Of a stretch of 64,000 bases of DNA, positions 1-64,000 are shown one piece after another; the first letter of the stretch is position 1; each line of letters opens with the position of its first letter. Below the pieces are notes generated by a model. The model worked only from the letters and a program-made list of their open reading frames with translations, ran no database searches and had not been told where the DNA came from. The translations under genes and the position numbers were made by a program. This DNA is from an uncultured Bacteroidota bacterium (GTDB lineage: Bacteria; Bacteroidota; Bacteroidia; UKL13-3). Location of the stretch: contig CAISCU010000035.1 of assembly GCA_903883965.1 (NCBI GenBank), positions 25,216 to 89,215 of the forward strand, in the 5' to 3' direction.

Positions 1-2
1 AT

Positions 3-3000
3 TTAAGATTTTACAGTAGTTCTGCATCACAGGTGCTTCAATGTTTTGGCAATTTCAACATTCAAACAGGTGGAACTTATAACACCAATACAGCAACAAA
101 TACGAATACTGGCCGGTCTACTTTTATAGGAGGCAACCTAGCGGTCAATGGCAACTTCACTAGCAATACGAATACTTCAAATGCAATATACATCAGTGGC
201 GCAAGCCTCAATATACTATCAGGTGTTGGCCAATTTAGCAACAACGGTATTGCAAGGTTATACATTCAAAACGCTGAAGGAGTTAGAATAGATATGCCTT
301 TTGCTGTTTCCTATGCTTTGTATTTAATTGAAGGTAATTTAAATCCCAATGGAAAACTATCTATAGGTAATATGGCATCTGCCAGCAATGTTACAATCGT
401 AAAAAATGGCCGTTCAATGCTTACTCAACGCCCCTTATTCCCCAATTTAGGAGCCTATACAAGAAGTGTATTTTATGGCGGAATTTGCAATGGGAATATG
501 CCCTCGGCAATGCTTGGCAACGACACTATTTACACAGGATATGAATGCGATTCATTGAATGGTTCTGATGCCATAATACTTGGAAATTTAACCATCAATA
601 CCAGCGGAATTGTAAAACTCAATAGCAATCTTAAAATTGGCAATTCTTCAATTGGTGGAAACTTATCATTGATGAGGGGATTGGTAATCAGTAATGCCTC
701 AAAACTATTGATCATTGGGCCTCTAGGAACAGGTCATATTGGCATTGAACCCTCTAAAAACAGCCCCTATTTTACACCAGGTTCTTATGTTGTAGGGCCC
801 ATTCGTTTTGATAGAGGTAGTAACAATTCAAGTTCAATTTATGTTCCAATTGGCTTGGGTACAGATGGAGTGAATAGTTCTAGTTTTAACAACCAACTCA
901 AAACTTTACAACTCAACCCTGGAACAAATTGGAATGCGCAATCCATTACATTTACTTGTTACACGCAAACAAGTGGTTCATTAGATACAGGTTTAACCAC
1001 AATGGTTACGGATAAAGCCTATCACCTTAACCTAAATGGGGCTAATGATTTATCAATTAGTGCCAGCATTGCAATCAGAGGCATGAATACGACCAGCAGT
1101 TTCAGCGATAAACTTTGTGGCAACAATAACCAGGTTTTTGTGGGTCAATCAACTGCACTTGCGGGCAACAGTTGGAAACGTAAAGGCAATTCAATTGCTA
1201 GTTCTAACAGTCCTTTTGAAAATAACCAATCCTACACTTTTTATTCAGCCAATTCAGGAAATTACAGTCCAATTGCTCCTTTGGCAACTAAAGGAAACTA
1301 TTTCACATTGGTAAGCAATGCCAATCCAGGAACTTTAATCAGCAGTCAAGTAATCAAGAATTCAGACGCTGTTTCTGCTAATACCAAACAGAGCATTTTG
1401 TGTAAAGTTATTCTGAATTGTGGCGGACAAATTCCATTGCAGTTGAATCAAATGACATTCAATTTTAATGGCACAAACAGGCTAAGCAACTTACAATCTT
1501 TTAAGGTATTTTATGGTGCGAATGATTCAGTATTCATCAATGCCAAACAGTATGGCAGTACTTTAAATTCAATCAGTTCAAGTATCAGTATTTCTGCCAA
1601 TCAACAATTGGCAATTGGCAGCAATTACTTTTGGGTATTGGCCGATATTCAATCAACAGCCATTTTAGGTGACAGTATTGCCGTAAACCTAAGCAGTGTA
1701 AATTTCAACACATTTAGCTTTAGTAACTTTACCAATGCGGTGATGTATAAAAAAATTGCTACTCCTTTAAATTATACCTCGGTACTCCCAATTGAAAAGA
1801 AAACAAACCTTGTTGCACAAAATACATTTGACAACTTACTGTTGAAAATTCCCTTGAAATTAAGCAGCACAGGTGCACAAATTTCGCTTACCAAGATAAC
1901 TTTTGACATTAATAACTCCGTTTCTAAAGCTTGGCAAAAATTAAATCAACTGCAATTGTATTACAGTGGCAACCAAAATTCATTGACAGCTGCTACGAAA
2001 ATTGGCAAAGTCAATTTCCCCAATGGAAGTATTGAATTTTCAAATCCAGTTTTATTGAACAAAGACACCAACTATTTTTGGATAACTGGAGACATTGAAA
2101 AATATGCTTCAATAGACGACTCTTTTTCAGTTGCATTGAATACCCTGGAATTGAATGGGAATACAATAATCAATACAAATCAGTCAAGTGCATTTTTTAA
2201 AATAAAACCGGGCTACCCAAGCTCTGCAGCATTGAGCAATACCGACGAAGAAATTTGGGGCTTCAGCATTGGTAATTTAAACAACCAAACAGACTGCAAT
2301 AGCATTGGCGGAAATGGATCTATAGTAAATAGGTACAATGATTACACTTCAATAAGCCCACCTAATTTAACAAAAGGAAACAGTTATAATTTAAACCTTA
2401 AATTGGGATCATGTGCTGCAAATAATTTATCAAATGCTGCAGTTTATATTGACTTTAACCAAAATAATGAATTCAATGATGACGGCGAATTGGTTTATGT
2501 AACAGGCGTTCATAACAGCAACAACATAGGAATACAATTCAATGGATGGGTTAAAATTCCAATATACGCAAAAGCAGGAACCACCCGAATGCGAATTGTA
2601 TATGCTGAACAAATTGAAACGCCTCTCTCTCAAGGATACTACAACCATGGAGAAACAGAAGATTACCTGGTGAACCTCATTGATTTTCCATTCCAAGAAT
2701 ATATATGGACAGGAAATACCTCTAAAAATTACCAAACAGCAAGCAATTGGTTACCATTCAGAAGCTATCCAAATTTCAATGACAAACTGGTATTTAAAAA
2801 AGGAAATTATTGGGTTGATTCTGTCAAATCAGAAACCGTTCGTTGCCTAGAAATTAAAGATTCTTGTTCATTGGTTATACAAAATAAAACTGCCCAAACA
2901 TTGATCGTTTTTGACAGTTTGGTTTTGAATCAACATGTTGCTATTAATTTAAACGAAAATTTGGTAATAGAAGTTGGTATTGACACCATAAAAACTGGCT

Positions 3001-4085
3001 ATATTCTAAACGTAAACTCTGGCCTGTATGGGTCATTAAAACGGTGGTTCAACAAGAGCCAAAATGATTTATTTTTTCCTTTAACTGACAGCTTATTTCA
3101 AACACATTTCTCAAGCATTTCATTCAACCAAAACCCCATTAAATCTGGAGCAATTACATGCAAGTTTATACAGTTAAATCCAGGTTCAGAAGGGCTTCCT
3201 TTTCAATCGGATTATTTCAATGTCAACAAAAATTACCCAAATGGTTACTGGAAAATCACCTCATCTAACCTACCCCTAGGAACAAAGTTTAATTTAACTT
3301 TGTCTGCTAACAATTTGCAAGGCATTCACAATATAAATAAGTTCAGCATTGCATACCGGCCTTGGACTATTAGTAACTGGGGCATGAATGGCACAAATGG
3401 CAACCATACACTCATTGGCAATTGGGCACAAATACGCAGCGAGGGGAACAGTCAATTTGGCGAATTCACCATTGCAGCTGATTCAAACAGCAACTCATTT
3501 AACAACAAACATTATTTAAATATACATTGTTATTTCCAGAGTTTGTATAAGGGCGATGGCTTAATGAACTCAGCATTCAAAGCCTCAGGATTAACTCAGT
3601 TAGATCAATTTGCCGATTCTGTAACAGTGAATTTATGGGAAGCTACTAGCCCTGCCCAATTGGTAAACGCTACACCTGTTTTAATAGACACCTTGGGTTA
3701 CGGTATTACTGAAATACCTGCAACATTAATCGGGAAAAATTGCTATTGGGAGATAAAGCACCGAAATTCAATTGCTACCTGGTCGGCTGAACCTATTTGG
3801 ATGAATGAAGCTTGTAACGCTTATGATTTTACCTATGGCGATTACCTTGCTTTTGGCAATAACCAAGCAGACTTTGGTGATGGGAGTTTTTTAATTTACG
3901 CAGGAGACGTGAACCAAGACGGATTTGTAGATGGCAATGATTTTATTGAAGTTGACAATGACAATGCCTTGTTTTATTCTGGCTACAAAGCTTCTGATGT
4001 CAATGGAGATGGCTTTGTAGATGGCAATGATTTTATCTTATTGGACAACAATAGTTCACTATTTATAGGCAGTTTACAGCCTTAA
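3..4085 (+). CDS. Large secreted/surface multidomain protein (5'-partial): two BNR_assoc_N-like repeats, GEVED domain, C-terminal dockerin/EF-hand-like module
   Basis: Frame is open to the window edge. Two repeats end in 'NYFWV/I..DI'; GEVED-like 'AVYIDFNQNNEFND..GE...TRMRI...GETEDYLV'; C-terminal duplicated DVNxDGFVDGND motifs. Confidence 0.75.
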   Translation, partial: LRFYSSSASQVLQCFGNFNIQTGGTYNTNTATNTNTGRSTFIGGNLAVNGNFTSNTNTSNAIYISGASLNILSGVGQFSNNGIARLYIQNAEGVRIDMPFAVSYALYLIEGNLNPNGKLSIGNMASASNVTIVKNGRSMLTQRPLFPNLGAYTRSVFYGGICNGNMPSAMLGNDTIYTGYECDSLNGSDAIILGNLTINTSGIVKLNSNLKIGNSSIGGNLSLMRGLVISNASKLLIIGPLGTGHIGIEPSKNSPYFTPGSYVVGPIRFDRGSNNSSSIYVPIGLGTDGVNSSSFNNQLKTLQLNPGTNWNAQSITFTCYTQTSGSLDTGLTTMVTDKAYHLNLNGANDLSISASIAIRGMNTTSSFSDKLCGNNNQVFVGQSTALAGNSWKRKGNSIASSNSPFENNQSYTFYSANSGNYSPIAPLATKGNYFTLVSNANPGTLISSQVIKNSDAVSANTKQSILCKVILNCGGQIPLQLNQMTFNFNGTNRLSNLQSFKVFYGANDSVFINAKQYGSTLNSISSSISISANQQLAIGSNYFWVLADIQSTAILGDSIAVNLSSVNFNTFSFSNFTNAVMYKKIATPLNYTSVLPIEKKTNLVAQNTFDNLLLKIPLKLSSTGAQISLTKITFDINNSVSKAWQKLNQLQLYYSGNQNSLTAATKIGKVNFPNGSIEFSNPVLLNKDTNYFWITGDIEKYASIDDSFSVALNTLELNGNTIINTNQSSAFFKIKPGYPSSAALSNTDEEIWGFSIGNLNNQTDCNSIGGNGSIVNRYNDYTSISPPNLTKGNSYNLNLKLGSCAANNLSNAAVYIDFNQNNEFNDDGELVYVTGVHNSNNIGIQFNGWVKIPIYAKAGTTRMRIVYAEQIETPLSQGYYNHGETEDYLVNLIDFPFQEYIWTGNTSKNYQTASNWLPFRSYPNFNDKLVFKKGNYWVDSVKSETVRCLEIKDSCSLVIQNKTAQTLIVFDSLVLNQHVAINLNENLVIEVGIDTIKTGYILNVNSGLYGSLKRWFNKSQNDLFFPLTDSLFQTHFSSISFNQNPIKSGAITCKFIQLNPGSEGLPFQSDYFNVNKNYPNGYWKITSSNLPLGTKFNLTLSANNLQGIHNINKFSIAYRPWTISNWGMNGTNGNHTLIGNWAQIRSEGNSQFGEFTIAADSNSNSFNNKHYLNIHCYFQSLYKGDGLMNSAFKASGLTQLDQFADSVTVNLWEATSPAQLVNATPVLIDTLGYGITEIPATLIGKNCYWEIKHRNSIATWSAEPIWMNEACNAYDFTYGDYLAFGNNQADFGDGSFLIYAGDVNQDGFVDGNDFIEVDNDNALFYSGYKASDVNGDGFVDGNDFILLDNNSSLFIGSLQP
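3924..4036 (+). repeat. 23-bp exact direct repeat (tttgtagatggcaatgattttat) at 3924-3946 and 4014-4036, encoding the two Ca-binding-like loops
   Basis: Read directly; copies are 90 bp apart and in frame. Confidence 0.9.
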
Positions 4086-4148
4086 TCAACCTAATTTGGC
4101 AGGAATGATTACTTTGTCTTAAATTGCAAGCTTAAACAGCAAGAAACT

Positions 4149-5123
4149 ATGGAAGGTGTTATTTCAAAATTTGAGGGCATGCGCGTTTTGGTAATCGGTG
4201 ATGTGATGATTGATGCTTATTTAATGGGCCAAGTTGACCGCATTTCTCCAGAAGCACCTGTTCCTGTTGTAGCTGTAAAATCAAAAGAAAACCGATTGGG
4301 TGGTGCGGCAAATGTGGCCATGAACTTAGTGGCTTTAGGCGCTAAACCAATTTTATGTTCTGTAATTGGTGAAGACCAAGAAGGACGTGACTTACTTGCA
4401 ATTCTAGAAAATGAAAAAATCGGAACTGAGGGCATCATTTGTTCAAAAGAAAGAATTACAACAGTTAAAACCAGGGTCATTGCACAACAACACCAAATGC
4501 TCAGAATAGACCAAGAAATGTCTAACCCTATAAGCGAATATGATAGCTTTTTATTGGCTAAAAGAATCACAACAGATTTGTTACCTGCATGCGATGTCAT
4601 CATATTCGAAGACTATGACAAAGGTGTTATTTCAGCAACTTTGATTAAACAAATTGTAGCTGAAGCACACAAAAGAAATATTAAAATTGCTGTAGACCCT
4701 AAAAAAAGAAACTTCAACGACTACCTAGGTGTTGATTTATTCAAACCCAATTTAAAAGAGTTAAAAGAGGGTTACCAAATGGACTTAGATCCTTCTGATA
4801 AAACCGAATTTGAAAAAGGTATTTTAGCCTTTATGCACAGCAAAGAAATTAAAAACATCATGGTTACGCTAAGTGAAAGGGGTGTTATGATCAGTGATGG
4901 AAAAAAGTTCGATTACATCCCAGCACATATTCGTAAAATTGCTGATGTAAGTGGAGCTGGAGATACTGTAATTAGTGTTGCAGCGCTTTGTCTTGCTCTA
5001 GAATTACCCAACAATCAAATTGCCGGGTTAGCTAATTTAGCTGGTGGATTGGTTTGTGAAGAAGTGGGAGTAGTTCCCATAAACAAAAAAAGGCTGATTC
5101 AAGAATCAGCCCTCATTCAGTAA
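4149..5123 (+). CDS. rfaE1: D-glycero-beta-D-manno-heptose-7-phosphate kinase (RfaE/HldE kinase domain, PfkB family)
   Basis: VIGDVMID..RISPEAPVPV, GGAANVA, DYDKG and DVSGAGDTV motifs. Confidence 0.9.
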   Translation: MEGVISKFEGMRVLVIGDVMIDAYLMGQVDRISPEAPVPVVAVKSKENRLGGAANVAMNLVALGAKPILCSVIGEDQEGRDLLAILENEKIGTEGIICSKERITTVKTRVIAQQHQMLRIDQEMSNPISEYDSFLLAKRITTDLLPACDVIIFEDYDKGVISATLIKQIVAEAHKRNIKIAVDPKKRNFNDYLGVDLFKPNLKELKEGYQMDLDPSDKTEFEKGILAFMHSKEIKNIMVTLSERGVMISDGKKFDYIPAHIRKIADVSGAGDTVISVAALCLALELPNNQIAGLANLAGGLVCEEVGVVPINKKRLIQESALIQ

Positions 5124-5133
5124 ATTTTATACT

Positions 5134-5670
5134 TTAAAATTTATTCTTCCACATCATACTTTCAACTGGTTTCACACCTCTTGAATTGTATTTGGCATTT
5201 TGCTTGGTATTGTACATGGTTTCAATATCACCTTCAACTACAAAATAGATCAATTGTCCAATTGGCATGCCCGCATAAATTCTTACCGGTTGAGCGCAAC
5301 TAATTTCAAGTGTCCAGGTATTGCAAAAACCCACATCCCCTTTTCCGGCAGTTGCATGAATGTCTATTCCTAACCTTCCGGTACTTGATTTCCCTTCCAG
5401 AAAAGGTACATGTTTATGCGTTTCGGTGTATTCTGCTGTTACACCCAAATACAAAGTATTGGGTTGCAATACAAATCCCTCTTGTGGTATTTCAAACGTT
5501 TCAATTTGGTTGTGAACTCGCGCATCTAAAACCCTGTCTTTATAGGTTGCCAAATAACGACCTAAATGCACATCATAGCTATTCGTACCTAAACATTCTT
5601 TTTTAAATGGTTCGATTAAAATGCTGCCAGAGGCTATCTCTTCTAGTATTCTTTTATCGGAAAGTATCAT
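5134..5670 (-). CDS. dcd: dCTP deaminase
   Basis: MILSD start, NSYDVHLG, EGKSSTGRLG, GFCNTWTLEI, PIGQL motifs. Confidence 0.93.
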   Translation of the reverse strand: MILSDKRILEEIASGSILIEPFKKECLGTNSYDVHLGRYLATYKDRVLDARVHNQIETFEIPQEGFVLQPNTLYLGVTAEYTETHKHVPFLEGKSSTGRLGIDIHATAGKGDVGFCNTWTLEISCAQPVRIYAGMPIGQLIYFVVEGDIETMYNTKQNAKYNSRGVKPVESMMWKNKF

Positions 5671-5743
5671 GTTTCTTTTTTTAGCAAATTAAAGTTTACG
5701 ATTCATAAAAATCTAATTAATTTGGCATTTTTAAAAGAAAAAC

Positions 5744-6289
5744 ATGAATAACCAAATAGAATTAGGAATAGGAAGTCGAATCAAACACAACGAATATGGA
5801 GATGGTGTCATTACCAATGTTAAAAGTACTCATTATAAAATAGTATTTATTCAAGAAGGGCCAAAAGAAATAGCAAAAGATAGTTTACAGATTGAGGTAA
5901 TTGAAGCAGTTGATAGCCCAGAAGATATGATTAGCAGTGCCGAAATGGAACGTACTTTAATAGGTATTTTAAAACGTTGGACCGACATTCCAGAACAGGT
6001 AAGTTTACACGGGAAATGGACTGGTGGTAAACTCATCCTTCAACCAGGAGATACAAACTTGAGCGAAAAAGAAATTCCAATCGATACCTTTTTTCATAAA
6101 ATAATCATGTTAAGAGATAGGCTGAGAGTGATGGAACAAAGAATCAATTCAAACGAGAAACTCAATGACGAAGACAAAATAAACCTACAACAATATTTGA
6201 CTAAAATTTATGGTTCTTTGACAACATTCAATGTGTTGTTCAAATACCAGCATGATTATTTTATTGGAGAGAAAAGTAAAGAAGATTAA
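5744..6289 (+). CDS. Conserved hypothetical protein, N-terminal Tudor/SH3-like segment
   Basis: 181-aa ORF with A-rich start context; GSRIKHNEYGDGVI N-terminus and helical C-terminal FFHKIIMLRDRLRVMEQ block. Confidence 0.75.
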   Translation: MNNQIELGIGSRIKHNEYGDGVITNVKSTHYKIVFIQEGPKEIAKDSLQIEVIEAVDSPEDMISSAEMERTLIGILKRWTDIPEQVSLHGKWTGGKLILQPGDTNLSEKEIPIDTFFHKIIMLRDRLRVMEQRINSNEKLNDEDKINLQQYLTKIYGSLTTFNVLFKYQHDYFIGEKSKED

Positions 6290-7194
6290 TTGAGTTCATC
6301 TTCATTGATATCCCACAAATAAATACTCCTGTCATCGCTGCCTGAAATAAATTGGGTAGCTGACAACCAACAAATTTTATTTACCGAATGCTTGTGTGCT
6401 TTGAGCTTGGTTTGATCTATTACTTTGAGCAGTTGAGCTGTTTCTGGATTCCAAATTTTAATTGACTTGTCCATACTTGCCGATGCCAATAATTTTGAAC
6501 CCGGATTAAATGCCAAACTGTTGATATGAGAAAGATGGGCAGGAATGTTTTCTATGGCTTGGTGATTTTGCCAAAATCTTAAGTAAGCATCGCGTCCTCC
6601 ACTTACCAAAGCACCTGTATTTTGATTTACAGCCAATGCAAACACTGATTGTGTATGCCCTACGAGTTCTTGTTTGAGTTCGGGTTTATTAGTTCCAGAA
6701 AAAAAACGAATGGTATGATCGCTGTAGCCTACATAAAAATTAGCATTGTTTAATCCAGGAGCAATTACCCTTGCTGACATGTTTGAGAATTTGAGCTGAA
6801 ACTGCTTGTTAAATGTATTCAGTTCCCATGCATTGACAACACCATCCGCACCAGCAGACAACAACTGATTGCCAAAAAATTTTAAATCAAAAACTGCGCC
6901 TTCATGCGCCTTTAATTGAATGACGATTTGATTCCTTACTACATCAAAAATGGCAATATTGCCATTGGCTGTTCCTACGGCAATAAGTTGCGAATGGTGG
7001 TTCAATTTACAAATGGTATAAATAGGGCTATCTAGCTTAAACAATACCATTCCTGTTTCTGGTTGATTGATGTGCCACTTTACCAAATAGCCATCTGCAG
7101 CACCAGAAAAAAATTCACCTGCATCAAAGGCAGTACTCAACGCATAAATGGCCCCAATATGTCCTTCAAATGTGCTCGTATTTTGTACAATCAT
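6286..7194 (-). CDS. WD40-repeat beta-propeller protein
   Basis: Repeated GH...SG/SA.D..I..W units. Start revised to ATG at 7194 (MIVQNTSTFEGH) because the longer ORF overlaps the divergent gene. Confidence 0.88.
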   Translation of the reverse strand: MIVQNTSTFEGHIGAIYALSTAFDAGEFFSGAADGYLVKWHINQPETGMVLFKLDSPIYTICKLNHHSQLIAVGTANGNIAIFDVVRNQIVIQLKAHEGAVFDLKFFGNQLLSAGADGVVNAWELNTFNKQFQLKFSNMSARVIAPGLNNANFYVGYSDHTIRFFSGTNKPELKQELVGHTQSVFALAVNQNTGALVSGGRDAYLRFWQNHQAIENIPAHLSHINSLAFNPGSKLLASASMDKSIKIWNPETAQLLKVIDQTKLKAHKHSVNKICWLSATQFISGSDDRSIYLWDINEDELN

Positions 7195-7245
7195 CTTACA
7201 AATTAATTGGATTAAATAGAAAGATGTAAATTTACCCAAATAAAT

Positions 7246-7881
7246 ATGCCACTCTTCAAACATATCACATTGCCCAATGAGAGTCAGATAGGAATTTGGG
7301 AAATTACAGAAACCTTGCAAACACTAAGTGAGCAATTGGGCAATAGTATTGAAGAACCCTCAAAAAATAATTTTAAAAAAGAAGTTCACCAGTTGCAATG
7401 GTATGCAAGCAGGTTGCTCCTAAAATACATTTTTGGCCCTGCTAAAATAATCCTTGATAAGGATGAGTTCAATAAACCAAGCTTGTTAATAGATGGACAG
7501 CATTATGCCATCAGTATTTCACATACCGGAAAATATGCTGCAATTTTTATTGCAAAAAACAAAGACCTTGGCATTGACTTAGAAAAAATAGACGATCGTA
7601 TTCTAATTGTTTCACATAAATTCTTAAACGAACAAGAAATTGAAATATTGAACCATACTACCATAAATAAAACATTAGCTTGCACAAAAATTTGGTCTGC
7701 CAAAGAAACTATGTATAAATTGTACGGCAAGAAGTCGCTCGATTTTAAGAAGAATCTGCTCATCCAAAGTATAGACAAGCCCTTAAAAGGGTGTATATTC
7801 ACCAAAGATTTACATTTTGAACTCGATATAGATTTTATTTTTATTGATGATTTTATCTTAACATATGCAAGTAGACAATAG
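7246..7881 (+). CDS. 4'-phosphopantetheinyl transferase family protein
   Basis: ISISHT, LGIDLE and WSAKETMYK motifs. Confidence 0.9.
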   Translation: MPLFKHITLPNESQIGIWEITETLQTLSEQLGNSIEEPSKNNFKKEVHQLQWYASRLLLKYIFGPAKIILDKDEFNKPSLLIDGQHYAISISHTGKYAAIFIAKNKDLGIDLEKIDDRILIVSHKFLNEQEIEILNHTTINKTLACTKIWSAKETMYKLYGKKSLDFKKNLLIQSIDKPLKGCIFTKDLHFELDIDFIFIDDFILTYASRQ

Positions 7882-8290
7882 CTTTTTTAAACAAATAGAA
7901 CATATCGGAATTGCAATTAAAGACCCTGAAAAAAGCATTCCTATTTTCAATTTACTGTTCAATTCAACGCCCTATAAATCAGAAGCAGTCGTATCAGAAC
8001 ATGTGCTCACACATTTTTACCAATGCGGTCCAAATAAAATTGAGCTCTTAGAACCAACATCTGAAGAAAGCGCCATTGCCAAATTCATTGAAAAAAAAGG
8101 AGAAGGCATACACCACATTGCTTTTGCAGTTGAAAACATTGAACAAGAAATGACCAGACTCAAACATGCTGGTTTTCAATTTATCAATGAAATTCCTAAA
8201 AAAGGGGCAGACAATAAACTCATTGCATTTCTTCACCCTAAGTCTTGCAATGGGGTTTTGATAGAATTGTGTCAGGAAATCGCTGAATAA
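7865..8290 (+). CDS. mce: Methylmalonyl-CoA epimerase (VOC family)
   Basis: IEHIGIA, KIELLEP, GEGIHHIAF and FLHPKSCNGVLIELCQ motifs. Confidence 0.9.
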   Translation: MQVDNSFFKQIEHIGIAIKDPEKSIPIFNLLFNSTPYKSEAVVSEHVLTHFYQCGPNKIELLEPTSEESAIAKFIEKKGEGIHHIAFAVENIEQEMTRLKHAGFQFINEIPKKGADNKLIAFLHPKSCNGVLIELCQEIAE

Positions 8291-8310
8291 ATTTCTTCGC
8301 AGATTGTATG

Positions 8311-8318
8311 TATCTTTG
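8311..8318 (+). promoter_or_regulatory. Bacteroidota housekeeping promoter -7 element (TATCTTTG) for mfd
   Basis: Exact TAnnTTTG match 40 nt upstream of the mfd ATG. Confidence 0.7.
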
Positions 8319-8358
8319 TGTGCCCGAAAACCATTCGGGCTAAACTTGTTCGTACCAA

Positions 8359-11300
8359 ATGAAAATACAAGAATTACTGGCATTATACAGTCAAACATCA
8401 CAAATACAAACCATACATTCTGAACTCAATACGTCTAAATGCAGAATCCACCTAAACGGTAGCATTGGCTCCGGAATTGGAATTATAGCAGGGAGTTTAT
8501 TCTTAGTCAATCCGCAAACCAATGTATTTGTATTCAATGACGATGACGATGCCATTGATTTTTACTCTGATTTGAGCAATGTTCTTGAAGGCAAAACCAT
8601 CTGCTTTTACCCAGGATCTTTTAAAAGAAAATTCCTACCTGGTACTTATGAAGATAGCTTGGTATTAGAAAGAGCAGAAACTTTAAACCGATTAAAAAAC
8701 AACAGCAATCAATTAATTGTAACAACAGCCGATGCAATAGCTGAATGGGTAATAGACGAGCAAGAACTCGAGAGTAACACTTATGAAATTAAACAAAATA
8801 CCAATTTAGACATCGATTTTTTTATTGAGTTTCTAAATGAACATGAATTTGACCGTGTTGATTTTGTATATGAACCCGGAACCTATAGCATTCGAGGAGG
8901 AATCATTGATGTGTTTTCATTCAGCAATGAACAACCCTATAGAATTGAATTGAATGAAGAAACCATTGAAAGCATTCGAGTGTTTAACCCAAACGATCAA
9001 CTTTCGTTGAAAAAAGTTGACCACTTTTACATTATCCCACATATTCAAAAAACTAAAAACAAGAGCCAAGATTTTTTTCATTATTTACCCGCACAAACCA
9101 ATTTGTGGTTTCAAGATATCAACCTCTCAAAAGAACAAGTGAATCTTGGCACTGAAAAGGCCGAAAAATGGTTCAATTCAAACCCAGAACACGAACTCAA
9201 CTTCAACCAAGTATCAGCCATCTGGATGCAGGCAGCAGATTTCTTAAAATCAATCAATCCCTTTCATATCATTGAATTTGGCTCACAAAAACACTTTAAT
9301 CAAGGTGTTTGTAAAGTTGAATTTAAAATGAGTCCACAGCCGGCTTTTCATAAAAATTTCAAATTACTGATTGCCAATCTGAATCAAAATTCGGCACTCA
9401 ACATCAACAATATTATTTTCAGTGAAAGCAGTCGACAAATTGAAAGATTGTACACCATTTTTGAGGATTTAGATGGGAAAGTTCAATTTGAGCCCATCTA
9501 CCATGGCATCAGTAATGGCTTTATAGATCATGAATTAAAATTGGCTTGTTATACTGAACGTCTCATATTTGATAGAACAAACAGAGGCCGACATAGAGCA
9601 AGCTACTCCGGCAATAAAATTCTTTCCTTAAAAGAACTCAAGGAATTGAAACCTGGAGATTACGTTACACACATTGATCATGGCATAGGTAAATTTGCTG
9701 GACTCGAAAAATTAGAAATCAATGGGCATATTCAAGAAGCAGTTCGATTGGTTTATAAGAACGACGATTTGCTTTATGTCAGTATCAATTCTTTGCATAA
9801 AATTACCAAATATGTTGGTAAAGAAGGAACAGCTCCCAAAATGAACAAATTGGGTTCAGATGCTTGGGAAAAACTCAAATCAACTACCAAGAAGAAAGTA
9901 AAAGACATCGCCCGAGATTTAATTAAACTGTATGCAAAAAGAAAATCTCAATCTGGCCATGCATTTCAGCCAGACAATTTCATGCAAATTGAACTGGAAG
10001 CCTCTTTTATGTATGAAGACACCCCCGACCAATTAAAAGCCACCCTAGAGCTTAAAAAGGACATGGAAAGCCCACATCCAATGGACAGGTTAATCTGTGG
10101 TGATGTTGGTTTCGGCAAAACAGAAGTAGCAATTAGAGCAGCTTTTAAAGCCATATGCGACAGTAAACAAGTAGCAGTTTTGGTTCCAACTACTATTTTA
10201 GCCAATCAACATTACAGAACTTTTAAAGAGAGACTCAAAGATTTTCCATGTACCATTGATTATGTCAATAGATTTAAAAGTGCTGCCGAAACTAAAAAAG
10301 TATTAGAGGCTGTCAAAGCAGGAAAAGTGGATTTGTTAATTGGCACACATAAATTACTCAACAAAGCAGTAGAATTTAAAGACATCGGGTTGCTAATAAT
10401 AGACGAAGAACAAAAATTTGGGGTAGCTGCTAAAGAAAAACTTAAAGCACTTAAAACCAATGTCGATACGCTAACGCTTACAGCTACGCCTATTCCGAGA
10501 ACCTTGCATTTTTCACTAATGGGCGCAAGAGATTTATCAGTCATTAACACACCGCCACCCAATAGACAACCCGTCAATACTGAACTTCACAATTACAATG
10601 AAAGCATTATACAAGAAGCCATTTTGCAAGAAGTAGAAAGAGGTGGTCAGGTATTTTTTGTGCACCATAGAGTCAAAGACATTTATGAAGTGGCCGATAC
10701 AATAGCTCGCATTTGCCCTGGTGTAAAAGTGGGTGTGGCACATGGACAATTGGAGGGCGAAAAGCTCGAAGATGTCATGATTAAATTTATTGAAGGAGAA
10801 TACGACGTATTGGTGGCTACAACCATTATTGAAGCTGGATTAGACATACCCAATGCCAACACCATCATCATTAATAATGCCAATATGTTTGGCTTAAGCG
10901 ATTTACACCAAATGAGAGGAAGGGTTGGCCGTAGCAATAAAAAGGCTTTCTGTTATTTATTGGTACCAGGTATCATTTCACTTACCAATGATGCAAGAAG
11001 AAGGTTACAAGCCATTGAGGAATTCAGTGATTTAGGAAGTGGATTCAATGTTGCCATGAGAGACTTAGACATTAGAGGTGCTGGCAATTTATTGGGAGGC
11101 GAACAAAGTGGTTTTATTGCTGAGATTGGATTTGAAATGTACCATAAAATCTTAGACGAAGCCATACATGAATTAAAAGATGATGAATTTGCAGAACTGT
11201 TTCAAAACGAAGACAAATCTTACAAATTAGAAGCGCGTGATTGCAATTTAGAAACAGATTTTGAAGCACTCATTCCAGATAAGTACATTCGAAATTCAGC

Positions 11301-11709
11301 TGAAAGATTAGCTATATATAATCAATTGGCGTTATTAAAAACGGAAGCCAACATTCAAGAATTTAAAGCTGGATTAACCGACCGATTTGGCAAATCACCC
11401 AAACAGGTTGAAGACCTTTTAGATTTAATTCGGGTAAGGGAACTTGGAAAAAAGATTGGCTTTGAAAGAATGGTTTTAAAATCAAATAGAATGTCGGCTT
11501 ACTTTCCGAACGAACAAAACCAAACTTATTTTCAGTCAGACAAATTTGCACAAATCATTCAATATGTACAGAAGCATTCTAACAAAATGAATTTAAAACA
11601 AAGTGGTTCATTTCTATTGTTACAGATTCAACCCATTCATACCATTCAACAATCGTTACACGAATTAAATTTATTGTATGTTCAATTGAACCAAACAGCT
11701 ATTTCCTAA
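8359..11709 (+). CDS. mfd: Transcription-repair coupling factor
   Basis: UvrB-homology N-terminus, RID (PGDYVTHIDHGIG), GDVGFGKT, DEEQKFG, TATPIPRT, QMRGRVGR, TRCF C-terminus. Confidence 0.97.
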   Translation: MKIQELLALYSQTSQIQTIHSELNTSKCRIHLNGSIGSGIGIIAGSLFLVNPQTNVFVFNDDDDAIDFYSDLSNVLEGKTICFYPGSFKRKFLPGTYEDSLVLERAETLNRLKNNSNQLIVTTADAIAEWVIDEQELESNTYEIKQNTNLDIDFFIEFLNEHEFDRVDFVYEPGTYSIRGGIIDVFSFSNEQPYRIELNEETIESIRVFNPNDQLSLKKVDHFYIIPHIQKTKNKSQDFFHYLPAQTNLWFQDINLSKEQVNLGTEKAEKWFNSNPEHELNFNQVSAIWMQAADFLKSINPFHIIEFGSQKHFNQGVCKVEFKMSPQPAFHKNFKLLIANLNQNSALNINNIIFSESSRQIERLYTIFEDLDGKVQFEPIYHGISNGFIDHELKLACYTERLIFDRTNRGRHRASYSGNKILSLKELKELKPGDYVTHIDHGIGKFAGLEKLEINGHIQEAVRLVYKNDDLLYVSINSLHKITKYVGKEGTAPKMNKLGSDAWEKLKSTTKKKVKDIARDLIKLYAKRKSQSGHAFQPDNFMQIELEASFMYEDTPDQLKATLELKKDMESPHPMDRLICGDVGFGKTEVAIRAAFKAICDSKQVAVLVPTTILANQHYRTFKERLKDFPCTIDYVNRFKSAAETKKVLEAVKAGKVDLLIGTHKLLNKAVEFKDIGLLIIDEEQKFGVAAKEKLKALKTNVDTLTLTATPIPRTLHFSLMGARDLSVINTPPPNRQPVNTELHNYNESIIQEAILQEVERGGQVFFVHHRVKDIYEVADTIARICPGVKVGVAHGQLEGEKLEDVMIKFIEGEYDVLVATTIIEAGLDIPNANTIIINNANMFGLSDLHQMRGRVGRSNKKAFCYLLVPGIISLTNDARRRLQAIEEFSDLGSGFNVAMRDLDIRGAGNLLGGEQSGFIAEIGFEMYHKILDEAIHELKDDEFAELFQNEDKSYKLEARDCNLETDFEALIPDKYIRNSAERLAIYNQLALLKTEANIQEFKAGLTDRFGKSPKQVEDLLDLIRVRELGKKIGFERMVLKSNRMSAYFPNEQNQTYFQSDKFAQIIQYVQKHSNKMNLKQSGSFLLLQIQPIHTIQQSLHELNLLYVQLNQTAIS

Positions 11710-11836
11710 TTAAGCCGTCTTTTGAATAGCGGTTATGAGATCGCTTTTCTTGGTCTTCAACACTAGGGCATCGTTTGGCTTTGCATGCTATAAATAAACA
11801 TGAAAGCATCAAAAACACAAAAACGAATTTCTTCAT
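11699..11836 (-). CDS. Small putative lipoprotein, 45 aa (MKKFVFVFLMLSCLFIACKAKRCPSVEDQEKRSHNRYSKDGLIRK); not in ORF track
   Basis: Hand translation: MKK, hydrophobic stretch, lipobox-like FIA-C. Fills the gap between the mfd stop and the upstream terminator. Confidence 0.7.
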   Translation of the reverse strand: MKKFVFVFLMLSCLFIACKAKRCPSVEDQEKRSHNRYSKDGLIRK

Positions 11837-11853
11837 AACTGAGTATTTAAGGT

Positions 11854-11887
11854 AAAAAAAAAGACCCCAAATCTGAGGTCTTTTTTT
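11854..11887 (-). terminator. Intrinsic terminator after the histone-H1-like gene
   Basis: Minus-strand GACCUCA-GAUU-UGGGGUC stem (one G-U pair) followed by 9 U; flanked by A/T tracts. Confidence 0.85.
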
Positions 11888-11903
11888 ATAAAAGTAATGT
11901 TGA

Positions 11904-12221
11904 TTACTTAGAAGCTTTCTTAGGAGCAGCTTTCTTAGGAGCAGCTTTCTTAGGAGCAGCTTTCTTAGGAGCAGCGGCTTTCTTAGGAGCAGCTTTCTTA
12001 GGAGCAGCGGCTTTCTTAGGAGCAGCTTTCTTAGCAGCAGCTTTTTTAGGAGCAGCTTTTTTAGGAGCAGCTTTCTTTGCAGCAGCTTTCTTAGGAGCAG
12101 CTTTTTTAGCAGCAGCTTTTTTAGGAGCAGCTTTCTTTGCAGCAGCTTTTTTAGGAGCGGCTTTCTTAGCAGCGCTCTTAGTAGGAGCAGCAGCTTTTTT
12201 AGTTTTTTTGGTTGTTGCCAT
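11904..12221 (-). CDS. Histone H1-like Lys/Ala/Pro-repeat protein
   Basis: 105 aa with 17 KKAA units, A-rich start context, own promoter and terminator. Confidence 0.85.
   Translation of the reverse strand: MATTKKTKKAAAPTKSAAKKAAPKKAAAKKAAPKKAAAKKAAPKKAAAKKAAPKKAAPKKAAAKKAAPKKAAAPKKAAPKKAAAPKKAAPKKAAPKKAAPKKASK
11915..12170. repeat. Imperfect 15/18-bp coding tandem repeat (ttaggagcagctttc) within the H1-like gene
   Basis: Read directly; variation is mainly synonymous or Pro/Ala. Confidence 0.9.
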
Positions 12222-12250
12222 GTTTTTAAAAATTTGATTGATTACGTAGA

Positions 12251-12258
12251 CAAAGTTA
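12251..12258 (-). promoter_or_regulatory. -7 promoter element (TAACTTTG) for the H1-like gene
   Basis: Exact TAnnTTTG match; a CTTG -33-like element lies 19 nt upstream. Confidence 0.65.
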
Positions 12259-12718
12259 TAAGCCTAAAAAATAAATTCAAGTGTTCTTCAAAATTGATGT
12301 ATAAAAAAGCATCTTTAAAACTGTTGATAACTCCAAATACCTCTTCACATAAATTATAAAAACAGAATCGTCATGTCAAAATTTTAAATTTTTTTAAAAA
12401 AAATATCAGTCCAATTTTAACGCATACAATTGCTTAAATAAAATTATTTTTTTGAATGTATTTTTTATTAAAACTTTTTTTTAACATCTGCTGTTACCAA
12501 TATTTATAAGTAGTTCAAAGAATTTTAATTTTATTGTTCAACCAAAGTATTTAAAATTGATTTTCAAAATCTATATTGAAATAGTATCTTTAGAATCATT
12601 CAAATTTTATATTCAAAAATCAAGCAGTATATTTTTTTATACAACCCTAAAAGGAATTCACATTGAATTAAAAATTTGTGCAAAATTAATTTGATCAATC
12701 AACTCTAATGAGACAAAA

Positions 12719-13963
12719 ATGAAAGCAGAAATCATCACAATCGGAGATGAATTATTAATAGGACAAGTTATCGATACAAACTCAACTTGGATTGCACAAC
12801 AGTTGAATGATATTGGCATTCAAATGCACTTCAAAAGTACTGTCTCTGATAACAAGTTTGCAATCTTGCAAGCACTGAAAGATGCCGAAAACAGAAGTGA
12901 CATCGTCATACTTACAGGCGGACTCGGACCTACAAAAGACGATATTACCAAACAAACATTCTGTGATTATTTTAAAAGTAAACTTATAAGAAACCCCAAT
13001 GTAGAAAATTGGATTATCGATATTTTTTCGAAAAGAAACTTACCAATTATTGATGCCAATTTAATGCAAGCAGATTTACCTGAAAATTGTGAGGTATTAT
13101 GGAATAGAAGTGGTACTGCTCCTGGTATGTGGTTTGAATCAAATCAAAAAATATTTGCAAGCTTTCCAGGAGTACCTTTTGAAATGAAAACCATTTTCAA
13201 AGAAGAATTTATTCCTAAACTACTCTTGATAAAAAAACTCCCTACCATTATTCATAGAACCATTCAAACCTGTTCTTTGGGTGAAAGTTTTCTTGCAAAG
13301 AAAATTGAACCATTAGAATTGACATTACCCAATCACATCAAGTTAGCTTACTTACCTGCTGTTGGTTTGGTCAGACTTCGCTTTAGTGCTTATGGAAATA
13401 ATCCTGATCAATTAAACGAAGAACTCAATTCAATAGTTAAAAAACTGTACGACATAATTGGCGAACATATTTATGCAGAAGGTGAACAATCTTTGGCAGA
13501 AACAATTGGCAATTTATTGAACAAGAATAAAAGAACAATTGCTGTGGCTGAAAGTTGTTCTGGTGGATTTTTATCTCATTTGATAACCAGTATTCCGGGA
13601 AGTTCAAACTATTTCAAAGGAGGAGTTATTGCTTATGACAATGCAATAAAAATTTCCGAATTAGCTATTCCAGAAAATGTATTGAAACAACATGGTGCAG
13701 TGAGTGAAGCCTGCGTATTGGCAATGGCTCAAAATATTCGAAACAAATTTAACACTGATTATGCGATTGCAACAAGTGGTATTGCTGGACCAGGTGGTGG
13801 AAGTATAGAAAAACCCGTAGGAACCGTTTGGATTGCAATTGCATCTGGAGTATCTGCAAAAGCTTACTCATTTAACATGGGCGATAACAGAGAGCGAACC
13901 ATATTAAGAACAGCATTAATGGGATTAGATTTAGTAAGAAAAGAATTGTTAAAACTTGCGTAA
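12719..13963 (+). CDS. cinA: Competence/damage-inducible protein A (MocF-like domain plus PncC NMN deamidase)
   Basis: IGDELLIGQVIDTNS, GGLGPTKDDIT, AESCSGG, HGAVS and SGIAGPGGG motifs. Confidence 0.95.
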   Translation: MKAEIITIGDELLIGQVIDTNSTWIAQQLNDIGIQMHFKSTVSDNKFAILQALKDAENRSDIVILTGGLGPTKDDITKQTFCDYFKSKLIRNPNVENWIIDIFSKRNLPIIDANLMQADLPENCEVLWNRSGTAPGMWFESNQKIFASFPGVPFEMKTIFKEEFIPKLLLIKKLPTIIHRTIQTCSLGESFLAKKIEPLELTLPNHIKLAYLPAVGLVRLRFSAYGNNPDQLNEELNSIVKKLYDIIGEHIYAEGEQSLAETIGNLLNKNKRTIAVAESCSGGFLSHLITSIPGSSNYFKGGVIAYDNAIKISELAIPENVLKQHGAVSEACVLAMAQNIRNKFNTDYAIATSGIAGPGGGSIEKPVGTVWIAIASGVSAKAYSFNMGDNRERTILRTALMGLDLVRKELLKLA

Positions 13964-13966
13964 CAA

Positions 13967-15997
13967 ATGAATTTCAAACTACATTCTCATTTTAAACCAA
14001 CCGGAGACCAACCCAAAGCCATTGCAGGTTTACTTGAAGGCATTCAAGAAAATGAAAAATCACAAGTATTGCTTGGAGTTACTGGATCTGGAAAAACATT
14101 TACCATTGCAAATGTTATTGCTGAATTAAACAGACCTACATTAATTATCAGTCATAACAAAACTTTGGTAGCTCAACTGTATGGAGAATTCAAACAATTT
14201 TTTCCAGAAAATGCAGTAGAGTATTTTGTATCTTATTACGACTATTACCAGCCTGAAGCTTTTATTCCATCTAGCAATACCTATATAGAAAAAGACCTAC
14301 AGATCAACGATGAAATAGAAAAGCTTCGTTTAAAAACCACCTCTTCATTGCTATCTGGACGAAGAGATATTGTGGTGCTTGCTTCTGTCAGTTGCATTTT
14401 TGGAGCTGGTAACCCCAAAGACTATGAGAACAGTATCATTCGCCTTCATAAACTACAAAAAATAAACAGAAATGATTTGCTCTATGCTTTGGTAGATTCT
14501 TTATACATAAGAACCACCGCCGATTTCCACAGAGGTAGTTTCAGAGTAAAAGGCGATATCGTAGATGTATTTCCGGCCTATGCTGAGTATGCCTTTAGGA
14601 TATCGTTTTTTGGCAATGAGATTGAACAGCTTTTTGTGATTGATCCAGTGTCAGGAAAAAAACAAGAAGAACTAACAGACCTTTCTATTTTTCCTGCCAA
14701 TATTTATGTCACTCCTAAAGACCAAATTAACCGAGCTATTCGCGAAATTCAAGATGACCTTGTTTTACAAATTGAGTATTTTAAATCAATTGGAAAATAC
14801 CAAGAAGCAAAAAGGTTAGAAGAGCGAACCAATTTTGATTTAGAGATGATTCGGGAATTGGGTTACTGTAGTGGAATTGAAAATTACAGCCGTTACCTCG
14901 ATAATAGAAAACCGGGTGACCGCCCTTTCTGTTTATTGGATTATTTCCCAAAAGATTTCTTATTGATTGTAGATGAGAGCCATGTTACAATGCCTCAAGT
15001 CAGAGGGATGTACGGAGGTGACAGAAGTCGCAAAGAAAATTTAGTTGAATATGGATTTAGACTACCATCTGCATTAGACAATAGGCCTTTGACATTTCCT
15101 GAGTTTGAGAAAGTCATCAACCAAGTTATTTATGTAAGCGCAACTCCTGCAGATTATGAAATCAGAGAATCAGAAGGTGTCATAGTTGAACAAATTATCA
15201 GACCAACTGGTTTATTAGACCCTGTAATTATAGTTAAACCTACATTGAACCAAATTGATGATTTACTTGAAGAAATTGATGAACGCATCAAAATGGGAGA
15301 TCGGGTTTTAGTAACTACTTTAACCAAAAGAATGGCTGAAGAATTGAGTAAATATTTTGCCAAACTTTCAATCAAATGCAAATACATTCACAGTGAAATT
15401 AAAACCATAGAAAGGGTTGAAATTTTAAGAGATTTAAGACTTGGGGTCATAGATGTTTTGATAGGTGTCAACTTATTAAGAGAAGGACTTGACTTACCAG
15501 AAGTAAGCTTGGTAGCCATTATGGATGCCGATAAGGAAGGATTTTTAAGAAATGAAAAATCACTTACGCAAACCATAGGTAGGGCGGCTAGAAATGAAAA
15601 TGGAAAAGTCATTATGTATGCTGATAAATTAACTGAAAGCATGCGCAAAACCATAGACGAAACCAACAGAAGAAGAAACATTCAAATTGCCCATAATTTA
15701 GCCAATGGCATTGTACCTAAAACGGTTTTGAAAAGCAAACAAGAAATTATTGAACAAACATCTGTTGCAGACTCCTCTGAAAAGAAAATTGACCTCAGCG
15801 ATATTGAACTAGGTATTTCGGCCATTGCAGCAGATCCAATTCTAGCTTACATGAACCAAGAACAACTCAGCAAAGCCGTAGCCGAAAGCAAGCACAAAAT
15901 GGATCAAGCAGCCAAAAATATGGACTTTATGGAAGCAGCAAAATGGAGAGATGAAATGTATGCGCTAGAAAACAGGTTGGAAAAATCAAAAAACTAG
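13967..15997 (+). CDS. uvrB: Excinuclease ABC subunit B
   Basis: [33 protein letters not shown]-terminal UVR domain. Confidence 0.98.
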
Positions 15998-16968
15998 TCG
16001 AATCGATGAGCACTCTTTTTCAACTCTTCAGGGGAAAGTGATTTGAAATAATCATAAGTAATTTTAAGTCCTTCTTCCCTATTAATTTTTGGCTCCCATC
16101 CCAAAATTTCTTTTGCTCTAGAAATGTCTGGCTGGCGCTGTTTGGGATCATCTTTAGGCAATGGTTTGTGTACTAATTGTTGTCTTGTACCAGTCAGTTT
16201 AATGATTTCTTCTGCAAATTGGTTAATAGTAATTTCACTTGGATTGCCAATGTTCACAGGATAAGGATAATCACTCATCAAAAGTCTGTAGATACCTTCA
16301 ATTAAATCGCTTTGGTAACAGAAACTTCTGGTTTGTGTACCATCTCCAAAGATTGTCAAATCTTCCCCTCTCAATGCTTGACCAATAAAGGCCGGCAATA
16401 CCCTTCCGTCATTTAAACGCATTCTAGGCCCGTATGTATTGAATATTCTAACAATACGTGTTTCTAATCCGTGATAGGTGTGGTATGCCATTGTAATGGC
16501 TTCCTGAAACCTTTTAGCCTCATCATAAACACCTCTTGGCCCAACTGGATTTACATTACCCCAATAATCTTCATTTTGAGGATGTACAGTTGGATCTCCA
16601 TATACTTCAGAAGTAGAAGCCACTAGAATTCTTGCTTTTTTTGCCATTGCAAAACCCAACAAATTATGAGTACCTAATGACCCCACTTTTAATGTTTGAA
16701 TAGGGATTTTTAAATAGTCAATTGGGCTTGCGGGTGAGGCAAAATGTAAAATATAATCAATGTGCCCTGGTACATGAACATACTTGCTCACATCATGGTG
16801 ATAGAACTCAAATTCCTTTAAGCCCATCAAATGTTCAATATTTTTTATGTCTCCAGTTATGAGGTTATCCATCCCAACCACATCAAAACCTTCTTGGATA
16901 AACCTGTCACATAAATGCGAGCCTAAAAAACCTGCTGCTCCTGTTATGAGTATTCTTTTGTTTGGCAT
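15994..16968 (-). CDS. UDP-glucuronic acid decarboxylase (UDP-xylose synthase) family SDR
   Basis: [30 protein letters not shown] and [10 protein letters not shown] motifs. Confidence 0.92.
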
Positions 16969-16969
16969 G

Positions 16970-18295
16970 TTATTTCAAAGTATTGATACCGATGCAATAA
17001 TAATCAAAGCCGTTGTCTTTCATTTCTGTTAAATCGTAAATATTACGACCATCAAAAACCAATTTATTCTTCATCAATCTGCCCATTACTTCAAAATTTG
17101 GCGTTCTAAATTCAGGCCATTCAGTGATGATCAACAAAGCATCAGCATCAATCAATGCTTCGTTCATATCTGTTGCATAATGAATTTTATCTCCTAAATC
17201 TTTTTGGGCTTCATGCATAGCAACTGGATCATATGCTTTTACTTTGGCTCCCATTTTTAATAATTTTTCTATAATTACCAAAGATGGAGCTTCTCTCATA
17301 TCGTCTGTTTTGGGCTTAAAAGATAAACCCCAAACTGCAAAAACCTTTCCATTTAAATCTGACTGAAAATGGGTATTAATTTTATGAAACAACACACTTT
17401 TTTGATCGTTGTTTACCTCTTCGACTGCGTTTAAAATGCGCATATTGTATGCATTTTCAGCGGCAGTTTTAATCAATGCTTTCACATCTTTTGGAAAGCA
17501 AGAACCTCCATAACCAATACCCGGATAAATGAATCTGTTCCCAATTCTAGGATCGCTACCAATTCCTTTTCTTACTAAATTCACGTCTGCTCCCATAATT
17601 TCACAAAGATTTGCAATATCATTCATGAAGCTGATTTTTGTGGCTAACATAGCATTGGCAGCATATTTTGTCATCTCAGCACTTGGAACATCCATGAAAA
17701 TAATTGGATGTCCATTCAATAAAAATGGCTTATAAAGCTTTCTCATTACGTCTTCAGCCTTTTTAGACTCAACTCCTACCACTATTCTATCTGGTTTCAA
17801 GAAATCTTCAATTGCGGCACCTTCTTTTAAGAACTCCGGGTTAGATGCCACGTCAAAACTCAATTCTTTACCTCTAATTGACAATTCAGACTGAACGGCT
17901 TCTCTCACCTTAAGTGCAGTCCCTACTGGTACAGTACTTTTTGTTACAACTACTATGTAATCATTGACATTTGCACCTATTTCTTTGGCTACAGCAATTA
18001 CATATTTTAAGTCTGCAGAACCATCTTCACCAGGAGGTGTTCCTACTGCAATAAAAGCTACATCAGCATCAGCCAAATTGTCTTTCAAGCTGGTCGAAAA
18101 ATGCAATCTTCCCTTTTCAGTGTTTCGTATCACCATTTCCTCAAGACCTGGCTCATAAATTGGCATAATGCCATTTTGTAAGTTTTCTATTTTTTTATGA
18201 TCAACATCAATACAAACCACATCTATTCCAACTTCAGCAAAACAAGTTCCCGTCACCAATCCGACATACCCTGTTCCTATTACTACAATTTTCAT
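16970..18295 (-). CDS. ugd: UDP-glucose 6-dehydrogenase
   Basis: [32 protein letters not shown] and KPKTDDMRE motifs. Confidence 0.95.
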
Positions 18296-18420
18296 TTTAT
18301 TTTAATTTTATAGAGTCAAGCGAAAATAGTGAATTCGCTAATTAAATCAACCTTCTGCAGATTTTTTTCAAAGAATCTTTCCTTTTGTGATTCTAAATAA
18401 AAAATGAATATTTGTTCAGA

Positions 18421-19194
18421 ATGAAAAAGCTCGTTTTAATAATTGTTTGCTTTGCTTACGGAATGCTCCAAAATGCATTTTCCCAAAAAAATAATACCGA
18501 CAAATATGTATTCAGTAACAAAATTTTTAGTTTTCAATTCCTTTTAAATTTACAAAGCCCTGGGGGTGATATGTCAAAAACCTTTGGCAACCATGCATCT
18601 ATTGGTTTTGGAGGAATGATGAAAGGAAAAAAAAACTGGGTCTATGCTGCAGAAGGCAACTACCTATTTGGGGGTGAAATAAAAAACCTATCTATTTTTG
18701 ATCAGTTGACCAATGAAGCGGGTTACATTCCAAACAATACAGGAACTCCTGCAAATTATTCTGTAGGACTGAGAGGTATGAGCTTTTTTTTAAAAGCAGG
18801 CAGGGTGTTTGCTTTCAACCGTTTCAAAAAAAACAATGGCATTTTATATCAAAGTGGAGTTGGTTTTTTACAACATCAAATCAATATACAAACCTATCAA
18901 AACGAGGTGCCACCTTTAAACGAGAACTATGTTTTAGGTTATGACCGTTTAACCAATGGATTGGCCTTGAATCAGTTTCTAGGCTACCAGTTTTATAGCC
19001 AAAACCGTTTTGTTAATTTTTATGCAGGCATTGATTTCACAATGGCTTTTACCCAGAATAAAAGGGGTTACAATTATGACAGCCGTCAATTTGACCAAGG
19101 CAATAAAACGGATTACCTCATCGCATTTAGGGCAGGTTGGCTAATACCTATCTACCTTCATACCAAACAAGAAGACGAATTTAATTTCAGATGA
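18421..19194 (+). CDS. Hypothetical secreted protein, probable outer-membrane beta-barrel
   Basis: Signal peptide MKKLVLIIVCFAYGMLQNAFSQ; alternating aromatic/Gly beta-strand pattern. Start revised to ATG 18421. Confidence 0.7.
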   Translation: MKKLVLIIVCFAYGMLQNAFSQKNNTDKYVFSNKIFSFQFLLNLQSPGGDMSKTFGNHASIGFGGMMKGKKNWVYAAEGNYLFGGEIKNLSIFDQLTNEAGYIPNNTGTPANYSVGLRGMSFFLKAGRVFAFNRFKKNNGILYQSGVGFLQHQINIQTYQNEVPPLNENYVLGYDRLTNGLALNQFLGYQFYSQNRFVNFYAGIDFTMAFTQNKRGYNYDSRQFDQGNKTDYLIAFRAGWLIPIYLHTKQEDEFNFR

Positions 19195-20429
19195 GCATAG
19201 GGTATATTTTGTATAAAATTTCAACAAAGAGCTATTTCAAACTCGTACAGCTCATTGCACCATTTCATGAAAGGGCTGGCAAATTGTACTATGGTCAAAA
19301 ATCACCCATTCAAATTGCAGCAAAAGAAAACAATGATAAAAGACTTTGGATACATGTTGCTAGTTTAGGAGAATTTGAGCAGGCAAAACCTGTATTAAAT
19401 GAACTAAAAAAAAGTATTCCCAATTTAAAAATAATTGCCAGTTTTTTTTCTCCATCTGGATATGAAAACCGAAAAGATGACCCCCTCATTGATATTGCAA
19501 TTTACTTACCATTTGAGTCGAAAACACAAGCTAAGTTATTGCTAGATAAAATTAACCCCGATTTAGTCATATGGGTCAAGTATGACTTTTGGGTTGATTA
19601 TCTAAATGAAATTTATCACAGAAAAATTCCTGTATATTTAATTGCGGCTCTGTTTAGACCTCAACAGTATTACTTTAAATTTCCAGGTAAATTTCACTTG
19701 AGAGTGTTCAAGCAATTCACTCAAATTTTTACACAAAACAACAGTAGCTCTGTATTACTCGCTAAAAACAATATCAGATCTGTATGTACTGGAGACCCTC
19801 GATTTGATAACGTATATCAGTTAAAAACAGTGCATAAAGAAATCCCGTTATTGAATAGTCTCTGGAATCAAATTCCAGTAATTATATGTGGAAGTACCTA
19901 CGCTATTGAGGAAAAAATCATTGAAAAATTTCAGAAATCAACACCGCAATATTTCAAGTATATCATTGCCCCACATTTTATAGACAAGCACCATATCAAT
20001 GAAATGAAAATTCTTTTCCCTCATGCACTTTTATATAGTACAATTGCAAAAAATCAAGATTTAAGTAGCATTCAAACCATTATCATCGATAACATTGGCA
20101 TTCTACCACATTTGTATCATAAAGCCAATATTGCAATCATTGGAGGCGGTTTTAAAAAGGGAGGGCTCCACAATATTTTAGAGGCATCAGTTCATGGAAT
20201 TCCTGTTCTATTTGGTCCTAAAATAGAAAGATTTCCTGAAGCACTGGAATTATTGACAAATCAATCTGCGTTTATTTTTAAGGATGCCATTTCGCTGCAG
20301 GAAGAGATACACAGTATCTTCCCTTCACAAATTGAAACTATTAAGGTAAATACAACCAGGTGTATGAATAAGCATTTAGGAACTTGTAAAGTAATAGCTG
20401 ATTCTATTTTATTTGATTTAAGGCAATAA
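19191..20429 (+). CDS. waaA: 3-deoxy-D-manno-octulosonic acid (Kdo) transferase
   Basis: WIHVASLGEFEQ, FFSPSGYE, YLPF, GDPRFD and HNILEA..G.P..FGP motifs. Confidence 0.92.
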   Translation: MSIGYILYKISTKSYFKLVQLIAPFHERAGKLYYGQKSPIQIAAKENNDKRLWIHVASLGEFEQAKPVLNELKKSIPNLKIIASFFSPSGYENRKDDPLIDIAIYLPFESKTQAKLLLDKINPDLVIWVKYDFWVDYLNEIYHRKIPVYLIAALFRPQQYYFKFPGKFHLRVFKQFTQIFTQNNSSSVLLAKNNIRSVCTGDPRFDNVYQLKTVHKEIPLLNSLWNQIPVIICGSTYAIEEKIIEKFQKSTPQYFKYIIAPHFIDKHHINEMKILFPHALLYSTIAKNQDLSSIQTIIIDNIGILPHLYHKANIAIIGGGFKKGGLHNILEASVHGIPVLFGPKIERFPEALELLTNQSAFIFKDAISLQEEIHSIFPSQIETIKVNTTRCMNKHLGTCKVIADSILFDLRQ

Positions 20430-20451
20430 AAAAAGGGCCCGAAGGCCCTTT
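20428..20451 (-). terminator. Intrinsic terminator of the ribosomal superoperon (after rplQ)
   Basis: Minus-strand GGGCC-UUCG-GGCCC followed by 7 U. Confidence 0.9.
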
Positions 20452-20474
20452 ACTGATAATACTTAAAGTCTTAA

Positions 20475-20948
20475 TTATTCAGCTGAAGCTTCTTCAGTAG
20501 ATGAAGTCTCAGATTTAGCTTTTGTAGTTTTACCTCTACGTGTTTTCTTAGCTGTAGCAGATTTACCAGATTTGGTTGTCAATAAATTTTCATTGAAATC
20601 AACCAATTCTATAATTGCCATTTCAGCATTGTCACCTTTACGGTTCATTGTCTTCAACACACGTGTGTATCCACCTGGTCTGTCAGCAACTTTTTGAGCA
20701 ACTGGACCAAACAATTCAGCAACTGATTCTTTGTTTTTCAAGTAACTGAATACAATACGACGTGAATGAGTACTGTCGTCCTTTGATTTAGTAATTAAAG
20801 GCTCAACATATTTACGCAATTCTTTTGCTTTTGCACAAGTTGTAGTAATTCTTTTATGCAAAATCAATGAAGTTGCCATATTTGCCAAAAGCGCTTTTCT
20901 GTGAGAGGCTGTTCTACCTAAATGGTTAAATGTTTTTCCGTGTCTCAT
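20475..20948 (-). CDS. rplQ: 50S ribosomal protein L17
   Basis: [15 protein letters not shown] and RPGGYTR motifs. Confidence 0.98.
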
Positions 20949-20977
20949 GTTATATTCTATTCTTGACCAATTTTAAA

Positions 20978-21970
20978 TTAGTCTTCGTTCAATTTATATT
21001 TTGAAATATCAATACCGAAGGTTAAACCTTTTTCACGAACCAATTCTTCTAATTCACTCAAAGACTTTTTACCAAAATTTCTGAACTTCAATAAGTCTGC
21101 AATATCATAGGCTACTAAGTCTGCTAATGATTTGATATCAGCTGCTTTTAAGCAATTGTATGCTCTTACAGATAAGTCTAAATCAGACAATGGAGTTTTT
21201 AAAATTTTACGAACATGTAAAAAGTTCTCGTCTACTTCTTGAGTTGGTTCTTTTACTTGAGTATCTAAAGTAATTAACTCATCTGAGAACAACATGAAAT
21301 GTTGGATTAAAATTTTAGCAGCTTCTTTCAAAGCTTCTTCTGGATGGATTGAACCATCTGTAGCAATTTCAATCTGTAATTTCTCGTAATCTGTTTTTTG
21401 TTCAACACGGTAATCCTCAACACTGTATTTTACATTCTTGATAGGTGTAAAAATAGCATCCATTGGAATGTATCCGATAACTGCATCTTTAGGTTTGTTC
21501 TCTTCTGCAGGAACATATCCTCTACCCTTTTCAACTGTCAATTCTATTTCTAAACCAACAAATTGTTCCATGTTACAGATGACCAAATCAGGATTCAATA
21601 CTCTGAAAGAATTGGTATGTTTACCAATTTCACCAGCTAAGAATTGCTCCTGTCCTTTGATATTGATAAAGATTTTCTCTGAGTCAACACCATCTGTAAT
21701 TCTTTTGAAACGAACTTGTTTCAAGTTTAAAACGATTTCTGTTACATCCTCGATTACTCCTTTGATAGTTGAAAATTCATGATCAACTCCAGAAATTTTA
21801 ATTCCAGTAATTGCATAACCTTCCAAAGAAGAAAGGAGAATTCTTCTAAGAGAATTTCCAATGGTTACACCATATCCTTTTTCTAAAGGACGGAACTCAA
21901 ACTGACCAAAAAAGTCAGTTTCTTTATGCATAATAACTTTGTCAGGCTTTTGAAAAGCAAGGATACTCAT
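20978..21970 (-). CDS. rpoA: RNA polymerase alpha subunit
   Basis: [21 protein letters not shown]; alpha-[19 protein letters not shown]. Confidence 0.98.
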
Positions 21971-21989
21971 TGATAATTCTGTTTAATGA

Positions 21990-22598
21990 TTATTTCGAAT
22001 ACAATTCAACGATCAATTGTTCTTTAATATTTTCTGGAATTTGATCTCTTTCAGGATAAGCCATGAATGTACCACTCATTTCTTTTCCATCCCAATTTAA
22101 CCAATTGAATTTTTTGGCATTACTAGATGAAAGAGCGTTCGTTACGATTTCCAAAGATTTAGATTTCTCTCTAACAGCTACCATATCACCTGGTTTTAAC
22201 TGGTAAGAGCTGATATCAACTACTTTACCATTTACAGTAATATGTCTGTGTGAAACCAATTGACGTGCTTGAGCTCTAGTTTGAGCAATACCTAAACGAA
22301 ATACAGTATTGTCTAAACGAGATTCTAGAAATTTAAGCAAGTTTTCACCTGTAATTCCTTTTTTTCTAGCTGCCAATTCAAATGTTTTGTAAAACTGACG
22401 CTCCAAAACACCATAAGTGAATTTTGCTTTTTGTTTTTCATACAACTGAATAGCATATTCAGTTAATTTAGCACGTTTACGTGCCATTCCATGTTGCCCA
22501 GGAGGTACATTTCTTTTTTCGTAAGACTTATCAGGTCCAAAGATTGGATCTTTGAAACGTCTAGCGATTTTGGTTTTTGGTCCTATATATCTTGCCAT
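21990..22598 (-). CDS. rpsD: 30S ribosomal protein S4
   Basis: [15 protein letters not shown] and ARQLVSHRH motifs. Confidence 0.98.
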
Positions 22599-22618
22599 GT
22601 CTATTTATCTACTATAAA

Positions 22619-23011
22619 TTATACTCTACGTGCTTTTGGAGGTCTGCAACCGTTATGTGGAAGTGGAGTAATGTCTGTAATTGACAATACTTCTATTCCG
22701 GCCGTTTGAAGTGTTCTGATAGCTGATTCTCTTCCAGAACCAGGACCTTTTACAAAAACATCTACTTTCTTCATACCTGCTTCAAAAGCTACACGAGCAC
22801 AATCGCTCGCAGCCATTTGAGCTGCATATGGAGTATTCTTTTTTGAACCTCTAAAACCCATTTTACCTGCAGATGCCCAAGAGATCACCTGTCCGGTTTG
22901 GTTAGTAAGAGAGATGATGATGTTGTTGAATGAAGCTTTAATATGAGCTTGACCATGAGCATCAACACTAACTACTCTTTTTTTGGTAACTTTTTTGTTA
23001 TTCGCTGCCAT
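22619..23011 (-). CDS. rpsK: 30S ribosomal protein S11
   Basis: [14 protein letters not shown] and PHNGCRPPK motifs. Confidence 0.98.
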
Positions 23012-23022
23012 CTTTCTTATTT

Positions 23023-23400
23023 CTATTTAGTTACTTTCTTTTTACCTGCAACTGTTTTGCGTTTTCCTTTTCTTGTACGAGAATTGGTTCTAGTGCGTTG
23101 ACCACGAACAGGTAAACCTTTACGGTGACGTAAACCTCTGTAGCAACCAATATCAAGCAAACGCTTAATATTTAATTGACGCTCAGAACGTAATTCACCT
23201 TCTATGGTTAAACTTTCTGTGATGTGTTTTCTTATGGCGTTTAATTCTTCATCGTTCCATTCGCTCACTTTTTTACTCCAGTCAATTCCACAGGTAGTAA
23301 GAATGTTTTGAGCAGTGGTACGACCAATGCCATAAATGTAAGTTAATCCAATCTCGCCCCTTTTATTTTTGGGCAAATCAATACCAGCAATACGAGCCAT
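23023..23400 (-). CDS. rpsM: 30S ribosomal protein S13
   Basis: MARIAGID and [17 protein letters not shown] motifs. Confidence 0.98.
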
Positions 23401-23405
23401 ATATA

Positions 23406-23522
23406 TTATCCTTGACGTTGTTTAAACTTTGGGTTCTTTTTATTGATTACGTAGACCCTTCCTTTACGTTTTACAATAATGCAGTCTTCACTGCGCTTTT
23501 TTACAGATGCTCTGATTTTCAT
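23406..23522 (-). CDS. rpmJ: 50S ribosomal protein L36 (38 aa; not in ORF track)
   Basis: Hand translation [38 protein letters not shown]; canonical position between infA and rpsM. Confidence 0.97.
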
Positions 23523-23535
23523 TTTTTTCTACGGT

Positions 23536-23754
23536 TTATTTATACCTGTATATAATTCTTCCTTTACTTAAATCATATGGAGACATTTCTACTGAAACCC
23601 TGTCACCTGGCAAGATTTTAATATAGTGCATCCTCATTTTTCCGGAGATATGTGCAATAATTTCATGTCCATTCTCCAATCGTACCCGAAACATAGCGTT
23701 ACTAAGTGATTCCGTGATAGTACCGTCTTGTTTTATGAGTGCTTGTTTTGTCAT
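23536..23754 (-). CDS. infA: Translation initiation factor IF-1
   Basis: [34 protein letters not shown] motif. Confidence 0.98.
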
Positions 23755-23773
23755 ATTTACCTTTAAAGGGTTG

Positions 23774-23781
23774 CAAAGATA
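23774..23781 (-). promoter_or_regulatory. Internal -7 promoter element (TATCTTTG) for infA-rpmJ-alpha operon
   Basis: Exact TAnnTTTG in the secY-infA spacer. Confidence 0.75.
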
Positions 23782-23810
23782 GTCAAATTATTGAAATATC
23801 AATAATTCTT

Positions 23811-25178
23811 CTATTGAGCAGCTCCTCCTCCTACAGCCGATCTTCCTTTTATTCTTCCTGATTTCATCAAACCATCGTAATGACGCATCATCAAATGACT
23901 TTCTACTTGTTGCAAAGTATCTAACACAACACCTACTAAAATTAACAGTGATGTTCCACCATAAAACTGTGCAAATTGGTTATTGATGTTCAATACATTG
24001 GCCAATGAAGGCATGATTGCTACAATCGCTAAAAATACAGCTCCAGGTAAGGTTATTCTTGACATTACATTATCAATGAAATCTGCAGTAGCTTTGCCTG
24101 GTTTAACTCCTGGAATAAAACCACTGTTTCTTTTCATATCATCTGCAATTTGTACAGCATTTACTGAAATAGCAGTATAGAAATAGGTGAAAATAATGAT
24201 CAATAATGCGAATGTAATGCTGTAAGTCCAACTTGTAGGGTTGATAAAAGCAGCTATTACACCTTGCATAGATTCATAATTAGGGAAAAATTGTGCAACA
24301 GTTGATGGAATAAACATCAAAGCTTGAGCAAAAATGATTGGCATTACACCTGCAGCATTAACCTTTAATGGTATATACTGACGAACCCCACCATATTGAC
24401 GATTACCAACAACTCTTTTTGCATATTGAACCGGTATTCTTCTAGTACCTTGAACCAATAAAATGGTCATCATAATTACACCAAACAAAGCGGCCAATTC
24501 TACTAAGAAAATAACCAATCCGCCACCACTTTCTGATAATTTAAAGATGAATTCATCTTTCAATGCAAAAGGCAATCGGGCAATGATACCAATCATGATA
24601 ATCAATGATATTCCGTTTCCTATTCCTTTTTCTGTAATTCTTTCACCTAACCACATGATAAACATGGTACTTGAAGTAAGAATGACAATTGAACTCATCA
24701 TGAAAAAGAAGTCTGACATAGCCGCTGGATTAGTCATAGACAAAACAGCTTGAGGGTTTTCAGATTTCAAATTGATTAAGAATCCAATAGACTGAACTGC
24801 AGTAATTGCAATGGTTAAATACCTAGTAATTTGATTGATTTTTCTTCTACCTTCCTCTCCTTCTTTTTGCATTTTCTGGAAAGAAGGTACTGCTAAACTC
24901 AATAACTGTACAACAATTGAAGCAGAAATGTAAGGCATAATACCCAAGGCAAATATTGAACCACGGGCAAAAGCACCTCCTGCAAACATGTTAATTAATC
25001 CGAAAATTCCTCCATCTGCTTGTTTGGCAGAACCTTCTAACAAATTCGCATCTACACCTGGCAATGTGATATAAGTTCCTACTCTGTAGGCTAACAAAAG
25101 CCAAAAAGTCAATGCAAGTTTATAACGAAGTTCTTCTATACGAAGAATGTTCTGGAATGTTTCTATTATTTTCTTCAC
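23811..25178 (-). CDS. secY: Preprotein translocase subunit SecY
   Basis: SIFALGIMPYISASIV, GIGNGISLII and FIPGVKPG motifs; GTG start. Confidence 0.98.
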   Translation of the reverse strand: MKKIIETFQNILRIEELRYKLALTFWLLLAYRVGTYITLPGVDANLLEGSAKQADGGIFGLINMFAGGAFARGSIFALGIMPYISASIVVQLLSLAVPSFQKMQKEGEEGRRKINQITRYLTIAITAVQSIGFLINLKSENPQAVLSMTNPAAMSDFFFMMSSIVILTSSTMFIMWLGERITEKGIGNGISLIIMIGIIARLPFALKDEFIFKLSESGGGLVIFLVELAALFGVIMMTILLVQGTRRIPVQYAKRVVGNRQYGGVRQYIPLKVNAAGVMPIIFAQALMFIPSTVAQFFPNYESMQGVIAAFINPTSWTYSITFALLIIIFTYFYTAISVNAVQIADDMKRNSGFIPGVKPGKATADFIDNVMSRITLPGAVFLAIVAIMPSLANVLNINNQFAQFYGGTSLLILVGVVLDTLQQVESHLMMRHYDGLMKSGRIKGRSAVGGGAAQ

Positions 25179-25206
25179 GATACTTGAAGGTTAAATTTCT
25201 ACTTAA

Positions 25207-25656
25207 TTATTTAGAAGCTGTAATTGATCCACCAGCTGCTTCAACTGCTTTTTGTGCAGCTGCTGAGAATGCATCGGCTGTAATTTGGACGGCTGATTTT
25301 AATTCTCCACGACCTAAGATTTTAATCAAGTCTTTTTTACCAATTAAACCATTTGACAACAATACTTCTCTGTCAATTGTGGTTAAACCTTTATCAGCCA
25401 AATCTTGCAATTTGTCTAAGTTAATTGGAGCATAAGCAACTCTGTTTAAATTTTTGAATCCAAATTTTGGAATTCTTCTATACAAAGGCATTTGACCACC
25501 CTCGAATCCACGTTTGGTTGAAGTACCACTTCTAGAACCAGCTCCTTTGTGACCACGAGCAGCTGTTCCACCTTTTCCACTTCCTTCACCACGACCTACA
25601 CGTTTTCCTTCTTTATGGGTTGAACCCGCAGCTGGTTTTAATGTATGTAATTTCAT
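25207..25656 (-). CDS. rplO: 50S ribosomal protein L15
   Basis: RVGRGEGSGKG and GFEGGQMPL motifs. Confidence 0.98.
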   Translation of the reverse strand: MKLHTLKPAAGSTHKEGKRVGRGEGSGKGGTAARGHKGAGSRSGTSTKRGFEGGQMPLYRRIPKFGFKNLNRVAYAPINLDKLQDLADKGLTTIDREVLLSNGLIGKKDLIKILGRGELKSAVQITADAFSAAAQKAVEAAGGSITASK

Positions 25657-25704
25657 TTTCTATTTTACTTTATAACTGAATAATAAATTAAAGAAGCAAT
25701 TTGA

Positions 25705-25884
25705 TTAGCAGTTTTCTACTTTTACTAAGTGAGAAACTTTGTTAATCATTCCCAATATTTGAGGAGTTGCTTCAACTTCAATACTTTGGTGCAATTTAGT
25801 GAAACCCAATGCACGAACAGTACGCTTTTGGTTCTCAGAACGATCAATCGTACTCTTAATTTGTGTTACTTTAATTTTAGCCAT
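25705..25884 (-). CDS. rpmD: 50S ribosomal protein L30 (59 aa; not in ORF track)
   Basis: Hand translation MAKIKVTQIKSTIDRSENQKRTVRALGFTKLHQSIEVEATPQILGMINKVSHLVKVENC; lies between rpsE and rplO. Confidence 0.97.
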   Translation of the reverse strand: MAKIKVTQIKSTIDRSENQKRTVRALGFTKLHQSIEVEATPQILGMINKVSHLVKVENC

Positions 25885-25888
25885 TGTA

Positions 25889-26410
25889 TTATTCTCCGTT
25901 AAAAACTTTCTTTAAACTGATACCTCTAGTTTGAGCAATTGTAAATGCATCTCTCATGTTTAACAAAGCCTGGATGGTTGCTTTAACCACGTTATGTGGG
26001 TTAGAAGAACCTTTAGACTTAGCCAATACATCAGTAATACCAGCACTTTCCAATACTGCACGCATCGCACCACCGGCAATAACACCAGTACCGTGAGCAG
26101 CAGGTTTTAAAAATACACGACCACCTGAATATTTACCAAATTGTTCATGAGGTACGGTTCCTTTTAAAACTGGAACTTTAACCAAATTCTTCTTAGCATC
26201 ATCAATTCCTTTACTGATGGCATCAGTTACTTCCATGGCTTTACCCAATCCATAACCAACAATACCGTTACCATCACCTACTACAACTAGTGCAGAAAAG
26301 CTAAATGTACGACCACCTTTTGTTACCTTAGCTACACGGTTAATAGAAACTACTTTCTCTTTTAACTCGATATCGCTAGATTTTACTTTCTTTATGTTTG
26401 CTGTTGACAT
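25889..26410 (-). CDS. rpsE: 30S ribosomal protein S5
   Basis: [12 protein letters not shown] and GTGVIAGG motifs. Confidence 0.98.
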
Positions 26411-26427
26411 AATTCTACTTCTAAAAA

Positions 26428-26772
26428 TTAAAAAATTAACCCACCCTCACGTGCACCTTCAGCAAGAGCTTTAACCCTACCGTGATACAAGTATCCATTT
26501 CTGTCGAATACACAAGTTTTAACACCTGCTGATGCTGCTTTCTCAGCGATAGCTTTTCCAACTAAAGTAGCAAGTTCAACCTTAGCAACTTTATCTGAAA
26601 ATGATCTTGATGAAGCTGAAACCAAAGTTACACCAGTTAAATCATCGATCAACTGAGCATAAATCTGTTTGTTACTTCTAAAAACAGACAAACGAGGTTG
26701 TTGAGCTGTTCCTTTAATACGACTGCGTATTCTTGCTTTAATTTTATTTCTTCTTGAATCTTTCGTAACCAT
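26428..26772 (-). CDS. rplR: 50S ribosomal protein L18
   Basis: [15 protein letters not shown] and [12 protein letters not shown] motifs. Confidence 0.98.
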
Positions 26773-26781
26773 AACTTGAGT

Positions 26782-27336
26782 TTATTTAGAGGCTGTTTTA
26801 CCAGCTTTTCTACGTAAAATTTCACCTTCAAACTTGATACCTTTTCCTTTGTAAGGTTCAGGTGCACGAAGTGAACGAATTTTTGCAGCAACTTGACCGA
26901 TTAGCTGTTTATCGGCACCTTCTAAAGTGATGATTGGATTTTTACCTTTATCTTGTTCTGTTTTAACTGAAAGTTCAGCGGGAACTTGGAAATAGATATG
27001 GTGAGAGTAACCAAGAGTCAAATCCAAAATATTTCCTTCGTTTGTAGCTTTATAACCGACACCGACAAGTTCTTGACGCTTTTTGTATCCTTGTGAAACA
27101 CCAATAACCATGTTGTTTAACAAAGAACGGTATAAACCATGTAATGCTTTGTGTCTTTTTTGTTCAGTTGGTCTAGAAATTGAAAGGGTACCATTTTCAA
27201 CTTGGATGCTCATATCAGCATCGATAACTTGAGTTAATGTTCCTTTAGGTCCTTTTACTGAAACTTCATTTGATGGAGATACTTTAACTTCTACTCCAGC
27301 AGGTATTGCGATTGGTGCTTTTCCTATACGTGACAT
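26782..27336 (-). CDS. rplF: 50S ribosomal protein L6
   Basis: MSRIGK and PEPYKGKGI motifs. Confidence 0.98.
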   Translation of the reverse strand: MSRIGKAPIAIPAGVEVKVSPSNEVSVKGPKGTLTQVIDADMSIQVENGTLSISRPTEQKRHKALHGLYRSLLNNMVIGVSQGYKKRQELVGVGYKATNEGNILDLTLGYSHHIYFQVPAELSVKTEQDKGKNPIITLEGADKQLIGQVAAKIRSLRAPEPYKGKGIKFEGEILRRKAGKTASK

Positions 27337-27355
27337 GTGTTGTTTCTCCTATTGA

Positions 27356-27754
27356 TTAATAAATGTAACACAATACTTCACCACCAACATTTAATTTCCT
27401 GGCTTCTTTATCGGTCATTACACCTTTAGAGGTAGTAACAATCGCTATTCCCATACCATTGATTACTCTAGGCATGGTTTCAACACCTGTATATCTTCTC
27501 AATCCCGGGCGACTGATACGCTCCATTTTCTTGATTGCTGAAGTTTTAGTAACAGGATTGTACTTTAATGCAATTTTGATAGTACCTTGATGGTTAACTA
27601 CTTCTTCAAATTTGTAGTTTAAGATGTACCCTTTTTCGAAAAGTACTCTTGTGATTTCCTTCTTGATTTTAGATGAAGGTACTTCTACAATACGATGGCT
27701 TGCCTTGATCGCGTTGCGAAGTCTTGTTAGATAGTCTGAAATTGGATCTGTCAT
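27356..27754 (-). CDS. rpsH: 30S ribosomal protein S8
   Basis: MTDPISDYLTRLRNA, SRPGLRRY and GGEVLC motifs. Confidence 0.98.
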   Translation of the reverse strand: MTDPISDYLTRLRNAIKASHRIVEVPSSKIKKEITRVLFEKGYILNYKFEEVVNHQGTIKIALKYNPVTKTSAIKKMERISRPGLRRYTGVETMPRVINGMGIAIVTTSKGVMTDKEARKLNVGGEVLCYIY

Positions 27755-27770
27755 ATGTTTTATTTTTATC

Positions 27771-27811
27771 CTTGCGGGTAGTTAGCCAAGGCTTTACTCT
27801 TTCCCGCTAAG
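27771..27811 (-). promoter_or_regulatory. Candidate structured RNA leader upstream of rpsH
   Basis: Minus-strand CUU-A-GCGGG-AAAG-AGU-AA-AGC-CUUG-GCU-A-ACU-A-CCCGC-AAG; three stacked helices in an AT-rich spacer, no U tail. Confidence 0.55.
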
Positions 27812-27878
27812 TGTTATTATGTAAAATTAAGGGCAGCGAATATACGGATAATTCGGCCCTTATCAAATTTATTTTTAG

Positions 27879-28148
27879 TTACCAGCTAGATTTGGTTACT
27901 CCTGGTATTTTGCCCATATTGGCTAATTCACGGAACTGATTTCTGCAAATACCGAAATCTCTCATGTAACCTTTTGGACGACCACTTAATTTGCAACGGT
28001 TCTTTAATCTTACCGGAGATGCATTTTTAGGTAATTTTTGTAAACCTTCAAAATCACCGGCTGCTTTTAAAGCTGCTCGTTTAGCTGCAAACTTGGCAAC
28101 CATTTTTTCTCTTTTGCGCTGACGTGCTTTTACTGACTCTTTAGCCAT
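27879..28148 (-). CDS. rpsN: 30S ribosomal protein S14 (long, Zn-ribbon-degenerate type)
   Basis: [17 protein letters not shown] and IPGVTKSSW motifs. Confidence 0.98.
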
Positions 28149-28158
28149 TGTTATTTAA

Positions 28159-28707
28159 TTACGATTTTTTAAATGGTAAACCAAACTCTTTCAACAAGGT
28201 CATACATTCTTCATCAGTTTTAGCTGATGTTACAAATGCAATATCCATACCGTTGATTTTATTAACTTTGTCAATTACGATTTCAGGGAAAATGATTTGT
28301 TCAGTAATACCCATGTTGTAATTTCCTCTTCCATCAAAACCTTTTAAGTTCAAACCTTGAAAGTCACGAACACGAGGCAATGATACTGCAATTAATCTAT
28401 CAAGAAATTCGTACATTCTATCTCCACGTAGAGTTACTCTTGTACCAATAGGTAAATTTTCTCTCAATTTGAAGTTAGAAATCGCTTTCTTAGATTTAGT
28501 TGCAACTGCACGTTGACCAGCAATTAAAGTTAATTCTTCCAATGCTTGATCAACCAATTTTTTATCTGAAACTGCAGCTCCTACACCTTGGTTGATACAG
28601 ATTTTTTCCAATTTAGGAACCTGCATAACGTTTTTATAGGCAAACTTTTCTTTCATTGCAGGTACAACCTGCGCAGTGTATTTGTCTTTTAATCTTGGAG
28701 TGTACAT
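28159..28707 (-). CDS. rplE: 50S ribosomal protein L5
   Basis: [14 protein letters not shown] and [16 protein letters not shown] motifs. Confidence 0.98.
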
Positions 28708-28710
28708 ATC

Positions 28711-29055
28711 CTACTTTTTATCAATTATTTCACCAGACTTTTTAGAAACTCTAACCAATTTACCTTCTTCGTTGTGTTTACGGCCTACTCTGGTAGCATT
28801 ACCGGCTGCATCAACTACTTTTAGGTTAGAAATATGAACAGGTGCTTCTTTCTTAATGATTCCACCTTGTTGGTTTTGAGCATTAGGTTTGGTGTGACGG
28901 CTTACGATATTTACACCTTCAACTACTGCTCTACTATCAGTTTTGATTACTTCAATAACACGACCTTTTTTGCCTTTGTCATCGCCTGCAATAACCAAAA
29001 CCATATCACCTTTCTTAAGGTGCAGCTTTGCTGGATTTTTCATCTTGTTTGTCAT
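28711..29055 (-). CDS. rplX: 50S ribosomal protein L24
   Basis: KOW motif KKGDMVLVIAGDDKGK; EAPVHISN. Confidence 0.98.
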   Translation of the reverse strand: MTNKMKNPAKLHLKKGDMVLVIAGDDKGKKGRVIEVIKTDSRAVVEGVNIVSRHTKPNAQNQQGGIIKKEAPVHISNLKVVDAAGNATRVGRKHNEEGKLVRVSKKSGEIIDKK

Positions 29056-29056
29056 C

Positions 29057-29425
29057 TTATAATACCTCTGGTGCTAATGAAACGATTTTCATGAATTGTT
29101 TTTCCCTTAATTCACGAGCTACCGGACCAAAGATACGGGTTGCACGTGGTTCATCTTGTGCATTTAACAATACACATGAATTGTCGTCAAAACGGATGTA
29201 TGAACCATCTGCTCTACGAACTTCTTTTTTTGTTCTAACAACAACTGCTTTAGATACAGCACCTTTTTTAACGGCACCTGAAGGAAGTGCAGATTTTACA
29301 CTTACTACAATTTTATCTCCTACAGAGGCATATCTTCTGGCTGTACCACCCAAAACCCTGATGCATAACACTTCGCGTGCTCCGCTGTTATCGGCTACTT
29401 TCAGCCTACTTTCCTGTTGTATCAT
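29057..29425 (-). CDS. rplN: 50S ribosomal protein L14
   Basis: [16 protein letters not shown] and [11 protein letters not shown] motifs. Confidence 0.98.
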
Positions 29426-29427
29426 GA

Positions 29428-29697
29428 TTACTTAGCTTTTTCAATGATTTCTACTAATCTCCAACGTTTATCTTTACTCAATGGACGAGTTTCCATTACT
29501 TTTACGATATCGTTGATGCCACATTCATTCTTTTCATCGTGTGCTTTAAACGTTGAAGTCATTTTGATGAACTTACCATATTTAGGGTGCATCACTTTAC
29601 GCTCAACTGACACTACAATGGTTTTTTGCATTTTATTGCTTACCACTTTGCCAACGATGACTTTTCTTGAGTTTCTTTCTACTGTTGTATTTTCCAT
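29428..29697 (-). CDS. rpsQ: 30S ribosomal protein S17
   Basis: [11 protein letters not shown] and [11 protein letters not shown] motifs. Confidence 0.98.
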
Positions 29698-29709
29698 CTT
29701 CGATGTTTA

Positions 29710-29907
29710 TTAAGCATTAACCAACTGACGCCTTTTTGACTCTGTAAGCAATCTTGCGATCAATTTTTTGCCTTCTTTTAACCTATTCGGGTTTTCTAAT
29801 GGAGAAACTGCATGATTTAAATTCATTTTCACCATTGAAAGTTTTTCTTCTTTAATTCTAGTTGCTAATTCTTTGTCAGAAAGCTCCCTGATTTCATTGT
29901 TTTTCAT
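29710..29907 (-). CDS. rpmC: 50S ribosomal protein L29
   Basis: EIRELS..EL and LENP...KK.IARLLT motifs; canonical position. Confidence 0.96.
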   Translation of the reverse strand: MKNNEIRELSDKELATRIKEEKLSMVKMNLNHAVSPLENPNRLKEGKKLIARLLTESKRRQLVNA

Positions 29908-29909
29908 AA

Positions 29910-30329
29910 TTATTCTGCGTATTCAGGTTTAACAATAAATTTAGTGATAACCGGAAGTTTTTGTGAGGCTAGACGCATTGCTTCTTGAGCTGTTGCCATA
30001 GGAACTCCATCTGCTTCAAATATAATGGTTCCAGGTTTACAACGGGCCACCCAAAATTCAGGAGCACCTTTACCTTTACCCATCCTTACTTCAGCAGGTT
30101 TACGAGTCATTGGTTTATCAGGAAATACGCGGATCCAAACTTGACCTTCCCTTTTCATGAAACGATTAAGCGCAACCCTTGCTGCTTCTAATTGTTTTGA
30201 TGTAAGGAAACAAGTATCTAAAGCTTTAAGTCCGAAAGAGCCGAATGCAACGGTATGTCCTCTACCAGCATTCCCTTTAACTCTACCTTTTTGTTGTTTC
30301 CTGTATTTGGTTTTTTTAGGCTGTAACAT
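29910..30329 (-). CDS. rplP: 50S ribosomal protein L16
   Basis: [11 protein letters not shown] and EVRMGKGKG motifs. Confidence 0.98.
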
Positions 30330-30353
30330 TTCTACAGTTAATTAATTCTTGTA

Positions 30354-31151
30354 CTATTTTTTTCTTCTATCACCGGTACCTGAACCGGGTTTTCTATCAC
30401 CACTAGGTCTTCTATCGCCAGATCTTCTGTCAGGTCTGTCTCCAGATCTTCTATCAGGTCTGCCAGTATTAGGTCTACCCTCTCCGCTTCCAGCTGTTTG
30501 TCCAATATTTGGAGATAAATCTCTCTTACCGTAAACTTCGCCTTTGCAAATCCATACCTTGATACCAATTTTACCATAAACTGTTAAAGCTTCTGACAAT
30601 GCATAATCTATATCAGCTCTGATGGTATGCAATGGAGTACGTCCTTCTTTGAAAGATTCAGAACGAGCAATCTCTGCACCTGCTAATCTTCCAGAAACCA
30701 TTACTTTAATTCCTTCAGCACCCATTCTCATGGTAGAAGCAATTGCCATTTTAACAGCTCTTTTGAAAGAAACACGAGCCTCAATTTGGTTTGCAATTGA
30801 CTCACCAACTAACGCAGCATCTAATTCAGGTCTTTTGATTTCAAAGATATTGATGGCAACATCTTTTTTGGTTAATTTCTTAACTTCTTCTTTGATTTTA
30901 TCAACTTCAGCACCACCTTTTCCGATAACAATACCTGGACGGCTGGTGTGAATTGTAATAATGATGCGCTTAATTGTACGCTCGATGATTATTTTAGCAA
31001 TACCACCTTTGTTAATTCTAGCTTTCAGGTATTTTCTGATTTCTTCATCCTCAATCAACTTATCAGCTAGTTTGTGACCGCTGTACCAGTTAGACTCCCA
31101 TCCTTTGATGATACCTAAACGAAAACCTATAGGATTGACCTTTTGTCCCAT
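30354..31151 (-). CDS. rpsC: 30S ribosomal protein S3 with Arg/Asp/Gly-rich C-terminal tail
   Basis: [23 protein letters not shown] and [10 protein letters not shown] motifs. Confidence 0.98.
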
Positions 31152-31162
31152 TCTATTATTTA

Positions 31163-31543
31163 TTATGCGTTAACTGTTTCTTTATTAGTTTTAGCTGCTG
31201 CTTTAGTATCAACTACTAAAGTTACATGATTCGAACGTTTGCGAATTCTGTGAGCCCTACCTTGCGGAGCAGGTAAAATACGCTTTAACATTGGACCACC
31301 ATCAACAAAAACAGTCTTAACGATTAATTCGCTATCTTCAACGCGACTGCCTTCATTTTTTTGTTCCCAATTTGCAATTGCTGAACGTAACAATTTTTCT
31401 AGTCTGTGAGAACTTTCTTTCTTATTGTTAAAAATAAGAATGTTAAAAGCTTCTTCAACTTTTTTGCCACGGATCAGGTCGGCCAACAACCTCATTTTTC
31501 TTGGTGAGGTTGGACAATTATTCAATTTTGCTACTGCTTCCAT
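31163..31543 (-). CDS. rplV: 50S ribosomal protein L22
   Basis: [14 protein letters not shown] and [16 protein letters not shown] motifs. Confidence 0.98.
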
Positions 31544-31546
31544 TTC

Positions 31547-31813
31547 TTAATCTTTCTTTACTGGATGCGACTTAAATGTTCTAGTTGGTGCAAACTCTCC
31601 AAGTTTGTGTCCTACCATGTTTTCTGTAACATAAACAGGGATAAATTTATTCCCGTTGTGTACGCCAAAAGTATGACCTACAAAATCTGGAGTAATCATT
31701 GACCTGCGACTCCAAGTTTTGATTACAGTTTTCTTTTTTGCCTCATTCATGACACTCACTTTTTTCTCAAGTTTGATGTCTACAAAAGGGCCTTTTTTTA
31801 ATGAACGCGCCAT
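31547..31813 (-). CDS. rpsS: 30S ribosomal protein S19
   Basis: [10 protein letters not shown] and [13 protein letters not shown] motifs. Confidence 0.98.
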
Positions 31814-31819
31814 ATATCC

Positions 31820-32650
31820 TTATTTCTTCTTACGACTTTCGATGATAAAATTATTTGAATACTTCTTAGGAGTACGTGTTTTGTATCCTTTAGATTTCAA
31901 ACCTTTGCGAGATCTTGGGTGACCTCCTGAAGCACGACCTTCACCACCACCCATTGGGTGATCAACTGGGTTCATTGCAACTGGTCTAGTTCTAGGTCTA
32001 CGTCCGATCCATCTGTTAGCACCTGCTTTACCTTTACGCTCATTCATGTGATCAGGATTTGAAACCTGTCCAATAGTAGCATAACATCCAGCCAATACAA
32101 TACGGGTCTCTCCAGAAGCCAATTTTACTACAGCATGTTTACCATCTCTGTTTAATAATTGAGCTGAAGAGCCTGCTGAACGAACTATTTGTCCGCCTTT
32201 TCCAAGGTGCAATTCAATGTTATGAATTGTAGAACCTAAAGGAATTTCACTCATAGGTAATGCGTTTCCAATTTCTGGAGCAACTCCACTACCGCTGATA
32301 ATTTTAGTTCCAACTTCTAATCCTTTAGGAGCTAAGATATAACGCTTTTCACCGTCGGCATAAGCTATCAAAGCAATAAAGCTAGTACGATTCGGATCAT
32401 ATTGAATTGAATCAACAGTTCCTTCGATTCCATGCTTGTTGCGTTTGAAATCAATTAAACGATACATTTTACGGTGACCACCACCAATGTAACGCATTGT
32501 CATTTTACCGGAGTTGTTACGTCCACCAGAGTTTTTTAAACTTACTACGAGAGATTTCTCAACTTCGTATTTAGGAGTAAGTTCCTCATAGGTGTTCGCT
32601 GCTTTAAAACGCGTACCCGGTGTAACTGGTTTAAATTTCCTGATTCCCAT
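31820..32650 (-). CDS. rplB: 50S ribosomal protein L2
   Basis: [11 protein letters not shown] and [13 protein letters not shown] motifs. Confidence 0.98.
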
Positions 32651-32657
32651 CGCTCAA

Positions 32658-32948
32658 TTAAATATTTTGAAAGAAGTCAATTTTTTGACCTTCTTCTAAT
32701 GTTACCACTGCTTTCTTGAAAGATGCTTTTCTACCAGAGAAAACACCTCTTTTTGTAAATCTGGTTTTACTCTTTCCTTGGTAAACCATCGTGTTAATTC
32801 CTGTAACTTTAACACCATACATGCTTTCAACAGCTTTTTTAATTTCGTCTTTGCTAGCAGTTTTAGCTACTACAAATCCGTACTTATTCAGCTTTTCACT
32901 GATAGCAGTATACTTTTCGGTAATTAAAGGCTTCTTTAGTATGCTCAT
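32658..32948 (-). CDS. rplW: 50S ribosomal protein L23
   Basis: PLITEK and KKAVVTL motifs. Confidence 0.97.
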
Positions 32949-33581
32949 TTATGCCTTATTTAAAATGTTTTCAATTACGCTCAAAGAATTTTCTACAAAA
33001 ATTACTTTGTCGGCGTGCAAGATATCATAAGTATTCAAATCTTTTGCAGCCATAATCTTTGTTTTAGGCAAGTTTCTTCCAGATTTATAGATATTCTCAT
33101 TGTAATCTGCCAAAACCAATAACGTTTTGGTATTTGAAACTTTTAAGCCATCCAATATACCCATATAGCTTTTAGTTTTTGGAGATTCCATTTGGAAATC
33201 TTCTAACAAAACTATTTGGTTGTCTTTTGCCTTGTGAGCCAATGCACTCTTACGAGCCAATTGTTTCAATTTCTTGTTCAATTTGAAACTGTAATCACGA
33301 GGTTGAGGACCATGTATACGTGCTCCACCAACAAAAGTACCAGATTTGATACTTCCTTTACGTGATCCACCTGTTCCTTTTTGTCTGTGTAACTTCTTGG
33401 TTGAACCACTTACCACACTGCGCTCTTTTGATGAATGCGTTCCTTGGCGTTGGTTAGCTAAGAATTGCTTTACATCTAAATAGATAGCATGATCATTTGG
33501 TTCGATACCAAAAATTTCATTGTTTAATTTAAGCTTTCTGCCGGTCTCAGCTCCGCTTGTATTCAATACTGCTAATTCCAT
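32949..33581 (-). CDS. rplD: 50S ribosomal protein L4
   Basis: RQGTH and RQKGTGGSRKGS motifs; start revised to ATG 33581 (MELAVL), just after the rplC stop. Confidence 0.97.
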   Translation of the reverse strand: MELAVLNTSGAETGRKLKLNNEIFGIEPNDHAIYLDVKQFLANQRQGTHSSKERSVVSGSTKKLHRQKGTGGSRKGSIKSGTFVGGARIHGPQPRDYSFKLNKKLKQLARKSALAHKAKDNQIVLLEDFQMESPKTKSYMGILDGLKVSNTKTLLVLADYNENIYKSGRNLPKTKIMAAKDLNTYDILHADKVIFVENSLSVIENILNKA

Positions 33582-33582
33582 C

Positions 33583-34200
33583 TTACTTCTCAATTAAAAC
33601 GATTGAACCTTTGTGACCCGGAACTGAACCTTTTACTACTAAAAGGTTTTTTTCCGCATACACTTTTAATATTTCAAGGTTGGTCTTTTTAACCCTAACA
33701 CCTCCAGTACGACCAGCCATACGCATTCCTTTGAATACACGAGATGGATCTGATGAAGCTCCAATTGAACCTGGAGCACGCAACCTGTTGTGTTGACCGT
33801 GCGTTTGCATACCTACTCCGGAGAAGCCATGGCGTTTTACAACACCTTGGAAACCTTTTCCTTTGCTGGTTCCAACTACATCCACAAACTCACCAACTGC
33901 GAACAAATCAACAGTGATGGTTTGACCCAAAGCTAACTCTTGTTCAAAACCTTTGAACTCAGCAAACTTTGATTTAGGAGTAGTATTTGCTTTCGCAACG
34001 ATACCCTTCAATGGTGCAGGAGAATTCTTTTCTTTAGCTTCTCCATATGCTAGTTGTACTGCACTGTAACCGTCTTTATCGCTGGTTTTTACTTGTGTTA
34101 CAACACAAGGTCCAACTTCAATTACAGTACAAGGAATTTGTTTACCGTTTGCATCGAAGATGCTGGTCATTCCTAATTTTTTTCCTATTAAACCTGACAT
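33583..34200 (-). CDS. rplC: 50S ribosomal protein L3
   Basis: [20 protein letters not shown] and RAPGSIG motifs. Confidence 0.98.
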
Positions 34201-34209
34201 AGCTTTCTA

Positions 34210-34518
34210 TCAAACTTTAATTTCAACATCAACCCCGCTTGGTAATTCTAATTTCATCAGCGCATCTACTGTTTTGGCGGTTGAACTGTAGATGTCGAGT
34301 AATCTCTTGTATGAACACAATTGAAACTGCTCTCTAGCTTTTTTGTTTACGTGTGGCGAACGCAAAACTGTGTAAATTCTTTTCTGTGTAGGAAGTGGAA
34401 TTGGTCCACTTACAACTGCACCAGTTGCCTTCACTGTTCTCACAATCTTTTCAGCTGACTTGTCAACTAAGTTGTGGTCGAACGATTTTAACTTGATCCT
34501 TATTCTTTGGCTAACCAT
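34210..34518 (-). CDS. rpsJ: 30S ribosomal protein S10
   Basis: [17 protein letters not shown] and [13 protein letters not shown] motifs. Confidence 0.98.
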
Positions 34519-34523
34519 GATAA

Positions 34524-36626
34524 TTAAGCTTTTGCTTTTCCGTTAACTTTTGCTAAAACTTCCTCTTGAACATTTCTAGGTGCATCAGCATAATGACTGA
34601 ATTCCATAGTTGAAGTTGCACGACCAGATGTCAAAGTTCTAAGTTGTGTAACATACCCAAACATTTCTGCCAAAGGTACTTTTGCTTTTACAACTTGTGA
34701 ACCAGCACGACTGTCCATACCTTCTAATTGTCCACGACGTTTATTTAAATCCCCGATAACATCACCCATATTTTCTTCAGGTGTTAACACCTCAATTTTC
34801 ATAATAGGTTCTAATAATACCGGACTTGCATTTCTTGCTGCTTCTTTGAAACCAATGCGTGCACAAATTTCAAATGACAACGAATCTGAATCCACTGCGT
34901 GGAATGAACCATCAAACAATCTAACTTTTAAACTTTCAATTGCGTATCCGGCCAACACACCATTCTTCATGGCTGATTCAAATCCTTTTTGTACTGAAGG
35001 AACAAATTCTTTAGGAATTGAACCTCCAACGATTTCGTTTACAAATTCTAAACCTTTCTTTTCAGGATCGCCAGGGATTAATTCAAATTGAATATCCGCA
35101 AATTTACCACGACCACCAGTTTGCTTTTTGTAAACTTCTCTATGTGAAACAGGTTTGGTAATGGTTTCTTTGTAAGAAACCTGAGGAGCTCCTTGGTTAC
35201 ACTCAACCTTGAATTCTCTTCTTAACCTGTCTACAATAATTTCTAAGTGTAATTCACCCATTCCAGAGATAACAGTTTGACCTGTTTCTTCGTCTGTATG
35301 AACTCTGAAAGTTGGATCTTCTTCAGCTAATTTAGCCAATGACATACCTAATTTATCAGAATCTGCTTGTGTTTTAGGTTCAACTGCCAAACCAATTACT
35401 GGTTCAGGGAAGTCCATTGCTTCTAACACAATTGGATTTTTCTCCTCACACAATGTATCTCCGGTTTTGATGTCTTTGAAACCAACAGCAGCACCAATAT
35501 CTCCAGCACCTAATTTTTCAACTGGGTTTTGTTTGTTGGCATGCATTTGGAAAATACGAGAGATACGTTCCTTGTTACCACTTCTGGTATTGAATACATA
35601 AGAACCTGCATCTAACATACCTGAATATACACGCATGAAAGCCAATCTACCTACAAATGGGTCAGTTGCAATTTTGAAAGCCAAAGCTGCGAAAGGCTCA
35701 TTGTAATCAGGTTTGCGAGTAACTTCTTCGTTTGTATCAGGATTGGTACCAGTAATAACTCCTTTGTCTAATGGACTAGGAAGAATTTCCATAACCAAAT
35801 CCAACATGGTTTGAACACCTTTATTTTTGAATGATGAACCACATACCATTGGAACAATTTTCATGTCAATAGTAGCCTGACGCAATGCATCCAAAATTTC
35901 TCTCTCTGTGATGCTTGATGGATCTTCAAAGAATTTCTCCATCAATTTGTCATCATATTCAGAAACTGCTTCAAGTAATTTTTCTCTCCACTCGTTAGCT
36001 TCTTCTAACATGTCAGCAGGAATATCAACTACTTCATAAGTCATTCCTTTATCTTGTTCGTTCCAAACCATTCCACGGAAGTTGATCAAATCAACTACTC
36101 CCTTGAAATTGTCTTCAGAACCGATAGGTAACTGCAAAGGAACTGCATTGCTACCTAACATATCTTTCACTTGTTTAACTACATTTAAGAAGTCAGCACC
36201 AGAACGGTCCATTTTGTTAACGAATCCGATACGGGCAACATTGTAATTGTTTGCAAGTCTCCAGTTTGTTTCTGACTGAGGCTCAACACCATCAACTGCA
36301 GAGAACAAGAATACTAAACCATCCAATACACGCAAAGAACGGTTTACCTCAACGGTAAAATCTACGTGTCCTGGGGTGTCAATGATATTGATGTGATATC
36401 TGTTGTTTCTATAATTCCAGAATACAGTTGTAGCAGCAGAAGTAATTGTGATACCTCTTTCTTGCTCCTGTACCATCCAGTCCATGGTTGCAGCACCATC
36501 GTGTACTTCACCAATCTTGTGGTTTACACCAGCATAGTAAAGGATACGCTCAGTTGTTGTAGTTTTACCTGCATCAATGTGAGCTGCAATACCTATGTTT
36601 CTTGTATATTGTAAGTCGCGTGACAT
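34524..36626 (-). CDS. fusA: Elongation factor G
   Basis: [25 protein letters not shown] and GMGELHLE motifs. Confidence 0.99.
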
Positions 36627-36646
36627 TTTGTTTTATCTATTTTGAA

Positions 36647-37117
36647 TTAGCTGATTTTGAAATGCGAGAATGCTTTGTTTGCTTCAGCCATTTTGTGCGT
36701 GTCTTCACGTTTTTTCACTGCTGCACCTTCATTTTTAGCTGCTGATAAAATCTCACCAGCTAATTTGTCTGCCATGGTTTTTTCACCCCTGTTACGGGCA
36801 TATCTAATTAACCATTTCATACCAACTGCAATTTTACGGTCAGCAGGTACTTCCATTGGAATTTGGAATGTTGCTCCACCTACTCTGCGAGATTTAACCT
36901 CTACAGCAGGCATTACATTGTTCAATGCTTTTTTCCAAACATCTAATCCTCTTTCTTGTGCTTTTGCTTCTACTTTATCTAATGCACCGTAAAAAATGGT
37001 ATAAGCTGTATTTTTCTTTCCGCTCCACATCATGTTGTTCACAAAACGGGTAACCAAAATATCATTGAATTTTGGATCTGGTAATAAAATATGCTTTTTA
37101 GCTCTTGATTTTCTCAT
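36647..37117 (-). CDS. rpsG: 30S ribosomal protein S7
   Basis: EVKSRRVGGATFQIP and HKMAEANKAF motifs. Confidence 0.98.
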   Translation of the reverse strand: MRKSRAKKHILLPDPKFNDILVTRFVNNMMWSGKKNTAYTIFYGALDKVEAKAQERGLDVWKKALNNVMPAVEVKSRRVGGATFQIPMEVPADRKIAVGMKWLIRYARNRGEKTMADKLAGEILSAAKNEGAAVKKREDTHKMAEANKAFSHFKIS

Positions 37118-37142
37118 GTCTATACTAACTTAGGCTGACTGT

Positions 37143-37550
37143 TTATTTCTTTTTTGCTTTTGGATCTACAGCTTGTCCTGGTTTAGGACGTTTTGTTCCG
37201 TACTTAGAACGTTGTTGTTTACGTCCGTCTACACCAGCAGTATCCAATGCACCCCTTACGATGTGGTAACGAACTCCAGGTAAATCTTTTACCCTTCCGC
37301 CTCTTACCAATACGATAGAGTGTTCTTGTAAGTTGTGACCTTCTCCTGGAATGTAGGCATTCACCTCATTACCGTTGGTCAATCTAACACGAGCTACCTT
37401 TCTCATTGCTGAGTTAGGCTTTTTAGGAGTTGTAGTGTACACACGGGTACAAACACCTCTGCGCTGTGGGCAAGAATCAAGTGCTGGTGACTTGCTCTTG
37501 GTATTTACGTCGTTGCGGCCCTTACGAACCAGTTGTTGAATAGTAGGCAT
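37143..37550 (-). CDS. rpsL: 30S ribosomal protein S12
   Basis: [17 protein letters not shown] and [12 protein letters not shown] motifs. Confidence 0.99.
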
Positions 37551-37592
37551 ATCTAATTTTTAATACGCAATTTTATCTTAAAAAAGGGAGTG

Positions 37593-37600
37593 CAAAGGTA
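37593..37600 (-). promoter_or_regulatory. Proximal rpsL promoter -7 element (TACCTTTG)
   Basis: Exact TAnnTTTG 42 nt upstream of rpsL; CTTG 20 nt further upstream. Confidence 0.75.
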
Positions 37601-37720
37601 GGTGATGCGAGTTAGCTAAACAAGTGCTTGACAAAAAATATATAAAAATATTTGATGCTGAGCGGGTTAAATGCTAACTATTAACCATCAGTCTTTCCAA
37701 TGTTGACCCTTTCGGGGCTG

Positions 37721-37751
37721 CAAACATAGGCATCTTATTTGAATTATCAAA
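37721..37751 (-). promoter_or_regulatory. Distal rpsL promoter: -33 TTTG (37751-37748), 19-nt spacer, -7 TATGTTTG (37728-37721)
   Basis: Both Bacteroidota consensus elements with typical spacing. Confidence 0.75.
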
Positions 37752-37917
37752 GATTGCGACAGTTTTTAACCTTTAAAAGATGAATATTCTACAAGTATTT
37801 GCGTACAATGCTGATTTACTTGTACTTAAATGAATAAATATTTTAAAAGTTTTTTCAGAAAACGAGCCAAACTGATTTATTTCTGTAATAAAAGCCTGTA
37901 TTTATTAATTTGGCCGA

Positions 37918-39720
37918 ATGATTCCGGAGAAATTTAAACAAATCATCAATAGCTTGCCGTCCTCACCCGGGATCTACAAATATTTTGACAAAGACAATCA
38001 GATCATATACATAGGTAAAGCTAAAAACCTAAAAAAAAGAGTCAGTAGCTATTTTAACAAAACCAATCACGAAAACAGAAAGACCACTGTTTTGGTTAGT
38101 AAAATCGAAAAACTTGAATTTACAATTGTTGAAACGGAAACGGATGCTTTGCTTTTGGAAAATGTATTGATCAAGCAATTCCAGCCTCGCTTTAATATTC
38201 TTCTCAAAGACGATAAGACCTATCCTTTTATTTGTATCAAGGCTGAAAATTTCCCTAGAGTTTTTACAGTCAGGCAACGTATCAAAGATGGCTCAGAATA
38301 TTATGGACCATATGCCAATGGCCACCTCATGTATACATTATTGGATTTGATCAAAAACCTATACCCTATTAGAACCTGTAATTTATTGCTCAATCCTACT
38401 TCTATACAAGCTGGTAAATTCAAAACTTGTTTAGAATATGATATAGGCAATTGTAAGGCCCCTTGTGTTGGTTTACAATCTGAAAGCGATTACCAACAAC
38501 AAATTAAACTGATCAAAGGAATTCTAAAAGGGAATTTATCGGAAGTAAAATCAGAACTAAAAAATCAAATGGCTGATGCTGTATCTCAGCTGCAATTTGA
38601 AAAAGCAGAATTACTGAAACGTAAATTCCTATTACTGGAAAACTACCAAAGTAAATCTACAATTGTTACTAAACTTTTTGACCCTGTAGAAGTATATAGC
38701 ATTGTATCTGATGACAAATACGCTTATATCAACTTTTTAAAAGTTGTCAATGGCATGATAGTTCAAACCCAAACTTTTGAAATTAAACGTAAACTGGATG
38801 AGTCTGAATCAAGTTTATTAGCGCTTGCCATTATAGAGGTTAGAAACAATTATGATTCAGATTGTAAAGAAATAATTGTTCCTATGATGCCTGAATGGGA
38901 AATTGAAAATGTGCAATATACCATTCCAAAATTGGGAGATAAAAAACAATTGTTGGATCTGTCTATGCGCAACGCCACTTATTACAGAAGGCAAAAAATG
39001 ATTCAACACGAACATTTAAATCCTGAGTTAAAAACAGAGCGGATATTAAACCAGATGAAACAGGATTTACGCTTGACCCAATTACCTGCACATATTGAAT
39101 GTTTTGACAATTCAAATATACAAGGAACCAATCCTGTTTCTGCTTGTGTTGTTTTTAAAAATGCAAAGCCTAGCAAAAAAGACTATAGAATTTTCCATGT
39201 TAAGACAGTTGAAGGCCCCAATGATTTTGCCACCATGGAAGAGGTTGTGTATAGAAGATACAAACGCTTATTGGATGAGCACCAAGCATTGCCTCAATTG
39301 ATTGTGATAGATGGAGGTAAAGGACAGCTCAGCAGCGCGGTATTTAGTTTAAAAAAATTGGGTATTTACGGGCAAGTAGCTGTCATAGGAATTGCCAAAA
39401 GACTAGAGGAATTGTATTATCCCAATGATGAATTGCCTTTGTTTTTAGACAAGAAATCTGAAACATTGAAGGTGATACAGCAATTAAGAGATGAAGCTCA
39501 TAGATTTGGCATTACCCATCACCGAAACATAAGAAGTAAAAACGCCATTGGAACTGAGCTGGCTGAAATTCCAGGTATTGGAGAACATACCTCACAGTTA
39601 CTGTTACAAGCTTTTAAATCAGTAAAGAAGATTAAAGCAGCAACTTTATCAGATTTAACAGCAATCATTGGACCTTCCAAAGCAGAAAAAGTAATACAGT
39701 TTTTTAAAACTGACCATTGA
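37918..39720 (+). CDS. uvrC: Excinuclease ABC subunit C
   Basis: GIY-YIG (PGIY...IIYIGKAKNL..RVSSYF), ECFDNS, IDGGKGQL, RDEAHRF, C-terminal HhH. Confidence 0.98.
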   Translation: MIPEKFKQIINSLPSSPGIYKYFDKDNQIIYIGKAKNLKKRVSSYFNKTNHENRKTTVLVSKIEKLEFTIVETETDALLLENVLIKQFQPRFNILLKDDKTYPFICIKAENFPRVFTVRQRIKDGSEYYGPYANGHLMYTLLDLIKNLYPIRTCNLLLNPTSIQAGKFKTCLEYDIGNCKAPCVGLQSESDYQQQIKLIKGILKGNLSEVKSELKNQMADAVSQLQFEKAELLKRKFLLLENYQSKSTIVTKLFDPVEVYSIVSDDKYAYINFLKVVNGMIVQTQTFEIKRKLDESESSLLALAIIEVRNNYDSDCKEIIVPMMPEWEIENVQYTIPKLGDKKQLLDLSMRNATYYRRQKMIQHEHLNPELKTERILNQMKQDLRLTQLPAHIECFDNSNIQGTNPVSACVVFKNAKPSKKDYRIFHVKTVEGPNDFATMEEVVYRRYKRLLDEHQALPQLIVIDGGKGQLSSAVFSLKKLGIYGQVAVIGIAKRLEELYYPNDELPLFLDKKSETLKVIQQLRDEAHRFGITHHRNIRSKNAIGTELAEIPGIGEHTSQLLLQAFKSVKKIKAATLSDLTAIIGPSKAEKVIQFFKTDH

Positions 39721-39921
39721 TTATTTTTTATCAGAGCAAGTATTGAGTCCGAAAGGCATATACAATGGACATGTTCCAATGAATGAGGTTAGAATCAGGA
39801 TGATTGCAATTACAATTAATAATATGGAGGTAGGTGCAGTGGTATTGAAACTCAAATAAACAGTTACCAAAGCGATGATTGACCTAATGATGCGGTCTAA
39901 TTTTCCAATGTTCTTTTTCAT
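39721..39921 (-). CDS. DUF2892/YgaP-family small membrane protein
   Basis: MKKNIGKLDRIIR, two hydrophobic segments, GTCPLYMPFGLNTC. Confidence 0.88.
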   Translation of the reverse strand: MKKNIGKLDRIIRSIIALVTVYLSFNTTAPTSILLIVIAIILILTSFIGTCPLYMPFGLNTCSDKK

Positions 39922-39995
39922 GTTTTTTTATTCGAAAGTATGGCTATTGGACACTTACTTTTGGTACATTTGTTACCAACTATCAAATTTGATTC

Positions 39996-41255
39996 ATGAA
40001 CGATATTGAGCTCCTGAAAAAGAAATGTTATTCCTATGCCCAAAACCAACAAAATTGTTTGGTATTGAACAGCAATCAAATTCAGGCCGCAATGGGATTA
40101 AACAACTATGAATTTATTTTCATGTGCGGATGTTCAGACCAATTTAAAACAAGTGAACAGACGGCGTTGGCGCAATTGAAAAAGTTTATTGAAAAAAACA
40201 ATGGGAAATGGATGGGACTTTCTTTGTCGTATGACTTAAAAAATGAACTGGAACAACTCGAATCAAATAACTGCAATCAGCTTGATTTCCCCTTACTCAA
40301 CGTGTTTGTTCCAGATACTGTGATTTGTATTGATAAAGAATTAAAAATCACTTGTAACAATATGGCATTTTGGGAAGCCATCAACCAACAAGCATTAGCC
40401 ATTCAGAAGCCTTTGCCTAAGTTGGAATTTGAAGCAAGGGTGACTAAAGACACCTATCTCAATACAATCAAACAAATTCAAAATCATATTTTAAATGGGG
40501 ATGTATATGAATTGAATTATTGTATCGAATTTTACAAAACAGCATGTCCCGAAATTGAACCAGTAGCCTTATACGAAAACTTGAATTCCGTTTCACCTAC
40601 CCCCTACTCCGCTTTATGGATTGACCAAGAACAGGTGATTGCTTGTGCCAGTCCAGAAAGATTTTTATTAAAAAAGGGCTCAAACATCTACTCTCAGCCT
40701 ATTAAAGGAACAATCAAAAGAATGGCTGATTGCGAAGCAGATAGTAAACAAAAAGAATTGCTTCTCAATTCTGAAAAAGAACGGGCAGAAAATTTAATGA
40801 TCGTTGATTTGGTCAGGAATGACTTGTCTAAATCATGTGAAACTGGCAGCATTCAAGTAGATGAATTATTTGGTATTTATAGCTTCAAAAATTTACATCA
40901 AATGATTTCAACAGTAAGTGGTAAATTAAAAAATGATGACATTGTAGAATCAATTTGCCATGCTTTTCCAATGGGAAGTATGACCGGAGCTCCTAAAATT
41001 AAAGCCATGGAAATGATAGAGCAACTGGAACAAACCCAAAGAGGCATGTACAGCGGTTGTATTGGCTATATCAACCCTGAAGGCGATTTTGATTTGAATG
41101 TAGTTATCCGAAGTTTACAATACAACAAATTAAATCAATACCTCAATTTTGAAGTTGGATCAGCTATTACAATTGATTCTGACCCTGAATCGGAATACAA
41201 CGAATGCCTTTTAAAAGGTGAACTAATGATGCAAATTTTTAATAGAACTGCTTAA
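39996..41255 (+). CDS. pabB: Aminodeoxychorismate synthase component I (chorismate-binding family)
   Basis: GDVYELNY, SPERFL, PIKGT, KERAENLMIVDLVRND, FPMGSMTGAPK and RGMYSG motifs. Confidence 0.85.
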   Translation: MNDIELLKKKCYSYAQNQQNCLVLNSNQIQAAMGLNNYEFIFMCGCSDQFKTSEQTALAQLKKFIEKNNGKWMGLSLSYDLKNELEQLESNNCNQLDFPLLNVFVPDTVICIDKELKITCNNMAFWEAINQQALAIQKPLPKLEFEARVTKDTYLNTIKQIQNHILNGDVYELNYCIEFYKTACPEIEPVALYENLNSVSPTPYSALWIDQEQVIACASPERFLLKKGSNIYSQPIKGTIKRMADCEADSKQKELLLNSEKERAENLMIVDLVRNDLSKSCETGSIQVDELFGIYSFKNLHQMISTVSGKLKNDDIVESICHAFPMGSMTGAPKIKAMEMIEQLEQTQRGMYSGCIGYINPEGDFDLNVVIRSLQYNKLNQYLNFEVGSAITIDSDPESEYNECLLKGELMMQIFNRTA

Positions 41256-41992
41256 TCAACTAAGATGATTTTTTCTCTGATGATTTGCTTTCCGATTTGC
41301 ATAATAATGTAATAGCAACCTGACTGTAAATGGCTTAAATTAATATGAACCTGATTAGCTCCTTTATCAATATCAGGATTTATAGGCAATTCTCTCATTT
41401 TCAAATCAAATAATTGAATCTTCACTGATTCATTTTTGGTTTTATAATCTATGTTGATGATTCCTTGACTTGGTACAGGATAAATCAGGCATTTTGATGC
41501 TATTTCATTTTCAGTCAAATTGGTTGCAGCATTAACAGTTAAACTGTATCTGGTAACTGAATCTTCAATTGTTCTGGTGATGGTTAAAGCATGTGCATAT
41601 ACTTTAAATACAACCGACAAAGGATAATTACCTTGCTGACCAGTTTGTGGCAGACCCGAAAGTAAAATACAACCTGTTTCACCTCCGTTGGCTTTGCAAT
41701 TGATTTGATTGCATTGGTAGCTAAAATTAGCCGGCAAACCATTTACTTTGGTGACTACAATAGAATCAATGGTTGCCAAAATTGGGAATCCAAATTCAGT
41801 AACCATGGTATCTTTTGGCATTCTAAATTGGATGATTTGCGTGTAAGGTTTTGTTTCGGTTGCTTGATCCAGTTCGGCAGGAAAAATACCCGATGTTTTT
41901 AAACTCAAATCAGGATTGCATTGCGCAAACAATTGCAGCGTGATTGATTGAAACAAAAAGAGTATAATTGAATAGATAAATTTGTTTTTCAT
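41252..41992 (-). CDS. T9SS type A sorting-domain protein with Cys-rich Ig-like passenger, function unknown
   Basis: Signal peptide MKNKFIYSIILFLFQSITLQLFAQ from ATG 41992; C-terminal IYPVPS...LFDL...LSHLQSGCYYI...EKIIL matches the T9SS CTD pattern. Confidence 0.85.
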   Translation of the reverse strand: MKNKFIYSIILFLFQSITLQLFAQCNPDLSLKTSGIFPAELDQATETKPYTQIIQFRMPKDTMVTEFGFPILATIDSIVVTKVNGLPANFSYQCNQINCKANGGETGCILLSGLPQTGQQGNYPLSVVFKVYAHALTITRTIEDSVTRYSLTVNAATNLTENEIASKCLIYPVPSQGIINIDYKTKNESVKIQLFDLKMRELPINPDIDKGANQVHINLSHLQSGCYYIIMQIGKQIIREKIILVD

Positions 41993-44294
41993 GATTCGAA
42001 ATTTAATACCAAGATACAGTATTTTTATCATTATCGCTGCACAGTTTTTTGTTCTTTCAAAAAGCAATGCTCAAAACCTGTTCAAAGGAATTGTGAAGGA
42101 CATCACCACTTTAGAACCTATTCCTGGCGTATTGATTACATCCAATAATGGAGGAACCCAAACTGATGAAAAAGGCCATTTTCAATTGACGGTATCACAG
42201 GCAATTTGTACGCTCAATTTCAGGCTCATTGGTTATGAAAACAAATCAATAACAATTGAAACAAAAAACACAAAAGATACTGTATTCGAAGTTTTGATAT
42301 CACCCAGTCGCCAATTATTAGACCAAGTTGTAGTAACTGGAAACAGAAATGAACAAGCTATATCGAGAAGTTCAAGCAGTGTAGAATTAATAGGTGCAAA
42401 ATTAATACTCGACAAAGGCACAACTAGCATAGATAAGTTTTTGAATCAGATTCCATCGGTAAGTGTTTTGGATGGACAAATTAACATTAGAAGTGGCAGT
42501 GGCTGGACTTATGGAGCAGGTTCCAGGGTAATGGTATTGGTAGACGATTTACCCTTTTTAACAGGAGATGCGGGTCAAGTAAAATGGAGTTTGTTGCCTT
42601 TAGAAAACTTGAAACAAGTTGAAGTCATTAAGGGGGCTGGATCTGTATTATATGGATCTGGTGCACTGAATGGGATAATCCATTTTCGCACGCAAATGAG
42701 CAGTGGCAAACCCATCACAAAAATTCAAATGAGCAGTGGATTTTATGACAAACCAGATGGAATTGGTTTGCGCTGGACAACTAAAAACTTAATGAAAAAT
42801 CAAATCAGCGTTTTCCATGCTGCCAAATTAGGGCGTTACCAATATGCATTTTCTAGCAATTACCTCATAGATAATGGCTATAGAATGAGCGATAATGAAG
42901 AGCGCATTCGTTGCAATTTAAATGTACAAACAGCCTTCAACAAAGCCATTAAAATTGGTGTAAATATGGGTGTTTTAAATAGCAAAAGTGAATCATTTTT
43001 ACTATGGGAAAATGACCAAATGGGATATACCGCTCTTGATTCTCAAACCAGTGCCACGCATTCTCAAAGTATCTATTTAGACCCTACTATTTCATTTCAC
43101 CAAAACGGATTTCAACACCGTTTAAAATCGAGGTGGATGTATATCAACAATGAAAACTCAAATGCTGCTCAAAACAATGCTTTTAATCAATTTTATGCCG
43201 AATACCAATTACAAAAAAACTTCATAGCGTATAAATTAAACATTACAACTGGTTTGGTATACAATTCCAATTCCAGCCAAGCCAATTTATATGGTGGATC
43301 AAACACCAGCAATAACAAAGCTGCATTTTTACAAATAGACAAAACTGTCTTAATGGGCTTGCAATTGGGCTTGGGTGCGCGTTATGAATATTTTCAAATG
43401 AATGCTGATGCAACCCAACAACCAGTGTTTAGAGCCGGGTTGAATTATGAACTCACCAAAAGCACCTTTTTGAGGTGTAGCTGGGGACAAGGATTCAGGT
43501 ACCCATCTATTGCAGAGAGATATATCAATGCCAGTGTAGGCAGCATGAACATTTTTGCCAATCCAAATCTAAAAGCTGAATCTGGTTGGAGTGCAGAAAT
43601 AGGTATGAAACAAGGAATGAAATGGGGTGGTTTCAGTGCTTATATTGACTTGGCATATTTTGAAACGCGCTATGCAGATATGACTGAATTCAATTTTGGC
43701 GCATGGAAAACATACAACCCAGCGAACCCTTATACTGCTATTGGATTTAAATCTTTCAATGTAGGAAATACGCGCATCAATGGAATAGATTTGAGCACTG
43801 GATTTCAGTTCAAGAATAAAAATTGGGATATACAAAGTATCATAGGCTATACCTATTCAAAACCATTGATGTTAGACCCTAATTTGGTATTTGCATTTGA
43901 CTCTGCAAGAGGACCTCAAACATTTTTAAGCACCCGTTCTGACAGCACTTTGATTTTAAAATATCGGTTTGAACACCAATTTAAAATTGACCTTTCTGCT
44001 CAATTTAAAAAAGTTGAATTTGGCGTGAGTTACAGGTACAATAGCAGCATACAGAATATTGATATTGCATTTGTTTCTGGTATCATTCCAAGTATGGTTC
44101 CGGGTATTGAAGAAGCAAGAAATAGGCTATATAACAACAGGGCTATTTTTGATTTACGCCTGTTTTTGCATGCCAATCAATACCTAAAAGTTGGTTTCAA
44201 TTGTATTAATTTATTGAATACAGAAATAATGAACAGACCAGCCGATTTAATTGCCCCGAGATTCTATCAATTGCAATTGATGGCTGCGTTTTAA
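41991..44294 (+). CDS. TonB-dependent outer-membrane receptor
   Basis: Signal peptide ending SNAQ from ATG 41991, carboxypeptidase-regulatory-like N-domain, LDQVVVTG, plug IRSGSG..VEVIKGAGSVLYGSGALNG, ANPNLKAE, C-terminal Phe. Confidence 0.93.
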   Translation: MIRNLIPRYSIFIIIAAQFFVLSKSNAQNLFKGIVKDITTLEPIPGVLITSNNGGTQTDEKGHFQLTVSQAICTLNFRLIGYENKSITIETKNTKDTVFEVLISPSRQLLDQVVVTGNRNEQAISRSSSSVELIGAKLILDKGTTSIDKFLNQIPSVSVLDGQINIRSGSGWTYGAGSRVMVLVDDLPFLTGDAGQVKWSLLPLENLKQVEVIKGAGSVLYGSGALNGIIHFRTQMSSGKPITKIQMSSGFYDKPDGIGLRWTTKNLMKNQISVFHAAKLGRYQYAFSSNYLIDNGYRMSDNEERIRCNLNVQTAFNKAIKIGVNMGVLNSKSESFLLWENDQMGYTALDSQTSATHSQSIYLDPTISFHQNGFQHRLKSRWMYINNENSNAAQNNAFNQFYAEYQLQKNFIAYKLNITTGLVYNSNSSQANLYGGSNTSNNKAAFLQIDKTVLMGLQLGLGARYEYFQMNADATQQPVFRAGLNYELTKSTFLRCSWGQGFRYPSIAERYINASVGSMNIFANPNLKAESGWSAEIGMKQGMKWGGFSAYIDLAYFETRYADMTEFNFGAWKTYNPANPYTAIGFKSFNVGNTRINGIDLSTGFQFKNKNWDIQSIIGYTYSKPLMLDPNLVFAFDSARGPQTFLSTRSDSTLILKYRFEHQFKIDLSAQFKKVEFGVSYRYNSSIQNIDIAFVSGIIPSMVPGIEEARNRLYNNRAIFDLRLFLHANQYLKVGFNCINLLNTEIMNRPADLIAPRFYQLQLMAAF

Positions 44295-44596
44295 AATTTC
44301 AACTCCAAAGCCTCTACCACTTTATTTTGGAGAAGATGCTCCTCAAAGATGGTATCAACATCTGCTAAAGTTAATTTCCCGTAATAGGTACCTTCAGGGT
44401 ATATCACCAAAGCTGGACCTTTTGTACAAGCATCCAAACAGCCACTTTTTTGAACGCGAATTTTGGCCTTTAAGCCTGCATCACCGAGTAATGTTCTAAA
44501 TTTTTCTATGATAGCCATGCCATTTTCATTGCCACAACAAGGTTTACCTTCGGCTTTTTGATTGGCACAAACGAAAATGTGTTTTTCGAAACGCAT
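44291..44596 (-). CDS. Thioredoxin-like [2Fe-2S] ferredoxin
   Basis: HIFVC...CC...SGCLDAC..GPALVIYPEG; start revised to ATG 44596 (MRFEKH). Confidence 0.9.
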   Translation of the reverse strand: MRFEKHIFVCANQKAEGKPCCGNENGMAIIEKFRTLLGDAGLKAKIRVQKSGCLDACTKGPALVIYPEGTYYGKLTLADVDTIFEEHLLQNKVVEALELKF

Positions 44597-44669
44597 ATTA
44601 TTTTTATTCAAATTAAGGTGCTTGGAATGAATAAACATGCAATTGGTTAATTTTGCCTCAAAAAAAATT

Positions 44670-44972
44670 ATGTTTGGAAAATTAGCAGAGGCCAAAAAAA
44701 TGGCTGCAGAAATGAAAACTAAAATGGCTGCTATTACTGTAGAATCAGCAGTTTACAACAATCAAATACGTGTAGTAGCAAATGGAAATCGTGAAATAGT
44801 TGATGTAAAAATTGCACCCGAAGCCCTTTTGGAACTCCAGCACCAACAACTAGAACATGCCATAAAAGAAGCTTGTAACCAAGCAATTCAGAGCGCAAAC
44901 AATGTGGCAGAATCAGAAATGAAATCAATGATGGGTGGTATGTTACCAGGATTGGGCAATTTGTTTTCTTAA
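44670..44972 (+). CDS. YbaB/EbfC nucleoid-associated protein
   Basis: AKKM..EMK..MAAITVE, VVANGNREI and MMGGMLPG; start revised to ATG 44670, downstream of the -7 element TAATTTTG at 44648-44655. Confidence 0.88.
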   Translation: MFGKLAEAKKMAAEMKTKMAAITVESAVYNNQIRVVANGNREIVDVKIAPEALLELQHQQLEHAIKEACNQAIQSANNVAESEMKSMMGGMLPGLGNLFS

Positions 44973-45074
44973 TGTATTTGAAATGGTGCAAAGAATCTGA
45001 ATAAAATCATACAGTTGAATCTATAAAAACCAATAAATTCGCATACTTTTTTAGTAATTAAAAACAATACAACT

Positions 45075-47939
45075 ATGTCGCAAATCAAGGCAAATCACCA
45101 GGACGAGTTTATTTTTCGCCATATTTCACCTATGGAGAAAGATACAGATGCCATGCTTAAAACCATTGGCGTTTCTAGTCTGGATCAATTAATTGACGAA
45201 ACAATACCAGCCCACATTAGGCTTAAAAAACGAATGAATTTGCCAGCAGCTTTGACAGAAGCAGAACTTTCTTCTTTGCTGACTGAAATTGCCCATAAAA
45301 ATAAAATTTACACCAATTACTTGGGTCAAGGTTATTATGGCACTTTGACTCCTGGAGTCATTCTTAGAAATATTTTTGAAAACCCAGGTTGGTATACTGC
45401 ATATACCCCTTACCAAGCTGAAATTGCTCAAGGCCGATTAGAAGCCTTACTCAATTACCAAACCATGATCATTGATTTAACTGGAATGGAAATTGCCAAT
45501 GCTTCTCTCTTAGATGAAGGAACCGCTACTGCAGAAGCCATGCACATGTTGTATGCAGAAACAAAAAAAGAAAATGCCAATAAATTTTTTGTTTCATCCT
45601 TGTGTTTTCCTCAAACCATTGATGTATTGAAAACCAGAACAGCACCAATTGGCGTTGAATTGGTAATTGGAAACCATGAAGAAATTGAATTTGATGAAAC
45701 CTATTTTGGCGCACTGCTTCAATATCCGGCCGGAAATGGAGAAGTTTATGATTACCAAAAATTTGTAGAAAAAGCAAAAGCAAAACAAGTATTGGTAGCT
45801 GTAGCAGCTGATTTATTGAGTTTGAGTTTGTTAACCCCTCCGGGTGAATGGGGTGCTGATGTAGTAGTTGGATCGGCTCAAAGATTTGGAGTACCAATGG
45901 GTTACGGCGGGCCTCATGCTGGCTTTTTTGCAACCAAAGATGCATACAAAAGACAAATGCCAGGGCGTTTAATAGGAGTTTCTGTTGACAGCCAAGGCAA
46001 TCATGCCCTGAGAATGGCTTTACAAACTCGAGAACAACACATTAAAAGAGAAAAGGCCACTTCAAATATTTGTACTGCTCAGGTTTTACTTTCTATCATG
46101 GCAGGAATGTATGGTGTATACCATGGACCTGAAGGACTTAAAGGAATTGCTGGAAGAATACATGGATATGCAACGGCTTTGGCAAATACACTCAACAAAG
46201 CTGGTTTGACAGTATTGAATACTTCTTATTTTGACACCTTGTCTATTGAAACAAAGCAAGCATCTCAATTTTACAATGCCTGTTTGGCTGCAGAGATAAA
46301 TATTGCTCTGGTAAATGAACAAACACTTCGCGTATCAATAGATGAAACTCATACACAATCACAATTGAACCAATTGGTTGCAATTTTAACAAACAATCAA
46401 ACAACAACTTGTGATTTTACTGCTGACAATGCTTTACATGCACCTGTGCAGTTACAAAGAAAATCGGCTTTTATGACCCATGAGATTTTCCAAACTAAAC
46501 ACAGCGAACACGATATGCTCAGGTATATCAAACACCTGGAATCTAAAGACCTTTCATTGTGTCATTCTATGATTGCATTGGGCTCTTGTACAATGAAATT
46601 AAATGCAACAGCAGAGATGATTCCTGTAACCATGCCTGGTTTTGGCCAATTGCACCCTTTTATACCAAGAAACCAAGCAAGTGGTTATACTCAAATTTTT
46701 GACGAATTGAGCAGTGCTTTAAAAGAAGTAACCGGATTTGCTGGAATCAGTTTGCAACCAAACGCTGGTGCACAAGGCGAATATGCCGGTTTAATGGTAA
46801 TCAGAGAATACTTTAAACACAAAGGAGAATCTCATAGAAATATTGCCTTGATTCCATCTTCTGCTCATGGCACCAACCCTGCCAGTGCAGCAATGGCTGG
46901 TATGAAAGTGGTTGTTACCAAAACCCTAGAAAATGGCTATGTTGATATTGAAGATTTGAAAGAGAAAGCCATTTTACACAAAGACAACTTGGCTTGCTTA
47001 ATGGTTACTTATCCTTCTACTTACGGCATTTTTGAAGAACAAATAACAGAAATTTGTGAGTTAATTCACCAATTTGGTGGCCAAGTATATATGGATGGTG
47101 CCAATATGAATGCTCAAGTTGGATTGACAAGCCCAGCAAATATTGGAGCCGATGTTTGTCACTTGAACTTGCACAAAACATTCTGTATTCCTCACGGTGG
47201 CGGTGGACCTGGCATGGGCCCAATAGGTGTAGCGGCTCACTTGGTTCCTTTTTTACCAGGACACAGTGTAGTTGACATGCAAGGTGGATCAAGTGCTATG
47301 ACTGCGGTTTCTGCAGCACCTTGGGGCAGTGCATCTATTTTATTAATCTCTTATGCTTATATCCGATTAATGGGTACTGCAGGCTTAGAAAAAGCTACGG
47401 AGTATGCTATTTTAAATGCCAACTACATTAAAGCACGCTTAGAAAAAGATTACCAAATTTTATATGTGGGCAGCAAAGGCAGGTGTGCGCATGAAATGAT
47501 TTTAGACACCCGTGTGTTTAAAGCCAATTCAGGTGTTGAAGCAGAAGACATCGCAAAGCGTTTAATGGATTATGGCTTCCATGCTCCTACCATGAGTTTC
47601 CCAGTTGCTGGAACCATTATGATTGAACCAACAGAAAGTGAGCCTAAATCTGAATTAGATAGGTTTTGCGAGGCCATGCTTCAAATAAAAGCAGAAGTAA
47701 ATGCAATTGCAGAAGGTAAAGCAGATAAAGCAAACAATGTATTGAAGAATGCACCTCATACAGCCATGATGGCAACTGCCGAAGAATGGAATTACCCATA
47801 CAGCAGACAAGAAGCAGTATACCCATTGCCTTATGTAAAACAGGCTAAGTTTTGGCCAAGTGTAGGCCGTGTAAACAATACTCACGGAGACCGAAATTTG
47901 ATTTGTGCTTGTATTCCAATAGAAGCATACCAATCATAA
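45075..47939 (+). CDS. gcvP: Glycine dehydrogenase (glycine cleavage P protein)
   Basis: [39 protein letters not shown] and [16 protein letters not shown] motifs. Confidence 0.98.
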
Positions 47940-47947
47940 AAATTCAT

Positions 47948-47978
47948 AAAAAAGGAGGTCAATTGGCCTCCTTTTTTT
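47948..47978 (+). terminator. Intrinsic terminator after gcvP (probably bidirectional with gldB)
   Basis: A6-GGAGGUC-AAUU-GGCCUCC-U7. Confidence 0.88.
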
Positions 47979-49005
47979 ATGGTTTTGGGTGGTATTTACT
48001 TTTCTTGATCAGTTCGTCCCAGTTGTTGTTGTTCATGAGCGTATTTAAATCAACAGATTCATTGGCTAAATATGCTTGTATAATTTGATAGCCAATGTAT
48101 GTGCCAATAGATGGGGCTGACTCTGCCGGCACACCTGGAGCAGATGTAAATGGCCCATCGTTGAAATAACGCAGATTTTTTGCCGCTTCTTTGCTATACA
48201 ATAACTTTTCTTGAATCAAATGAGCCCAAATTAATGCTTCATTTTCTTTACACCATTTGAGCTGATCGGCACTGATGCCAAATACCAAAGTATCTGGTGT
48301 ATTGGGTAATAATGTTTTTACAAAATGCTTCATCTTACCTTCAAACAGCATCATGGCAAGAAAACGCTTGTCGGTAACTTGTTGTTCATACCTCGAAAAA
48401 CCTAAAGCTTTAATGGTGTTTGGAACCAAATAAGCCCGTTGTAGTTTTTTAATCATAAATGCAGGAAACTCTAAGGCTGAATATACCGGATAATTGGCAC
48501 CTAAATACAAATCCAAGCCAATGCCAATGATGGTATCATAAGCCACATTTGCATACCCAAATTCTGAAATAAAACTCACCAAATGTACTGGTGCTGCATT
48601 TGGAATTTCTTTTTGATAAATGGCCAATGCTTCAGAGAATGCTTGTTCTTCAGGTTCTAAATTCACAAACACACTATCTACTTCTTTTTTCAATTGCAAT
48701 ATACCAGGGTATTGCACAAATGAAAGCAATGGTTTACTGAAATGGTTGGCAGAATCAGCCATTGGAATATTGATGATGTCTGTACAAAAGGACTGATAAA
48801 AACCAGCATATTGCTGAAATAATTGATCAAAATGTGTTTGTTCGTATGACTTGTTTTTTAAGAATAAATCTTGGTCAAATCTGGTAATTTTTATAGCTAA
48901 ATCTGATTGGGGTTGATTTTGCTGACAGGCATTTATACTCAGTAAAAACAAAGCGCTCATTAAAAAAAACAAATACTGACTTTTGCGTACTATCTTTTTA
49001 TTCAT
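47977..49005 (-). CDS. gldB: Gliding motility lipoprotein GldB
   Basis: Lipobox INA-C, ITRFDQDLF, IGLDLYLG, EGK, WC.ENE..IW, DGPFT and G.YIGYQI motifs. Confidence 0.82.
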   Translation of the reverse strand: MNKKIVRKSQYLFFLMSALFLLSINACQQNQPQSDLAIKITRFDQDLFLKNKSYEQTHFDQLFQQYAGFYQSFCTDIINIPMADSANHFSKPLLSFVQYPGILQLKKEVDSVFVNLEPEEQAFSEALAIYQKEIPNAAPVHLVSFISEFGYANVAYDTIIGIGLDLYLGANYPVYSALEFPAFMIKKLQRAYLVPNTIKALGFSRYEQQVTDKRFLAMMLFEGKMKHFVKTLLPNTPDTLVFGISADQLKWCKENEALIWAHLIQEKLLYSKEAAKNLRYFNDGPFTSAPGVPAESAPSIGTYIGYQIIQAYLANESVDLNTLMNNNNWDELIKKSKYHPKP

Positions 49006-49069
49006 GTTTCAAAATTACGCGTAAAAACATTGAAAAAATCCATTAATTTTGGTACTCAATAAAGGATTT

Positions 49070-50716
49070 GTGAAAATAACATTGGCACAACTGAATTACC
49101 ATCCCGGTAATTTTGAACTCAATACACATAAAATGCTTGAAGCCATTGCTCAAGCCAAGTTAGAAGGTTCTCAACTCATTGTATTTGCAGAATTAGCAAC
49201 CTGTGGATACCCTGCCAAAGACCTATTGGATTTTGATTCATTTATAGAAAAAGCAACAGCTGCAATAGCTATAATTGCTCCTGCATGTGATGGCATAGCG
49301 GCTATAATTGGCACACCTGTTTTTAATCAATTAGGTAAAGGAAAAAGACTGTTCAATGCAGCAGTAGTCATAGAACATCAAAAAGTTACTCATACCATTC
49401 ATAAAACCTTACTTCCAACCTACGATATTTTTGACGAGTACCGCTATTTTGAACCTGCTGCAACTTGTGAAATAGTAAAGGTGATGGGGGTAAAAGTGGC
49501 CTTAACCATATGTGAAGATTTATGGAATTTAGACGACGTTTCTTTGTACCAGTCAAGCCCAATGGAATATTTGAGTCAGTTCAATCCAGACTTGATTATT
49601 AATATTGCAGCATCGCCATTTTCAAATACCCAACAAGAAACAAGGCATCAAGTTATTCAAAGAAATGCTTTGAAATACCAATTGCCAATTATTTATGTCA
49701 ACCAAATTGGTGCACAAACTGATTTGATATTTGATGGTGGCTCTTTTGTAATGAATGCACAAGGTGAAACCATCGCCAGCTTGAAATTATTTGAAGAAGA
49801 ATTACAAACTTTTGAATTTGACGGCAAACAGTTCAATTTAACCAAAATTGAAAATTTAGAACCAACAAAAGATTTGTCAATTGCAAATATTGAACAGGCT
49901 TTGGTATTGGGCATTCAAGATTATTTTAACAAACTCAATTTTAAAAAAGCAATCATTGGTTTGTCGGGAGGCATAGATTCTGCGCTGGTGCTTTATTTAG
50001 CAGCCAAAGCATTGGGGAATGAAAATGTATTGGCTGTTTTGCTTCCTTCAAAATACAGCAGCGATCACTCTGTAACAGATGCATTAAAAATGGTTCAAAC
50101 TTTACAAGTTCAACACCATATTATTTCAATTGAAGAACAAGTAAATGCCATTGAACATACCTTAGAACCCTATTTTAAAGGAACAGAATTGGGCATTGCA
50201 GAAGAAAATATTCAATCAAGAGCAAGGGCCATTTTACTCATGGCATTGAGCAATAAGTTTGGTTATATTTTACTGAACACTTCAAACAAAAGTGAATTGG
50301 CCGTTGGCTATGGCACCTTGTATGGAGACATGTGCGGAGGTCTTTCTGTGATTGGTGATTTGTACAAAACTGAGGTGTATGAATTGTGTAATTACATTAA
50401 CAGGGAGCAAGAAATGATTCCACAAAACATTATTAGTAAAGAACCTTCTGCAGAATTAAGACCAAACCAAAAAGATACCGATAGCCTTCCTGCTTATGAG
50501 GTATTGGATGGTATTTTGAAATGCTATATAGAAGAAAATAAAGGTATAAATGAACTAGTTAATCAAGGCTATGCACCTGAATTGGCTCAACGCATTTTAA
50601 AAATGGTAAATGCCAATGAATGGAAAAGATGGCAAGCTCCTCCTGTTTTAAGGGTATCGCCAAAAGCATTTGGAACCGGCAGAAAAATGCCTATTGAAGG
50701 TGTTTATTCTTTGTAA
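49070..50716 (+). CDS. nadE: Glutamine-dependent NAD+ synthetase
   Basis: Nitrilase domain (EL..CGYP, K..LP.Y..FDE.RYF, ICEDLW) plus GLSGGIDS, ENIQSR, NKSE and PSAELRP; probable GTG start at 49070. Confidence 0.95.
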   Translation: MKITLAQLNYHPGNFELNTHKMLEAIAQAKLEGSQLIVFAELATCGYPAKDLLDFDSFIEKATAAIAIIAPACDGIAAIIGTPVFNQLGKGKRLFNAAVVIEHQKVTHTIHKTLLPTYDIFDEYRYFEPAATCEIVKVMGVKVALTICEDLWNLDDVSLYQSSPMEYLSQFNPDLIINIAASPFSNTQQETRHQVIQRNALKYQLPIIYVNQIGAQTDLIFDGGSFVMNAQGETIASLKLFEEELQTFEFDGKQFNLTKIENLEPTKDLSIANIEQALVLGIQDYFNKLNFKKAIIGLSGGIDSALVLYLAAKALGNENVLAVLLPSKYSSDHSVTDALKMVQTLQVQHHIISIEEQVNAIEHTLEPYFKGTELGIAEENIQSRARAILLMALSNKFGYILLNTSNKSELAVGYGTLYGDMCGGLSVIGDLYKTEVYELCNYINREQEMIPQNIISKEPSAELRPNQKDTDSLPAYEVLDGILKCYIEENKGINELVNQGYAPELAQRILKMVNANEWKRWQAPPVLRVSPKAFGTGRKMPIEGVYSL

Positions 50717-50717
50717 C

Positions 50718-52046
50718 TTAAGACCTGTACAAATTCATGACAGTAATTTCGGGTAATATACCTACCCTACCCGGATAGCCTAAAAAGCCAAAGCCCCTGT
50801 TCACATAAATTTTCTGATTTCCTTTTTCATATAAATCGGCCCATTGCTCATACATGTATTGAGAAGGGCTCCATCTAATAGGACCAAACTCTACACCAAA
50901 CTGGAAACCATGGGTATGACCCGAAAAAGTAATATCAATGTCTTGGTGTTCCACACTCACTATTTTTTCAAAATGACTTGGATCATGAGACATTAACAAT
51001 TTAACAGGAACTGCTGGCATACCCTGAATGGCCTTATTGATATCTCCCAACCTTTGAAAACGGGCTTTATCGCCCCAATTTTCTACGCCTATTAGGGCTA
51101 TCTGTTGGCCTTCTCTTTCTAACAAAACATGTTGGTTCCTGAGCAATTGCCATCCCATATCTTTGTGTACGGCTAGTAATTCATTAAAATTGGCTTCTTT
51201 TTCTTCTGGGTTTTTCCAATTGTTGACGTAGTCGCCATAATCGTGGTTTCCTAATATGGAATACACCCCCATTGGTGCTGTAATTTCAGCAAATAAAGAT
51301 TTCCATTCTTGTGCCTCTTCAGCTTTGTTATTAACCAAATCACCCGTAAACAAAACCAAATCGGCATTTTGTTCTTTGATCAACTGAATACCTCTTGCAA
51401 CAGCTGCCCTGTCTAAGAAACTGCCACAATGGATGTCTGAAATTTGCAATATTTTAATGCCATCAAATGATGCGGGCAAATTGGGCAATACCACATCTAA
51501 ACTTCTTACTTGGTAATTGTATGCACCGCGGTACATACCCCTGGTTAATAAAACAAATGGAACAGCACTTGAAATCAAGCCTGCTTTGGCCAAAAATTCA
51601 GACCTGTTCATTTGCAAAGCAGTTGGTTGAATATTATCTGCTATCACTTCTTCCATTTCGTCGGTTAAGTCATGTTTAACAACTTTTTTATTTTTGCTAA
51701 ATACCAAACGAAACAAATGGTGTTGGGTCCACTTTAAACCTCTTTTTAAATCGTCGGCTAAAAGAAACAAAAACACCAACAATTTTGCACTGTATAAGAC
51801 CATTAAAAACCCTTGAAAATAGGTTCTAAAATATTTGTATTGATTGAATGTATCGTTAAATAAAAACAAAGCAAACAATAACAAAATAATGATTGGCAAC
51901 ACCCAATACACATAAAACAAACGTTTCTTAAAACGTGCTGTTCGGTTTTTAACAATGGTTTTGAAAGCTTGCCATACATAACTGTCTATGAGAAATGCAG
52001 TCAAACAGAAAAAAAATAGTATTCTTAATTTAAACGCCAGCATCAA
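50718..52046 (-). CDS. Membrane-anchored metallophosphoesterase (YkuE/YaeI-like)
   Basis: Three N-terminal TM segments; SDIH, GDLVN, GNHD, SHDP and GHTHG motifs. Confidence 0.92.
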   Translation of the reverse strand: MMLAFKLRILFFFCLTAFLIDSYVWQAFKTIVKNRTARFKKRLFYVYWVLPIIILLLFALFLFNDTFNQYKYFRTYFQGFLMVLYSAKLLVFLFLLADDLKRGLKWTQHHLFRLVFSKNKKVVKHDLTDEMEEVIADNIQPTALQMNRSEFLAKAGLISSAVPFVLLTRGMYRGAYNYQVRSLDVVLPNLPASFDGIKILQISDIHCGSFLDRAAVARGIQLIKEQNADLVLFTGDLVNNKAEEAQEWKSLFAEITAPMGVYSILGNHDYGDYVNNWKNPEEKEANFNELLAVHKDMGWQLLRNQHVLLEREGQQIALIGVENWGDKARFQRLGDINKAIQGMPAVPVKLLMSHDPSHFEKIVSVEHQDIDITFSGHTHGFQFGVEFGPIRWSPSQYMYEQWADLYEKGNQKIYVNRGFGFLGYPGRVGILPEITVMNLYRS

Positions 52047-53053
52047 TATCCTCTTTTTATGATTCCGTACCCAATTCGAGTTCCTGTATATTGGTCAATG
52101 GGTGCATTTTGCAATATCTGTTCTATTTGTTCTAATGAGTCGGGTGAGAGTTCAACAGCCAACGATTGCATATTGTTTTCTATTTGCTCTGGTTTAGAAG
52201 CTCCGGTTATGCAAGTACTGATTGGAGATTTGGTTAAAATCCAAGCCAATGCCAAAGCCGATAAACTGCAGCCCAATTCATTGGCTACTGCCAATAATTG
52301 GTTTTGCTTGTCAAAGTATTCCTCATTCATGCGTTTAACGGGAAACCAGTTTTTCATAGTCTCACTCGCCAAACGGCTGTCTTCAGGAATTGTGTTGGCT
52401 TGGTATTTCCCTGTTAACAAGCCTTGAGCCAGAGGGGAATAAACCAAAAGTCCTAAATTTTCTTGCTCACAAACATTCATGACATCTACTTCTAAACTTC
52501 TGTTGAGCATATTGTATACCGGCTGATTGGAGATGGGTTTTCTCCAGTTGTTCTTTTCACAAATTCTAAGCGCGTTGGTAATTTGAACTGCAGACCATTG
52601 ACTCACTCCCCAATGCAAAATGTATCCCCGTTCAATTAAATTATGCATGGCATAACACGTTTCTTCAAGTGGGGTATCAATATCGTATCGGTGACATTGG
52701 TACAGATCTATGTAGTCTGTTTTAAGCCTTTGTAAAGAAGCCTCACAAGCATTTCTGATATGTCTGAGAGAAAGTCCTTGTGCCATCCAATGCTCGTCCA
52801 TTGGGCCAAACACTTTTGTACCAATAATGAGTTGTTCTCTTTGGATGGTTCTTAAATAATCGCCAACTACTTTTTCACATTCACCTCTGTTATACATGTC
52901 GGCAGTATCAATGAAATTAATACCCGAATCTATGGCTTTATCAAAACATGCAAATGCAGTTTCTTTAGAAATACCCATACCTGTTGTTAGCCAAGTACCT
53001 ATACTCATTTCTGATACGAGTAGCCCTGAATTGCCTATTTTTCTGTATTTCAT
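52043..53053 (-). CDS. Aldo/keto reductase (Kv-beta-like subfamily)
   Basis: GNSGLLVS, IDTADMY, SLQRLKTDYIDLYQCH and YSPLAQGLLTGKY motifs. Confidence 0.93.
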   Translation of the reverse strand: MKYRKIGNSGLLVSEMSIGTWLTTGMGISKETAFACFDKAIDSGINFIDTADMYNRGECEKVVGDYLRTIQREQLIIGTKVFGPMDEHWMAQGLSLRHIRNACEASLQRLKTDYIDLYQCHRYDIDTPLEETCYAMHNLIERGYILHWGVSQWSAVQITNALRICEKNNWRKPISNQPVYNMLNRSLEVDVMNVCEQENLGLLVYSPLAQGLLTGKYQANTIPEDSRLASETMKNWFPVKRMNEEYFDKQNQLLAVANELGCSLSALALAWILTKSPISTCITGASKPEQIENNMQSLAVELSPDSLEQIEQILQNAPIDQYTGTRIGYGIIKRGY

Positions 53054-53180
53054 GGTCTGTTAATTTGTGATGCAAATTACACAAAGTTCTAATTCTTGTG
53101 CTAGTTTATTTTGAATTTAAATCAGATCAATTGCCTGAATTGACTGCATTTTTCCAATTTTTATATTTAAAATTGCAGCA

Positions 53181-53903
53181 ATGGGTAAATGGTCTAAAGC
53201 AATCTTGAATAAATTAAAGCAACTGAAATCTTTTTTGTTGAAGGTGCTGCTTTTATGGTTTCAAGTGAGTTTGTTTTTTATCATCTTGTATAGAATAGCA
53301 CCGGTATACATTACCCCTTTACCTATTGTTCGTTTATTTGAACAAGCATTTGGAGATGATCCTATCAGATTAAAAAAAGACTGGGAACCAATTGAGAAAC
53401 TAGGAAAAAATATCAGTTTGGCCGCAATCACGTCTGAGGATCCTAAATTTTTCAAACATATAGGGTTTGATTTTGAACAAATTTGGGATTCCATTCACAA
53501 AAGTTTCAAAAAAGGTAAACGCCCAAGAGGTGCATCTACCATTAGCCAGCAAACTGCCAAGAACTTATTTTTTACTCCCAGTAGAAGCTGGATTCGAAAA
53601 ATATTAGAAGTATATGTGACAGCAAGTATTGAACTGTTATGGACAAAAAAAAGAATTCTAGAAGTGTATTTGAATATTATAGAAATGGGGAATGGAGTAT
53701 ATGGAGCGGAAGCGGCTGCTAACTTTTATTTTAGGAAACCGGCATCCAAACTCAAGCAAAGTGAAGCTGCAGTTATAGTAGCTTGTTTTCCAAATCCAAG
53801 AAGGTGGAAAGCTGATCAACCTACTAGGTATATTAAAAAGAAGCAAGCGGTGATTTCAAGGTTTATGTACCGCATTGGCAAATTACCCTGGGACCAAAAA
53901 TAA
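53181..53903 (+). CDS. mtgA: Monofunctional peptidoglycan transglycosylase
   Basis: SEDPKFFKH.GFD, RGASTISQQTAKNLF, RKILE and KKRILEVYLN motifs. Confidence 0.95.
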   Translation: MGKWSKAILNKLKQLKSFLLKVLLLWFQVSLFFIILYRIAPVYITPLPIVRLFEQAFGDDPIRLKKDWEPIEKLGKNISLAAITSEDPKFFKHIGFDFEQIWDSIHKSFKKGKRPRGASTISQQTAKNLFFTPSRSWIRKILEVYVTASIELLWTKKRILEVYLNIIEMGNGVYGAEAAANFYFRKPASKLKQSEAAVIVACFPNPRRWKADQPTRYIKKKQAVISRFMYRIGKLPWDQK

Positions 53904-55349
53904 TTACTTTTTAGGACGAATAATTCTGAACTCAACTTTTCGGTTCAATCCTTCGGTGCTCAAACGGTATTTTCTGATGTATGGATCTTTTTCAGCAAAA
54001 ACCAACATACGCCTGTCGTCTATTTCAAAAATCCGATACAATTTACGTTTAACTTCCAAGGCTCTTTTTTCTGACAAAGTTAATTGAGTTAAGTCTGGTT
54101 TGTTGTTATCTGAATGTCCAATGATTAGCAAAGAAGCGCTGGTATCAACAATCATGATACGAGCAATTTGCTGCAACAATCCATATTGTTCAACATGAAC
54201 TGTAAATCCATTTGGAGGGAAAACAATCGTTGGTAATCCATAATTACTCTCTGAAATAGTCACAAACTCTGTTCTTGGTATTGAATCGCTGAACTGTAAA
54301 ATATTGGCATTTTCATTTCCAACTTTCATGTCAGGAAAGTACAAGGCTAAAGATTTACTGAAACCATAAGGGTCCGAATCTTTTGAATCTGGAATGCCAT
54401 CATCGTCACTATCCAAAGTTTTTCCTTTGCTATCTACCTTGTAGCCCAATTTGGTATTTTTCTCAATGTCTATTGCATCTGGCACACCATCTTGGTCGCC
54501 ATCATTTTTTAACGAAGCCTCAGCATCTAGCTTGGCTTGCATTAAATCTTTGTATATTTTTTCTACTGGATTAGCCCATTCTAAATGACTCGGCTTTTTC
54601 TTACTTACAAAATTATAGGTGATACCTGCTGTAACATATCCATGCGCATCATTCAAAGGTGTGGTATTGTTTAAATCTAGCATGTCGTTCGTACCTATAT
54701 TGTATGATAGGTCTAGTCCAAAATCTAAGTTATTGCTCAGCTTTCTTTTGAAACCAACTTGCAGTGGTATAAAAAAAGAGGATCCTGTATTGCTAATTTT
54801 AATTGTATCGGGAATACCTTGAGCAGCACAAAAATCATTGAAAGAGGCGTGTTTTAAAAGTCCAGCACCTATACCAAAATTAAAACGGAAGCGGGGTTTA
54901 CTTTTTAGAAAATTAACATTGCCAATATTGAACACAGATTGCAAGCTATAAGATGCGATATCTGATTTGAAATAGCTCAAAGGATCAACAATACCATTGT
55001 ATGTTTGAGCCCCAGAAATACTGCCTTGAAGGTATTGAAATTTAATGCCTGTAAAATGTGAAACTGCATATTTAACAGAAAATCCGTAAGCCGGGTATGC
55101 GGCATCCATAGGAACTTCAGCAGAATAATAAGCCACTCCTAAATGAACACCAGCAGACAATCTTGAAAATTGTTGATAGGGAATAATTTCTGAAGTATCT
55201 CCTTGATTTTTGGAATAGACATTGTCGTTCCCAAGCACACTCATATCGGGTGATTTTAATTTTTCAAGGGGTTCTTTTGCCGGCTTTTCTTGGGCAAAAA
55301 CCAATTGAATTTGAATAAAAATTAGACCAAGTAAAGCTGCTATTCTCAT
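53904..55349 (-). CDS. OmpA-family outer-membrane protein (beta-barrel, TSP3-like DxDxDG repeats, OmpA-like C-domain)
   Basis: Signal peptide ending FAQ; DGDQDGVPD and DSDDDGIPD; GHSD..LSEKRA..NRKVEF. Confidence 0.85.
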   Translation of the reverse strand: MRIAALLGLIFIQIQLVFAQEKPAKEPLEKLKSPDMSVLGNDNVYSKNQGDTSEIIPYQQFSRLSAGVHLGVAYYSAEVPMDAAYPAYGFSVKYAVSHFTGIKFQYLQGSISGAQTYNGIVDPLSYFKSDIASYSLQSVFNIGNVNFLKSKPRFRFNFGIGAGLLKHASFNDFCAAQGIPDTIKISNTGSSFFIPLQVGFKRKLSNNLDFGLDLSYNIGTNDMLDLNNTTPLNDAHGYVTAGITYNFVSKKKPSHLEWANPVEKIYKDLMQAKLDAEASLKNDGDQDGVPDAIDIEKNTKLGYKVDSKGKTLDSDDDGIPDSKDSDPYGFSKSLALYFPDMKVGNENANILQFSDSIPRTEFVTISESNYGLPTIVFPPNGFTVHVEQYGLLQQIARIMIVDTSASLLIIGHSDNNKPDLTQLTLSEKRALEVKRKLYRIFEIDDRRMLVFAEKDPYIRKYRLSTEGLNRKVEFRIIRPKK

Positions 55350-55519
55350 GAAGCCGAGTGTTTACATTTTGTAGTAGCCAAATTACAAGATTAAACCCGA
55401 ACTAAAAATTGCAGCACAGGGCTTTATCTACACCAAATTGTGCATTGCAAGGCGAATTTCCCTTTTTGTAAACAGCCTAATTCTGAAATAAATAGGATTA
55501 ATTGGTTACTTTTGAAGCC

Positions 55520-55987
55520 ATGCAACTATTGCTCAATGATGTTAGATCTGCCTTGAACATAGGCTCTATTTTTAGAAGTTCAGATGCTTTTGCTGTAGAA
55601 AAAATATGGCTCACTGGTATTTGTGCATGCCCTCCCAACAAAGAAATCTTAAAAACTGCACTTGGTGCAACTCAAAGTGTCAGTTGGGAATATGTACAAG
55701 ACCCTTTGGCTGTAATTGAAAACTGTAAAGCAAAGGGATTTCAAATTTGTGCGGTTGAACAATCTACTAAGGCAGAAATGTTGCACAATTTTCAGTGTTC
55801 AACTACCGATAACCTTTTACTCATATTGGGGAATGAAGTAGAAGGCGTTGCTGCATCGCTTTTAGAAAAAAGTGACATACACCTTGAAATACCACAGTTT
55901 GGAGAAAAGAAATCTTTAAATGTTGCCGTAACTGCAGGAATAGTGCTGTGGCATTTAACCCAACTGAACTTAAGCAGTAAAAAATAA
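55520..55987 (+). CDS. TrmH/SpoU-family RNA methyltransferase
   Basis: DVRSALNIGSIFRS, LGNEVEGV and EIPQFGEKKSLNVAV motifs; start revised to ATG 55520. Confidence 0.92.
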   Translation: MQLLLNDVRSALNIGSIFRSSDAFAVEKIWLTGICACPPNKEILKTALGATQSVSWEYVQDPLAVIENCKAKGFQICAVEQSTKAEMLHNFQCSTTDNLLLILGNEVEGVAASLLEKSDIHLEIPQFGEKKSLNVAVTAGIVLWHLTQLNLSSKK

Positions 55988-57574
55988 CAAACAAGGATCA
56001 AAGGGGTCAATTTCATTGAGAATTGCCTCTTTTAAATCTGTACTTCTTGTTGCTTCATAACTGATTAACAAATCTGTTCTTTCTTGAAAGACCCCATTTG
56101 GATATAGTAATGATCTCAATTTTAACAATTTATCAAATTGTGACTTGAGCTTTTCTTTTCTGAGCACATTGAATTTCTTCAATAACAATTTGGAATCGGT
56201 TCGCTCTTTTAATTTAACTTGTAAGAGGTCTTTTGCAGATTGGTCGTTGAGTTTTAAAAAGGCATCGTATATGGTTTGCCAATTTTGGTCTATGATTTCT
56301 AATTCTTTTTCGAATCCTGGAAAATCTGATAACTTGTTAAACACCAATTCCAACTCTTGTATGGGTAAAATGAGCTGTGATAAATTCAGATTGAACTTCT
56401 TTACAGATTGAGCAAAGCCGTTGGGTACAAATGCTTGCATGTGGCGCAACACCAAAATAGGGTAAGACAATTTGTATGCATCAAAAATTGGTTTCAATTG
56501 CAACCAATAAGCAATTTCTGCTGGCCCTCCTATATATGCCAAATTGGGCAAAATGAGTTCTTGAAAAATAGGTCTTAAATTGACATTGGGACTGAATCTT
56601 TCTGGAAAATTTTCAATTAAATGGGTTAATTCTTGAGCAGTATAGTCTTTTTCATTTTCTGATAACTGAAACAAGTGATTGCTGTTTTGTTTGATTAAAA
56701 AACGCTTACCTGCTTCATTGATATAGAAAAAATTGAAAGGGCGCGCATTGATTTGCAAGTTGTATTGTTTGGCTAAAATTGTATCAGAATCTTTTTGAAT
56801 TTGAAAATGAAATTGTTCCAATAAATCTTTTTTGATAATGGGAATCAAGGCTTGCTTAAGTGTGGGCGAATTGGCATCTAGAATGACCAAACCAAATGCC
56901 GCATACAATTCATGGTAATACTTTAAAGTTGCAACTGCTAACTTAGTTCCGTTTTGATAGGCTCGTTTAATTTGAGACAACAATTCGTTTGCAAAAGCGT
57001 GTTGCGGAAATACTTTTGTTAGTTCTTCTATGAGCTGTTCTATTTTTTGAAGCATGAGTTCACCAACCGGGTTGGCATCATGAGTCAAATTCAAAGAAAT
57101 TGCATTGCCATTTATTTTTACTGTTTGAATCTCTTCAAAATCGTGGTCTTCAGAAGCAAGCCAAAATATAGGAATAACTGGTTCTGAAGGATTGGCTAAA
57201 CTCAGTGTTCTGGCCAGTTTAATGGCAGTTAAAATTTTGTAGGTTGTAAACAATGGACCTCCAAACAATACCAATTGATGCCCTGTACAAACAGTATACC
57301 CCTGAGGCTGGAGCAATGAATTGAGTTGCTCTTGAACCGAATGGTTGGCTGTTAACTCCAAATTAATTCCAGCATTTTGGTATTGATTGACAAGATGTGA
57401 GTGTAATTCAAGTCGCTGATTGGGAGAAAAATACTGACGTTGTTTTTTTAGTTCAGCATAACTAGCAGGCAAATTGGGTTGACTGTAAAAATGGCTCAGA
57501 TCCAGTTTTTGATTGAGATAATCAACGACAATTTCAGGTACTAATTGTGTTTGTTGAACCGGAATCCTTTCCAT
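55970..57574 (-). CDS. bshC: Bacillithiol biosynthesis cysteine-adding enzyme BshC
   Basis: TGHQ..LFGGPL...YK, FWLASEDHDFEEI, FSPNVNLRP, YIGGPAEIAYW and QER motifs. Confidence 0.93.
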   Translation of the reverse strand: MERIPVQQTQLVPEIVVDYLNQKLDLSHFYSQPNLPASYAELKKQRQYFSPNQRLELHSHLVNQYQNAGINLELTANHSVQEQLNSLLQPQGYTVCTGHQLVLFGGPLFTTYKILTAIKLARTLSLANPSEPVIPIFWLASEDHDFEEIQTVKINGNAISLNLTHDANPVGELMLQKIEQLIEELTKVFPQHAFANELLSQIKRAYQNGTKLAVATLKYYHELYAAFGLVILDANSPTLKQALIPIIKKDLLEQFHFQIQKDSDTILAKQYNLQINARPFNFFYINEAGKRFLIKQNSNHLFQLSENEKDYTAQELTHLIENFPERFSPNVNLRPIFQELILPNLAYIGGPAEIAYWLQLKPIFDAYKLSYPILVLRHMQAFVPNGFAQSVKKFNLNLSQLILPIQELELVFNKLSDFPGFEKELEIIDQNWQTIYDAFLKLNDQSAKDLLQVKLKERTDSKLLLKKFNVLRKEKLKSQFDKLLKLRSLLYPNGVFQERTDLLISYEATRSTDLKEAILNEIDPFDPCLLFFTA

Positions 57575-57576
57575 CT

Positions 57577-58890
57577 TTATTCAATTACAGAACCGTAAAG
57601 GTCAAAATCTTCAGCATGTTCTATTTTTACATTTGCAAAATCGCCAATGCGCAGGTACTGTTGTGTGGCCTTTACCAAAACTTCATTGTCAACCTCAGGA
57701 CTATCGGCTTCTGTTCTGCCTATAAAATAATCACCTTCTTTTCTGTCAAATAACACTTTATAGGTTTGACCAATTTTTGCTTGGTTAATTTTAGCTGAAA
57801 TTCCTTGTTGAATGTCCATGATAATGGCTGCTCTCTCTTCTTTTACTTCTTGAGAAATATTGTCTTCCAATGAACCTGCATGCGTACCTTCTTCATGGCT
57901 GTAAGTAAACACTCCCAATCTATCAAATCGGCTATCTTCTACAAAACGACACAAGGCCTCAAAATCGGCTTCAGTTTCGCCCGGATGTCCTACTATTAAA
58001 GAAGTTCTAATTGCTATACCCGGAACCTTTGTTCTGATTGTTTCAACCAATTCTCTCGTTCTTTTTTCAGTAATACCCCTGCGCATGATTTTGAGCATAT
58101 TGTCACTTACATGTTGCAATGGAATATCAATGTACTTGCAGATATTGTCATATTCTCGCATGACATCTAGTGCTTCTATTGGAAATTGAGAAGGATATGC
58201 ATAATGCAAGCGAATCCAATCAGCTCCAGATTCGGTTGCCATTCTTTTTAACAATTCAGGAAGCTTTCTTTCACCGTACAAGTCCAAACCATAATAAGTA
58301 CTGTCTTGAGCGATTAACAAAATTTCTTTGGTTCCATTTTTTACCAATCCTTTGCTTTCAATTGCAAGCTGTTCAAAAGATTTGGAAACATGTTTTCCTC
58401 TCATGATAGGAATTGCACAAAATGAACAAGGACGGTCACAACCTTCAGCTATTTTTAAATAAGCATAATGACTCGGGGTTGTTAATTGACGTTCACCTAT
58501 TAATTCATGCTTGTAATCAACACCAATTGCTTTTAACAATTGAGGCAAATGGGTAGTTCCGAAGTACTGATCCACTTCAGGAATTTCTTTTTCTAAATCT
58601 GGCTTGTAACGTTGTGACAAACATCCGGTCACAAATAATTGATCAATTTCTCCAGCTTGTTTGGCTTCGGCCCAACGGATAATGGTATTGATGCTTTCTT
58701 CTTTGGCATTGTCTATAAATCCACAGGTATTGATTACCACAATATTGGCATCATCTGATTGAGATTCATGAACTACATCAACCCCTCCTGCTTTTAATTG
58801 ACTGTATAATTCTTCACTGTCTACAATGTTCTTTGAACATCCCAGTGTAATGATATTGATTTTGTCTTGTTTGCTTGCTTTGGTTTTCAA
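57577..58890 (-). CDS. rimO: Ribosomal protein S12 methylthiotransferase
   Basis: LGCSKNIVDSE, NTCGFI, CDRPCSFC radical-SAM motif, TRAM domain; TTG start. Confidence 0.96.
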   Translation of the reverse strand: MKTKASKQDKINIITLGCSKNIVDSEELYSQLKAGGVDVVHESQSDDANIVVINTCGFIDNAKEESINTIIRWAEAKQAGEIDQLFVTGCLSQRYKPDLEKEIPEVDQYFGTTHLPQLLKAIGVDYKHELIGERQLTTPSHYAYLKIAEGCDRPCSFCAIPIMRGKHVSKSFEQLAIESKGLVKNGTKEILLIAQDSTYYGLDLYGERKLPELLKRMATESGADWIRLHYAYPSQFPIEALDVMREYDNICKYIDIPLQHVSDNMLKIMRRGITEKRTRELVETIRTKVPGIAIRTSLIVGHPGETEADFEALCRFVEDSRFDRLGVFTYSHEEGTHAGSLEDNISQEVKEERAAIIMDIQQGISAKINQAKIGQTYKVLFDRKEGDYFIGRTEADSPEVDNEVLVKATQQYLRIGDFANVKIEHAEDFDLYGSVIE

Positions 58891-58903
58891 ATGCTTTCGA
58901 TTT

Positions 58904-59857
58904 TTAGTTTTTAAATAACGAATCTACAAATTCAGCTTTATTGAACAATTGAAGGTCTTCAATTCCCTCTCCAACACCAATGTATTTTACTGGAATTTTA
59001 AATTGATCAGCAATTCCTAATACCACTCCACCTTTAGCGGTTCCATCTAATTTAGTCAGTGCGAGTGCGTTTACTTCTGTAGCAGCAACAAACTGTCGGG
59101 CTTGCTCAAACGCATTTTGACCAGTACTGGCATCTAAAACCAATAAGATTTCGTGAGGGGCATCGGGTTTTACTTTTGACATGACCCTTTTAATTTTACC
59201 CAATTCATTCATTAAACCAACCTTGTTGTGTAACCTTCCAGCGGTATCGATAATGACTACATCAGCATTGTTTTGAACTCCATATTGAATGGCATCAAAT
59301 GCAACTGATGCAGGATCAGTGTTCATGCCATGGGCTACCACATGTACATCATTTCGGCTCCCCCATATTTTCAATTGATCAACAGCAGCTGCTCTAAAAG
59401 TATCGGCCGCACCTAAAACAACTTTCTTACCCGCTTTTTTATATTGATAGGCCATTTTACCAATGGTGGTTGTTTTGCCAACTCCATTTACGCCAACAAC
59501 CATCACTACATAAGGAAAATGTCCATTTAAATTTTCAAAATCACCAGGTATATCCGCTTTGTTTTCGTCTAATAATTTGGCAATTTCATCTTTGAGTATT
59601 GTGTTGAGTTCTCCAGAACCAAGGTATTTATCTGTTGAAACCCTTGATTGTAATCTTTCAATTATTTTCAATGTAGTTTCAATTCCCACATCACTGGTTA
59701 CTAAAATTTCTTCCAGTTCGTCCAAAAAATCATCATCAACTTGTGATTTACCAATCAATGCTTTGCTGATTTTACCAAGCAATGAAGATTTGGTTTTTTC
59801 TAAACCTTGATCAAGCTTTTCTTTTTTTTCTTTACTGAAGAAACTGAATATTCCCAT
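58904..59857 (-). CDS. ftsY: Signal recognition particle receptor FtsY
   Basis: GVNGVGKTTT, DTFRAAA, DTAGR and TKLDGTAKGG motifs; start revised to ATG 59857 (MGIFSFF). Confidence 0.97.
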   Translation of the reverse strand: MGIFSFFSKEKKEKLDQGLEKTKSSLLGKISKALIGKSQVDDDFLDELEEILVTSDVGIETTLKIIERLQSRVSTDKYLGSGELNTILKDEIAKLLDENKADIPGDFENLNGHFPYVVMVVGVNGVGKTTTIGKMAYQYKKAGKKVVLGAADTFRAAAVDQLKIWGSRNDVHVVAHGMNTDPASVAFDAIQYGVQNNADVVIIDTAGRLHNKVGLMNELGKIKRVMSKVKPDAPHEILLVLDASTGQNAFEQARQFVAATEVNALALTKLDGTAKGGVVLGIADQFKIPVKYIGVGEGIEDLQLFNKAEFVDSLFKN

Positions 59858-59882
59858 ACTATTTGCTGATTCAATATAAAAC

Positions 59883-59914
59883 AAAAAAAGCATTCTGTAA
59901 AACCAGAATGCTTT
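59883..59914 (-). terminator. Intrinsic terminator between rpmB-rpmG-DUF4295 and ftsY
   Basis: Minus-strand GCAUUCUG-GUUUUA-CAGAAUGC followed by 7 U. Confidence 0.85.
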
Positions 59915-59934
59915 CTCTAAAACTTTTCAAATGC

Positions 59935-60084
59935 TTATTTTTTGAAGTGATTCTTCACTTCTTCATTTGAGATAATTTCTGATTTGAAGCTATATGAACC
60001 TTTAGCATTTTTAACTGCCCTGTACACTTTAGCAAAATCTTTACCGGCACCGGTTTTGAGTGTTGCAACTACCTTCTTAGCCAT
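59935..60084 (-). CDS. DUF4295 protein, Bacteroidota ribosomal protein bL38 (49 aa; not in ORF track)
   Basis: Hand translation MAKKVVATLKTGAGKDFAKVYRAVKNAKGSYSFKSEIISNEEVKNHFKK; conserved rpmB-rpmG-DUF4295-ftsY position. Confidence 0.9.
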   Translation of the reverse strand: MAKKVVATLKTGAGKDFAKVYRAVKNAKGSYSFKSEIISNEEVKNHFKK

Positions 60085-60091
60085 AACTTAA

Positions 60092-60274
60092 TTATTTAAT
60101 TTCTTTGTGAACTGTAACCTTTTTCATGATCGGGTTGAATTTTTTCAACTCGATTCTTTCTGTGGTATTTTTACGATTTTTGGTTGTAATATACCTAGAT
60201 GTACCTGATAAACCACTGGTTTTATGCTCAGTACATTCTAAAATCACTTGGATTCTATTGCCTTTTTTTGCCAT
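60092..60274 (-). CDS. rpmG: 50S ribosomal protein L33
   Basis: [32 protein letters not shown]...VHKEIK. Confidence 0.97.
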
Positions 60275-60292
60275 TGTTTAATCTCCTCTGTA

Positions 60293-60523
60293 TTAGATTT
60301 GTCCGTTACGGATATAATCGTTCAGAACGGCAGTGATGCCTTTCTTGTTAATAGTTTTAATTGCCTTGGTAGATACTTTTAATACGATCCAACGGTCTTC
60401 TTCCGGGATGTAGAATTTTTTCTCCTGCAAATTTGGGTAGAATCTTCTTTTTGTCTTACGATTAGAGTGAGACACGTTGTTACCTACCATTGGACGCTTA
60501 CCTGTTAAATCACAAACTCTCAT
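60293..60523 (-). CDS. rpmB: 50S ribosomal protein L28
   Basis: [29 protein letters not shown]; start revised to ATG 60523. Confidence 0.97.
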
Positions 60524-60703
60524 GACTGTATAATTTCTTGAAAAGGACTGCAAATATCTGGGAAAATATTATAAAAGCAAGAAAAAATCTAAAAAAATAG
60601 TCAACGCGACATTTTTCGGTTGTCTGTCTGTTTAATTCTTTTCCAATGCTTTATACCAGAGCCAACAAAAATAACTAATTTTGGACAAAAATTAAATTTA
60701 TTT

Positions 60704-61483
60704 ATGACTTACCAGTTTATCATTGTTGAACCAACATTTCAAGACAAGGTTGCACTTATACGTTTAAACAGACCTAAAGAGCTCAACGCCTTAAACTTAC
60801 AACTCATGTTGGAGTTAAAAGAGGCATTGAAATCATTGGATCAGATGGATACTGTGAGCTGTATAATTATTACAGGAAATGAACAAGCCTTTGCTGCTGG
60901 AGCCGATATCAAACAAATGGAAAATAAAAATGCCATTGATTTACTACGCATAGACCAATTTGAAACATGGGATCAGATTAGAAAAACAAAAAAACCAGTC
61001 ATTGCTGCAGTAAACGGATTTGCACTTGGTGGTGGATGTGAATTGGCAATGACCTGTGATATGATAATAGCTGGGGAATCGGCAAAATTTGGCCAACCAG
61101 AAATTAAATTAGGTATTATGCCTGGAGCTGGTGGAACCCAAAGATTAACCAGGGCATTAGGCAAAGCAAAAGCCATGGAATTGGTGTTAACCGGTAGGTT
61201 TATTGGTGCACATGACGCCTGTGAAAGGGGTTTGATTAACCAAGTAGTCCCAGATGAATTGTGCTTAGACGAAGCTTTAAAATTGGCAAAAGAAATTGCC
61301 CAAATGAGCCCAGTTGCTCTCCAATTGGCAAAAGAAAGTGTATTGAAAGCCTTTGAAAGCGGTTTACAAGAAGGTTTATATTTTGAGCGTAAAAACTTTT
61401 ATATGTGTTTTGCTTCTGAAGATCAAAAAGAAGGCATGCAGGCTTTTGTTGAAAAAAGAAAACCTGAATTCAAAGGAAAATAA
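60704..61483 (+). CDS. Enoyl-CoA hydratase (crotonase, PaaF-like)
   Basis: LNRPKELNAL, FAAGADI, ALGGGCELA and FGQPEI..GIMPGAGGTQRL; start revised to ATG 60704 after the -7 element TAATTTTG at 60676-60683. Confidence 0.93.
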   Translation: MTYQFIIVEPTFQDKVALIRLNRPKELNALNLQLMLELKEALKSLDQMDTVSCIIITGNEQAFAAGADIKQMENKNAIDLLRIDQFETWDQIRKTKKPVIAAVNGFALGGGCELAMTCDMIIAGESAKFGQPEIKLGIMPGAGGTQRLTRALGKAKAMELVLTGRFIGAHDACERGLINQVVPDELCLDEALKLAKEIAQMSPVALQLAKESVLKAFESGLQEGLYFERKNFYMCFASEDQKEGMQAFVEKRKPEFKGK

Positions 61484-61490
61484 CTGTTAA

Positions 61491-62717
61491 ATGCATCCCA
61501 AAGACCTTCGGATAGATTCTTTTACTTATGAGCTCCCTGAAGCTGCCGTAGCTATTTATCCGCTTGAAAACAGAGACGAATCTAAACTTCTGATATATAA
61601 AAATGGCCAAATTGACCATTTTGAATTCAAGCAATTTCCTCAGTTGGTTCCCAATGAAGCCATGCTGGTATTGAACAATACCAAGGTTTTTCATGCCCGG
61701 TTATTCTTTCAAAAGGAAAGTGGCAGCACCATTGAAATCTTTTGTTTAAGCCCTTATGAGCCCAAAGCACATGTAAACAATTTTGCGAGCAAAACGAACT
61801 GTACTTGGGAATGTTATATAGGTAATGCTAAAAAATGGAAAAGCGGAGTCTTAGAGTTGAACTTTGAATTCAATGGCAATTCATATGTATGCCAAGCTGA
61901 ATTGATAAAAAAACAAACAAATACCTACTTAGTTAAATTTTCTTGGAACGCGCCAGAATTGTGTTTTTTAGATTTGACTGAACTGTTGGGAAAACTTCCA
62001 ATTCCTCCCTATTTAGATAGAGATGCCGAATTGATAGATGAATTGAGATACCAAACCGTATTTGCCGAAAAAACAGGTTCGGTGGCAGCCCCAACTGCAT
62101 CGTTGCATTTTACCCCTGCCGTTTTTGAAGCATTAAAAAATAAAGGTGTCGATTTGTGTCAACTCACTTTGCATGTGGGTGCTGGCACATTCAAACCTGT
62201 AACAGCTAGTACAATTGAAGGCCACGAGATGCATCATGAAACTGTGGAAATTAACCTTGATTCGCTCCAGAAAATAGCTGCCGCCTTGCAAAAAAATCAA
62301 CCCATTATTTGTGTTGGAACAACCGCCTTGAGAAGTTTAGAAAGTATATTTTGGCACGCGTTAAACGTTTTCGAAAATCAGACTGCTGTAGAAAATCTGC
62401 ATATAGAACAATGGACGCCCTACCAAACAACAACCAATGCAAACGCACTTGATTTGGTTCAGAACTTAATTACTGAAATGCAGAATGCGAATATTCATGC
62501 CATACGCGGTACAACAGGTATTTTAATTGCACCAGGATATGCTTTTAGATTAGCCAATGCGTTGGTAACTAATTTTCATCAACCACAAAGTACTTTGTTA
62601 TTGCTCATTGCTGCAATTATTGGAGACAATTGGAAATTGGTATATGAATCAGCTATTCAAAACCAATACCGATTTTTAAGTTACGGCGACAGCAGTTTAC
62701 TCTGGATCAATCATTGA
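61491..62717 (+). CDS. queA: S-adenosylmethionine:tRNA ribosyltransferase-isomerase
   Basis: PIPPY, RYQTVFA..GSVAAPTASLHFT, TLHVGAGTFKPV, TNFHQPQSTL and YRFLSYGD motifs. Confidence 0.95.
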   Translation: MHPKDLRIDSFTYELPEAAVAIYPLENRDESKLLIYKNGQIDHFEFKQFPQLVPNEAMLVLNNTKVFHARLFFQKESGSTIEIFCLSPYEPKAHVNNFASKTNCTWECYIGNAKKWKSGVLELNFEFNGNSYVCQAELIKKQTNTYLVKFSWNAPELCFLDLTELLGKLPIPPYLDRDAELIDELRYQTVFAEKTGSVAAPTASLHFTPAVFEALKNKGVDLCQLTLHVGAGTFKPVTASTIEGHEMHHETVEINLDSLQKIAAALQKNQPIICVGTTALRSLESIFWHALNVFENQTAVENLHIEQWTPYQTTTNANALDLVQNLITEMQNANIHAIRGTTGILIAPGYAFRLANALVTNFHQPQSTLLLLIAAIIGDNWKLVYESAIQNQYRFLSYGDSSLLWINH

Positions 62718-62885
62718 CAAGACTTAACTCAAAAAAGAAAGAACATTTTAATTGTTCCTTTCTACAAAAAACAATTTAGTTGATTGCAATTTGGTTGGTA
62801 TTTATTCAAAAAAATGACAGGAATTTAAAACAGCAAATCAGAGAATTGTTCTAATATTGCAGTACAAAAATTAAAAAATACCATT

Positions 62886-63530
62886 ATGACAATGTTAGTA
62901 GGTAAAAAAGCACCTAGTTTTAGTGCTACTGCTGTAGTAAACGGAGGTGAGTTTTCAGAAAATTTTTCACTGACTCAATTTGTAGGAAAGAAACATGTTT
63001 TGTTTTTCTTTTATCCATTAGATTTCACATTTGTTTGTCCAACCGAAATAATAGCTTTTCAAAATAGAATTGCCGATTTTGAAAAAAGAAATGTACAAGT
63101 AGTAGGTTGTTCAGTTGACAGTCATTTTAGCCACTGGGCTTGGCTAAATACCCCTAAAAACAAAGGCGGTATTCAAGGGGTTCAGTTTCCTATTGTTGCT
63201 GACATTAACAAAACAATTGCTCACAATTACGGGGTTTTAGCTGGTCATTATGATTACAATGAACACAACGAATTAATTTGGGTTGGAAACCAAGGTGAAA
63301 ATGCCGTTTCTTACAGAGGTTTGTTTTTAATAGACAAAGAAGGTAATGTACGCCACCAAGTTGTAAATGACATGCCACTTGGAAGAAGCATTGACGAGGC
63401 TCTTCGCATGATTGATGCCTTACAGTTTTTTGAAGAAAAAGGTGAAGTTTGCCCTGCAAACTGGGCAGAAGGAAAAGAAGGCATGCAAGCCACTTCTGAA
63501 GGAGTTGCAAAATATTTAGGAGAACATTAA
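62886..63530 (+). CDS. ahpC: Typical 2-Cys peroxiredoxin (AhpC/Prx1)
   Basis: FYPLDFTFVCPTE and GEVCPANW motifs. Confidence 0.92.
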   Translation: MTMLVGKKAPSFSATAVVNGGEFSENFSLTQFVGKKHVLFFFYPLDFTFVCPTEIIAFQNRIADFEKRNVQVVGCSVDSHFSHWAWLNTPKNKGGIQGVQFPIVADINKTIAHNYGVLAGHYDYNEHNELIWVGNQGENAVSYRGLFLIDKEGNVRHQVVNDMPLGRSIDEALRMIDALQFFEEKGEVCPANWAEGKEGMQATSEGVAKYLGEH

Positions 63531-63557
63531 AAAAAGGCGGTTAAACCGCCTTTTTTT
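63529..63557. terminator. Bidirectional intrinsic terminator
   Basis: A7-GGCGG-TTAAA-CCGCC-T7 between convergent genes. Confidence 0.9.
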
Positions 63558-63999
63558 ATATCCACAACCAAGGAATGAGAAAGGACCATTCTATGGCAAT
63601 CCGATACCAATTACATTGATAGCGTTGCATCTTGCAGAGCGCGAAAATAGATTTGAGTACAACCAACACAAATAAATAGGATACGATGAGCTGATTGTAG
63701 ATTTCAGCTGAAGTGATTATAACTGATACAATACCTGTTACAAAAAGCAAGAGAAACATGGTTTGACTAATCTTGTTAGTTGTAACTCCATTCGGTACCC
63801 CATAGCGCTTGTCAGTAGCTTTTTCAATCCAAGCAATGCCATACATGGCATACAATGTCAATCCAAAAAAATATCCAATTACAAGGAATTCATACAAGCC
63901 CGGATTGAGTATAACCTGGAAATAAATACCTACAGTATAAACACTTGCGGCAAAGATTTCTTTTGGAACATATCTTGTTGCATTCAATGCCAAATATAA
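63556..63999 (-). CDS. Integral membrane protein (5'-partial), possibly UbiA-prenyltransferase-like
   Basis: Frame is open to the window edge; several hydrophobic segments; ends at the shared terminator. Family call is weak. Confidence 0.55.
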   Translation of the reverse strand, partial: LYLALNATRYVPKEIFAASVYTVGIYFQVILNPGLYEFLVIGYFFGLTLYAMYGIAWIEKATDKRYGVPNGVTTNKISQTMFLLLFVTGIVSVIITSAEIYNQLIVSYLFVLVVLKSIFALCKMQRYQCNWYRIAIEWSFLIPWLWI

Positions 64000-64000
64000 G

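Follow-up and report, generated by a model that had tools for sequence, protein, structure and literature searches.

Divergent receptor and T9SS-cargo genes that share a CATG start site, with candidate promoter boxes in each other's signal-peptide codons

Introduction

The closest described relatives of the arrangement reported here are face-to-face divergent promoters and the divergent excludons, in which divergent neighbours produce transcripts with overlapping 5' ends and for which a short intergenic distance is typical (PMC12288877). The same account describes 16 divergent excludons in E. coli and 10 in S. aureus, with the overlap in untranslated regions; transcriptional interference and double-stranded RNA are named there as the expected consequences. 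Divergent overlaps between the genes themselves are scarce. They make up 1% (457 of 42,055) of the well-characterised gene overlaps of prokaryotes in the survey of PMC2478687, and all 75 of the long divergent overlaps examined in that survey were start-codon errors.

Promoters of the primary sigma factor of Bacteroidota are described as having a -7 element TAnnTTTG and a -33 element TTTG, and a minority of the mRNAs are leaderless (PMC6847099, PMC7366714, PMC9723704). In F. johnsoniae the -7 box ends at -5, with 4-5 nt between it and the start of transcription, and a -33 element was not evident there (PMC6847099). Published values for short leaders in the phylum are 3.7% of 5' UTRs below 10 nt, 5.5% leaderless mRNAs and 13% of leaders of at most 10 nt (PMC6847099, PMC7366714, PMC9723704). 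A related word, the SM5 motif of Flavobacterium psychrophilum, reads TAnnTTGY at -12 to -5; its TA and TTG are one base closer together, a pyrimidine occupies -5, and the genes that carry it include gliding-motility functions (PMC9723704).

Here we describe a locus in a 64,000-nt stretch of DNA (the window) from an uncultured Bacteroidota bacterium, in which a gene for a TonB-dependent receptor and a gene for a protein sorted by the type IX secretion system (T9SS) begin at one CATG. Like the divergent excludons, the two genes are predicted, from box positions alone, to have transcripts that overlap at their 5' ends. Unlike them, the overlap at the CATG pair reaches the coding sequences, both promoters would lie wholly in coding DNA, and the predicted transcript overlap is only about 30 nt (2 nt in the model of the first-pass annotation). 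Few head-to-head overlaps of start codons have been verified, and most of those annotated are errors; the overlap described here is 2 nt long and is pinned by comparison with relatives.

Materials and Methods

Genome-wide frequencies of -7 words were obtained from 1849 crude ORF calls with the first ATG taken as the start of each ORF, a rule that miscalled the T9SS gene of this locus on the minus strand. The gap is the number of nucleotides between box and ATG. An EM-trained weight matrix for the -7 element was dropped; it had settled on a degenerate T-rich motif, found a site in 96% of the regions and did not discriminate between the four boxes of the locus. Counts of defined variants took its place. 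A scan for sigma-70-type promoters found 10 candidate sites, where shuffled sequences gave 6.1 +/- 2.3; it was left unused, as this consensus is not that of Bacteroidota.

The comparative tally comprises 32 genomes with the divergent receptor/T9SS-protein pair, including the genome under study (G000); these genomes are related and probably represent about 6-8 independent lineages.

Results

The CATG at 41990-41993, in the local sequence gaTAAATTTGtttttCATGattcGAAATTTAat, contains the ATG of a plus-strand gene (41991-41993) and the ATG of a minus-strand gene (41992-41990). The coding overlap comprises 2 nt of codons within a palindrome of 4 nt. The translations of both genes agree with those first reported.

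The plus-strand gene (41991-44294) encodes a protein of 767 aa with the Pfam domains CarbopepD_reg_2, Plug (PF07715, E 8.7e-19) and TonB_dep_Rec_b-barrel (PF00593, E 4.7e-31). It thus has the plug and the 22-strand barrel domain of a TonB-dependent receptor; in NCBIfam every match to a receptor subfamily stayed below its own cut-off. The minus-strand gene (41252-41992) encodes 246 aa, which comprise, in this order, a signal peptide, an all-beta domain that has 4 invariant cysteines, and a T9SS C-terminal domain. Residues 170-243 match Por_Secre_tail (PF18962, E 7.5e-11), and the match to TIGR04183 scores 31.3 bits, above the cut-off of 23, which identifies the protein as T9SS cargo. Its AlphaFold model is all-beta with a mean pLDDT of 79.6. 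A fold search with this model returned only generic matches to two Ig-like domains, mostly antibody light chains, at TM 0.19-0.25 and gave no functional lead.

Sec/SPI signal peptides of Bacteroidetes follow a rule according to which glutamine occupies position +1 (PMC5837995). By inspection, both N-termini fit this rule. The receptor has a signal peptide of 27 codons (41991-42071, plus strand) ending in SKSNA/Q, where the slash marks the inferred cleavage site, and the T9SS protein one of 23 codons (41992-41924, minus strand) ending in LQLFA/Q. In an alignment of 22 orthologues of the T9SS protein, M1, Q24 and C25 are invariant. The earlier reading of both N-termini as probable Sec signal peptides with Q at +1 is supported.

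The gene pair is embedded in a block of genes without intergenic DNA. At 41252-41255 a TTAA combines the stop codons of a chorismate-binding enzyme gene (plus) and of the T9SS-protein gene (minus), and a second TTAA at 44291-44294 combines those of the receptor gene (plus) and of a ferredoxin-like gene (minus). No terminator-like sites were found in the block, and an Rfam search of 41200-42800 gave no match at E values up to 1. The GC content of the genome is 36%.

The overlap would vanish if one of the two start codons were wrong, for example if the minus gene began at ATG 42031 or at TTG 42067, or if TTG 41982 were the start of the plus gene. In the genome under study the frames are indeed open that far upstream, to 42067 on the minus strand and to 41982 on the plus strand, and annotated divergent overlaps are often start-codon errors, at least in the survey of PMC2478687. 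The relatives, however, close these extensions. In L002 the minus frame ends in a stop a single codon before the ATG; in L004-L008 it is closed eight codons upstream and offers no other start. This excludes ATG 42031, the minus start that the first-pass annotation had named as an alternative. On the plus strand, all loci of genus g1 have an in-frame stop 15 nt before the ATG, which is the sole start common to all; in L002 the plus-side TTG is missing. Together with the invariant M1 of the T9SS protein, and with the short charged start, hydrophobic core and A/Q site that both N-termini show when read from the CATG, this leaves a wrong start codon very improbable. By this comparison of sequences both start codons are real and the coding sequences overlap head to head, as had been proposed.

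The CATG overlap is kept in 17 of the 32 genomes, and the remaining 15 have spacers of 10-33 nt between the genes. No locus in the tally therefore has space for a promoter outside coding DNA. Since the start codons overlap by 2 nt in the genome under study, any local promoter must lie in the signal-peptide codons of the partner gene, and a pair of such promoters must be face to face; the earlier claim to this effect holds on geometry.

In this genome the word TAHHTTTG stands 4-7 nt before the ATG of 57 ORFs, where 4-5 are expected, and this defines a leaderless-type class. Its spacing has a peak at gap 4 (27 ORFs) and a second one at gaps 16-21. The genome thus resembles the published Bacteroidota promoters in the -7 word and has one peak of the leaderless and one of the leadered type; the share of very short leaders, judged by box geometry, is also similar to the published values. 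Ten ORFs, the receptor gene among them, have the box at gap 6, against an expectation of about 1; the N-termini of other genes with this gap, read by eye, resemble those of MetRS, LepA, ClpX, SurE and Tgt. The variant TAHHTTTC is not enriched at gaps 4-7 (6 against 2.6 expected, with 1 at gap 5). At gaps 14-25 TAHHATTG occurs 31 times against 12 expected and TAHHTTGY 52 times against 14-18, while TAHHTTGR, at 32 where 16-19 are expected, reaches an enrichment of only 1.7-2 times. In G000 the word TAHHTTGY precedes 13 of the 62 genes with a T9SS C-terminal domain, compared with 117 of the 1796 remaining ORFs (Fisher p 2.3e-4). No such difference between the two groups was seen for the canonical box. 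The -33 element, expected as TTTG some 20 nt farther upstream than the box, gave no positional signal, even around the consensus-box promoters of this genome itself, and so did not serve to rank the candidates.

Four candidate -7 boxes surround the CATG. Each of them lies in the signal-peptide codons of the neighbouring gene and none has a visible -33 element, whereas the published Bacteroidota promoters are intergenic. Against the primary-sigma consensus TAHHTTTG, TAAATTTG is a match, TAAATTTC fails at the G, and TATAATTG and TATCTTGG have one departure each.

The two proximal boxes are those that the first-pass annotation had noticed. The plus-strand box TAAATTTG (41977-41984) ends 6 nt before the receptor ATG, within codons 3-6 (N-K-F-I) of the minus gene, and predicts a transcription start at 41989-41991. 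The minus-strand box TAAATTTC (41998-42005; GAAATTTA on the plus strand) ends 5 nt before the minus ATG, within codons 3-5 (R-N-L) of the plus gene, and has a C where a G is nearly invariant in the promoters described in PMC6847099. The positions and gaps of both boxes were as first reported, and so was the TAAATTT/AAATTTA inverted repeat, which is exact over 7 nt (41977-41983 and 41999-42005) with 15 nt between its arms. The repeat is unremarkable in itself, as a stretch of 181 bases contains 3 of this kind. A search of Bacteroidota genomes for symmetric -7 motifs at CATG pairs had been suggested; among the 32 genomes only G000 and G003 have the symmetric repeat, although 17 retain the CATG, and in L002, with 78% identity, it is broken. 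The box TAAATTTG itself is likewise confined to G000 and G003. A proximal box of some kind is present on the receptor side in 3 of the 32 genomes, 2 of them with the consensus G, and on the T9SS side in 7, none with the G.

The distal boxes show a different distribution. On the plus strand TATAATTG (41963-41970) ends 20 nt before the receptor ATG, within codons 8-10 (S-I-I) of the minus gene; transcription is predicted to start at 41975-41976 and to give a leader of 15-16 nt. Of the 32 genomes, 30 have a box of this type, TAHH(A/T)TTG, at a distance of 17-34 nt before the receptor ATG. On the minus strand TATCTTGG (42009-42016) ends 16 nt before the T9SS-gene ATG, within codons 7-9 (P-R-Y) of the plus gene, with a predicted start at 42004-42003 and a leader of 11-12 nt. 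Its type is found 15-24 nt upstream of the T9SS-gene ATG, again in 30 of the 32 genomes, in coding as well as in spacer context. As a baseline for these figures, about 4.4% of the ORFs of the genome (82 of 1849) have a distal-type box antisense at gaps 14-25. Both distal boxes of G000 are off consensus, one with an A at box position 5 and the other with TTGG. The T9SS-side box is TATCTTGG in G000, G003, G009 and G010 and TATCTTGC, TACCTTGC or TAAATTGC in relatives. The forms in the relatives are like the SM5 motif, the word that is enriched before T9SS-CTD genes in G000; unlike SM5, TATCTTGG of G000 itself ends in G and not in a pyrimidine.

The boxes keep their place when their surroundings change. 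In genus g3 the distance from the box to the ATG of the T9SS protein is steady within 1 nt, whether it runs across receptor codons 2-5 or across a spacer of 12-13 nt. In L013 and L050 both distal boxes lie in a spacer of 33 nt and still face each other. Where the boxes are coding, synonymous positions are also conserved. In the T9SS protein the Ser8 codon TCA has a conservation of 0.94 at its third base, and only 3 of 243 columns reach at least 0.9; in receptor codon 7 the third base reaches 0.94 while the residue has only 0.69, and 14 of 384 columns reach at least 0.9. These synonymous-site results are not fully independent, since the boxes themselves were picked by conservation. The conservation of S-I-I and P/A-R-Y could come in part from constraint on the signal peptides at the protein level.

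Discussion

The explanation which we favour, and which we regard as reasonably probable, is that the receptor and T9SS-protein genes are an old head-to-head pair, essentially without intergenic DNA, in which each gene would be transcribed from its own promoter, facing the other and written into the signal-peptide codons of the partner. The ancestral -7-type boxes would be TATAATTG, in the S-I-I of the secreted protein, and TATCTTGG, in the P-R-Y of the receptor. They would produce short leaders of about 16 nt and 12 nt, and the two mRNAs would be complementary over their first 30 nt or so, both AUGs included. The perfect box TAAATTTG may be an additional gain of the receptor gene in G000 and one close relative, which probably gives a near-leaderless receptor transcript as well. 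Which of the boxes fire, where transcription starts and how far the two promoters interfere with one another we infer from their words and positions.

The model of the first-pass annotation was a symmetric cassette some 30 bp long, with TAAATTTG and TAAATTTC both at work as -7 boxes. Leaderless or near-leaderless mRNAs would start at 41989-41994, and only one RNA polymerase at a time could occupy the site, so that occupancy would be mutually exclusive. The plus half of this pair fits the genome: a leaderless-type class is present, and the plus box, a perfect consensus, falls at gap 6 on its shoulder, a layout that is shared with clearly genuine N-termini. TAHHTTTG is rare antisense in first codons (5 of 1849 ORFs at gaps 4-7). 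Even the minus gap of 5 would, under the 4-5 nt rule given in PMC6847099, place the start on the AUG or 1 nt before it. The minus half does not fare so well: its C replaces a nearly invariant G, the corresponding word is not enriched at such gaps, and no relative has the consensus G there. Moreover, most genomes that keep the CATG are without proximal boxes, the repeat is already broken in L002, and the palindromic look is largely due to both proteins beginning M-K/R/N. We therefore consider the symmetric cassette unlikely. It is also unlikely, in our judgement, that the locus has no promoters of its own and that both genes are served by read-through, from the chorismate-binding enzyme gene on the plus strand and from the ferredoxin-like gene on the minus strand, the conservation of the boxes reflecting nothing but signal-peptide and codon-usage constraint. 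A block without intergenic DNA or terminator-like sites would permit this, all candidate boxes but one are imperfect, and AT-rich words come easily from signal peptides rich in isoleucine and phenylalanine at such a GC content. Read-through would, however, require antisense transcription through the partner gene over 0.74 kb and 2.3 kb. It also leaves aside that the conserved bases form a -7 motif on the correct strand and at the preferred distance of the genome for both genes, that the boxes stay put in the non-coding surroundings of L013, L050 and the g3 spacer loci, and that receptor codon 7 shows higher conservation at its third base than in its residue.

If the distal boxes are the ancestral promoters, as we favour, a more far-reaching reading can be formulated, which we offer as a speculation and consider rather doubtful. 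S-I-I and P/A-R-Y would be dual-use codons, kept for the -7 box of the partner, and the locus would be a minimal, fully coding excludon, in which mRNAs that pair over both AUGs toggle or balance the receptor and its T9SS neighbour and which is maintained throughout the family.

Here one set of bases has to supply promoter elements on one strand and signal-peptide codons on the other, which makes the locus a clean natural case. It could be used to test how far promoter words constrain the N-termini of proteins, whether Bacteroidota -7 boxes function inside coding DNA, and whether a TonB-dependent receptor and a T9SS cargo can be coupled in their expression by 5' antisense overlaps that are very short. 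It is also a warning for gene callers and promoter finders that in compact Bacteroidota genomes the lack of an intergenic region does not mean the lack of a promoter.

The receptor and T9SS cargo genes remain neighbours across the family. Outside the tally of 32, L012 and L017-L020 have receptor homologues without a T9SS neighbour, and in the best matches from genus g8 (L035, L036 and L040), where no receptor gene lies within 1.5 kb, the region upstream of the T9SS homologue is AT-rich and of the ordinary kind.

Two divergent genes share a CATG

The CATG at 41990-41993 lies inside the window sequence ...gaTAAATTTGtttttCATGattcGAAATTTAat... and carries the start codons of two divergent genes. 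The plus-strand ATG at 41991 begins a gene (41991-44294) for a TonB-dependent receptor of 767 aa with CarbopepD_reg_2, Plug and TonB-dependent barrel domains; the minus-strand ATG at 41992 begins a gene (41252-41992) for a small protein of 246 aa with a T9SS C-terminal sorting domain. From each ATG the N-terminus runs from a short charged segment through a hydrophobic core to A|Q, in keeping with the Bacteroidetes Q-rule (PMC5837995). The overlap reported in the first-pass annotation is confirmed.

The receptor query gave a match, paralogues included, in 40 of 41 related genomes, and the small-protein query in 117 of the 119 genomes searched in the family; among the first 20 loci the small protein adjoins the receptor divergently in 15. 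A stop codon interrupts the plus frame 15 nt before the receptor ATG in genus g1, and the alternative plus-strand TTG of G000, the genome of the window, is missing from the related locus L002. On the minus strand, a stop blocks the frame one codon before the small-protein ATG in L002 and eight codons before it in loci L004-L008, which offer no other start; this excludes the alternative minus-strand start at 42031. Residues M1, Q24 and C25 of the small protein are invariant in 22 orthologues.

These two genes belong to a four-gene block without any intergenic base, in the order chorismate-binding enzyme (+), T9SS protein (-), receptor (+) and ferredoxin-like protein (-). The divergent junction is the CATG, and both convergent junctions are TTAA overlapping stop codons (41252-41255 and 44291-44294).

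Conservation of the overlap

The divergent pair could be examined in 32 genomes; loci L012, L017-L020 and, from genus g8, L035, L036 and L040 were left out because the pair is missing. The CATG is common to 17 of these 32 genomes (all 10 of genus g1, the single one of g9 and 6 of 15 of g3); the relatives are uncultured MAGs and not mutually independent. The remaining 15 have spacers of 10-33 nt, and one of them (G041) can also be read as CATG. None of the 32 genomes leaves space for a non-coding promoter between the two genes. The g3 spacers of 12-13 nt correspond by homology to receptor codons 2-5 in loci of the CATG type, and throughout g3 the distance from the GCAAGATA word to the small-protein ATG is constant within 1 nt. 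Since this distance is the same whether the DNA is spacer or codons, it is the DNA geometry that was kept and not the N-terminal residues of the receptor.

In the g3 CATG-type receptors (L034, L037, L043, L044, L046 and L048) the alignment to the window receptor begins only at residue 94-109. The N-terminal CarboxypepD_reg-like domain therefore appears to be missing, and the signal peptide appears to be followed directly by the plug region.

Candidate promoter boxes near the start codons

The first-pass annotation had proposed a symmetric pair of promoters around the CATG that yield near-leaderless mRNAs. Its two boxes, TAAATTTG (41977-84, plus) and TAAATTTC (42005-41998, minus), and their 7-nt inverted repeat are present; the repeat alone is unremarkable because it is one of three inverted repeats of at least 7 nt in 181 bases.

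In G000 (2.48 Mb, 36% GC), the spacing between TAnnTTTG and the ATG was measured for 1862 crudely called ORFs, using the first ATG of each. TAHHTTTG peaks sharply at a gap of 4 nt between box and ATG, with 27 ORFs, and gaps 5-7 form a shoulder (12, 10 and 8 ORFs). Gaps 4-7 hold 57 ORFs in all versus 4-5 expected; a second, broad peak occurs at 16-21 nt. According to PMC6847099, the G of the F. johnsoniae box is at -5 and transcription starts 4-5 nt further on, so a gap of 4 corresponds to a leaderless mRNA. The gap-4 class and its shoulder indicate, as judged from sequence, that a few per cent of G000 mRNAs may be leaderless or nearly so. In published work, 5' UTRs shorter than 10 nt make up 3.7% in B. 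thetaiotaomicron, leaderless mRNAs 5.5% in F. psychrophilum and leaders of at most 10 nt 13% in F. johnsoniae. The gap-6 ORFs include MetRS-, LepA-, ClpX-, SurE- and Tgt-like N-termini, named by inspection of the N-terminus and not by family search.

TAAATTTG is plausible, being of a type that is overrepresented at gap 6 (10 ORFs, this one included, versus about 1 expected). The TAAATTTC type is unenriched, with 6 ORFs versus 2.6 expected over gaps 4-7 and a single ORF at gap 5. TAHHTTTN at gaps 4-7 occurs in 3 of the 32 genomes on the receptor side, with the consensus G only in G000 and its relative G003, and in 7 on the small-protein side, with the G in none. The arrangement therefore persists without the proposed cassette.

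Conserved distal boxes

Alignment of 23 junctions and a tally of 32 revealed two further -7-like words. The plus word is TA(T/A)(A/T/C)ATTG, represented in G000 by TATAATTG (41963-70, plus). It precedes the receptor ATG by 17-20 nt where the locus has the CATG and by 31-32 nt in the spacer loci of g3. At a distance of 15-24 nt from the small-protein ATG, the upstream minus strand carries TATCTTGC, TACCTTGC, TAAATTGC or TATCTTGG; the G000 form of this minus word is TATCTTGG (42016-42009, minus). Each kind of box is found in 30 of the 32 genomes. As a yardstick, 82 of 1849 ORFs (4.4%, summed) carry words of this kind in antisense orientation among their first codons at gaps 14-25. In loci L013 and L050 both boxes lie within the 33-nt spacer and keep their face-to-face orientation. 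Among 17 representative loci, the third base of small-protein Ser8 (TCA) has a conservation of 0.94, and only 3 of 243 columns reach at least 0.9; in receptor codon 7 (CCA/GCA) the third base also reaches 0.94, versus 0.69 for the residue, and 14 of 384 receptor columns are at 0.9 or higher. These conservation statistics are partly circular because the boxes were picked by conservation.

In F. psychrophilum, a motif similar to the minus-strand word is SM5 (TAnnTTGY), which PMC9723704 ties to gliding motility among other functions. In G000, TAHHTTGY occurs 4-35 nt upstream of 13/62 T9SS-CTD ORFs versus 117/1796 others (odds ratio 3.8, p 2.3e-4), which makes it 3-4 times commoner before such genes; the canonical -7 box has similar frequencies in both groups (8/62 and 228/1796).

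Proposed promoter arrangement

Most likely, the two genes have local promoters that face each other within the partner's signal-peptide codons. The earlier proposal is supported in part: embedded facing promoters are likely, but a symmetric pair of leaderless promoters is improbable. A second, near-leaderless start from TAAATTTG is slightly favored for the G000 receptor gene. It is quite improbable that TAAATTTC works as a box, and the chance that it does so together with a start at TAAATTTG is a little smaller still. For the favored facing promoters, the conserved boxes and the 4-5 nt rule predict starts near 41975-76 (+) and 42004-03 (-), with leaders of 15-16 nt for the receptor and 11-12 nt for the small protein. 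The two transcripts would be complementary over about 30 nt spanning both AUGs. Promoter interference or 5'-end pairing between the two genes may follow, the latter by analogy with the divergent excludons for which PMC12288877 describes pairing of two 5' ends. We rate the arrangement as a variant of known face-to-face or excludon-type layouts that is itself new.

Paralogues and a second CATG pair

The small protein has four invariant cysteines and a predicted all-beta structure; a fold search found no specific relative. Several relatives contain a paralogous receptor/T9SS-protein pair tail-to-tail (for example at G024:C18:51798-54800, G010:C6:10747-13884, G020:C6:10607-13641 and G021:C1:6784-9823). 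Receptor and small T9SS protein are thus neighbors in two arrangements, and the tail-to-tail pair suggests cooperation between the two families. The G000 paralogues are on separate contigs.

G000 has a second CATG head-to-head pair outside the window (contig C33, 27399-27400). The N-terminus encoded by its minus gene resembles RecR, and its plus gene product is membrane-like; TAATATTG, within codons 2-5 of the partner, precedes the minus ATG by 4 nt.
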